DNA of 62,888 nucleotides, counting the filler, from Intoshia linei (lineage: Eukaryota > Animalia > Orthonectida), in the NCBI GenBank assembly GCA_001642005.1. It is 5 parts of 5 records of this genome, joined end to end, with 100 filler letters (N's around TTAATTAATTAA, not from the genome) between each part and the next. Parts side by side here need not be neighbours in the genome. Positions count along the whole stretch, not along the records: positions 35,575 to 56,941 come from LWCA01000656.1; 4 more parts are not named here. One strand, written 5' to 3'. Under the pieces are notes generated by a model. It was given only the letters and a program-made list of their open reading frames with translations, made no database searches and was not told the DNA's origin. Positions 1-62,888 of this stretch are shown piece by piece. The translations under genes were made by a program, and so were the position numbers. How positions within the stretch are numbered: position 1 is the first letter of the stretch; the number at the start of each line of letters is the position of its first letter.

Positions 1-187
1 AGGCTCACAATTGTATAAAGTCAATAAAATTAGCATTATCATCGAATTTTTAGTACTATAAAATGTCGACTCTAGTTATAATTAAAGCAATTTTTTAAAT
101 AACCTATAAAATGAAAAAAAATAACTGATTTTTAGTAACTTTAAAAATTTTTTTTTGTGTACAACTCTAATTTCAATCGATTAGTTT

Positions 188-1140
188 TCATTTTTTCCAA
201 GTATTTTTGATGTTTTTATGTCGTACCATTTGAAAATATGTACATATTTGATTCAAAGCATTGTCTAATCCAAGTTGGTTGACAGCCGCTTTAGCTCGAT
301 TTATTATTACAGCACTAAATAAGGCCTTAATTTTAGGGTTGTTTAGTTTAAAGAGTGGAATATCCGCAGATATAAATTCCTCCAAAATTTGGTCAGTAAA
401 ATCCTGAGACATTTTTAAAAATTTAGGTAGAAAAGGCGTATCGTTTGGCAAATCTATGTTTTTTTGTGTTTCTGTGAACTTTAATAAAGCGCATTTTTTC
501 ATAGGAAACAGTGCAATTGCAATTTATACAACAAAGTGAATTATCAGATCACTTGAATTCATTAGGATACATTCATTATGTTGTTGATTTTGAAATGATG
601 AGATTTTGTAGTTTTTGGCATGCTAAATGAATGTTACATCATTTCGTGATGATCAAAATTTTTCCTTTAAAAGTGAAAATTATAGAATGAAATAGAAGAG
701 TTTATTTTCAATTTCAAAAAAATGACTTTATTAACTTGATATAATTTTAATTAGCTAATTAACATATAAAAAATTTCTTGCCCTAGTTATAATTTATAAT
801 GTAAGAAATTTCAAATTGATACGGAGACTTGGTCATCTTCATCTTCATTATCATCTTCACCATTTCGCTAGTTGTTATTCTAATTATTGATATAAACATT
901 GTTGAACTAACTGGCATTTTAACTTATTTTATTTACGGTGATAATTCATAATTAATTATAATTACTGTTATTGTTAATTTAAAATAAATACTGTGAAAAT
1001 TTTTCAAAATTACTGTTAACTTTTTTAATATACTGTGAATTAAAGTTGGTTTACTGTTAATTTAAATTTATCTAAAATTTTTATAATTACGAGTGATTTG
1101 ATTAGTGCACTGCAGTCACCTTTTGACAATTTGCACCTAG
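188..1140 (-). mobile_element. Decayed hAT (CGGBP/hAT19-like) transposase fragment with subterminal TACTGT repeats
   Basis: ORF 188-502 contains FISADIPLFKLNNPKIKALF, resembling the (F)xxADIPLxKLxN motif of CGGBP-like hAT transposases; ~20-bp-period TACTGT motifs at ~930-1060. Confidence 0.55.
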
Positions 1141-2034
1141 TATACTAGTAATTTATACCAAATAAAAAATTCATTTCAGAAACAATACAATTTAAGTCAG
1201 ATTTTTCCCAGAAAAAAAGTAAGATTTCAGAAACTTACACCTTCATGGTCAAAAACTGGAATTTTCCTTTATTATAAAAATTAAAACGGTTAAACTTAAA
1301 AAAATATATTATACTAAAAATTTTAAAATCATGAACTTTTTCATAAATTTAAATTTCAAAAAGTTATACCTTCAGGGCCAAAACCCAAATTACCCTTTTT
1401 TGAAAAAATGATAATGATCCTAGAATTTAAAAAAATCTTTATCTCTTAGTAATCATTTCTCATCATTATTACAATAATGATAACAAACTAAATAAAGACA
1501 AACCAATTATATTGAATCTACATTTGTATAAAAATAAAACTAAAATATTTATTGATTTATAAAAACCTAGGAAATTTTGTAATATTTGCATTTCAATTTA
1601 AAATAGAAAATCTGAAATATGTATTAAAAATGGTATTTATTAAAAACATGTAAATAATAATATACAATTTGATAACACTTTGATATTAAACAAATTATAT
1701 TTTAGTATTATGTTCGTTACTAAAACGTAACGTACAAATGTTTATATAAATATTTGGAAATGTTCTTTTGTTAATCTAGAACCTAGATTCTAGGTGATGA
1801 TTAGTATCACAGAATCATAAGTAGTACTTATTTTTTCAACAACATGTTTGTCTGTTAATATTTAAAAAATTTTGTATGTGATAGTTATTTGTGTACTTTA
1901 ATATAATGGTACTTTTGCGTGTTCAATCTGAAAAAAAATTTTTTTTTGTTAATACATACATAATATGATACGATGATTAATATAAAAATAAATGATATAA
2001 CTTAATATTATCTTAGAAATCACATCTTAATGAT

Positions 2035-5000
2035 ATGATGGAAGGTAACTCGGAATTATCAAGACTACTCAAAATTGTAAAAAATTCTAAAAATTTAAAA
2101 TCTAACAATAAAACTAATATACCCATTAACGAATTACAAAACCCTGAAGACGATAAAACAGTAATATCCAATATTGCAAGTAATTATTTTGAGACAGAAT
2201 TTGATCTTTCAAAAGAAATTGATAAATTTTTGAATCTGAAGTCGGTAGTTGAAATGAATGACCGTAGACAAGAACTAAACAATGAATTATCAGCATTATT
2301 GAGAAATTCATATATTATTGTATTGAGGAATCATAAAATGTACAAAGAAAAATTGGAAAGTATTATGAAAATCATAGACGACATAGATGAAATATTTATA
2401 ATTAATCAATGCGCCATTATAAACAATAAACATGGCATAAACGAATTTACAATAAAAGCACTTACATTATTGGGTAGTGTTAGTAAAATGCGTCAATATA
2501 GAATTTTACACAAGGTTAGATATAATATACAGTAGTCCAGTGTTTTTCAACCGAGGGTTCGCGAGAATTTGAAAATTTTATGAATATATTTTTTAGGTTC
2601 ATTAGGGTTTGCGAACACAAAAAGGTTGAAAACCACTGCAATAGTCGTTGATGTAAACCACACTTTTCTCAATATGTATGATTGATATTTTATTTTTTAA
2701 ACCTTAGTTGTCCTGGTACAACAACATTTTCACCAAAAAGTATGGCATTAATGTTCGCGTATTTTCCGATGTCATTGAAAATTCTCTTACTTTTTTTTAT
2801 GAGTCAACCTCAAACTGCAAATAATTAAACATTTTTTTTTAATTTCTAGCATAAGTTATTATAATTTTGAAATGTTTTGTCTTTTTTTTGATTAATAGGA
2901 TGATGTGCAGTACGTTTTTTTCTATTTAACCTTAGTTCCTTTGATCTGTAACAGTATAATGTTTTCTTCTAATTTTTTAGTATCTTTAATTTTTAGTAAT
3001 CTAGTAATTTTAAATTGATTTATTAATATTATTAATAAATGTACAATGTACATTGTATATATTAATTGTATATGTATATATTATTTAAAGAATAATGAAG
3101 GTTGATGACTAATACATTAAAAAAATTATTAATTATGTCTACTGAAAAGTATTATAATCATGAGGTGTGTTTTATTTCATCGACTATGCTATTTTATTTA
3201 ATTGGATTTAGAGACTCAGCATGTTAAAAACTTTACGTTTTTCGGAACAACGAATATCTTACTTATTAGAAGATGAGGACTATGCTAATGCATTAATGCT
3301 ATTGGATAAATTTAAATCAGCAGTTCGAAACCACTCTAAATTTAATTGTGTTCAACAATTTGAATCAACAATTGCATCAAAATTAGAAGGAATAAAAACT
3401 AGTATAGATTTCGGTATTGTTCAATGTTGTGAAAATTTTAACAGTGCCATTTATTCTAATTTGCAAAAGTCTTTTAAAATTTTGAACAAGGCTGACGATT
3501 TAATCGAAACAGTTATACATTTTATCATGCGATTTATAGAAGACAGGTCGAAGCAAATACTTATCGGATATGTGCAATTAGTTACGTCCAAAAAGTGTTA
3601 CGAAAAAAATGCGGAATCACTGATTTTTCTAAAAACACAAAATTTTGAATATATTTGTACTCTTATTACGAAAGATATATTCTCTTCTTGTTTTATACAC
3701 CTATGCAAAGCTATGAAATCCATATTGATGAATTACCAATTATTACTGGTATGGCACCACGAAGAGTATGAGAATAGCGAAACTATAAAAAAGGTAATGG
3801 ATGGTAGAATCGAACTATGGCAATCGATGCAAAGTAAAATAGAAAACTATCTAAGATTATGCAATTTTCAATATGTATCTTTCGATAATTTTCAAGGTAT
3901 GATATCTGCTGTAGATGATTATATAACTCTTGGAACAGAATATGGTCTGAAAATAAATAACGATTTGAATAATGCGGTTAAAGCTCAATCTTTGAAATTT
4001 ATCGATCTGCATCATCAAAATGAAATATTGTCTTTATTAGCATTGATGTCTGATGAATCATGGAAAGCATGCCCAGTCAATAATGATTTCAACATGTACC
4101 AATTGACAGAATTTGGGTTTCTCAAAAATAAAAACGATGAAACCAACAATATTCCTGAAATTAATCAAAAAGAATCTCTAGATACGAAATTATACAAATT
4201 GATAAATATGAAAGTTACACCACGTACAGGAGTTGCCATCATAGCAAATAGTACCTTGTTATTATTCAGACTATTTGGAAAATACCTTAATTTAATGAAG
4301 TATTTCAATGACATATCATTTAGTATCATAAAATGTATATTTCAGTTGTTCGAAGTATATTTCTATTTTATATACTGCAAATTTGTATCCAATAATGTGC
4401 ACCATTTTGTAATATTGCCTGACAACTTTCGCAATTCCATCAAACGAATAAACGAGGAAACTCAGTCTAGTGGTTTCAAAATAAATGAATATCTAAAGGA
4501 TGCATTAAATGCTAATGATGTAACTTCTAATTCGTCAAATCTTTATGGTTTGGGTGAAAGGATTGTAGCATGCGAATCAATGTAAATTAATTGAAATAAT
4601 ATAATATTCATATTTTTAGTATAATTTAATACATTATTTAGAATATTTGCATCGGACCAATTATTGAGTTTGAATGGATTTATACAAAATTTCTTTGTTG
4701 AATCTAAGTGTGAAGAAATGTACGAGTATCTACAGGTTATCAGAATTTTATGTATTTGATAATAGTGTAGATGATTGACAATGTGGAGTTTACCAGAATC
4801 CCCATGTATGCCTTTGTAGCTATGTCAGCCTTTCCTTCGAATAATACGTTAAATGAAATTCGCAGTATCAATTGGAATAATATATTAGAATTACCCAGTG
4901 CTGCGAATAATTATACCAATGATATAATTTATGTATAATTATTTGATTTATATTACAAATACCTTGAAACCTAGATGACTGACGCATTTTTAACACGAAT

Positions 5001-5775
5001 CGATAGTTTATCATTATCAGTAGTATGTGTAACAGAACAAGTGAAAAGAATATTATCTCGCTACCATTATTTATGTATTTCTTCTTGCCTCATAAATGGG
5101 TAATTAAAATTTACATATAACAGATTCATCAATACAATACGACTGTATAATATACAGTATGATACATACATATAATATATGTAGTATATTGATGAACATG
5201 ATTTTATTATTTTCTTTTAAAATATTAATTATGAACCAGTAATTAGACAGATGATAATTATATTAATTAATGTTCATAGCATACTAAATCATATTTTTTA
5301 GATATACCAGCATTAAAAAGTGTACACAGGAAGGACGTGCTTTAATGCTGTTAGATATTCAAGTATTATTGCAAAAATTTTCTGAAAAATCATACAATTT
5401 GTAAGCATATTACATACAATATATTGTAATTAATAATATTAATTTATAATGATAATAATTATTATCAATCTATGTAGCGAAACAACCTACTTAGAAAATG
5501 TAATGAAATCTATCAAAGCATATTATATACCGGAAAAAGAAATGAAAACGTGGATTCAAGACAACAAAAATAACTTCTCACAAAACCAATTAATTTGCAT
5601 TGTTTCTTATTCGCCTTTAATAGACAAGAAAGCCAGGACAATGCTTCTACTTGAAATAGACAATTTGTATCAATCCTCAAAACCTTCTCAAGCTATATCC
5701 ATACGAACTATTCTAGAAACTATAAACCAAGATGGCGATAGTATAAAATCAAATACATCAATACATTCAAAATAA
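2035..5775 (+). CDS. VPS50: Syndetin / EARP complex subunit VPS50 (multi-exon)
   Basis: Exon 2035-2514 splices in frame (GT at 2515, AG at 3210-3211) to the exon from 3212; motifs NLYGLGERIVACES and KKCTQEGRALMLLDIQ, then IKAYYIPE. Confidence 0.85.
2538..2638. mobile_element. 101-bp hAT-type MITE in VPS50 intron 1
   Basis: TIR CAGTGTTTTTCAACC...GGTTGAAAACCACTG; 8-bp TSD cagtagtc/caatagtc. Confidence 0.85.
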
Positions 5776-5808
5776 ACCAAATAATTTATTGTAATAAAAT
5801 TTCCACAT

Positions 5809-6295
5809 CTACACCAATTTTTTAGCTTCAAAAAAAACTTTTAAATGGCGAATTTGCCAAAAACCAATAATTATTAACAATAAAAATTGAGCTGCTGCCC
5901 ACCATAAAACGCGAACGTTGGTACTTTCACTAATTTCACGGAAAATAGATTCTCTGTGCTAAAAATATAAAAGTGAGGAAGGAATATAAATATATACTCT
6001 TTGATAAGCCAACTCTCTGGTAATTTGATCGGCTTGATCAGTCAACTGTCTTATTCTCAATTCAATATCATTTAGATTATCAGAATTAACAACTTGTTCG
6101 TAATCTATGGCATGGTCTCCAACTAGTATATCCAAATGCACTTTCTAGATATATATATTAACAAAAAAAATAAAATAAATTTACCAATTGTTCATTAGAG
6201 TACCACTCAGAATCTTTATGAATTGCGGATATATATATGACATGTTCTCCATTGGTTTCAGTTGTAAAAGCGAATTTGCCCTTGGATGTGTACGT
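5809..6295 (-). CDS. TMED9: p24-alpha family cargo receptor (TMED9/TMED4-like), 3' three exons; 5' exons not found
   Basis: Spliced reading [13 protein letters not shown]...[14 protein letters not shown]...[11 protein letters not shown]...[16 protein letters not shown], with the FF and KKxx tail. Confidence 0.85.
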
Positions 6296-6359
6296 CTATA
6301 ATAATAATTCTTAAAGTATGACTTGATGTAATAAAAATAATTAATCAAATTTTATTTTA

Positions 6360-6600
6360 CAAAAAAAACAAATTACACAGTGAATAATACAATGCGCGCA
6401 ATAAACATAGGTCCAACCGATTTATATTATTTTTTGGTCTATTAACATTAATTTTCATGAATATTTCATCTCTATTAAAAAATACGATTGTTGATACCAT
6501 TATTTTTCTTCTGTCACTTTTATATGTAAAGTTATCACAGAAATCGCTAATTAGCCGCGCAATAAACATGAGACACCTCAAATTAAAATAATGTATTTAA
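6360..6600. repeat. Dispersed repeat, second copy at ~23610-23850
   Basis: Shared aataaacataggtccaa(c/t)cgatttata...ggtctattaacattaattt...gttgataccatta; the ORFs 6357-6581 and 23373-23741 share NRDEIFMxINVNRPKN. Confidence 0.75.
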
Positions 6601-7480
6601 AATTTAATAATGTGTCTTTTCTCCTTTATTGATCACAACTTCAATGCATCTATCCTTCATTGTCAATACTAACTTTTCAATAACATCTTTATGAATATTT
6701 TCCCATTTTGTCAATATTATCTGCGTCAGCTGATCCTTATTTTTAAATTGCCTGCCATTTTTGTATACGGACCTTGCAGAATTCCCCCTAAGTTTTCTAT
6801 TAAGTTAAAGTCAGGAGACTTCGATGACCAGTTCATTACATTAACAGAATGTTCTTCAAACCATGTTTTGACCTTACCAGAAGTGTGGATTGGAGCATTA
6901 TCTTGTTGAAAAATGTAATTTGTACCATAATGAAAGTGAGTAAATGGAAGTAAAAATTCAGATAAAATAAAAATATAATCCCCAGAGTTCTGATTTCCAT
7001 TCAGAATCGCCCATTTGGATTTGCCGTTCTGTGAAAATGCTCCCAGACCATTACCGATCCACCTCCACTTTGCCGCGTAAAGTAGACTTCTTTTTCCTTT
7101 CGTAGATTATGCAAATAAAACTAGAATCCATCACGACCGTCCAAATTGAATTTTTTTCATCCGAGAATATCGCAAAATTCCAATTTGGACCCAAATGCAC
7201 GTATTTTCTAGCAAAAAAAATCCTATTTTCTTTATGAGCTTTTGAAAGGACCGGAGCATGATGTCGTTTACTCCATTGAAAGTGGGAACCATTACTTATC
7301 ACCTGTTAAACCGTACGGAGCTTCACGTCTAATTCTAAATTTTGCATGATGTCTCTGGCTGTATATTTACCGCTTGAAGCCTCACGTATAATATAAGACT
7401 CCATTCTTAAAGTAAGTACCTGGACTTTTTGAATTTCCATATGACTCAAAATCAGTTAAAAGTTAACCTCTGCCCATTGC
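6600..7480 (-). mobile_element. Tc1/Tc3-like transposase pseudogene (frameshifted)
   Basis: Across frames: AIFSDEK, RQSGGGSVMVWGAFS, IFQQDNAPIHTS, WSSKSPDFNLIEN. Confidence 0.85.
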
Positions 7481-7519
7481 TAAAATATACATAAATAAAT
7501 AAATTATATATTATTGAGA

Positions 7520-7619
7520 NNNNNNNNNNNNNNNNNNNNNNNNNNNNNNNNNNNNNNNNNNNNTTAATTAATTAANNNNNNNNNNNNNNNNNNNNNNNNN
7601 NNNNNNNNNNNNNNNNNNN
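7520..7619. other. Assembly gap with artificial linker (also 15891-15990, 35475-35574, 56942-57041)
   Basis: Same 100-bp structure four times: N run, TTAATTAATTAA, N run. Confidence 0.95.
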
Positions 7620-8172
7620 ATTAGATAATTGATTGGATGCAAGAAAACGGTATACAATTAATGAATTGGCCCCAAACAGCCCTGATCTTAACATCATAGA
7701 ACACGTATGGCCCAGGCTCAAGGCAAGAATAAACGAAATATGCCAAAAAGTAAATACAGTAGCTGAACTTAGCGATATTATAACAAGGGAATGGTCAATC
7801 ATTGTAACTCCACATTTTATAAAAAAATTATATTTAAGTAAGCCGAATCGTATCAAGGCTTGCCATTTGTCAAAGGGAAATCATACAAATTACTAATTAT
7901 TTGATAATAAACGTTTTAGACTATGTTTTGATGGGTGTTGAAATACTTATGAATCGATTGTTAAACATTTTTCAACATTTAATTCTAAATTTACATGAAA
8001 TTTTTAAATAACTTAATCAATTATTCAACTCTACATCATTGCAATCGCGGTTTCATTTTATTAATATTCGAAAACTATTTACATTTACATTAATTTAGTT
8101 AGATTTTATTAAATTATATATGAATTTAGAATGAAAACTTTTTAGTGTTGACGTAATTATAAAACTCACTGT
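7620..8172 (+). mobile_element. 3' end of a second Tc1-family element
   Basis: APNSPDLNIIEHVW...GNHTNY C-terminus; end ...AAACTCACTG followed by TA. Confidence 0.8.
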
Positions 8173-8485
8173 ATATAAAATTGACTGTCTGTGTTATCGT
8201 TTAATTTAAAAAAAATTAAACGTCCTAGAATTTAAAAAACCAAACTTTAAAATTATTTTTTGATAGTAACGTTTTATCGCAAATATAATTCTCATAAATT
8301 TAGACCTTCAGGGTCAAAAACCTAAATTATCATTTTTTTATAATAAAATACTACCTTTAACTTGCATTCACAATTTTGGTCGTTTAATTTAAAAAATTCA
8401 GTATAATTAGTGTAAATACGACAAAAGGTAGATAAAAACTAAAAAATTAAATAAATAATAAAAATCACGTCATTACTTCATAAAT

Positions 8486-9800
8486 TAAAGAATCATTGCC
8501 ATTGAGTTTGGAATATAATTTAACAAAATGAGTACAGAATATATTCCACATGCAGTCTAAACTAGATGTGTAATTAAGATAATAATATTTTATATCAGAT
8601 CAAAAGTATATAGATCCACACCCCAGGGTCGTGGAGAGGGAGCTGGGACCATATGACCGGTCAACTATTCTAAATGGATACGTAATGTTAGAAAAAATTT
8701 TTTAATCGAACAGGGCAACATTGAAAAAAAGTTATAATAATATATATATAATTATAATACAGTAATAATAAGTTTGGCAACCGCTAAACAACGGATAGGA
8801 AAACCCAACATTTTGTTTAATTTGCATATATGGGGCTACAATTTTATTATGGTCCAATGATATCCATTAATTATTCCTACTACGCATTATGGATTCGGAA
8901 TTTAAATGTATAATAGATAAAAACATCCTACACTTCTCGGTACATAAATATTTGAACAAATCTTCATTTTCAATAATGCAATTGACCAACAAGATAAATT
9001 TTTTTGTAATTTCCAAACATTCAACATCAAATTGAGTTAACATTTCTCTATAAATATTTAATATCTCCTTCAGTCTAAAATAAAGTGTAAAATACTATAA
9101 CGTAAATTTGATATAAAGAACATGTGGACAAAGTAAGAGCCATAAACAATTAATCAATGGTTTTAAATATTATTACGTGTTAAACTTTTCATCTAAAACA
9201 GATACCCAAAAAACTTGCAAAATAAAAACATAATATTATAAATCCTGTTATAAATAATAACTACAAATTAATTTCGTCAACTGATATTAAAGTTTTTTAT
9301 GGATAATGTATTATAAATCAAAATAAATAAATACAATATAGAATAACTTTCACAGTAAGCCATTTTGATAGAAATGCAATTAAGTAATTGTAACAAAAAA
9401 ATGGTTCTTTTGGTATGCTAAAAAATTAATATACATAAATGTATAACAAAAACCTTTCTAGAAACTCTTAAAATTTCATTAAAAGTAGAAATATCAAAAA
9501 AGCTATCAACATCAACACAATAGTCCAACGCAATTAATATGTTGTCAATAAAACTATTGTAACAGTCTTGTGATAGCGGGTAATATAATATTTCATCGTC
9601 AGTTAAATTATCATGGACAATGTCGATATAATGCATAATACAATATATCAAATTTGAATTTTCCTTGTTTTGTTTAAACTCAGAAACTCTAAATAAAAAC
9701 AATTAATTTATTCAGTGTTTTTAATCACATTTTTTCACCCGATCATTCGATAACAGGTCAACAGAAGAATAAAACTATCAATTAAAAATAAATTGTCGAT
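8486..9800 (-). CDS. Probable multi-exon orphan gene
   Basis: Series of short open segments bounded by GT/AG, including ORF 9418-9702 and LKEILNIYREMLTQFDVECLEITKK; no family recognised. Confidence 0.4.
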
Positions 9801-10328
9801 CCATAAACCATAATACTGTAAAATGTCATTAAAAGGAATACAAAACCAAAATAATTAGCAATCCTTTAAACTTTAAAAATTTAAACAAATCATGACATAG
9901 TAATTGCAATGTTTACTAAGAGTCTGCACCTAGGTTAGAAATACGATTTAAAGTTAGTGCCTTGGACAGTATTGTAGAAGTTTAATTGCATGAATTACAA
10001 CTGGGTAGTATCAACCTATTTCATAATATCCGTGTGATACGCTACAACGAGTGTTGACAGTGTCAACTTGACACTTTGTAATTTGTAATATTGTAATTTT
10101 TAAACTACATAAAAAAAATTTAATTAATTTTTTCATCCAACCATTCGTCAATAAAAGGATTCAATTTATATTTTTTCATTTTTCAATTAATTGCAAAAAA
10201 ATCGATGAATTGAAAAATTAATAAATAGCAAACAATAATTGGTTTATACATAATAATTAATTGCAATCAATTATTTCCAATCCCTGGTATGGACCGTTTC
10301 ACTTTTTTTATTGGTTATGCACTCCTAT

Positions 10329-11147
10329 CGTAAAATCAACTTAAATATTAATTAATTTGTCAGTATTTAATTAAAATACTGACATTTTTTAATAAAAAAT
10401 GTTCTGTATTTTCAACATAAAATTGTCAGTATACACATTAAAATATCAGTAATAAAAAGTATTTTGTCAGTATTCAATTACATATTTGTCAGTTTTTAAT
10501 TGCTTTCTTGTCCGTACATAATTGCATTTTTGTCAGTAAATATATTAACTAAATCAGTATTCATCAAAAATTGTAAGTAACTCAACAAAAAAGTATATAG
10601 AAATAAACACATTTTATAAAATAATATTTTCTCAGTAAAAAAATAGAATTGTAAGTTTGATGATTTTATAGTGTCAGTATAAAAATTAAAAATTTAGTTT
10701 TTGAAAATTGAATGTAATTATGTCAATCCCTTTAATCTTTTTTATATCTCTCTTGTCTTTATTATTATCCTTGTGAGGTTAATCATTAGGTTAATCTTAA
10801 GAAATACTTTATATAATAATATCATCCACTACCGACCCAAGTTAAAACTGAAATATTAAGATACCATATTACAAAAAAATTAAAAATATTCTATGGTGTT
10901 CACACCAGAGAATATTTTTTTATGAGAACAAATTGTTAATTAATTAATTGTGTCAGTATTGTAGGTGGTTTGTCAGTATTTTAGGTGCCTTTACTGACAA
11001 AATAATTTTTTTTACTGCCCTTCCAATTTAAATACTGACACCTTATCAATTGGTATCTAAAATACTGACAAACCATCTACAATACTAAATAAATCAATGT
11101 TTCTACTGACAAATCAATCAGAAAAATACCGACACCATAAATTCACG
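10329..11147. repeat. Non-autonomous element with arrays of TGTCAGTA / TACTGACA motifs in converging orientation
   Basis: More than ten TGTCAGTA-like motifs, often ~21-22 bp apart, mostly on the left; the reverse complement TACTGACA is repeated at ~10990-11135. Confidence 0.6.
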
Positions 11148-11292
11148 CCTAATTAAAATAAATACATGCACAAAACATTTAAATTTTGGTAGGGCGCATC
11201 GGTTCAGAAACACTGAAATGTAAAATAGTTAATAAATAGTTAAAAATAAAAAACTGTATACTTTTTGAATAACAAAAAATGGTCATAAAATC

Positions 11293-13567
11293 TTAATTTT
11301 TACAACATTGAGAGCGCCTGGTGCATTTGAATAATAATTTAGAAGAATAATTAAAAATTTGAAAAAAAATTAAATTAAATTTTAAAATAAACCCAATTTT
11401 CTTTATTGATTCAAGATTGAAATGCTTGCGCATAAAATGACAAAAACAGCATAATTTATGACGACATGAATAAAAAAATTTTGAAAAATCTAAAATATAA
11501 AAAATAAAAGAGTTAAAACAAAAAATTACACAAATTTTCATCAAAGTGAAAAAATAAAGAAACATTTTTAAATTTATCAACACTTTCTTGATCAAAATCA
11601 TTACAAGATTTGCGCTTGATTTTCCTATCATTTAAGCCAACTTTCGCATAAAAAGACTTGTTTGACGGAAAATCACAAATATTCTAAAATTTACTATTCA
11701 TTACAGGTCAATGTACCATTCCAATGTATATACTTAGTAAACGATATTTTATTTATTTTAACTTATTGTATCTAATAGTTAAAGGCTTTCACTGAAAATC
11801 ACTTTTTCTCTAGTTGACATTTGATATATTGTCAGATACATCGTACCTACCAAGCTTCAGGTCACCCGCAAATGAAAATTGGCCTCTAAATAATTTCGCA
11901 AGCGACGCGTAGCCCTATGCGAGGCCGCAAAGAGGGATATCTGGTATGATAGGTTCGACACTGCATGCAGGTCCGTGTAGAATCAACAGTGAACCCAATC
12001 ACAAGAAAATTATAGGCCTTCCTCCATACACATTGCAAAAAATTGGTTCTACTATGCATTGTTTAATCCAGCAATATAAAAACTTTTTTCAGCATTAATT
12101 TGCAGGAGTAATAAAATTTCACCCCATTACACGAAATTTTCTAATCCAAAATCCAATTTTACCAAATCTTATGAAAAAAAACATTATTCCAACTCCACAA
12201 TAAAATTTCAATTTTCCCCACGCTTAAGGTAAAAATCCCCTTTTTCCAATATTTTTTTGAAAAACACGATTTTACAAAATCTTATGATAAAAACCTCTTA
12301 TTTCAACACAAAATAAAAAATCAAATTTTATAAATCCTTAAGTGAATTTTTGTAAAATAGGTTCTCATTTTTCAAAATTGCACATTAAAATAATTTATAT
12401 ATATAAGTAATTATAAAATTTATATTCGAATTATTATGTAATTGTTAGTGATGTAATATAAATTTTAACAAAATACTTTTTACTGAGTTTTTTTATAGTA
12501 CTTAAGTATTTACTGAGTTTTGAAAATTTACAAAGTACTTAGTTGTATTGTACTGAGTGAAAAAACTAAGTTAAACAGACTAGTCCGTACACTATTTGAA
12601 TCTGGAACCCCTGATCTATTTTAATCAACATTCTAAATTTATGCCACTTTAAGAACATCAATATTATTAGTGATGTAAAATGAGGTACATAAAAGGTAAA
12701 TCAAATCAATACATCAATTCGATTTCAAATTTAAAAAATTTTCATTTACCAATCATAATTATAATTAGATTAATATTGAAATGGTACTGTTAAATTTAAA
12801 TTTAAAAATTATACATTTTTTATTTTTTTTGGAATAGGTTGCTTATAATCATAATCTAAAAAGTTTAAATTATTAAATATTAAAGTTAAGTATTAAAATT
12901 TTCAAAATAAATTTACCGTCGTTGGATTTAAAACTTCGATCTTTTTCTCTTAATTGAATCAAATGAGATTTCAACTGTTGATTTTCAATTTGTAATTTTA
13001 TCAATTCCAAATTTTCAAAACTACGTTGCACGTTTGTTTGATTGCATTTCAAGTTATATTTATCTGAAATTTCATCAATTTCCTTTTTCCATATCCTTCT
13101 TTCTTTAGACAATTTTTCCTTTTCAGAATCCAGATTGGTTTGAGTCAATTTTAATGAATTTGTCAACATTGATATTCTACCCTCATTCCTCAAATAATGA
13201 TTTTTGTAAATCCCAATCTTAATTAATTAAATGATAAAATAAGCAATAATATATACAGGATAAACTATGGTGGAAACACTGACCAGTTTCAACGAAAACT
13301 ATAAAAAAATTAGTTATCCGCAAAATTCGGAATATACAGAGGCCTATCAGACCAAAAAATTTAAATTTTTTTTAATTAGCACCATGCAGATCAAAGTTTC
13401 ATATCACTAATTGATTAAAAATATTAAATAAATATTACGTTTTTATTCGCATTTTGGAGCTTTTGTTCTGTGCTAACGTTACATTCCTTAATGGTAAATT
13501 GATCACTTTTTGATTTTAATCGTTCTAAATGTTGGTTTCTTTATTTTAGACAAAATTTACCATTCAT
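11293..13567 (-). CDS. Orphan coiled-coil protein (multi-exon)
   Basis: Phase-consistent splice MN|ERLKSK...ANKN|IGIYKNHYLRNE...KSND|DYDYKQP...KN|NICDFPS; heptad-rich middle; 3' end uncertain. Confidence 0.55.
11838..11963. mobile_element. MITE of the CAGTGCCGAACCTACC family
   Basis: Ends match the copy at 30241-30507 and partial copies at ~34639 and ~50195. Confidence 0.65.
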
Positions 13568-13700
13568 TTTGAAAAGTATAACATTAGATAATTAATAAAT
13601 TTAAATTTATATTAAATACGAGTTTGATAATTACATAAATTAACTACAAGATAACTTTACCTATTCAATACAATTGTATTTTTAAATTTATATTCAAAAT

Positions 13701-15100
13701 ATGAAAAAAAGACGTAGAAATAAAATCAAAAATTATAAAGACTACATGTAACTCCACTAAACATAAATTTGGTTTATTTTTAACGTAGAGAAAATGTGAA
13801 TGAAAAAGAAAGAAAAAAATGTGAACGTTTTAAAAAATTGGTATCACTTTCTAAAGAATCCAATAAAAGTTTGAATAAAAAAATTAAAGAAGGTAATTAA
13901 TTTGGTTTAATTTAAATTAAATTAAAATTTGACTATATTTACAATTTTTTAAGAATTTAGTAATGTCAAGTATCGGGACGACTTGAAAGGTTCCAAAGTT
14001 CCATGCAAACCATTACAAAAGTTTAAACGAATGAACCATGAAATTAACGATAAAGTGTATTATCAAAGAATTACTTCAGAAACTGTGAAAATAATTCAAG
14101 AGATTAAACAAGAAGTTTTAGTTGAGGTAAAATTAAAATCGCTCATAGGGATAATTAAAAATTACTACTGTGTCATTAATTGATAAAGGAATTATGTAAT
14201 TGTTATTTTTTTAAAATTCAAACAGCATTTATTTATTTTCCTTATTTGTGGTATATTACTAAATATATTTTGGAGTTTATTACTAATTGCTTTTAAAGTT
14301 TAGTAATTTTAGAGTATTGATTATTCTTTTTATAAGGTCCATTCATTATAATGTTCATTGAATTATCTTGATCTTTAAGTTGTACAAATTAAATTTTTGC
14401 TGTTTAATTGTAGGTTCTAAGATTCATCATAATTTGTAGTTTATTTTCTTAATTTTGATTTATTTAACCCTTTACCAGTCTAAATAAATTTGTGATTATC
14501 AAGTTGAGAATTTCAAAACACGTCGATAATTAAATTTGAATTTATACCATCTAAAATTATCTAATACATTGTATTAAAAAATTACTAATTATATTAATAT
14601 CTAAATTATTTTCATAAGGACTGATAAAAATAATCTTTCCTTTTAAATATTAAAAAAACGATTATAGATTTACAAAAATCAGGTTTTAAAATCATAAATA
14701 AATTTTTACAACTACTATTTTTTATATTTACTTATACCACCAGTGGTTCTCAAACAGTGAAAGGTTAACTGATAAAGGAATTACAAATTTTCAAATGTAT
14801 TTGATTACATTTGTATTTTTAAAATCTGTGCAAGTAAACGTTGATATGTAACTTTTAGAAAGTTGCAGAAATGGCAAATGAAAAGGAAATAAGAATGAAA
14901 AAGAAAAGACTACAAAAAAAATTAATTGCTTCAAAGCAAGACGATCAAGATAAATTTAATCCAACACAAAGTTTTACTTATAAGCAATTTAAAACTGGTA
15001 CATTAATGTAATGTATTTATTTAATTTATTTTCTTTGCCAGATAAAATTGAATTTGGAGACATTGTACACGAACCTCCTAAATTTCGAAAAAAGATGTAA
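13701..15100 (+). CDS. CCDC137: CCDC137-like basic nucleolar protein (multi-exon)
   Basis: Lys/Arg-rich exons ending DKIEFGDIVHEPPKFRKKM*, matching the CCDC137 D-x-x-x-FGEVV-x-x-PP motif. Confidence 0.65.
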
Positions 15101-15990
15101 TATTTTTTATTTCTCACCCTACAGTTATTGACAAATTGTATTTAGTTTATCAAAATATAATTTTAACAATTCTCTTCAATAATTGATTAATCATTAATAA
15201 ATTGTATTTCTAGTCATTTGGATTTTTTTGGTAATGGCATACAAATGTGCATTAACTAATTTCTATATTTATTTAGTATTTTTTTTAATTGAATCAATAG
15301 TTTACGTGTCTTTTTATTTATAATGTTTTTACCATTATCGTCTGAGGAAATGGATGGTTTCAGTAAATTTTTTTAAATTTTAATTTTACTTTTATGTTCC
15401 CAATTCAGCTGTTTGGTAACCTTTTACTCTTTAAGGTTTTAAAAGTACAGATATCCAAATATGATAATAAAAAATTTAAGGTGAGAACTAACCGGAAATA
15501 TTGACTTGTGTGGTGGTCTGGTTTAAATCTAGGTAAGATTGATGATTTTCCTAAATCGATTATACTGCTTTGTAGAGTTCTGCAACATTATCGAACACGA
15601 TACGAACCAGAATCTTTAGAAATTTCTTCAGAACGGTCCAAAACATGTATATAAATTTTATAAATGGGAGTAGTTTTCATGAGAATTTAATTATCATAAT
15701 GTAAATTATGAACAACTTAGAAATATAAAAAGTTAGCCTTAAACGTCACGAAGTATTCGAAGGACCAGTGAAAAAAAATTTTAAAAAATTGGTACATAAT
15801 GTAGTGTGATTCAAATTTTTTGAATTATAATATTAAGTAATTCACAAAGTTATGTCGTTTTTATTGATACAATTGATTAGAAACGCTTTANNNNNNNNNN
15901 NNNNNNNNNNNNNNNNNNNNNNNNNNNNNNNNNNTTAATTAATTAANNNNNNNNNNNNNNNNNNNNNNNNNNNNNNNNNNNNNNNNNNNN

Positions 15991-16513
15991 GAGGTATGTA
16001 AATTAAAACCACTTTCATCCAAAAATAGGATTTTTCTGGCTCCACATTGTACCAATTTGTCACAATATGACCTTCTTGCATCATGGATACTCTCAGTATT
16101 GACGACTGAAGCCCGTTTTTTGATTTTTTTTAATTAATCGAGAAATGGTTGATATCGAAATGTTGGTATCAATTTCACAAAACTTTTTCTGTATACCAAT
16201 TAAGGTTAACGAGTTATCATCATTAATTATAGATCGTAATTCGTTTTCCGTAACAACATTATCTTTTTCTTTTCTTCCCTTTTTCCTATTAATATTTAAA
16301 TTTATATAATTTTAAAATGTACATGTATATGTCACGATATGAACAATTGGCAGAATTATCTTCTATTTTAACAATCGTTTTTCGAGTGCAATCTTTTGAT
16401 AGATTGGTGAGTTCTGATAGTTCGTTAATATTTTTCGTTTTATATAATCTTTCAATTGTTTCAAATGTATTTTTATCTACCACTTTTCTAATTTTTCTAA
16501 TATTTTCATGCAT
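15991..16513 (-). mobile_element. IS630/Tc1-like transposase N-terminal relic
   Basis: Tandem HTH-like segments (ISISTISRLIKK), then ILFLDE; interrupted by stops and cut by the gap. Confidence 0.65.
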
Positions 16514-16770
16514 AATATTGATAACACAATTAACTTTATCAAATAAACTTAAACTTTCTTTTATGAATCATTGCAACATAAAAAATGAAATAATATTTGA
16601 AAAAGTATTGTTCAAAATAATGTACTTCAGTATTTTTTAAAAAAGTTTTATATTTATGAAAACAAAATTTATATTCATGACAAACTCTGTAAATAGATTC
16701 TACCATAATTTCACAGAATAGTTATAGTTACAAGAAAAATTAAAAGATTAAAAAATAATATATTAAAATT

Positions 16771-17200
16771 TTATTTATTATTACAATTATTAGAATGACA
16801 CTTAGTATTGCATGATATATTTCTTTTTCTGCATTTACACCTCAGATTACATCCTTTTTTACAGTTGAATTTTGAGAATCCTTGGCCGTCCCCCACTGCC
16901 AATTTTGATGCTATTTTTCTGAGGTTTTCAGGTTGACATTTTTGTGATATTTGAATATCAAAATTAGTTATACATTTAGTCAATGAAAATGGGAAGTAGT
17001 GAGTTGTTAATAAACCTTCACTGGTAATAAGTTGACACTGACCGTGAACATTTATATTCGTAATATTTGCAAGAATGTTTGAGAATTCTCCTCTACCCTT
17101 ACCAACTAAAGGTATTGGCAATGTTACCTAATCACCTATGTTGATATCAGGTATTTTTTTTGTTTTATCATTATCATTGCTTGTTTCTCCAATGCCAATT
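16771..17200 (-). mobile_element. C-terminal relic of a KRBA2/Ginger-like integrase-type transposase
   Basis: IPLVGKGRG...NIL and GQGFSKFNCKKGCNLRCKCRKRNISCNTKCH Cys-rich tail. Confidence 0.6.
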
Positions 17201-17639
17201 TAATTTTTTTTATGGTCAAATGTAGAATGTCAACTCAATTGTACCTAATTTAATATTAATGAGTGTAAGCAAAATTGAAATAATACTTTTTCAAAATTTT
17301 CCAATTATTTTTTCTTTTGAGTTCATTATTTTGTAATTTTATTAGTCTTTCATAATATTCCCAATATTTATCAACACTTAATTTTTTAATATACTTGGTT
17401 TATTGCATTCATTTATTAAATCTTCCATTATGATAAAAATATGATTTAGAAATTTTTTATTATTTCGTTATGCGCTAAGCTTCAGTTACCAAAGAAAATT
17501 AATACATAAATTGAAATTGAATACAACGTTTATAATTTGAATTTTGCCTGTAACATATATATTATATGATTATATTTATGAATTATAATGAAAACTTTGA
17601 GATTAAATATACATTTAATTTTTATTAATTAATTTACAT

Positions 17640-18611
17640 TTAAGACTATAAATTTTGCAAATCTGATTGCATTTCTTGTTTTTGGGATATGCGATTAGTT
17701 TATCTACAGAACTTAACATATCTTGCCTTTCATCCTCGGATATGGATTGTTCAGCATCGTCCGTATATAAAATTTGAGATTATCATAAGTTCAGAATCGA
17801 TGTCACCAAAGTCCATATACCATTCTTCCCAACTAATCATACAAATTGTATAAGTTACATCAGTGTTTTCTTAATTTTATCATACAAAAAAATTTATTTG
17901 CCGATTTGTGATAAAAGTTTAAGAAACACTGATTTAAATAAATGTACAAGTTATCATCAAAATATGGGATAGATTTATGCGACCCATCAATAACATTCTT
18001 TGAGTGAACTGTTTAAGTCGTCACATTTTTTCATTACCAATATTATTATTAAATTTAAATTATTTAATAACGAATTTATTTATAAACGAGAAACTACTGT
18101 ATGTATTTTTTCTGGCCACTTTAATTTAAGTTTTAATATATTTGACAATTAATTGTCATATTCAAATAAGTTAACTGGGTTTTATATATTTTAACAATAA
18201 ATTTTAGCTGATTATATATTCTATGTGACTAGGCTGAACGACCACCTTGTGACCTGGGAAATTGTCTAAAAATAAACATATTTTTCGTTTCTGTTTTTTA
18301 AGATCTTTTTCCCATTTCATTAAAAAGCTATTAAATATCTGTGATGTCATCCAACTCTTCGCGTTGAAAAAATAATCGATGTGTTTTTCATATTGGAAAT
18401 TTCTAAAGCACCGCAGTAACTTCGATTTCCCAATTATAAGAGGTTTTAGTTTATCTGTTCCGGACATATTTACAATAAGAAGCACCGAAATCCTATCTTT
18501 AAAATTTTTTAAACCTTTTTTAACTTTAGTAGTAAGACTCGTGGTAGGCATCTGTTTAAAAAACAACCCGATTTCATCGGCATTATAAATTTTGGACTTT
18601 ACGGTTTTCAT
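17640..18611 (-). mobile_element. pogo/Tigger (DDE_1) transposase relic
   Basis: IYNADEIGLFF, KDRISVLL, KLKPLIIGKSK, WMTSQIF, CLFLDNFPGH. Confidence 0.9.
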
Positions 18612-18619
18612 GAATATTA

Positions 18620-19500
18620 AACTGATATATAACCTCCATAAAAAACATTAAAAATTGTTTGGGATTTTACATTGTTTATTATTTTTATGGTAATAATTCT
18701 ACTAATTCCCCTTTTAAGTAATCAATTACCAAGTAATGTATATTTTTATAAGTTTTTCCGTCAAAACATAATAAATATCCTGTAGTATCCTGTTTAAGTG
18801 CATCAATAAGTTGTAAGGTTATTGTTTAAATTGAAGTGGATTTTATTTGTGCAGCTATCCGTGAAATTGATTTTAATTGTAATTTATTAAATATTGCATT
18901 TGCTACAGTGATTGTTGATTTCATTGAAATTCCAGTATTTTCTGAAATGCTGGCCAATTCTTTTTCATTTAAATTATTTGTTCTTTTGGGAACAGATGGG
19001 ATGTAATTAAAATCATTCTTATATTTTATTTCAGTATCAGAAAATTTTTTAATTGGTTCGTATTTGCATTCTTGTTTTTCTGTTCTTTTCATTTAGGATG
19101 GATGAATATTAATCATTTCGACTATATTTGATACTCTACCAACATTGCAATCTGTATCAGTTTGTAATTGAAAAAACTTTTCATCTGCCATACAAATAAA
19201 TAGATTGGTTTTAATGTCGAATAATTTTGTCCATGAATTTTGAATATTTAATTTTTTCTGTTTTCCTTTTTTTTTTGTATTGTAATATTTACAGATTTTA
19301 ATGATTTTAATGCAGGTATTGATTTTTCTTATAACCTGTCTTATATTATGATGAAGAATACTACATTTTTCCCACAAATTTATTAACTCAGTAGCAATTT
19401 TTTTAACTGTGGACTTTTAACTGCCCTAGCATTGTTGAGGTGTAGTGTTGAGATTTTAATGTTTTATCAATCGTACTATCGTATTTTCTTAATTTCAAAT
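18620..19500 (-). mobile_element. hATm-like transposase N-terminal relic
   Basis: LWEKCSI...VIRKI...KLFDI...DEKFF...LASISENTGISMKS pattern, broken by stops. Confidence 0.5.
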
Positions 19501-20289
19501 TTATATTTTTTAAAAACCGAACGGAAAACCGCAAAAAACTGTTTTTGAATTGGAACAGTGGTTGGTTGATTGAAACGATTAACCGAAAACAGCTTTAAAA
19601 ACCAGTTTTTATCAATCGGTTCCCACCTCTGTATATACCTCAAAATATAGCTTTATGTCTTCTCTATTTAACTTATTGAGTGGAATATTTATTCGGCTGA
19701 ACAATGTTACTATTCTTAGTAATGCTAGAGTGAGCGTTTTCAATAAAATTTAATTGAAGTGACGTTACGTTTTGACTGTTCCATTTTTGAAGATTTTTCA
19801 TCAATGGGCACGATAATTATTATAATTGAAACCAAAATGTATGGATTATCCTTATTTGAATTTTTTTCTGTCTGCTTTTAAAAGATAAGTCTTTTTTTGT
19901 GTTATATGTTACAAAACGCTTAGAATCCCTGTTTTAAACGAAATTTTATGCTAAATATATATTTAACTTATGGTTTCATTTACTTTTAAACTATTTTAAA
20001 TCTTTTTTATATTATTTTATTTTAGATCAACTAAGTATGATTTTTCGTATTTATTAGTGCACTGTGATACTTCAAAGTCAATGTCTCGTCTAAAAAATAG
20101 TAATATTTTAAGATTTTATTTACATATTTATGTTAACAGGTGCATATAATGAATTCTAATATTGACATGTTTTGAGTTTCTATTATATGTATTATTATAT
20201 TATTACTAATATGTAATGTAATATTCAATAATAAATTAAAATGAACACAATTTAAATTAAATTGGACTTATCAATATCGACTGTAAAAT

Positions 20290-21956
20290 GCCAATATGCC
20301 CCCAAATATGATTTAAAACTGAAATATCATAGTGATTACATCAAATATGGTTTCACTTATACAAATTATAATGCAGGGGTGCACAACCTGCGGCCGTGAG
20401 AGCGTTTTTGTGTGGCAGTGGGAAATTCATGTAATCATAATGCAATATCATTTTATTTAAAATAGAAAAGTTTAAATCAGATTTTATTTAAGGGAAATTT
20501 AAAATATTTTAATCAAGGTTATATTTTTTACTTTGCTCTAGTTTCTCAAATTGGATTTAAAATTTCGAAATGTCAAAATAAACTCGTTTAGAATGATGCA
20601 AAATAGTATTTTGTATTATTATAATTGGCATATATAGTTGCCAGAAAGTGTGTAATTTTGCACATCTCTATAGATATGATTAATGTGAAATGAAATGGGT
20701 AAATGATAAAGTAGCCAGAAAAATATCACTACGTACTATCACTTTTAGTTTATTTGGAATAAATTTTAAGCCAAAAATTTTTATTCGTCATCATAGATAA
20801 GTAGTCTATTAATATTTATTAGTATTAACATGTAAGAACACATAATTAAACAAAAATTTAAAAAGTTTATTTTGTGTAAAATATACTAAACTATTAAATT
20901 TACGCGATAATATTATTCACCATTAAAAAAATTACTATATATTTATTTTTATTGTGTTAATGATTATGTTATTTTTATTATGTCTACTACTCTAATTTAT
21001 CGACTAATTGGTTTTTACTCGATCAATTTAGTATTGAAATTTTGTGCGGCCGTAGTATCAATGAGTAAAGTAGCTTTGCAACCGAAATGTTGGAAAGGTT
21101 TGCACCCCTGTTTTAATGGATATGAATTCCCAAGTGTATGATTTGTTTGAAAGAATTGACGGATTAATCTATGAAACTATAACAACTACAAATTCATCAT
21201 TTTTTTTAGTTTAGATTTTTTTAGATTTTCATTAGTCTTATCTTTTTTATATATAAATGACTTGTGTGACAAGAAATGAAGATTTTATAATAAAATTTAA
21301 TAAGAAGCGGGACCATGTTTTGAAGAATGTGAAATTTCATTAAAACAAAAGAAATTGCTGGAGGCGATTCGGATAGAAAAATTGCTAAAAAATCAGATAC
21401 AATTATTTTAGACTTACCGCCGAATGAATCTGATATTACAAATTAATCCATAATATTAAAGAAATTGAAACAATTAATTTTTAAACAGATATTACCCCTT
21501 AAAAACATGAAACGATAAAACAATAAGTTGATTCCAAGCACTGCATAACATGATAGCATAACAGTGGCAGATATGATTTATAATTTGGACCTTGAAGCAC
21601 ATCTAAAATTCAAAAAAAAACCAATGAGGAATTACAATCTCATCCAAGGACAGCTTATCTCATCTTAGAATTACATAAAAAAAAGAAGATATCAGATTAT
21701 ATTTCTAATAATTTTGTAACCTTAATAAATTTAAAAGACAATTTTTATTATCAATAGGAAAATTTTTAAATTAATGAATATATTTTATAATTTAAAAAAG
21801 GTTAAATTTTCCCGTTATATAATTTTAACAGAAAATGTGTAAAATAATGTGAGTTAAAAAATATTTTGTATTTGAATCTCAATGGTTATTATTATAAAAA
21901 TAAGTTTAAAATTAAAAAATCAACATGGACCGGAACCCAGGTTAAGAAGCCATGTA
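20290..21956 (+). mobile_element. Buster/ZBED-type hAT relic interrupted by a MITE
   Basis: KYHSDYIKYGFTY before the MITE; a degenerate P-x-CMICLKEL..SMK zinc-finger segment after it; hAT-like end GGTTAAGAAGCCATG. Confidence 0.6.
20374..21110. mobile_element. hAT-type MITE
   Basis: TIR CAGGGGTGCACAACCT...AGGTTTGCACCCCTG; 8-bp TSD ttataatg/ttttaatg. Confidence 0.85.
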
Positions 21957-22362
21957 TTAGGGTGTAATATTAGCTTATATTTATATATTTCTTATTGATG
22001 TTTTAACCTTTTCGCTGTCTAGTGCAATTTTATGTATCTATACTATCATCGTAGGTATGAAATTTATGATTTAATTTAAATTTTATAATTTTAAATTTCC
22101 GGTGTAAAAATATTGGAGGTATCTTCTCAATGCATTTCCTAGTCTTTCTTTGAACATTCAAAACGTGAGTATAAAATTTACATTTACTTAAAAACATATT
22201 CAATTTATTTTAATTCCCAAGCTTTAATATATCTCGGTTAAAATCGGTATTTAAATATTTATAATAAAAAAAATAACTGCAACTGTATGAAGCAAATAAA
22301 AATTCATCATTTTTGGGTATACTTGGATATTTTTAAAAGATGGTCTTATCATCCATTTGTGA

Positions 22363-25300
22363 ATGGATTCGAAAATCATACACATCATTCTTATTTATTT
22401 TGAGAACGAATACGAACATATGCTAAGCGTCATGCAAATTGTTATTAGAAAAAAATGATTTGACACCTTAGTTTATATTGCTCAAGCAGCGGAATGGTTG
22501 ATACTTTGTTTTTTAAATTTTACAATTTTATTTTTGTTAATTGTTATTTAATTTATAATAGAATATGCTGTAAAAATAAAGAAACCTTCTGCTATAACAC
22601 AGCTAGATAAAACCAGATTAGATATAAATGATTATCAAAGTATTCGTAGGATATCATGTTGTAATGGAAGCATAGGTTTGAATTTTTTACAGTGAGCGAC
22701 AGTGCGTTCAGATGAGAAACAATATTTTTCAAATATTTCGATTAAAATAAAAATTGAAAATGTAAATATTGATCCTACAATTTTAAAAATAAATGCATTG
22801 AACGTCTACACATTTCCAATAAAGAAATATGGGTGAAAATTTATATAATTCATTCCTTCGGAATTTTTTTTATTGATAAACTATTTTTAAATCTCAAATT
22901 CTCATTTTCAAAACATTTTGTTTAAAATTTAAATTAAAACTACAACAACGATTACTAAAAGTAATACAACTTTTATTATTATTATTTTGATTACAATGCT
23001 TTACAATATTGGAAAATTCATCTAAAATATGTTTATAAAGTACTTATTCCGTTAGTTATAGATACATAGATAATATACATAATTGCTATTTTTAAGTATT
23101 TATTAAATTGTTTCTGAATATATATTATCACATTGAAAATGACAAAATAGGTTTTTATAATAGAATTAAATAACAATAATTATAATTTTATTTTTTCTGG
23201 AATTTATGCTATTTATAACTTTTTAGGATTCGACTGTTTTTACTTTATTTTTAATATTATACACACAAATTACGATTTAATTATTAAATTATTTAGATGA
23301 AAAGTTTCTTCAAGAATACAGAATTAACGATTCCCCGAAATTGATGCAAACTTTGGATTCTAAAATATCTTATCACATTAAAAACACTCTACTTTTTGAT
23401 AATCCATTTAAAATGTTTAGTCTCTTTGATGCGGAAGTAAGATAATTTAAAACTTTACATTGTTCAACAAAATGCAACATTCCTTCATTCAACTTCCAGG
23501 GATATTTTTGTTTGTCCATAGATAAATTGAAATAATTAGACATTTTGAATACTTTATTGATTATATGACGTATAGTTCGCATATCAAAAAAATTATTTAT
23601 GCAATATGTCGTTATATACAATGTGCGTAATAAACATAGGTCCAATCGATTTATACTATTTTTGGGTCTATTAACATTAATTTGCATGAATATTTCGTCT
23701 CTATTAAAGAAGGTTTTAAAAAGTGTGCTGGTTGATACCATTAATTTTCTTCTGCCACTACTATACGAACCGTTTTTAGTGATAACTTATCACACAATAT
23801 CGTTAATTAGTCGCGAAATAAACATAGGAGACTTCAAATTAAAATCAAGTTTTTAACATATAATCAGATTTATATTTTTATTATGTTTATTAGGGTGATC
23901 ACCATATTCAAAAATCAAAAAGTATTTTTATTATCAGGATTATTAGTGATGGTGATCACTTTCCTGAAAAAATTATTCAAATTGGTTAAGTTTGGACCCG
24001 GCCACTTAACATTTTTGTGAGCCACTTTTTTATATTTAAAAAATATACAGGCCTTTTTTTGACAATGTACACATTATACATTTTAATTAAGGAGAAACGG
24101 TTCTAGTATATTAAATAAAATAAAATCCTGGTGGTTTGAAAATTCAGTATTAAAATGATTCTAATGAGCCAATTGTAGTAGAAAGTGGTTAAAACGGTGT
24201 TTAAAAGATGAAAAATATATAATTCACATATTTACGAAGGGCCATTGGATGCTGATCCCTGTTATAGACAGAGTTTACTGTATACACAAAACTACGTAAA
24301 AATTTTTATTTTTTTGAAAAAATATAAATACAATTTGTATATCAAAAATTATCTTAATAATTAAGAAATGCACCAGCAGTACTCATTGAGCAAATTTTTT
24401 ATTCTTTTTCCTTTGATTTTATGAAAATTGCCAATTGAAAATTATTATTAATTTATTTGAACAAATATAATTTTATTATTATATATTATATATATGTATG
24501 TTGCATAGAATGTGTACAACTGTGAAATATACACATTCCACGGGCAACTCGTAGAATGTATTTGACTAAGAATGTGTCTTAGACGCCAATTCAGAGTTAG
24601 ATACATAATTGATGCTTTGCTAACAACGAATTTACCAATTCAGTTAAATTAACAAGCTCATGTTTATTTTTAAATTGATTTGTATTTGTAAAACTTTCAT
24701 TTAATTAATATCAAACCATTTAATTACGATTCTTTTTCAACCAAAACATTCAAGAGGGGTTTTTAAGATTTTTAGAAAACAAAATAATTGATTAGTTATC
24801 ATTGATTTCTGTGTCAAATATCGTGTTTCCAGTTATAAATTTTATATTTAATAAATTGAATTAATTATTTTTAATCTTAATAATATATCCTGCCTTGTTT
24901 CGTTAATCTGTACTGTATACTGTACGACTTATCCATGAAATGTTTACATTCTACGACTTGCCCGTGGAATGTGTACATTCACAGTTGTACACATTCTATA
25001 CGACATGTATTTTAGGGGTGTGAATTTTTTCACTTTTTTGCGAAAATACAAAAGTGCCACCCCATACGTGGAAGATGGGGTTGAATGATACACAATTATC
25101 AAAAAATTATATAAAAAGGATTAAAAAAAACCCTGGGGCAGCACTTCAAAATATGAATAATGAGCAAAATTTAATTTATTTGTATAGTAAATTTCATAGT
25201 AATAATTATTTCCATAACAATTAATTTTAAATTTATATTTTTTTTATTTATTCAGTTTTCTCATTGGAATCGGTTTTTTTATCAATTCGGCGTTTATGAT

Positions 25301-27445
25301 TCGCTAGACGATAATTTTGCGCATCTTTATAGCTATTTGTATAAAAAATTTTATATTTAAAATAATATTTTTAAGAAAACTTTAGAGGCGATGCCCCAGG
25401 GTTTTTTTTAACAGTTGACAGGTAAGACTGGGTGCAAATTGAATATTTTCAAAATGTTCATATGGTGGAAGGGTATACTTTTGATATAAAAATTCGTAAT
25501 TTCCTAATGTATATATTATCATTAACAAATATTTTAATGTTACTTAGGATATTATCTTTTGTAATTTTAAATTATTAATTAAGATAACTTGAAAACTCTT
25601 CGATAAAATTTTGGGATATAAATTTTATATTACATCTGTTTTTGGAGCGGAGGATTTTTAGTGTTGAACAGTGTTATATACCAGAATTGCTTAAATCGTC
25701 TAAAAATAGATTAAACTATAATGAAATGTTTAATTACTTTTGCCATGAAGAATTGATTAAGAATATATAAAAACAATTTTTCATCATAAATACGCAATGG
25801 ATAAACCTTTTTAAATCATAGCCAAGTTATTAAAATTACAAAATATACCTCCTGATATCTGTTTTATTGAATATTACTTACATTTATGTTTAAAAATTCA
25901 CATTATTCAATTATTATGAAAACGTAAGCACTTGGTTCATTAGGGTTTATTTAGTAAAATATTTGCATACATTATTTTTTCGAATCATGTATAAAAGATG
26001 ATATAAATGTGTAAGATTCTTTTAATTTTTGATGATGTAGTTTGATAAAAAAGAAAACACGGATCGAATAAAAGTATATTTTGATTTCGATAATTATTCT
26101 GAACCGATAATTTTAACGATTTCAAAATTGGACGACGATGTAACTGTATACAATGTAATTGGATTAGCATGCTTTAGATATGTAAACGATCGAAAATACA
26201 AATTTTCCGATGTTTTTGAGTTATCTTAATTTAAATAAATGTAATTGTGTAAAATTAGAAATATTACAGTGGATGAATTGCAATTATACATCGCTGAAGA
26301 TGACGGCTCGATTGAAATAGACTTTCCCTCAATTGAACCAACGTTACTTTGTAGGGACATTAATTTTGACTCATTTGTTATTAAAGTGAAACCTATACCA
26401 AAAGAGCACATCTATGAAAATGATACCCTTATGTAATTTTCGGTTTTATTAGATGAGATGTGGATAAATTACATGAAAGTGTTTATATTTGATTTCATGA
26501 ATTCAATGTGGATTAAATAAATTCTATTAATTATTCTATTCTCGATAAAATGGTATACACCAGAGATCCCCAAACTTTTTTCATCGTGAACCTCATCATA
26601 AATAAAATTAAATTTTTTCTAGAATCCCTCAATAATTTTTCATTGGTTAGCGTTTTCCAACGTGCGACGTCTACGTGTCTTCATAACGGCTAAAATGTAA
26701 CTTAAATTTGATTTTAACACTGGTTTTCTATGGTAGGGGAATTTATTTTATCTATTTGAAACAGATACAATTTAAAATTGTATACATATTCTTCTCGATA
26801 GAAAATGAAAATAGAAGATGCTGCACAGCGATTGGGAAACGCTTACATGAGCCACTTTGGCCCCTCGTAAAAACTAAACATGATTTTGTTATTTAGAAAA
26901 AAAAATTACAGTCATGTCTTCAAAGAATTTGATGGTAATGCTGATTCTGAATTAAATGTTTTATTGACATGATTAATTATATTTATTTAGGTGGTGATAA
27001 CTCTAAAGAGCATGATGATAAATCACTAAAGTCAAATTTTACCGAAAAAGCATTCAGTTTAAAAATGTTTCGTAAATATAAACCAGATATCAATACTATA
27101 TTATGTATGTCTAATTCCTTTATTCTTACTTTTATGCATTAGCTATTTACAAGGATAAGATTGTAATTGACAGGAAAAACGGAAAACAAAAACGTCACTT
27201 TATGGACCAAATCTTGACTTGTTCCAAAATTGAGAAGAAATCAACAAAAAGTATATTTAACTATTTTAAATTGATTTATTATATATAATTAAACTCTATT
27301 AGAAATAATGTTCTTTCGAATAGGATATAAAACAAACAAGCACTATAAACAATACGAATTTTTTGCTGAATTTTCAATGTCACAAGAAATACTTGACTTG
27401 ATTCGAAAATATACGACCAATGTTGCTGACTCAAATTTAAACTAA
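22363..27445 (+). CDS. MAPKAP1: TORC2 subunit SIN1 (multi-exon; start codon uncertain)
   Basis: Phase-consistent exons: 23297-23436 (DNPFKMFSLFD), 26041-26432 CRIM domain (VIGLACFRY; LYIAEDDGSIEIDFP), 26991-27445 PH domain (ILSIYKDKIVID...FRIGYK...YEFFAEFSMSQEI). Confidence 0.8.
24497..25007. mobile_element. MITE with ~65-bp terminal inverted repeats in a SIN1 intron
   Basis: ATAGAATGTGTACAACTGTGAA...CCACGGGCAACTCGTAGAATGTA and its near-perfect reverse complement at ~24945-25007. Confidence 0.85.
25123..25410. repeat. Inverted-repeat element
   Basis: AAAAAAAACCCTGGGGCAGCAC...GCGATGCCCCAGGGTTTTTTTT. Confidence 0.65.
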
Positions 27446-27671
27446 ATTAAATTGTTTTATTTCGAATTAATCAATTAATTCCTCATATAATGCGATTTAA
27501 ACTTTTGAAATTAATTAAGTATTGTTATTTGTAGATATTATAATGGTTGACGCGATATGTGGAAAATTGTGTATCTAAATAATTATACATAGTAATCAAT
27601 ACAATTGTATATTGAATTATTAAAATTTTTTGATAAATTTGTATAATTTTATTTTTTCGTCGGCGATTATA

Positions 27672-30600
27672 ATGACTAAGGATGATCAAAATGTACAAGT
27701 TTTGTATTCACTCGACCACTTTTCAAAGTTTAATGATTTAAGGTTCCTGATATTGTCAAATTGCAATTTGAGTCACGTATCTTTTTTACAATACTGCCAA
27801 AAATTGGAATTTCTTGATGTTAGTAATAATCAGGTATATTTATAAAACCTTTGTGTATTTGAATTAGATTACAACCTTTGGAAATGCTACTGTATGGAAA
27901 AATTTGAATAGTTTAACTATGTTGTATGCATCCGCGAATGCGATAACTACTTTTGAGGCTATCCATGCACTAAAGTTTACAAATACAATCAAATACCTGT
28001 GTTTAACTCAAAATTTGATTACATTTCATCCTTATTATAGACATTTTGTAATCAATTCAATTTTTAGTCTATTGGCGTTAGATTCTTTTGTTATTGCTGA
28101 CCAAGAGATTATTGAATACTTGGCTGAGGATAAAAATTATTCAATTGATTATAATAAATATTTTATTGATTCTACCTTCCTAAAAGAAGAGGTTTTTATA
28201 ATGTAATATAATCAGCGCCGTTGAGAGCCATTGGGACCCTTGCTAGGTGAAAATGGTAGGCCATAGATTCAAATTAAAAAAAATGGATCCGCCATTATTT
28301 CATTCAGCTGTAGCCAAACTTTTTTTACTGTTACCTGCCGGAATAAAAAAATTTAACTCAACCACACGACATAGTAGAATATAAGTCTAGTCATAGGGCC
28401 CATATCCACGGCTCTCAATGCAATATAGTGTATTATGTCATCTATGCAAGTGTTTCCCAATTAATAATTAATTTGATTATAATATCCGGTTCTTCTAAAA
28501 TAAGTCAAGTTAAACTTTTCTTTCACCGAAATGTTTCATATTTATGATTTCTATATCGTAGTGTCATCATTTATATCTGTAGGAATTTAAGTGATTTGAC
28601 ATGGAGAATACGTATTAGGGAAACACTGCTTAATTTAGGGGTCGGTAAGCATTAACCCACAGAATAATTTTAGTGGCCCTTTGAGTAAATATGTAAATTA
28701 TTTATTTTTCAACTTTAAATCACTGTTTTAAACATTTTCTGCTTTAATTGGCTCATTATAATGATTTTAATAGTGAATTTTCAGATCGTCCCGGATTTTA
28801 TTTTTTGAATATACCATAAACGTTTCTATTCAGTTAAAATTGAAATCTATCATGTGTAAATTTTAAAAACGGGCCCATATTTTTTTTATATAAAAAGTGG
28901 CCCAGAAGACGCAAAAGGTTGTCGACCCCTGGTTTAATTGTTAGTTGTATTATTTATTATATTTGATACAATATTTATTTTAGTTAAATTGTGTCTCAAA
29001 AATTGAAAAATTTATAAAAAATTTTTACCAAAAAATAAATTATATTTTGGCGCACAATTCTCCAATTATTATTATTCAAAGATATTTTCGTGGATATTTG
29101 ATTAGGAAAAAATTGAATATGTTTAAATTCAAGTAATTTATAATTTGTGCTTAATTATATCAATTTGACGGCTGGTTTTTAGATTTTTTATGACTAACGA
29201 TGGGAAAATTCTACAAAATTATATTTTAATATATTTATTTAAGTATTTACTTTTTTATCACTTTAAAAATTGAATTTAATATGGTAAAATTATCAAATTT
29301 ACCAATCTTATAGCACAGTGACCACTAAACTACGGCCTGCGAATTACAAATACACCGGTGATATCATCGACTTAGATTTTAAATATATACTATCGAGTCG
29401 ATAGTATCGACTTGTCATTTCTAGATCATGAGAAACTTATTAATTCATTAACTTAAATTTTAAATCGTTATTTAAAATACCGGCATGTATATTTTCCATC
29501 TTTCCCGCGGATTTTTGTGGTTATTCCGGTCCCTATGTCAAAAAGTTTGGTGAACACTGGTATATTACATGAGAATCTATAATTTCGTCATATCGGACAT
29601 ACATATATATACGATGATTTTATACTAAATTTATTTTTAGAAAAACTGAAAAAAGATGCAAATTCACCAATTTAAAGTCTCCAAAAATAAGTTCAAACGA
29701 AAAAATTTTTAAATTATTGTATCCCCATGCAACGTCTCATCAATATTCAAGAAATACAATGGTATTTTTTAATAATTATGACTATTATATTTCCAATATA
29801 GGGAATCTTAATTTAAGATTTAAAAAATTTCAGCGAGTTAGAAAGTATATTATGTTGGTTGAATCAGTCTTTAAAACCTCCATTATAATATCCCAATAAA
29901 CTAACCATTTTAGAGTAAATTTAATTAAAATCAATCCCATATAATGCACTTTGGTGATATTTTTGACCTTTTTCCATTTTTTGGTTTAATCTCATATAGT
30001 ATGGCAGTGGTTCCCAAAGTGGTCCACAGGAAATTCTAGGTGGTCCACAAGAAAAATTTTTAATAAAATGAAGATAACCTTTTTTAAACAATAGATTAAA
30101 TTAGAATATCATTTATTATTATTATTAGTGAGCGTAAATATTATTTTATAAAAATGAAGTGAAAATTTACTGAATAACGTGAATAATTTTCACGGGCGTT
30201 AAATTTAATCTATGTAACGATTATGTTCGATAGTCGTTCCCAGAACCGAACCTAGCAAGCTCGTGGCCACTCCTAAAATGAAAAATAGCCCCTTAAAAAA
30301 AATTGTAACCGAATTATAATGTCATATATCCCTATCCACCTCTTAAGATTATTAAGTTGACATTTTAAATTTAACACATAAATTAGTTGATATTCAAAAA
30401 AAAATTTTATTCTCAATTTAGCCAAATATAAATTAAAGCCATATCTTAAAAATTTTTCGTTGAGATCCATCGGTAGAAGGGTCTCGGAGACGGTAGGTTC
30501 GGCACTGGTAGTACATCATAATTATGTTTGAAATTAATAATTTTTTTAATTAAGCCATTGAGCTACCATGTCAAAATTAATGTTACATTTTCGATTTAAG

Positions 30601-32261
30601 GAGGAATATATAATATAAAAATGTAAATATTACTTTAGTGACGTGTTCAGGATAAGGGGTTTTTTTTAAAAATTATGTGGTTTACACATATTTTTTTGTG
30701 ACAAGTGGTCCATGGTGGATAAAGTTTGGGAACCACTGTAGTAGGGGTTATAATAATTTTGATAAATAACGTAATAAATTGACTTGTATCTTCTTAGAAC
30801 AAATTTATAATATTTTAAATTAATTTTTTCAAAATTATTTCGCGAACCGGTAAAAATTTTTCACGAATCAGTACTGGTTCGCAGACCGGCATTTGGAAAT
30901 GCTGTCATATAGTAAATTTAAAAATTATATTTAGATTAAAAATCCAGATTTATTTGGAAAAACAAATCAAGCCACTCAGAAATACCACGTTGATTCAACT
31001 AGTCTAACTAAACCAATTAAATCATTAAGGTTAAAAGATGTAAATACAGAAATTGAGGAAACGAGACCAAAGCGCATGGCTATTAATGGTTTGAAATTAA
31101 AATTAGATAAAACGGATAATTACGAAAATTTACTTTTTAATAAATTTGACACTCACAACCATATTGCTGCTTTCAAATACAAAAATTGTCGTAAATATAC
31201 TAGAAAGCTTATTGACATCAAATATGGCAAAATTTATTCGTCTAAATCGGCTTCAATAAAATTTAAAACGAATGAATGGAAAAGTCCACAAATAAAAGAG
31301 AAAAATGTACAAATTGATATACATTCAATGTTTTCATTTGAGGTAAAACCATTAATACTATATCTATTAGGGTGGTCTAAAATCAGGTAAAATGTCCAAA
31401 TTGAGATAGTACTTTTTAAAATTAAATTAAACTATTCTACATAGAATGAGATACCAACCTCAAAAACATGCCTCTATTACTTGTTTATTGTAATTTCTTT
31501 TATTTTTTCAATGTAAATTTTTAACATGTAAAAAAATATCTTATAATATTAATATTTCTTATTTATAGCTACTACGTCGTGAACAATCAAAACTTTCTAC
31601 AAAACAGATATACAGAGAAAAGAATACTCAAAAACGATTACCGGAAAGATTAAAAAGTAATACATCATACCACCCTGCCACACGAACATCTATGCGCTCT
31701 GTAATGGATTACACGGAAAATAATGTTAACACACCACAAAACGATTTAAAAATCTCACCACTAAATATAGAGCATTATGTATCTCGTTCTGTATCCGCCA
31801 ACCCCAAAAACGAATCAAAATTTACCAAACACTATCCTAATTTCAACAAATTTAACATTACACAATTATTTTCATCTTCATTGGGTCATTTTGAATTGAT
31901 GAAAAATATGGATACAATTAGTCAACTATCTGGAAAAATAGAAAACCAAAAAATAATAAATTTACTAAACGAACGAGAATGCATACAACGGTACAGGGAT
32001 CAGGTTTTACGGAATAAAAAACAACAAATGAAAACCAATGATATCAAAAAATTTGAAACTATATTTTCTTGTCAAAATGTAGCACTTTTAAACTCGTTAA
32101 AACCACAAGAAAACAAATTTATATTATCACTTCATAAACAAAATAGTAAACTAAAGAAAAAGTCACCATTAAAAATTTGTAGCAAAATTAAACCGATCCA
32201 AAGTGCTCAATGTTTACACAGAAAAAAGTACACTCCAACTAGAATTTTAATTAATAATTAA
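27672..32261 (+). CDS. LRRIQ3: Leucine-rich repeat and IQ domain protein 3 (multi-exon)
   Basis: LRRs (LEFLDVSNN, LTMLYASANAI), LRR cap YRHFVINSIFSLLALDSFVIADQEIIE, then ILAHNSPIIIIQRYFRGYLIRKK IQ motif. Confidence 0.8.
28636..28931. mobile_element. hAT-type MITE, one of several adjacent in an LRRIQ3 intron
   Basis: TAGGGGTCGG...GTCGACCCCTG; TSD gcttaatt/gtttaatt. Confidence 0.7.
30005..30738. mobile_element. hAT-type MITE containing a nested MITE (30241-30507)
   Basis: TIR CAGTGGTTCCCAAA...TTTGGGAACCACTG; TSD tagtatgg/tagtaggg; inner ends CAGAACCGAACCTA...TAGGTTCGGCACTG. Confidence 0.85.
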
Positions 32262-32289
32262 AAAGTAAAATTTATTAAATACAGAATAT

Positions 32290-34923
32290 TTATAAATATA
32301 AATCTGGGCATTTTATCCAATCTTGTTTTGATTTTGCTTCCCAATATTTATTATTATAAACATAAAAGGATTTTTCTTTAATAGTTTTGTAATCGAACCA
32401 TAATGGTTTGTATGATTGGTAAGGGATGTCTACATTAATGTATAATTGTATAATCAATTTTAAACTTGAATTACTTTTATCCATAGATTCTTGGAATTTT
32501 CGTTCTTTTTCACGTCGGACAGAACGTTGCTTTTCCTCCAATAAAAATTTAGTATTATTAGCTTCGTCAAATTTCTGATTTTCCATAAATCTTTGATCGG
32601 GTCTTAAACGAGAGTCTGTGGGGCAAACACCGACTTCCGGTTCATTTAATTGCACTGTAAGATCGGTGAAATTGTAACATTCTTTGAGTCTATCTCTAAA
32701 AAATAATATATACAAAAATTTATTCAAATTACGGGACAGGCCTCACTCGCCAAATAGATTTCATTGGGTCAGTTTGAACTTTGTTTGCGTCTACACCATC
32801 ATTCATTTTAATGACTCTGGCGCCTTCCATATACTTATCCCATGTGCCATTCAATAACCATTTCGGTGTTTTACTTTTATCGTAAATTACCCCAGAGACC
32901 TAATATATTTTGAATTTTAAAATAATTCACCATACCCCATATTTATAGGTACGTAAAATTGATTTATTTTCAAAAGTTAAATGACATTGGTCCATATTTT
33001 CATCGTTGGTTATATACATGTCACCATAATTATAAATGGTTATTGTTGTCATTAATCCAGTTATTGTAGTATTCACTTTTTTGAGAGAATAGTGAGCTTT
33101 GGTATTGAAAAATTCTACATGTTCGACACCTTGATTAATGTATTCATTATAAATATTTTTCAGTTACCGGTTGGTTTTACGTAAATGTTGTATCTGAATG
33201 TAGACTGAATGGAAAATTCTCCCCACCATCTCCATCCTTTTCCAATTACTAATTAAATCATTATATTACATCGAATTTAGAACGTACCATAATATGCTGT
33301 TATGGGCGGATGGTGGCTGACCTGAAATGTACAATTAAGTAAAATGATTTCAATTTAATTTAAAATTCTAAAACCATTAAATATGATAAAATATATAAAC
33401 CTGTTCGGAAAAATATTTCCATCCCAAATCAGCCATTCTATCACATTCATAAGTTTCTCCTAAAAGTGGGTTGAACGGTTTACCGTTTCGTATTTTTGTA
33501 ATAGCATAACCGCTAACACAGAAACTAGCCAACAGTGCCAATTGTTCGTAAACGTTGTCAGTGTTTGCTGCTTTATGTAAAATTTCAGCATATTCAAATT
33601 GTTCACAGACGCGCTGTAACATGGATATTGGTTCAGAAAAATTTACCTAAATTATTAGCATTATGAAAATAAATAGTGTACATTGAATAAATTAATCAAA
33701 ATTATAAAAAAAATTTATTTATGGAATTTTTATGTACTGTAACTACATCTAATATTTAATCAGTAATGATATCTAATTGAATTACCAAAATATAACATAA
33801 ATGTGAAAAATGTTTAGAATAATCATAAGAATAATCAATAGAGGGCTGTCATAAATTTTGCAAGTACGCGTACGTACGGTACACTAAATAACTAAAATAC
33901 ATTTTTGGCCCTCATCCCAAAATAATTTGACCAGATTGTTTATAATATATGTACTAATACACTATCAATAAAACATATACATAATAATATTACAGGTATT
34001 GGTATTCTTGATAAATCTTTGCCCATGGCACCTTTAATAAGGCTCCATATTGAAATACTCTTATTTGGTTTAGATAAAATAATAGTTCTGCGATTTTTTT
34101 TAATTGAATTGGGGTCATAAATTTCTTCTTCGCTTTTATGCGATATCTAAATTTTTAATTAAATTAAATTAAAAAATTATATTAAAAAATATGTCATATG
34201 AAAAAATAAATCGTTAAAACCATTATAATAATCGTAATAATAAAATCATAATTATAATTTGGATTTGATTGTAATCTGCTTTGTTTAAACTTTAAAGTAA
34301 AGGCACACATTTATAAAATTAATCTTTATGATGTATCTCACAATGAAATAAATATCAAAGAACTAATTCTTATAAAAATTTTGAGATTCTTAAATGTTCA
34401 ACAATTTGGCAATGCAAACACCGAAACATTCAATAGATCAACTTTTAATCATGAAAGATTAAAAATGTAAGAATATCGTGAAAATTTATCAAATATCTCA
34501 CACTACTTACAATCTTTTCTGTTTCCCATGATTTGCATGAAACTGGATTTTCAAATTTTCGGTTTGCAGGGTAAAATCAGAAATTAAATTTCAACTCCTC
34601 AATTTTAAACATTTTAATATATAATTTATACAAACGATCAGAGCCGAACCTACCAAGCTCGAGGAAACTGAAAATGAAAACTTTTGTAACTTTTTTATTT
34701 TTTGAAATTTTTTAAACTCTAAAATATGTAATTTCTATAAACGTTTAATGATTGTAGATCTGTTAAAAAAAAAAAGTCTATCTAAGTTAATGCACTTATA
34801 AATAAATAAATCAAATATTGAATGAGTTATACCTGTGAGTCATCCATAAAAGGCGGAGTACTATTGTCCTCAATACTATCTTCAAATTCTTCGTCATCAT
34901 CGACTTCATTATTTTCAGAGTTT
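32290..34923 (-). CDS. OSBP: Oxysterol-binding protein (OSBP1-like), ORD plus upstream acidic exon; 5' part lost at the gap
   Basis: GKDLSRIPIP, EPISMLQR, KPFNPLLGETYE, EQ|VSHHPP, PTDSRLRPDQR, KFLLEEKQR. Confidence 0.9.
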
Positions 34924-35574
34924 CTATTTATAAAATTATTTATTCAAATGTAACAAATCCACACTTATATAATTATTATAATTATAATATGCTACGCAAT
35001 ATTTGTTAATGTGTGTTTTCCACTTTATTTCAATAACTACCAGTCTTATAATTTTATAAAGTCCACATTTCAACTACAGTTTTTTCCGGGATGATAATAA
35101 GATAAATTTCAACTTCCCAAACTCAGATCTTACGGGTCAAAAACACCAATTGTCCTTTTTTTTGAAAATCATACAAGTTAAAGTATTTATAAAAATATAT
35201 ACGCTGATACCTAATAATCTTTTCAATTTTTTGTACAACGCGGTAAAACTACATTAGATGGAATAAAAGAAAATGATTCCTATCATACTAAAAATTCCAG
35301 AAATTTTCAAGACACTTCGGATAAAATCAACAAAATTGACAGGTAAATAAATTGTGTTTATAGATAAATATGTTTATATTATTATATTATAAGGTTGTAG
35401 ATTTCATGTTTTAGACCTAATAATGAAGCATACCTTGAACTACATATTTGAATGTAGTACAGAAGGACCAAATTNNNNNNNNNNNNNNNNNNNNNNNNNN
35501 NNNNNNNNNNNNNNNNNNTTAATTAATTAANNNNNNNNNNNNNNNNNNNNNNNNNNNNNNNNNNNNNNNNNNNN

Positions 35575-36115
35575 GAAAATTGTTCATAAATTCAAAGAAA
35601 CTGGGTCGGTCGCAGATGTGAAAACACCCTTGCGTACTCGTTTAATCTGTTCAGCTGAAAACATTGCTGCAGTGTGCGAGAATGTGGCCGAGAAACCAGG
35701 CACCTCTATTCGCCATCGCGCATAGGAATTGAACCTTTCCACAACCACGTTACATCGAATTTTGAAGAAAGATTTATCTCTACATGCTTACAAAATTCAA
35801 TTGACTCAAGCAATCAAGCCTGCTGACCATTTGAAGCGTCGTACATTCGCAGATTGGGTAAGAGTAAGGTCTATGCCAACAAGCTAACAACAATTGAACA
35901 GCTGAAGGAAGAGATAATAAGGCATATTGGTGAGATGTCATAAAAAATTTTGACCATCGAGTGTAAGTGTGCCGCCGAAGGGTTGGGCGATATTACTTTT
36001 CACACATAATTGCCATGCGCCAAATAACATAATTCCATAAAAAAATCAATAAAATTTACCCATTAACATCGTTTTATTTACTGTTTTTATCGATCCGTCT
36101 TAATGAAACACCCTT
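35575..36115 (+). mobile_element. Internally deleted Tc1/mariner element (rosa/DUF4817-like)
   Basis: KFKETGSVAD, SIRHRA*EL, ILKKDLSLHAYKIQLTQ, jumping directly to VYANKLTTIEQLKEEI; end ATGAAACACCCTT followed by TA. Confidence 0.75.
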
Positions 36116-36253
36116 TATAACTAAACTAGAAAACTCAGAAGCATCGACAATATAAATGAAGAGAATATCATACAAATTTATTACAGTATTTTACAGGTAT
36201 AGGGAAGGATAACAACAAGTTGAAATGTAATTTATAACGGTGTTGAGTCGAAA

Positions 36254-38088
36254 TTAAGATGAAATGGATGGATCCAAGCTATTCAATCGAATTACTTTAT
36301 TGTCATTGTCATCTTCATCGTCGTGTTTCCGTTTTAAACTATCGTTTAAACTGTTGGTATCTTCCGATGGTTCTTCAGGTGGAACATGATTGCGTTCTTT
36401 TGGAACCATTAGAGAAGGTAGTAAATTTCGGGGCATATGTCTCTGAATAACTAGTTTCAGCTAAAAAAAGATAAATACTAAAATTATGAACAATTACAAT
36501 ATCGGTAATAATTTCACTTTCAGGGATAAATTGACTTAGACTACGTCGATGAATAATTTTGATACACAAATTAACATTCTCGCTACTAAGACCAATTCTT
36601 TTCGATTGAGTAAGTACTCTGTCCCGAAACCCCGTAGCATACACTGAAAGATTGACTTTTTTAGTATGATGTCTAAAAAACATTACAATATAAACAAAAA
36701 AACTTGATACCTTGACAAATCGACAAATGATAAACCAATAAAGAAAATCTTGAGATTATCTGGTTGATCGTCCCGGATGGCACCATATGATTTACTGTAT
36801 GGGTGGATGTGTATTACAAACGGATTAATTTCCAAACTGTGTACTAAATATCTCAGTTTTGATTCCACAAATCCATGCCAATCTCTAGATTTTTCCACAT
36901 CAACGTGACTAACTTGAATGGTAATGTAATACTGGTATCTTGAAAAAAAATCTGAATTTTGAAAAATAGGATCCCACAATTTTTGTCCAATTATAATATC
37001 GCTGGTGTAAAAAAGGGCTCGTTTACATTCATACATAATAATACTTTTAGTGCTATTGCTCGTATTATATGTAGAATTCATTTGAGGGTAGCAAGGAGTG
37101 ATTATGGGGAGAATGTGGTTTCTGTCACCAGGGTTTTTTTTGGGATTCCATTCGACTAAACCATATGGATGCTCTTCGGGATTATCTTTCAACATTACTG
37201 GAGCAGGCCAATTCCATCTTGTTAGAATGTACAACATCTTTTCGAAGATTTCACACGGTTGAGAATCTGGGTATAATTGACACAATTTAGCAACCATTAT
37301 TGCCCACGACACTCCTCCGAGGTATCCCATTATATTTGAGTATATACATCGTCGCTTTGCCCATAGTTTGATGGCTCTCAATGCTTTTCGGAAAATTATG
37401 ACATCTGGAACTAGTCTCAGAATCTCATCGGTTACTCTGCATCCATTGACAGATAAAACACATTTTTCCGCAAGGTGAGCCAACAATATGTCATCTTTCA
37501 AATCTTGACCAGAAGGAATCGTTTCCAATGCTAATCGAGCAAACAAGATGTCCAGTTCAATTCCAGAAAATATCAATTTGACTACTGGCACATAAGCTGA
37601 ACTAATCGGTTTAATCATTGTTGTTTCCGGTCGACTTCGCAACGTTTCAACAAAACCTAAAATTATAATTACACCAAATAATTGAATTATTATAAATTAC
37701 TGTCAAAAAAATCTTCACGGTTGATGTGTCTCGGTGAGACACACAATGTGTCTATATCAGCACCTCTGGTGTGCACACCCAATCTGTAAGATCCGAATGT
37801 ATACACCTTTCCTCCTACTCGTTCTATAAATGATTCCGGCATTTTTTTCTCTTTACTCATTTTCTTGACCCAACTGTTGAAAAGATCGTTCACTTTTTTC
37901 AGCACATCCATTCTTTTCAATCTTTCTGCCGAAGATTCATAAATATCACAAGATAGGAGGAATTCTTCTAGTCTTTTACTAGCATCTTCATTCAACAAAT
38001 GAATATCCTCCTTGGACAATTTATTGTATGATCCTATTTGCGATTTTGATTCAATTTTATCATTAGACATTGATTCAGGCGATATCAT
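36254..38088 (-). CDS. PAPOLA: Canonical poly(A) polymerase (PAPOLA-like), several short introns
   Basis: TFGSYRLGVHTRGADIDTLC, AYVPVVKL, NGCRVTD, IKLWAKRRCIYSNIMGYLGGVSWA, PIITPCYP. Confidence 0.95.
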
Positions 38089-38458
38089 GCTAAAGTGTTG
38101 ATTAGGATATTGTAATAGTGAATAAAGGTGAAATTGATATAAAAAGTGTGGATTATGTAGTCAATTTCAATTTAAACTTACTTTTAAAATTTTGAAATGT
38201 TTAATATCAAAATTTAGAAATAATGAATTCAAAACCAATATTAAAACGGCGCAGCGTTATAATCGAAAAAGTTTGTTGTACCCTTGGTAATGTATAGAAA
38301 CTAAGTTACATTGTTTTTTGTGAATACATTATCTTTGTAGAATTATAATCTGACTACAGTAATTATTGTTGACATTGTACAAGCTGGTAATTAAGATTTT
38401 CAATAGAAATGCATATTTATCTTTAACGTAAATCTGCATGCTGTTTCACAAATCACAT

Positions 38459-38540
38459 GCCGCGGTGACCGAGTGGTTAAGGTGATAGATTCGAAATCTA
38501 TTGGGCTTTGCCCGCACAGGTTCGAATCCTGTCCGCGGCG
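38459..38540 (+). tRNA. tRNA-Ser (anticodon CGA)
   Basis: Acceptor GCCGCGG/CCGCGGC, anticodon arm ATAGA-TTCGAAA-TCTAT, long variable arm GGGC-TTT-GCCC, GGTTCGAATCC, then a T6 Pol III terminator. Confidence 0.97.
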
Positions 38541-41154
38541 ATTTTTTCTATCTCGATCTTGATTATCCATGTTGAATCAATATCCACTAAAACTTGAAAC
38601 ATCTGTCATTTTTGAGTTCATAAAATGATGTTTCAATGTTTATGTGATGAGTTATCAATGTTAGCTGGTTACAAGTAGAAATATGTTCTTATTCATTTTT
38701 TAAATACATTTTAATTAAAAGAAACAACATAAATGATGTTTCAAATGGATAATTATATAATAAGTATCCTACGGTTAAAAGTTTTTACCTTTGTCAATTT
38801 TTCCTGGAAATTTCGTTATCAGTCAAAAATTATGAATTCACTATTTTGACGAACACTGGAGGCTTCATTACGTTAATTTAATTAAACCTGATGTTTAAAT
38901 TGGTTTAATTGATTGATAAACTACTAAAACGGCACAAATTAAATAATTAAAAATACGGTAATTATCATAATTATTTATGAAATAACAATAAAATTGTTTA
39001 CATGTATGCATTGCTATGGAATTAATGTTTAGATGCATTTATTAGATGTAATAATGAATTCAGAAATAATTATATTTATTTAATGTGTACCGTTTTTACC
39101 ATAAATGAATTGATCAGAAAAATTTTTATACAAATAAATTTTAATTAATTATCTAATTCGATGTTTTTCCTATATTTTTGTAAATTTTTATCAAAATATT
39201 ACCTTGAAAAATATTATTTCATTAATTTATATCAATATTAATATTAATATTGTAGAAAAAAAACTTGTTGATTGTCAAGTGTGGATGGACACATTTTATT
39301 CTCTTTCTTTATTTCAATTCTGATTATAGAGGTCAGATTATGCTGAACTTTTCTCTATTGCCATGAACATACTACTTCCATTTCCAACATATATGCATCT
39401 AACTTTTCAACGTTAACAATAATAAAGACCAATTGCAGAAGATAACTAAACTGGAAAATCAATCTAAGGGTTCCTTAAAAAATAGAATTCTAATTTTATA
39501 AATATTTAATTTGATCAATAAATTACATCATTTCGTCTGTTGTTATTATTATTCAAATTATTTGTGAAATGTGGCCCTACAATTCGGCTAAATTAAATCT
39601 AATTAAATTATACACACATAATATTACAACTATTTTTACTAAAATCTATCCATATTTACTAAAATTATCCATATTTACTTAAAATACACTTTCACCAACC
39701 ATTTAGGGAAAATCCACTTATACAAATACCTAAGAAAAAAATTACTTTCCACAAACCCTTAAGGAAAAAATTCAGTCTTACCAACTCTAAAATAAAAAAA
39801 TCAGCTTTACCAAACCATTAGGAAAATTCCAGTTTTACCAACCCTTAAGGGAAAAATGGTTAGATTCCTAATTCAAAACCCAAAATAAAAAATCTGATTG
39901 TACCAACCCTTCTATTAAGAATAATAAAAATATTTTTTTGAAAAATCCGTTTTTATCAAATATTATGAGCATTAACTTTGTAATCCAAAATGGGGTCCGT
40001 ACACAATTTGAATCTGGAACCACTATATTGATCTAATACCACATACCATTTTGAAGTACTTTTATTCATTATCATCAAATATTTTTCGGTTTTACTTTTC
40101 TACATGTACATTAATATTTGGTAATGGATAATAGTGGTTTTTAGCCATTATTTTTCAATTATGAATTGTTTACTCAACCCTTTCTTCTTTGGTTTCATGT
40201 GAACACCAGACACGTGAGTAATATCAACTATGATTATTGTCTCATAAGCATAGAATAAATTCGACGCAATCCCTTAAGAGGGTCTCGGGTACAGTAGGAT
40301 TCGCTCTGGTAACAACTAATTATAAAATGATACATTTACACTTGTGTTGATGTGACTATATTTCTTAATTCTGCAGATGTATTGATCATTTACGTTATAT
40401 GTTTAATATTCAGAAACTAAATAAATGTATTAAAATCCCACGAGATTAAATTAAATTTCGACTTGGTTAAAATTAAATTATAAATGACAGATTATTATTG
40501 ACTAAAAAATGCCTATAACAAAAATTTCAAGTAAGTTGAAACGTACATGAGTTTTTAGCGTATTAAAACACAAATTTAGTCTAAATTCATAATTACTCTA
40601 AATTTTAGAAAGTAAACCTTTTTAAAATATATAAAGAAATTGGAACAATAAAAAATTACAATAAATATTTTAATATTGATTAATTATTATACAACAGAGA
40701 AAATTATTCTAACAATATAATATAAATAAATGTATGATTTATAAATTCATCAAAGAATCGTCATCATAGAATCCTCCTTTGCTAAAAAGAATATTTACAA
40801 AAGTAAATGTAAAAATCAGTAAACGACACGTGTTCTAAAAATTAATGTGTATGTACAAACTGTTCACAATCTAAAATTAAATTTTTAGTACATGTCGTAT
40901 TTCTGAATGTTGGAATGAAACACATAAGAATTGATGTAAACAATTGCTTTAAAAGTAGAACTACATTATTGTTAAATTTATGGTGTTAATAAAACTAAAA
41001 CTAGAATTTGGTAACAATTGACACAAAATTGAAAAGATTTTCCACTTGATTAAGTTGAAGAAAATTAAACGTTTCGTGTTGTGTTACTTGTAAACTATTC
41101 ACAATTTGATGCGATAAATATTATTTTAATAAAATAAAAAATTTGTTTTTGTAA

Positions 41155-41546
41155 TTACTTTTTAAGATATTTCCAATAATCATAACTTATCCAAGGAGCA
41201 TTCTAAAACATATATAAAAATTTCAATAATCAAACTTTCACAATTTTTCTGTTAATTGACCTCTAAAAGCCTCTTATTAAATTAAAAAAAATTTATAAAT
41301 ACCTTTGGAATCAAAAACCTCTAAAAATAATGAATTCAATAATATTACATTTTACCTTTGGAAACAGGTACCTCTATGAAAAAATGAATTAAAAGGTAAA
41401 AATATTTATGAAAATGTACCTTTTGTATATCCTCCAAATCATCATTGTTTATACTCGAAGCCCTAAAGGTTTATAACAATAAACAAATAATATTACATGT
41501 TTAACATTACTATCGTAAATAGTATCAAGATTAAGCAAAATTTCAT
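41155..41546 (-). CDS. Putative neuropeptide precursor built from microexons (67 aa)
   Basis: Six exons with GT-AG introns of 33-46 nt give MKFCLILILFTIVMLNMASSINNDDLEDIQKRYLFPKRFLIPKRSINRKIVKNAPWISYDYWKYLKK*: signal peptide, acidic spacer, three KR sites. Confidence 0.7.
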
Positions 41547-42504
41547 CTTTAAATTTAAACGTTGAAATAAAAATGATGTATAAAAGTATTTAAAAATAGA
41601 CTGAAAAATCTAGATTTAAATAACACTTGTGTTGATAAAATGGATATGAAATTAACGAAAAAATTTTAAAATGCAATATATTTTATAATTACTTGAGTGG
41701 TTAATAAATGGATTCAAATGTAATTTTGAAAATTGTATGTTATTGTCACAATTTGGTCGATAATTATTATTTTAAACTTAATTAGTACGTTTTATTTATA
41801 AATATTTGTATTGATTTATAAAACAATGCTGTTAAATGACAAAAATTACATTTAAAATGCGTTTGTAATGTTCTCAAGTATGCTTTGATAAACACTGCAT
41901 ATTATTTATAGAAAGTGAAATGATTTTGTTTTAACAAATGATTTTATTGATTTTTACATTTACGTCTTATATTAAGAATTTTTACAAGATATATTGTAAC
42001 ATTATAAATTTTAACGAGTCAAATTTACAATTGTAGTAGTTTTATTATATACAATTTATAATGTATTCTTTTTATATTTTATTTTTTATATATGTATTTT
42101 ATATTTTTATCAATAATCTGGAATAAATCAAATTCTATTGCAATTGAACAGAACTGTATACCAAACATTTTAAAATACAGAATGGCACGTTAATTTACTT
42201 GCATTAAATATAAATCAGATAAATATTAGAATTTTAATGGAATATAATTATAATTAACTCACATGATACATTTAACAGAGAAAAACGTTAAATCATTAAA
42301 ATTAATGCAACGTGTCAGATTTTGAAAAGTATCTTAACATATTTTAATGGATAAAAAAATATTTAAGATTTATCATTACATTGTTTATTATCTATACATT
42401 TATTTATACTCAAGTTAAATATATATTTTAATTTATATAAGTTAGGATTTAATTAAAAATGTATGTGTTTGTTCTAGTAAATATATAAATTCAAACCTCA
42501 TAGT

Positions 42505-42881
42505 TCATAAACGCAACTCGAATAGACAGCGTTAAATGTTTTTGATTGCGAATTAGTTTTTCTATTTTAAAAATACACACTTTTAGTGCTAATTGCCCAT
42601 GGAATTCTAAAATTTTTGAAAAAATGTGACACCCTAATACACACATTCTGTCTAATATGTTAAAAAATGGGATAACAATTTTTTTAAATTCTTTACACAA
42701 ATGTTAACAAAATAATGTTAACTAATAAGAATAATTCACTTTAAATTAAAATGTAATGTGATATGACGGAACCACTCCTTCAAATGATTGATAATAGTGA
42801 AAACTAGCATGTTTAGGTTAAAATTTCTTATTGAATTTATTTTACTGGTAGAATAAAAATGTCCGCCCTCGGCAGAGCTAG
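42505..42881 (+). mobile_element. Non-autonomous Helitron-like repeat copy
   Basis: Inverted match to ~62040-62590 (AAACGCAACTCGAATAGACAGCGTTAAAT...GCCCTCGGCAGAGCTAG). Confidence 0.65.
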
Positions 42882-43299
42882 AATTGTAATAGTATTGAAT
42901 TTAAAAAAAATCAAAATATTGTGTCTTTTTTGGATTTTTATGGCTTTGCAAAATAAAATTCTCAGATTTAATTTTAATAAAATCTAAAACAAATGAATTG
43001 TCAAGATATTCAATGAAATGGCAATTTATTTGTAGTTCGGATTCATGTTTAAATTTAATTTTTCTCAAAACTCCGCATTCCCTTCGTGTTGGATACATTG
43101 TGTATTGTAAATATATTATACTAAGTTGATTGTTATGTACTACGTACAAACAGCCCCTAGCTCTGCCGAAACATTTTTATTTTACCAAAAAAATAAATTC
43201 ACGTTGGAAATCTAATTTAAAAATACCAATTATGTATCAATAATTAACGGAATCAGCATATTTTAGGTGAATTTAATTAATATTGCAAAGGATTATAAT

Positions 43300-44039
43300 T
43301 AGGGCAGTTTTTTATGGCAAAATACTATTTTTTATATGATAATCAGCACGAAATTACAAGCATCATGATATCAATATTATATTTATTAATTAGCTAATTA
43401 ACAATTTATAAAGTCAATAAATGCCATTAAATGCCATAAAGTCAATATTTTTTTTAAAGGATATTCGACTTAAAAAAATGATATTCATGATATAATGAAC
43501 AATAAAATTGAACAAATACCACCTTATCTATACAATTTATTAAGAAAAGCGCCATCTACCACAAATAGTGTTGGACGTAGTTTCAGTTTGTTAAAAAAAT
43601 TGCTAACTAAACAGGCAATTTTTACCAGATAATGTTAAGAAGTATATTATGTTATACTACAATAAACTTTAATAATTTTCAACATCTCTAACATCACACA
43701 ATAAGAATTACATCGTTTGTTTCATTTGCAGTTTTTTATTATTCATATATATTATTACACGCATAAATATTGTTTATTTTAAGTTTTATTCATATTAATT
43801 TATTATGTAAAGTGACCGACACCATCATGATCGGGGCCTATGCGAATATTAAAATTAAGGTGTTTTAAATATTGTATTGATTTAATTTAAGGCCTACGAA
43901 AAGAAGGTTTGGGGAACGGTAGATTCAGTTGGTATTAACCATATAAACAAACAAGGATTTTAAAATCAGATAAAGTCAGTAAATTTAATTTTTAGGTCAG
44001 TTTTTTTGTTATTCTATAGGTCAATAAAAAATTGCCATA
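43300..44039 (+). mobile_element. hAT deletion derivative retaining a dimerization-domain remnant
   Basis: Ends TAGGGCAGTTTTTTAT...ATAAAAAATTGCCATA; internal APSTTNSVGRSFSLLKKLL. Confidence 0.6.
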
Positions 44040-44559
44040 ATTTGATATATATAAAAATGATAATAACAAAGTTGTATTAATTTGTTGTTATAGTTTTAAT
44101 TTAAATTTTAAACAAATTGTTTTAAAAATGATAATTTATAAAAAATACACATTCTAATATAAAAATTTTAAATTCATCAATATTATGATAATTTTCAATT
44201 TCAAAATCTTATATCTTCACGGCTTAAAACCACAAATTTATATAAAAATGAAAAAAGTTTTAAAATTTTAAAAAAAATTCAGAAGATACAATAAGATAAG
44301 TTACATTCTGTTAACACAAACAAAAAATATCAATATGAAAAAGTGATGCCTTGATGGTCATAAAAGCACTTTAATATTCATTTTTTTTATTAATTAATGT
44401 AAATAATTTAAAATAAAGAATTTATAATTTAATTTTTGAAAATATTTTATTAAAACAAAAAATGTAAATTAATTAACTGTCCAAAAATTAAAAAAAGATT
44501 ATTCTGATACAGCTTATTCCAGTTGATATAAATACAAAATTTGAACCCCAGAAATCTAC

Positions 44560-46050
44560 TCATTCCCAGTAAAAAATAATTTTTAATATATTGGAGTTAT
44601 TTAAAATTAGCCAACATCACAAATGTAATTGGGAGCAGTGATGTAGATTCATTTCTGTGGTGTGCCATCGGCCAAGTGTTAACATTTCAGAAAAAAGAAA
44701 TTAACATTTTATATCCATTTCTAAGGATGATTTACTGTACTTATATTTTAAGGTGGTTTTGTTAACTTTAATTTTTTTAAAAACTATTGAAATGAATATT
44801 TTCTGTACAGGGCTGGGGAAAAGTTTTGTAGACGATATATTTTATAATTAGATGAAAACCCAGAGGCAAACATTGAATACCAAAAATCATATGACAATAA
44901 TGAAACCAATAACCAAAAAAAAAAATGAAATCTAAAATATGTAATATTGATACGGACAAAGAGTGTATCCAGTCTTCTAATAAAGTTGAAGATGTAAATT
45001 ATGTCAATTTAGAGTCTGAATTTCAGACATGTATAATTATTAACAATAACCTTATTTAGATAAATACCAACGATCTTTGTGTATCAACAAAAAAAAATAC
45101 TGATGAGATGTATATAATTTCATACATAGAAAATGTTAATTTCGCGTATTAAATACTGGTATACATACATAGTGACTACATATTACTGTCACTTATTAAT
45201 TAAGAATAAATAAAGTTATGAATCAATACATTTAATATTTTAAATATCTAAATTAACGATAAAATGGATAAATCAAGCCTAGAAGGTAATTTAAAAAATA
45301 TACATACATAATAATGAACACTGCAGAATCTCCAGTGGAGATATTAAATTTGTTATATTATATCGATATTAACACTATATAATAATAGTTAATAGGGATA
45401 AGCCGCATCAGAATATCAAATATTTTCCCTAGGCGATAGCTATCGCAGACTGTATACTTATGTAAAAAATGTTTATGCAAGTATAAGTCCAAAAAGTTAT
45501 TTGATATAAATTTTGTCAAAATTTTCAATCATTCAATTTTTTTGAGGTGGGGTTATCTAAAAAAATAATCACCATCACAAAAGTAGCTGGAAAACTGATT
45601 TAGATTCATTTCTGTGGTGTGCCTTAGGTCAAGACTCTTGACTCAAGAGTTAAAATTTCAGAAAAAGCCGAATTAATATTTTTAATCTGTTTCTAAGGGT
45701 GATTGAAATAATTATACTTTGAAGGTTATACAGTATTTGAAGGTGGTTTTATTATCTTTAATTTTAAAGAATAATTTAATTTTTAAAGAACATTTAGCAT
45801 GTAAATTAATATGTTCTTCCTGGAATGGCTGTATTTTCTTTACAGGGTTGGGCAAAAGTTTACTAACGATATATTATATAATTAGATGCCAAACCTGAAA
45901 AAACTAACGAAAAGGGAGAGTCGAAAATTACATAAGAATAATCAGAAAACTATACAAATAATAAAACCAATCATATCTAAGAAAAAAATAAAATCTAAAA
46001 TAGGTAATATGGGCAAAGAGCTTATCCAATCTTTTAACAACGTTCTAGAT
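44560..46050 (+). repeat. Diverged ~450-bp direct duplication with coding character
   Basis: Blocks ~44560-44995 and ~45540-46050 share TAGATTCATTTCTGTGGTGTGCC, ATTTCAGAAAAA, TACAGGG(C/T)TGGG and AAATCTAAAATA in the same order. Confidence 0.8.
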
Positions 46051-46427
46051 CAGCGGTTCCCAAATGGTAGTACTGTGACCCCTAAGGGGTACCAGAAATA
46101 ATTTTGGTATACTAGCTCGTTTGATACTATGACTCATAAATTATGGATATTTTTTAAATTACCAAAAATAATAGAAAATTAACATTAATTTGTAATAATA
46201 TATGTAATTATTTATGTATTTACGTCTATTTGATTTTATTATTTAATGTCTGCGATTTTAAGGTTGCATATTAAATATATGTACCTCTATTTCGTCAGTT
46301 CAATTATTAACGATTTTTCAGATATCCATTTTTGGCAAAGTAGAGTTTTAAAAGTTAAATAAATTTTTAATTGATACGGTATCATAGTTACCCTAAATTT
46401 AAATTATTTCATTGCTATTATATTTTA

Positions 46428-46600
46428 CTAGCTTGGCTGGTTTGTACTATGTACAAACAGCACCTAGCTCTGCCGAGGCGGACATTTTAATTGTAACATT
46501 AAAAATGAAATCTATTATGGTTCAAATCACTTTTACTAATCAATTAAAATAAGACTACCAAAAATGTATTACCGTACATCATATAATTGTTATTTATTTT
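46428..46600 (-). mobile_element. Helitron-like 3' terminus
   Basis: Minus strand: hairpin GCTGTTTGTAC-ATA-GTACAAACCAGC, then CAAG-CTAG and a host T. Confidence 0.6.
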
Positions 46601-48929
46601 TTTCCAGGTGATGATAATAATTAAATTAACTATTTAAAAACATTTTGGCGTTTTTTCTTGTGAATGTTGCTTTTCTTTTTGGCATTATATTTTAAATTTC
46701 AAAAATGAGTAAAAAAATAACGTTTTAATAAAATAACCCAGGGCTAATGTTCATAATTTATGGGGCGCTGCATCCAATATTATTAGAAATTGCAACGGTT
46801 ATTTTGGATATTGTTGACAAAAAATTTTTTGCATTATGGCGAAGTCAGCCTTCAAAATGTCTTTATCCAATGATGTGTTCTGATTGTGTTTTTCATTATC
46901 TTACATGATTGAAAGTGGATAAATTTACATTTAAATAATTTACAAATAACTTTTACATGGATTCAGTTCTGTAAAAAACAAAACATTGAGTAAAGATAGA
47001 ACAAAATTAATATATCAGAGGAAATATTGTTATTAAAACCAGCATAAAACCAAGAATTAAGTAGTTGCAACTCAATCACCAGACGCAAGGATTACCTGGA
47101 AATAAATAAAAACTATTTACCTTTTTTCCATTATTATTGATTCTATAAAAATTACAGTTCATTTTATCATAGAGGCTTAGTTGATTTAGAAATTTATGAA
47201 TTATGGGGCGATGGTTTAAAACGGTTTAAAATCACTGATGTAGATAATACTGAACACTATAATAATATCCCATGTTTTTATATATTTTGTAGTTAAAAAA
47301 ATTTGGACATTTTTTTAAAATCTATAGAGTAATTATTGAGATATTTTAGTTTTAATTATAATTAAAAATTTATTGATATTAAATCATTAATTTAAAAAAA
47401 AACGCGATAAAAATCACTGTAATTTTTAATGTAATAGTTTATGGTTCTCAAAATAATATAGAACATTTCCAGATCGTCTTCAAAAAGTTAGTTTTTTGGA
47501 TATTTCTGCCAAAATTTTTATATATTAATTTTCATATTGTATATCCTTTACTAACATATATGAAATAAAAATATTTAAATATATATAAAAAAATAGATTT
47601 AAAGTTTTTGAAAACAAAATTCCTCCGAATTATGTCCGTAACTACAATATATAAATGTCTATAATTTTCAAATAATTTATTTATTACACCACTCTTCAGT
47701 TTCTGATGAAAATTAGTTAGATCGTCGTAAAAATTTCGTAATGACTGATGATTATTCGTGATAGCAACGAATTATCCTAACAACACCGGTATTTATAATT
47801 TTATGACATGTCATATTGAATTTTGTGTGTAATTCGCTTATTCATCCATTGGTATTGGAATCATTATTCAGTATGTATTATTTTTGTAATGATTAGAATA
47901 TAGTGGTGGCTCTCAAAAGTGACTATTCATAAAAATGTTGTTTTTATAATTTTTAGAGTAAAATGAAATCAAAATAAACTGGAAATTGAATAATATTATT
48001 TCAAATCTAGGTTATATGGATTAGACCACATAACAATAAAAAAGGATTTTAAATTACTTTAAGAGACTAAAATGTAGGCAAACACTTATTATAAAATTTT
48101 ATTTAGATATGTATCAATTAATATTAAAGTCTATTGGTCAAGAAATTGTAAACTATTTAAAATCATTTTGCCCTAATTAAGTAATCTTTCGTAAAACGCA
48201 TCGTTTGAGAGGGACCACTGTGTTTGTGCTAAATAAAAATAAATTTGTGTCTCATCTTCATAAATTTCCTATAAATTGATAATAGAAGACGCCTCATAAT
48301 ATGACCCTACAATATGCCATTTGAACGGCCATATAATGAATGAATAACAATTTGTATTTAGATAAAATATTATATACGACTACTGGGTTTGTATTTGTAG
48401 GGCATAATATAAACCAGTAAGTTATGGATCAAATTTTTGTTTGATTGAAATATTTTCAATTTGCCAATGTTGTATTGTCTGTTAAATATATAAAGTTTGC
48501 AAATAAAAATATTTTAAAAGTTCATTTCAAAATGAATTATAATTTTACATTTAATCGTAAATAATATACATAATGTATGTTATAATACAAACAAAACACA
48601 TCATTAGGAATACTATATTCGAAGTTGTATAATGGTTTCAATAATTGTAGCATCAATAATTGCCTACATTACATGTTTAAAACAAAAAATAAATTGGTAA
48701 TACATGTATAAAGAGATACCAAGAAGTCAAAAACATTAAAACCCAAAATAAAAAGAAAATTAAAAAAGTTATTCACATTTGCCGGAGAATTGTACTTTGG
48801 TTACCCAAAATCAGATAATTAAATTATCTAAAAGGGGTTAATTGAAAAGCTTCCTTCCACGTGTAAGAAATTATTTTAAAATCAAATTTAAATTGAACGG
48901 ACAAATCAAAGGCTGATATGAAAAAATAC

Positions 48930-51900
48930 CAGTCTATTTTCCTGACAAACTTGTTTGATATTTTTGGTTTCAGCTATCAATAAATAACATAGGTTTTTGA
49001 GAGAATCGAACAAATCAGTAACAAGTTCACACGAAAATCCAGATATACATTCTTTATACTTGTCTACATCACACAAAAGAACCAAACCACCTAAACACAC
49101 ATTTTATAAGAAAAACGAACATTACCACTGACTGTATACTTGAATTGGCAAATATGTTCAAATATAATAGCGTGAAACGCTCTACCAAATTCTGTATAAA
49201 TTTCATAAATATTTTGACCATCAAAATTTTCCCTCAATAGAGACACCACTTGATGAAAAAAATTGAAAACCTGGCTACTTGTCTAAAAAGTTGAAAACGA
49301 ATATGTAAAATGAAATACCTTTGTGCACTCAATATTAACATGATCCTTCTCGCTAATAATAAAATCAGATTTTTTTTGAAAACTGTAAAGAATATTGCGT
49401 ATAGTTTTAACGGAAGATTTGATAAATAATCCTAGACCTTCATTAATTAAAAATTCCATTCGTGATATGAAATCTTCATTATATTCAATAACTTCAGAAA
49501 CACACTTTGAACCAATTCCTTCCTTAATGTTTGGTAAAAAAGCTGCCTTCATATTATTATCATAGAGAGAATACACTTCAATCACGTTTTGAACAGTTCT
49601 AAAAAACTCTAAATCGGAGACATTGCAATTTTTTATTGGGAAACTTGCAGGAATATAACCAACAACACTTTCCAAAGCGTAAAGTATGTGTTCATCTCCA
49701 ATACTAATAATTAAAAATTTGAGAATCTTCGAAACTTGTTCGTAATGTTGAACAGATCCATAAATTAAGATATCATTTGATCTGGTCATGGCTGGTTTGA
49801 CTAAATTTATAATTCCTACTACCACATCCACGGAAACTAGCATCTGATTACTACTTCTTCGTCTTAAATTTGATCGTAACATTGACTGAACACCCTTTTT
49901 ATTTTGAAAACTGATATCTCTGCGATGGTTCACTGTATCGTAATATTCCATCAACATTTTACTGACTTCCCTTCGAATGAAGTCCATTTCTTGGCTAAAT
50001 TATTTCAATGTACACCATATGTCTAAATTTTAAATCAGTGCGACCAAACTTTTTTAGTTGCAGACAGATAACCTCGAAGTAAATAAAATACAAGTCTCAT
50101 TGTCAATTTCGATTTGTCACACCTATATCTGGCAAAGGTAGATGATTCACATTAAAATTATAAAAATATGACCAATATTACTATTATTAACACCTAGTGC
50201 CGAACCTACCATACCCGAAACAGCTATTCAGGGAGGTATTGACGAAATTTTTGTAAAATTTGGTATTCAATAATGTAATTTTTAATTATCATAACTATTT
50301 TGTGGACTATTTAAACCAGGGATTCTCAACCTTTTATTGAATTATCGCAAATCAAATTAAAAAAATTATATTTTTTCAAAATTATCGCCCTTCCAAAAGA
50401 GTTTATCATGGGTTCCTTAATAATTAAAAACTAGCAAAAAATGTTTAAACTAGTACTTTAGTGCATTAAAATAATTTATGATACAGTATATTTAACCGAA
50501 TTTTTAAAATTAGTTTTAACAAATTGCTTGCTTGTTAATTTGACTTACTTTTTCTTTACTTTTTTTTTTGCTTTGAAAAATCATTTTGGCCAACTGTCAG
50601 TGACACAGGAGGCTAATCGGTGAAAACCCATAACAAATATACTCGAATGTTATATAATATACTAATTAATTTAATTTTTCATATTTAATTAACTTTGTTT
50701 CAATTTGATACGTGTTTTTATAAGTGTAATGTTGTGTGACCACTGTGGTCACACTGCGAGTATTAGGGTTAATGGAAAAATCTCCTTGTTCCAATATTTT
50801 TTTGAAAAACCATATTTTACAAAATCTTATGGCAAAAAACCTTAAATTTTTTCATAAATGTTTTATATTTCATGTTTCCTTTGGGTCCAAAAAATAAATA
50901 TACCGTACACTATTTGAACCGGGAACCACTGACTTAAACTGTATACAGTGTATAATGTATGTTAAATGGATTTAAAAATGGTCATTTACATTTAAATACT
51001 GCAAATAGAGACTACAACGAAATAAGTTTGGCTAGCCCTGATTTACACGTTATTCTAGAATAGCATGTAAATAAAAAAGTTTCAATTACTTTGAGTAGAT
51101 TTTCAGCATTTCACCAAATATCGAATGTATTAAATTACTTATTAAGTTTGGTTTTTTCGTCAAATACGTTTTGATGGTTTCTCCAATTTTAATAGATCTA
51201 TTATTAAATTATTTGAATTAATTGTTTAATGAATATAACTCTTTAAATAAACGATGTAAATTTTTCAACTTTTTTTCTAAATCATTTTCATTTGTTACAC
51301 ATTGATCCAACATGATCTATACAATTGATTATAGTTACATTCTAGCATAAGTAAGATGTTCCAAAATATTTTTTACCACGGACCACTTAAATCTAATTTC
51401 CAAGAAAAATTACCAAATACTATCATTACTCTACATTTTGCAAGATATTATTAACAAATAATATTCTACAATAAAGTCTTGAAAATTGAAAAAATAAATT
51501 TATAATTCCGAGAAATTTTTTCATTTGATAGACAAGAAACCTTAAACTCAGGATTTGCATTTTTCCGGTCAAAAACGCATTTTAATACTTCATCATCCAA
51601 AATTTTTTAATTAATATAAATTTTTGTAGGTCCGTGCAGTTTTAATTTAAATTTAAACCCACTGATATAACTCTTATGTTGTTTTTCAAAATATTTAAAA
51701 AATGGTGACCATAATTTGATCAAAGTTTTCCCTCACAAGAAATACATATTACCTGAATATTATTGAAAAGAAATTTGATTAAAAGTTCTAGTGAATCATC
51801 GTATTTCTTAAACAAAAGTTTTGCCAACTTGTAACCACTTTCACATGTATCTAAAATGCTAGAAAATTGATCTTTACCTTGTAGTTGACTTTTCTGTAAC

Positions 51901-53096
51901 ATAAAAAGGTTTTTTAATGTGTATTAAGACTTAAGTGTATGCTTTATAAAATTAACTAATGTCTAAATTCGTAATAAATCTAAAAACCTTTAAACATTCT
52001 TGAGCAAATAGTTCATACATTTTATTGTTACCCTAATACAATTGTATAAGATTTATAAATTATAATTTTATAAAAAAATAAAAATACCTTAAATTGAATA
52101 AGTAAATTAGAATATTTAAGAAGAATTTCGTGTTGGTTGGTAAACAAATAATCTTTAAAAGCTGTAGTTAATTCAGATTCAATGGTTTTGTACTTTTCTG
52201 ACTACATAATTTGAATAATTTGAAAATTAATACCATAAATAATTGACTTCGCAGGTGAGAATCTAGAGAAAAACATTAAATTCATCACAATTGGGGTAAA
52301 TCGTAAAATTTAGTTAGCAAAAATGCCAATTAACATTAATTTTACTTTCCCTAGAAAAAATAAAAAATCACATTGATTTGTCAGGTAAACCTTGAGATAT
52401 TTGATTTAATTGAATAATAATTTCCGCGGATTCAATCAACTAAAAATGAATTCAATTGATTACTAAGTGAAATATCAATCTTACATTATCTCGATTATGA
52501 CAATTTTTGAGGTATGCAACAGCTTCTAATGAATTTTTCATAATATTATCGAAAGCATGCAAAGCTTTGAGTGTTAAAATTATTTTAGTACGCGGTTTAT
52601 TGTAAAAGTTCAACTCTTCTCCCAAGTTTACAAAATTAGATGTTATTGAACAAACCCTTTCATCGAGTGGTAGAAAAGTAGAATTTGACATCTAATGACA
52701 AACTTTTTTTAAAAAAAACAAAATTACATCATTTTTTCTTTTTATAGAAGTAATTGTGTGGAAAAAATTTGTTTTGAGATTCTTAATATCCATAGACAAA
52801 GTCATAATATTTTGGTTCAAATCAGATTGTAAATTTTCAATTTTTTCTATTGACGTTCTAAATGTAGTGAGAAGATTGATTGGTTCAAATGTAAATTCGG
52901 ATTTAGTGTTTATTCTTGCATTTCCAATAGCACCATTATTGCGATCAACAACTTGTAATTTTAACAGTTTGTTTATGAAACGACTTGCATGAAATTTCTA
53001 AATAATTTCAAATAAATTTCCAACAAGATTAATCAAATAAAATCAATGTTGGCATACCCCTTTAAAACTAGATAATAAAATTTCATCATTCTGCAT
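48930..53096 (-). CDS. EXOC5: Exocyst complex component 5 (Sec10), multi-exon; last exon unresolved
   Basis: MQNDE...|KFHASRFINKL; LDERVCSITSNFVNLGEEL; QKKSDF; NFDGQN; EFGRAFH; GGLVLLCDVDKY. Confidence 0.85.
50318..50931. mobile_element. hAT-type MITE nested with others in an EXOC5 intron
   Basis: CAGGGATTCTC...GGAACCACTG; the 3' motif CCGTACAC(T/A)ATTTGAA is shared with ~12585 and ~39997. Confidence 0.6.
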
Positions 53097-53292
53097 TAGA
53101 CTTTAATATGTAAATAAAGCATAAGTTTATTCACATCTCATCAGTCATCTCAACGCAGTTTAAATTTATTTGATTCAAATTTTCCATTGACAGTGAATTA
53201 TAAATAAATTGATATATTTGAAATCATTCGGATGAAAAATTTTATAAAAAAATAATGTAGCCAGGCAGTCATAAATATAAGGTGGATATAAG

Positions 53293-56200
53293 ATGAGTCA
53301 TACAAAATTAAACATTTTGGTACAAAAATGCGACGAATTAAAATTGAAAATTACACTTTTGGGTATATTTATAATTTGTACAGTTTTATACAGGTTTAGA
53401 GGGAGATAGCAAATCGTCATATGAAAGTTCAGAATGGAAGCAAAAAAATAATCGTCATAATGTTAAAAAGTTAAGAGATGAATATGATGAACTTTACAGT
53501 TTACGAGCAAATAAAATGATGGTTTATTTTTATCTAGTTTATGTTTTCAGTTTATTATGTTTAGGCTGATTCTGAATTAGTTGCAAAATCTTTAAATGAT
53601 GTACCAGAAGAAAAAAAATGCTTTAGAAATAAATCTGGACTCGTAATCTCATAGATTTTTACTTTCTTTATTATTTAGGTGGCTTTAGATTTAATCAATA
53701 ATAAACACAAGTATTATGTTAATCAATTAAATTACTTGAAGTTTCTCACTGAAAAATACAAAAAAAATCAAAATTTGTTAAAATCAAAACATGAGGAAAT
53801 GCAACAGGAGAATTCCGAGATTAAAGAAACTAAACAAGATGAAACTGCTGTTTCAAAGGTATATTATAATATGAAATTAAATTAAATTTAATGGATTGAT
53901 TTAAACATTGATTTTATAATGAAAATAAATTGCTTAAAACCTCAGCCTCCTAGAAAATAGATAATTGAAAATTAAAATTATTTCATAATTTTGCCAGAAT
54001 AAGGAAAAATTTATTTTTAACAATCTCTGTTATATAATTTTAACAGGCCCTAGGGCCTAAGGTTTGCAGAAAGTGTTCACATAATTTATTTAATTTATTT
54101 TCAATTTTATTAGGGTATTCAGTGAAGGTAATTTGGTGATTTTTTATATGAACAATTTGATAAGTTAAAAGAAATAATTAAATTCTTTTAATTTTTTATA
54201 TATAAAATTATTGAAAGTTGTATTTTTCTCTAAAATTTTCGTAAAATTGATTTTTTATAAACGGGTAATGCATCTTATGTATAATATATTTTTGTTATTT
54301 TTAGTTACTGGGAGTGAATTTTTTCATTAAATTTTATAAAAATGGGTTTTTTCTATAAAAAAGTATTTGAAAGCTTATATTTCTCTAAAATTTTCAAAAA
54401 ATTGATTTTTTATCAACGGATAATGGCTATTAGGTATAATAGGATTTTTTTTATTTTTTATTGTATTGGATTTTTCCCTTAAATATTGATGAAATGGTAT
54501 TTTTTATATATTTGATATGGTGGTATTTTTAAACATTGGTAAAATTATACTTTACTCTGAAAGTTTGATAGCATTATATTTTTTATAGATTTTTTTCTTA
54601 GCAGAATAGCATATCTTTAAATTTTTAGTAAGTAGATTTTTGTGTATAAACGTTTTAAAACGAATTATTTATAATAACTGAGTTGTACAATCTGATTTTG
54701 ATGTCTTTGTATATTTTAAATTTAAGGATACCCGTACATTGGAAAACAAATTTGAAAAGAGCAAATTACGATACACAGAAGCATTGCATATTTTTCAGGC
54801 TTATGTAGCTATCAAACAGGACATGCAACAAAATAATCAAACATTTGACCAACAACTGGACCAGTTGGAGAATTCTATTAAAATGTTTGGACACTACATT
54901 AAAATTTAAATAAACTATAGTAAAAATTAAAAAAAAATTAGATCCGAAGCTGAACACGATAAACAATTTAAAGTTAACCAACAAGCTACTTGTAGTAGAG
55001 ATATTGCCATTACTAACTTGGAAAAATGTGAAAAAGAAATTCATTCAGCTAGAAAAGAACGTGAAATGAATATTTCAAAAGTACGAAAACGGGCAGAAGA
55101 AAAAAAACTTCAGTATACCAAAAGGATTGTAATAAATTAATTTTTTAATTTATAATTTTTAAAAAAGGGCGAACCTCAAATACTTAATGATACAAATACC
55201 GGTACAATGACACTAGATGACAATGATGAATTTGGAATAAGTAAAATATCATTATACGCACAAGCTATAACAAAAATTAAACAGGCGACTGGGGTTACCG
55301 ACACAAAGGTTTAATTTTCATTCAAATATTTTTACTTATTTTTATTGTAACTATTTTTTTATTATATGGGTAGGAAGTTGTGATACGTTTTGAAAATCAA
55401 GGTGAATCGAAGAATCGACTTGAAAATATTAAAAATGAAAATAAAGAAAATACCACTAAACTTGAAGAGAAATGCATAAATTTAATTCAAGAATTTAATC
55501 AAATGAGATACTCGGGAAATGACAAAATAGTAGAGTAAGTTTTTTTTCATTTTATTTTTATATTCAATGATTCATTTTCTGATAAAATTTTTACAAATAA
55601 CCTAAAATCACGTAAAGCATAATTATTAATTATTAAAATGTAACAATGTTTTATTAATGCTACTTTTTAAATAGAGCTCAAATAGTTTTGGAGGAAAAAC
55701 GAAAAGAATTTAGTGTTATTAAATTTAATTTAAAAGAGGTTAATGAAAATTTGGATATGTCTTTGGCTTTACTTTTATCTATTAAATCTGGTTTAAATCA
55801 TTTATTGGACAAGCTGCAACCGGTTACATTTTTTATTTATTTATTAACTTTACAGAGTCATCTCTCTGATTAGTAGATCATTAATTTACTTACTTTTGGT
55901 AAAAATGATATTCAAACAAAAGGTCTATCAAAAATTCTTCATTTAAAAAAAGTAAAGATACATTTTTTCTTTTCTTTATATGTATATGATCTCAATTGGG
56001 ACCTGCTTGTATATAAATTTTAATCTTTATTAGTATAAACTGAATACGTGAATTTAATTTTCTGTATTTCAGATATTTATAAACTTGCTAAACTGTTTAA
56101 AACAGTGAAACACAAAACGCGCCCATCTACTAATAGTTTATGCGTTTTATAAATTTTCTAATTTTCAACAAAAATTGATTGGATTTTCTAAATATTGTCT

Positions 56201-56713
56201 TGCTGGTCACAGGAACTTTTTTTGGAGAATATCTACTTTAGGTTACTATTGATGAAAAGATATAGCAGTATTATAATTGTGTATTTACTTAAATGTGCCG
56301 GGAATATTATTATATTTTAATTACAAAATTTTAAGAATGCAAATGATTTGGAAAAATTAAAATCGCGAGATTCTGAAAAATACTCATTTCAACAATTATC
56401 CTTATGTGATGAAAAAATTGATGAAATCATGTTAGAACTTAAAGATGACGATATCAACTCTACCTGGAATTTATTGAATCAAAATGAAGTAATTTTTTTC
56501 AATTTAGTTTTACTATTAGCTTAACTAAAAAATTAGCTTTATTTAAAAAGGTTGCCAATATTATAAAATTTATAACACTGAACCAATTGGGTTAAATTTT
56601 TTATTTATTTATTTTATTTCCAATATAGTACATCAGTATGATTGAATTGGGACAACCAGAATACAATACTCATATAAAACTAAAAATTAGAAAAAAGGAA
56701 AATGCATTTGATG
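53293..56713 (+). CDS. ODAD3: Outer dynein arm docking complex subunit 3 (CCDC151), 3' end missing at the gap
   Basis: ELKLKITLL|GLEGDSKSSYESSEW; RTLENKFEK; ITKIKQATGVTD; PEYNTHIKL. Confidence 0.8.
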
Positions 56714-56719
56714 GTAATA

Positions 56720-56941
56720 TTAGGTCGTTTCATAAGTAATGTCATTTTTTTAACAAAATTAAAAAGTTTATTTGATTACATTAAAAATAAAGTTATATTA
56801 TAAAATATTCAACATTGCTTTCCAGTCTTTTTTTAACGTTCCGGTAGTCTATTTATACCATTAGCATAAAAACTCGCTTCTTTATGTGACAAAAACTTTT
56901 CTATGTCCAATTTTAACCCTTCATTTGAAGTGTATTTTTTA
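56720..56941 (-). mobile_element. mariner 3' end with TIR
   Basis: FLSHKEASFYANGINRLPER C-terminus; TA-TTAGGTCG terminus. Confidence 0.75.
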
Positions 56942-57149
56942 NNNNNNNNNNNNNNNNNNNNNNNNNNNNNNNNNNNNNNNNNNNNTTAATTAATTAANNN
57001 NNNNNNNNNNNNNNNNNNNNNNNNNNNNNNNNNNNNNNNNNAATGAACTATACGACATTATTTATCCAAGTCAGATTAAGCGTAGATATAAAAATGTCAA
57101 AAAGTCACATTTATTAATTATAAAAATTAATAATTTATAAATGATTATT

Positions 57150-59126
57150 TCATTCCTCACAATGATGTGTAAAATTGAGGTCACTAAAATACCTTTTTCA
57201 TGGTTTACATAGTAATACGGACCAATTCAGATTGGACATAGAAAATTATTTAGATAAATGAGAAATGATTCATAAATAATCTCTTATCATATTCTTAGGG
57301 TTTTTTCCTTTTTATTTCGATTCAAATGTTTTGAATTGTTGATGAAATCTTTCACCATGTCCATCAGAGAATGCACCACAGTTTAAGGGGAAACACTTGA
57401 ATGACACATTATGACGTGTACTTTATTGCAATTTGCAGAACACCCATTTCTTTAAAATTTGCGACCATAGTTTTGATGATATTTAGGTAGTTTTCACTTC
57501 TATTAATCCCAAGAAAATTTTCACATACGGCATTTATACTCAGTCATGTTTTTTTTCAAGTATATTCATATAATCAACAAATATTATACTTTTTTTTAAT
57601 TTTTTTATGTTGGGTCCAGTTACGACGCCTTTTAAAATTTTTTCATTGTTAATTCGTGGTAATATTGATCTTATTATAGGATTAACCAAGTAAGGCTTAT
57701 CTCCTTTTTTTTGAAACGCTTTCAAAAATTGAGAATACAAACCTAATTTCACATGTAAGGGAGGCAACAATATATTTTTGTATGGTACTAATGGCTGATG
57801 AATATAGTTATGACAATTCAAAGTAAAAATATTCCTTTTTTCGTAGTTTTGTGTAATATAATGTTGACTTCTATTAGTCGCATTGAATGTAGACATAGAA
57901 AACAAGGGTATGATGTATTTCCACTTTGAATTCCCGTCAAATATGTAACTATTTTTAGATCACACATTATACTCCATATGTTGTTGTTGTATTCCAATAG
58001 ATTTAGGAGAATCTTAAATGTTTCATATGATTATTTTTTTCCGGTAGAATATGCAATTGGGATGGGCATATAATATGTTTACTATCTATTAAGACTACTT
58101 TTAAGCTATCTGTGGATGCATCCATACATAAATACCAGTCAGATACTTTATATTTTATTTTTAAAGCTATCATCAAGTGATCTACATCGTTACAATAAAA
58201 TAATCCGTCTTTTTCAATGTAAAATCTTGAATAAATCCTATTTCTTAATTTGTGAAAAGTTGAAGTAACATTTTTTCAACTAATTTATGTTGTTTCAACT
58301 TTTTATTTAAATATTCTGACTTTTCTATAGATAAATTTAAATCTGCAATAATATTTTCTATTTCTGATTTTAATAGACAATTACTTTCAATATATTCAAT
58401 ATAATCAGAATCATTAACATTATCTTCATATAATTCATCAATAGAACTGTCCTTTTTTATTTTAGTTGTTCTGATAGGCTTTTTTGATGAAAGAATATCA
58501 GGGTATTCATTCATACGTGGTAAATGTCTTAATTTGAAATTCAATTTAACAATCGAAAGAAGAAACAGTCCTCTGGGTGATTCTTTGGTTCTGACCATAA
58601 TCTTGGTTGAGAAAATATAATGGAACGACCATTATTTGAATACTTGGTTAACATTGCATAACATGTATTACATCATCTATTTGGTGTCCAATCACTATCG
58701 GAGCTAATATTGTAGACCAAAAACTTTTTTATAAACAAATCCAATCGTTTTAGAATTCGTCAACAAATAACTCTTTCCTAAATAGAATATAGATTAATTA
58801 ATAAGATATTTACCTAAACTTTTCATATACATACCGCAAATATAGGAAAATTTATTAGCAATTCTATAACATTCCATTTTAAATAAATGCAACAAACAAC
58901 TGATATTGACAACAATTAATTTAATTTGAATTTATTTACATTATTATACTTAATAGATTTTATACGTTGTTTTAAAATTTAAAATACACAATTTTAAAAT
59001 TGTTTACCCTATAGCTCCTTAATTTGACTTGGAAATAAACAGAAATTTTAGAGAATTGGAGATATTTTCATGTTAAGTATTCTAATATTAAAAAATTCGG
59101 AAAGGCATTTTTAGTATTGGACAGTG
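57150..59126 (-). mobile_element. Chapaev3-like (CMC) transposon relic
   Basis: WSEPKNHPEDCFF, ILLPPLHVKLGL, GVVTGPNIKKL, CGAFSDGHGERFHQ; 5' CACTG terminus at 59126 flanked by TTA. Confidence 0.8.
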
Positions 59127-59612
59127 TTATATATTAATTTTCTAATTAAAATTTGTAAAAAAATAATTCGTTTTTTTGGCAATAAATTGTGTATGCCTTG
59201 ATAAATTCCTAAAACAGGGTCGGTAACCTTTATACTTATCCGAGTCAGTCACTTAATAAAATTGCAAATTAAAAAAAATGGTTTTATTTTTGTATATTGA
59301 TAATGAGGTTCTACAAAGAGTGTATGTAATAATAATTGGTTCTCTGAGTTTTGTTTACCAAATTGAATTAATTTTTTTATGATTTTAATGTTTACGGTGT
59401 CTGTAAAATAAATAAATTCACTGACCTGTTGAAATTTATCTAAGGGTTTAAGTTGCTAACCCTGTCCAAATCTAAAATATTAAGTTTTTCAATGGTTTAG
59501 TTTTAACATGAGAACTGTGTATTGAAACAGTAAGTTCTTAAAACGATATTATGTATTATTTTTAAAATGTTATGGGTTACGAAAAAATTTCCTTAATAAT
59601 AATACAATTTAG

Positions 59613-61141
59613 GTAGTTGTTAATGCTTTAATTCAAGCAATTCCCTCTATATTCCATGTACTGATAGTGTGCTTATTATTTTGGTTAGTTTTTGGAATAA
59701 TGGGAGTTCATTTGTTTGCTGGAAAATTTCAAAAATGTGTTTATGATAATGGAACAATCATTAGTGTAGATATTATAAAAAATAAAACACAATGCAATTT
59801 ATACAATTACACATGGAAAAATGAAAGAATTAATTTTGATCATATACTTTCCGCCTATTTAGCATTGTTTCATGTGGTAATATCTAAAAAAGTGTAAAAT
59901 TAATTTATATATGTTAGAGGCAATTTAAATAAATAATAAAACTCATACCAATACATCAATTGAAATTGAATACAACATTTATAATTTTCAAATTGCCTGT
60001 AACATATACATTAAATATAAAAATATTTTATATGTTCGGCCCACCAAATTTCTAAAATAAATCATGTGGCCTTGACATCCCTCCATGAATTTGCTTGAAC
60101 GAGTCTGCCATTTACTAACTCAATATTCATATTTGACGTACAACGATTTTTTTATTATTATATACCAGATATATAATACATGTATAATAAATTTACTATA
60201 ACTTAAATACAAAGTATGATTTTATGCAAGTATATTGTGATGATTAATATAATGAAATTAAAGTAATGAAGATATTACAGGGTATTATAAGTAAATTCTA
60301 CCAATTAAAGCACCTTTCAAATTCCAGAAAATTCACTTCATACAGAACCTTATTTACAAAACGGGTTATATAAAATATTAATAATATATATTTAGGCTAC
60401 ATTCAAAGGGTGGATACAAATAATGCGTAACGCAGTTGACAGTACCACTGTAATATTTGTATTATTTTTTTAAAAAAAAAATTTAGATAGATCAACAACC
60501 ATATCGCGATGCTTCAACACATAATTATGCATATTTCATAATATTTATTATATTTGGTTCATTTTTTACTCTAAACCTATTCATTGGAGTTATAATTGAT
60601 AACTTTAACATGCAAAAGAAAAAGGTTACTAATAAATATATTCATTATTTATCTACTATTTATATTACTATACTATTTATATTAGGTTGGTGAAACGGTC
60701 GATTTATTAATGACGGAAAAACAAAAAAGGCTTTATTTAGCTATGAAAAAATATCAAACCAAACAACCTAGGTCAGCCATTGAACCACCAAAAGTATACA
60801 TATATTAATTGTAATATAAATATTTTTAGAATGCAATACTTAAGTTTTGTTTTAATGTGGTGACGTCTCAAAAATTTGATATTTTCATAATGATTATAAT
60901 TTTATTAAATATGATATCAATGTCCCTAGAACATTATAATCAGTCAAAATATTTTACTCAAGTGTTAAGCATAACCAATCAGGTTAATATATAGTTATAT
61001 TGTTGATTACACATATATTACAGATTTTTATTGGAATATTTACATTTGAATGTTGTTTTAAACTGTTAGCTTTACGACAGTTTTATTTCAAAGAGCCTTG
61101 GAATACATTTGATTTCATTATAGTAACTTTATCCATAATTG
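59613..61141 (+). CDS. Voltage-gated sodium channel alpha subunit (Nav1-type), exons for DIII S5 to DIV S3 only
   Basis: [26 protein letters not shown] (DIII Lys filter), [40 protein letters not shown]. Confidence 0.95.
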
Positions 61142-62014
61142 GTAATTTATAATTAATACAATTATTAATAATGGTAAATAAACGGCGATTAATTGATACC
61201 TATAAAAAGCATCATCAATTTAAATATAAAGCATACATCGGACCTCGAAATATTATCACCTACATTATTAATATATTATTATACCACTATTATTCTATAT
61301 TATACTACTATGTTATCATGTACATTATACATTTAACTTTCTCAGAGCCGATTTAATTAATACGACCTAAAAAATATGTGAAGCTGATAAATTACTAATC
61401 GGGTATAAATCACTAACGATATTATGTAAAAATATAATCTATCACCGTTTTCTAGAATATATCATATTACACGATAGTGTCACTTAGAGAGACAAAAATA
61501 AGCTAAATAACTCAAACAGTTGATTGTGGATACACGATGTATTATATTTAAAATTTATTATTTATATATATTATATCAATGAAAATGAGAATTTTTATAA
61601 TCAAAAAAAATAATTAAATTTTATCGTACAGCACTTCATTTTTCAAAAATCTACAAAAAAATGATATACATTTACTCTAATAAACGATTATAACATTAAC
61701 TATATAGTAAATTAAAAAAGAAAGATATATTTTTTTCAATCATATACTTAATTATATGGAACTCCAAAATATCATATTTTATGTTATTTTCTATAATAAT
61801 TATTATTAATTATAATTACTTCTAAATAAATTCAATTTTAAGTTTCATACCTTATCAAAAATTGTTTTTATAGATACAATTATGTTTTCAAATATTTTTA
61901 CTATTGTAAACTTATGTGAATAAAACACTTTTTCAAAAACTTTAACCAAAAAATTCATTTTATCAATCACAAAAGGAAAATAAACGTTAGATATTACGTA
62001 AATGTAGTACAATA

Positions 62015-62600
62015 GGTTCACTGTTATGTACTACGTAGAAACATCACCTAGATCTGCTGAGGGCACATTTTTATTCTACCAAAAAATAAATTCATGTTGA
62101 AAATCTAACTTAAAATCCACTATTCACTATTATCCATAAACAAGTGGTTCCCAAACTTGTTTCAGGTGGAACCATCATATGACATTACTATTGAAAATCT
62201 AACTTAAAAATCCTACTATTCACTATTATCAATTCTTTAAAGGAAAAAATAAATTCACGTTGAAAATCTAATTTAAAAATCCTACTATTCACTATTATCA
62301 ATCCTTTAAAGGAGTGGTTCCCAAAGTTGTTTCAGGTGGAACCATCATATCACATTACTTTTTACTTTAAAGTGAATTATTCTATCTTAATTTTTTTGTT
62401 AACATTAGTGTAAACAATTTTAAAAATAATTGTTATCCTATTTTTTTACTTTATTAGACAAAATGTGTGTATTAGGGTGTCACACCCATCAAAGAATCAA
62501 TGGCAATTAGCACTAAAAGTGTGTATTTTTAAAATAGAAAAACTAATTTGCAATCAAAAATATTTAACGCTATCTATTCGAGTTGCGTTTGTCATTTTAA
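62015..62600 (-). mobile_element. Helitron-like repeat copy with internal tandem duplications
   Basis: Same family as 42505, 43120 and 46428; TTGAAAATCTAA...CTATTCACTATTATC occurs three times. Confidence 0.65.
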
Positions 62601-62888
62601 ATATCACTGTATAATAGGGTGTTCACTTTTTAAACTTTCCGTTTAATTAACAAAAGTATATTTTACTGAGCGTTCGAAATGTAATTTAGAACACAATTAC
62701 CGATTAAATTTTATCTAGTTTTGTAATTTCCTTCGCCTATTTTTTTTTTAAACCTTTTTTAAAAACATGACAGAAGAACTTTATTATTGTTACCACAAAA
62801 ATACCACTTTTTGGCGGTACATTCATTTCAGTTTCAATTTCCACAATTTGTTTTACCCTTCGAACTGAAACATTCGCAGATAATGATG

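Follow-up and report, generated by a model that had tools for sequence, protein, structure and literature searches.

The minus strand of Intoshia linei (Orthonectida) contig LWCA01000656.1 (assembly GCA_001642005.1) at positions 40739-41610, counted along the 62,888 nucleotides of DNA that were analysed (the window), most probably represents a transcribed, multiply spliced gene for small, cysteine-free, strongly basic secretory proteins of 65-122 amino acids. There is good support for a genuine gene here that is alternatively spliced and encodes small basic secretory proteins. In all isoforms, residues 1-20 would form a cleavable signal peptide, followed by an acidic spacer of 10 residues and a basic module of short phase-0 exons, made up of two duplicated 18-nt cassettes, R-[YF]-L-[FI]-P-K, and a 27/21-nt exon, with Lys-Arg at every junction. 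After the aromatic-rich exon 6, alternative splicing would pick one of three C-terminal tails (giving products of 67, 122 or 80 aa), and a 6-nt in-frame shift of one donor would drop Val-Lys.

The gene lies in DNA of about 21% GC and is not hidden, as the sequence-only reading had it. GenBank already annotates a minus-strand gene at 41546-40739 that encodes 71 aa and starts from the same ATG at 41546, and the gene is thus previously annotated yet uncharacterised. The remark that the ORF track misses it does hold, no mechanical ORF of at least 50 aa spanning the place. By arithmetic from the annotated ends and the proven first and last introns, the 71-aa length matches exons 1, 2, 3, 4 and 6 plus the last exon, so that the GenBank model is most simply one with both microexons in and the 27-nt exon 5 missing. 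The annotation is probably incomplete, in that it apparently lacks both this exon and the longer isoform. Within the literature collection searched, no paper ties Intoshia to microexons or convertases.

Evidence for splicing comes from contigs of three public runs, X1-X3, whose type is unrecorded. We recognised them as RNA assemblies by their spliced joints, because contigs of the neighbouring poly(A) polymerase gene are without its introns (CT..AC joints, plus strand); an exon of this neighbour is 99% identical to OAF67450.1 (571 aa, Intoshia linei), and the neighbour is spliced in the same contigs. At the gene under study, introns 1, 5 (from two donors), 6 (to two acceptors) and 7 are seen as joints in RNA contigs. 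The splicing proposed from the DNA is therefore borne out in part at the transcript level, introns 1 and 5 being joined in all three runs, whereas no junction of an 18-nt exon is among the joints listed.

On the minus strand, RNA contig coverage defines a 5' untranslated region at 41547-41610, whose upstream end is approximate and would lie near 41596-41610 from depth arithmetic; one X3 contig extends 5' to 41672, and no ATG occurs upstream of the start from 41672 to 41547. The coding part of exon 1 (41497-41546) begins with the ATG at 41546-41544, a start shared with the annotated gene, and encodes most of the signal peptide. Intron 1 (41463-41496; 34 nt, GT..AG) corresponds to a joint from 41461 to 41496 (cut +1) in X1, X2 and X3. 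Exon 2 (41420-41462) carries the end of the signal peptide, the acidic spacer and a 3' AAG codon for Lys, and is covered by a contig alignment of 42(+1) letters that stops at 41420. Intron 2 (41374-41419; 46 nt, AAG/GTACAT...CATAG/AGG) is read from the sequence, its donor being backed by the alignment end at 41420 and its acceptor not being among the RNA joints listed. It is followed by the putative microexon 3 (41356-41373; 18 nt, phase 0, R-Y-L-F-P-K), by intron 3 (41321-41355; 35 nt, AAG/GTAAAA...TTTAG/AGG), which has no joint among those listed, and by the paralogous microexon 4 (41303-41320; 18 nt, phase 0, R-F-L-I-P-K), both microexons being predicted to be included in the mRNA. Intron 4 (41263-41302; 40 nt, AAG/GTATTT...TTTAG/AGG) has an acceptor that is backed at exon 5 by alignments 29 and 23 letters long.

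Exon 5 occurs in two forms. The 27-nt form (41236-41262), encoding R-S-I-N-R-K-I-V-K, is defined by a joint from 41202 to 41236 in three runs, and a 21-nt form without V-K (41242-41262), which uses an alternative donor at 41241, by a joint from 41202 to 41242 in X2 and X3. The two donors (GTGAAA and GTTTGA) lie 6 nt apart at 41236-41242 and add or remove Val-Lys in frame, with higher contig depth for the upstream one in X2 and X3. RNA joints and splice sites accordingly give an intron 5 of 33 nt (41203-41235) or, with the alternative donor, of 39 nt (41203-41241). The alignments beside these joints, of 29 and 23 letters, equal the 27-nt and 21-nt exons plus two letters each, and the two extra letters (AG) are accounted for because any upstream exon ending in AAG shares them with the intron. 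Together with the 42(+1) letters at exon 2, these lengths mean that the mRNA departs from the genomic sequence precisely at 41420 and rejoins it precisely at 41262.

At the sequence level, the six minus-strand exons that had been proposed (41546-41497, 41462-41420, 41373-41356, 41320-41303, 41262-41236 and 41202-41155) and their introns of 34, 46, 35, 40 and 33 nt, all GT..AG, read exactly as described, and the three KR codon pairs are indeed all split AAG/AGG by an intron. AAG closes exon 2 and each of the 18-nt exons, and AGG opens the 18-nt exons and exon 5, which yields Lys-Arg at each of the three phase-0 junctions. The proposed 3' end, a stop at 41157-41155, is wrong for the main forms. 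Exon 6 (41159-41202; 44 nt), which encodes an aromatic-rich peptide, ends in phase 2 (AA/) at 41159, where joints lead to 41094 in X2 and X3 and to 40781 in X1. With the donor G at 41158, the TAA at 41157-41155 is intronic, and the intron that holds it, intron 6 (41095-41158; 64 nt, joint 41094 to 41159 in X2 and X3), is removed in the better-supported contigs.

Three 3' arrangements were found, and their products were translated from exon combinations of the genomic sequence. Removal of the 64-nt intron leads into exon 7 (41002-41094; 93 nt, with an open frame, in contigs X2-10 and X3-16), intron 7 (40961-41001; 41 nt, GT..AG, joint 40960 to 41002 in all three runs) and exon 8, whose coding part (40885-40960), defined by RNA contigs and frame, ends with a TAA at 40887-40885 and which continues as 3' UTR to below 40752; the product is 122 aa, or 120 aa with the short exon 5. 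Removal of a 377-nt intron (40782-41158; joint 40781 to 41159 in X1) leads instead to an alternative last coding exon (40739-40781), whose stop codon, TAA at 40741-40739, also closes the GenBank model, and to a product of 80 or 78 aa. Retention of intron 6 gives a product of 67 aa, which the short exon 5 reduces to 65 aa; the 67-aa product of the sequence-only reading thus exists as an intron-retaining form, one low-depth X1 contig (record 3) being unspliced there, but it is minor, the main forms running into further exons. The frame stays open from the ATG across every exon combination. It is open for 108-122 codons across RNA-proven junctions, and in the long form exons 7 and 8 add 55 open codons, for which the probability by chance is about 1-3% in this AT-rich contig. 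We did not rank the isoforms by contig depth, contig means being flat and inflatable by foreign parts. The isoform sets shown differ between X1 and X2/X3, whose organism labels (coded) also differ; this hints at sample- or stage-specific splicing, although contigs cannot show that an isoform is absent.

The N-terminus common to these products is signal-peptide-like over residues 1-20 by a heuristic, with Lys2, a 13-residue h-region (mean Kyte-Doolittle value 3.25) and A-S-S at positions -3 to -1 before Ile21, in agreement with the signal peptide proposed earlier. The proposed acidic spacer is likewise present, with 4 of its 10 residues acidic before the first KR. The arrangement of dibasic sites between short peptides, KR-YLFP-KR-FLIP-KR with three KR and one RK in all, can be read in the sequence and depends on the predicted inclusion of the microexons. 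There are only two tetrapeptide copies between dibasic sites, no amidation Gly stands before any basic site, and the mature parts of the 67-aa and 122-aa products are without Gly. The mature part contains no Cys and has a pI of 9.5-10.

In the most likely mode of action, the protein would enter the secretory pathway and be cut at its KR sites by an enzyme of the furin/prohormone-convertase type, which would give short hydrophobic peptides and a larger C-terminal peptide. Such cleavage is plausible, since I. linei has at least one canonical GKR-bearing precursor (OAF70707.1), a small protein of the EP/CCHamide type of about 80 aa with a GKR site (supplement of PMC6617912). A role as a processed signalling-peptide precursor is a tentative assignment, given the same odds as that of an uncut cationic secreted effector or defence peptide, and the remaining probability goes to other roles. 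An uncut cationic effector or defence peptide, or a variable secreted protein resembling the products of micro-exon genes (MEGs), fits as well as a neuropeptide.

Should the protein act as an uncut secreted effector or defence peptide, its anionic propiece would be removed at the first KR, the cationic peptide would remain and splicing would vary its sequence; we hold this reading, too, only tentatively. The charge and pI of the protein speak for it, an anionic propiece ending in KR being followed by a strongly cationic peptide, with a net charge of +6 to +9 downstream of the first KR. Amphibian-type antimicrobial-peptide precursors consist of a signal peptide, an acidic propiece, KR and a cationic peptide. 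The order of signal peptide, acidic spacer, KR and cationic C-terminal part is the same here, a likeness taken from sequence alone, whereas the present locus has internal KR sites. The short symmetric exons and the proven alternative splicing of donor and tails also favour this reading, and they recall the MEGs of schistosomes, known from trematodes, which have 10-20 symmetric microexons of 6-81 bp and introns of 100-5000 bp and encode secreted, splice-varied proteins whose exons are multiples of three (PMC10526429). Compared by architecture, the two share a signal-peptide-like start that predicts secretion, very short exons with lengths that are multiples of three and alternative splicing (here through two intron 5 donors and three arrangements of the 3' end). 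All coding exons here are at most 93 nt long, and there are 7-8 in all. However, only three are symmetric (18, 18 and 27/21 nt), introns are tiny (33-64 nt, with introns 2-5 at 33-46 nt and hence outside the range of MEG introns), no paralogue of any exon was found within the 21-kb contig, and the organism is an orthonectid. In keeping with an effector, orthonectids live alternately as a plasmodium within the host and as free-living adults (PMC12249979). The difference between the isoform sets of X1 and X2/X3 points the same way, subject to the limit on what contigs can show about absence.

The sequence-only reading took the gene for a classical neuropeptide precursor, in which YLFP and FLIP would be bioactive peptides released in neurons and skipping or duplication of cassettes would tune their dose. 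This we consider unlikely. Its layout, in which a signal peptide and an acidic spacer precede repeated tetrapeptides flanked by KR, does conform to that of multi-copy neuropeptide and prohormone precursors (FMRFamide-type precursors and OAF70707.1 of I. linei), which are small and have a signal peptide, a spacer and KR-bracketed peptides. By the same comparison of layout it departs from them, as it lacks an amidation Gly, contains only two tetrapeptide copies whose sequences end in Pro and which are assigned to no known family, and has long non-repetitive tails on its main isoforms (55 residues in one of them); moreover, no cassette-skipping junction is among the joints listed. A Pro in front of K-R may make it harder for carboxypeptidase to remove the Lys. 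Proctolin, RYLPT, is a non-amidated peptide of arthropods. The R-Y-L-F-P of the first cassette resembles it and is likewise non-amidated, a four-residue likeness that can serve only as a lead, since processing logic and taxon differ. In the alternatively spliced peptide-hormone genes tachykinin PPT-A and calcitonin/CGRP, each peptide has an exon to itself. The nemertean Lineus longissimus has two EP splice variants (PMC6617912). Splicing at the present locus similarly selects peptide segments of the precursor, whereas the exons of those genes have ordinary lengths and contain the cleavage sites, and here each KR is built across a splice junction. Peptidergic signalling is present in I. linei (PMC6543705; PMC6617912), which has 32 rhodopsin-type GPCRs (PMC6543705), and expression of the gene, as judged by the weak measure of contig depth in whole-sample RNA, is well above that of the neighbouring housekeeping gene; both observations are in keeping with a neuropeptide role.

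The cassettes would have no part in the protein if the 18-nt segments were not exons, exon 2 being joined directly to exon 5 and the duplicates being remnants within an intron. No junction touching an 18-nt exon is among the joints listed, as this account would have it; pieces of 18 nt are hard to align. The frame would survive a direct splice between exons 2 and 5, and the resulting 157-nt intron falls within the 33-377 nt spanned by the introns of this stretch. It is nonetheless improbable in view of the conservation of the pair. The two 18-nt phase-0 exons are paralogous, as had been proposed, with 14 of 18 nt identical, or 20 of 24 when three flanking bases on each side are included, and the 21 kb contain only two further matches of 20/24 nt or better at a spacing of 40-90 nt, a tandem repeat and an A/T run. 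The four differences between the exons include a synonymous change (CTG/TTG) and the conservative replacements Y/F and F/I. By comparison, the introns that flank the pair are no more alike than shuffled sequences (25 against 25.6 +/- 1.7 and 29 against 26.8 +/- 1.4), which implies that the duplication is old, with exons and splice sites preserved since. The duplicates thus retain 20 of 24 nt, both splice sites and an open frame amid randomised intron sequence, the splice sites of introns 2-4 (AAG/GTA and TAG/AGG) are as good as or better than those proven by RNA, and the length of the GenBank product fits inclusion of the microexons. From these sequence features, there is a reasonably strong case that the two 18-nt segments are real exons.

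Several contigs behave differently around the cassettes. A contig of X2, covering 41236-41395 at depth 33, reads straight through introns 3 and 4 without splicing. In all three runs, contigs match the region of introns 3 and 4 and then join foreign sequence at 41279 and 41334, and one X1 contig leaves the genomic sequence above 41402. One of the foreign continuations is GC-rich (53% GC over 30 nt), and no source of the loose-end sequences at 41279, 41334 and 41402 was found within the 21-kb contig. They may derive from another haplotype or a paralogue (with different introns or another number of cassettes), from a transposon insertion or from chimeras.

That the splice model arose by chance in non-coding AT-rich DNA, or that the transcript is non-coding, is scarcely credible, as it is largely refuted by spliced RNA in three runs and further opposed by the 108-122 open codons over RNA-proven junctions and the signal-peptide-like N-terminus, even though the sequence permits stop-free GT-AG chains by the tens of thousands. 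We rejected a stop-free GT-AG chain as evidence: the chain that had been said to splice without stops does read open, but this has no weight alone, since 37,739 different GT-AG chains give an open frame of 216 nt in the same 808 nt.

Elsewhere on the contig, RNA contigs splice 38182-38923/38951, 39265-39445 and 39527-40485 (minus strand) onto the poly(A) polymerase gene. The GT..AG introns of this transcribed region upstream of poly(A) polymerase (38182-40485) measure 92, 341 and 81 nt; the region contains no ORF longer than 51 aa and may belong to a long 5' UTR or to a non-coding transcript of its own. A tRNA-Ser(CGA) gene at 38458-38541 (plus strand), identified by ARAGORN and Rfam, lies antisense inside a transcribed exon of this region; the Rfam search returned this tRNA only. 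At 39635-39857, tandem 20-nt and 29-nt repeats, on which RNA contigs of lower identity pile up with back-joints and loose ends, constitute a dispersed, transcribed repeat family. The GC-richer (35%) contig edge at 35584-35941 contains short ORFs that by eye resemble the N-terminus of a mariner/Tc1-type transposase; these have no Pfam match at E<=0.01, and the segment probably represents a transposon in decay. The minus strand at 49283-49987 carries an exon of an exocyst Sec10 homologue (Pfam Sec10_HB, E 3e-20), and a run of K/E/N/Q-rich ORFs at 53679-56524 (plus strand) has the appearance of a gene for a coiled-coil protein. A 49-aa GenBank gene at 43827-44928 (plus strand), spread over 1.1 kb, was considered as a candidate of the same kind and rejected, its start being without signal-peptide character. 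Exons 7 and 8 of the secretory gene have no Pfam match.

Beyond the well-supported reading of an alternatively spliced gene for small basic secretory proteins, we can offer a more speculative model, which is unlikely to hold. Each 18-nt microexon would be a self-contained R-xxxx-K cassette in which KR arises only after splicing; alternative splicing, together with the number of cassette copies per haplotype, would set the number of peptides, and splicing at the 3' end would add tails specific to life stages. The product of such a splice-programmable precursor would be a lineage-specific molecule for signalling or for interaction with the host, in an animal whose nervous system is among the most strongly reduced on record.

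Hardly anything has been learned about the secreted molecules with which orthonectids, parasitic spiralians of extremely simplified build, signal or act on their hosts. The locus provides a concrete, expressed candidate of unusual construction, with duplicated 18-nt cassettes, Lys-Arg junctions and proven alternative donors and C-terminal tails. If its KR sites are cut, it would be a new lineage-specific peptide precursor in which splicing as well as proteolysis defines the set of peptides; if they are uncut, it would be a secreted protein of the micro-exon type that arose independently of the schistosome MEGs.
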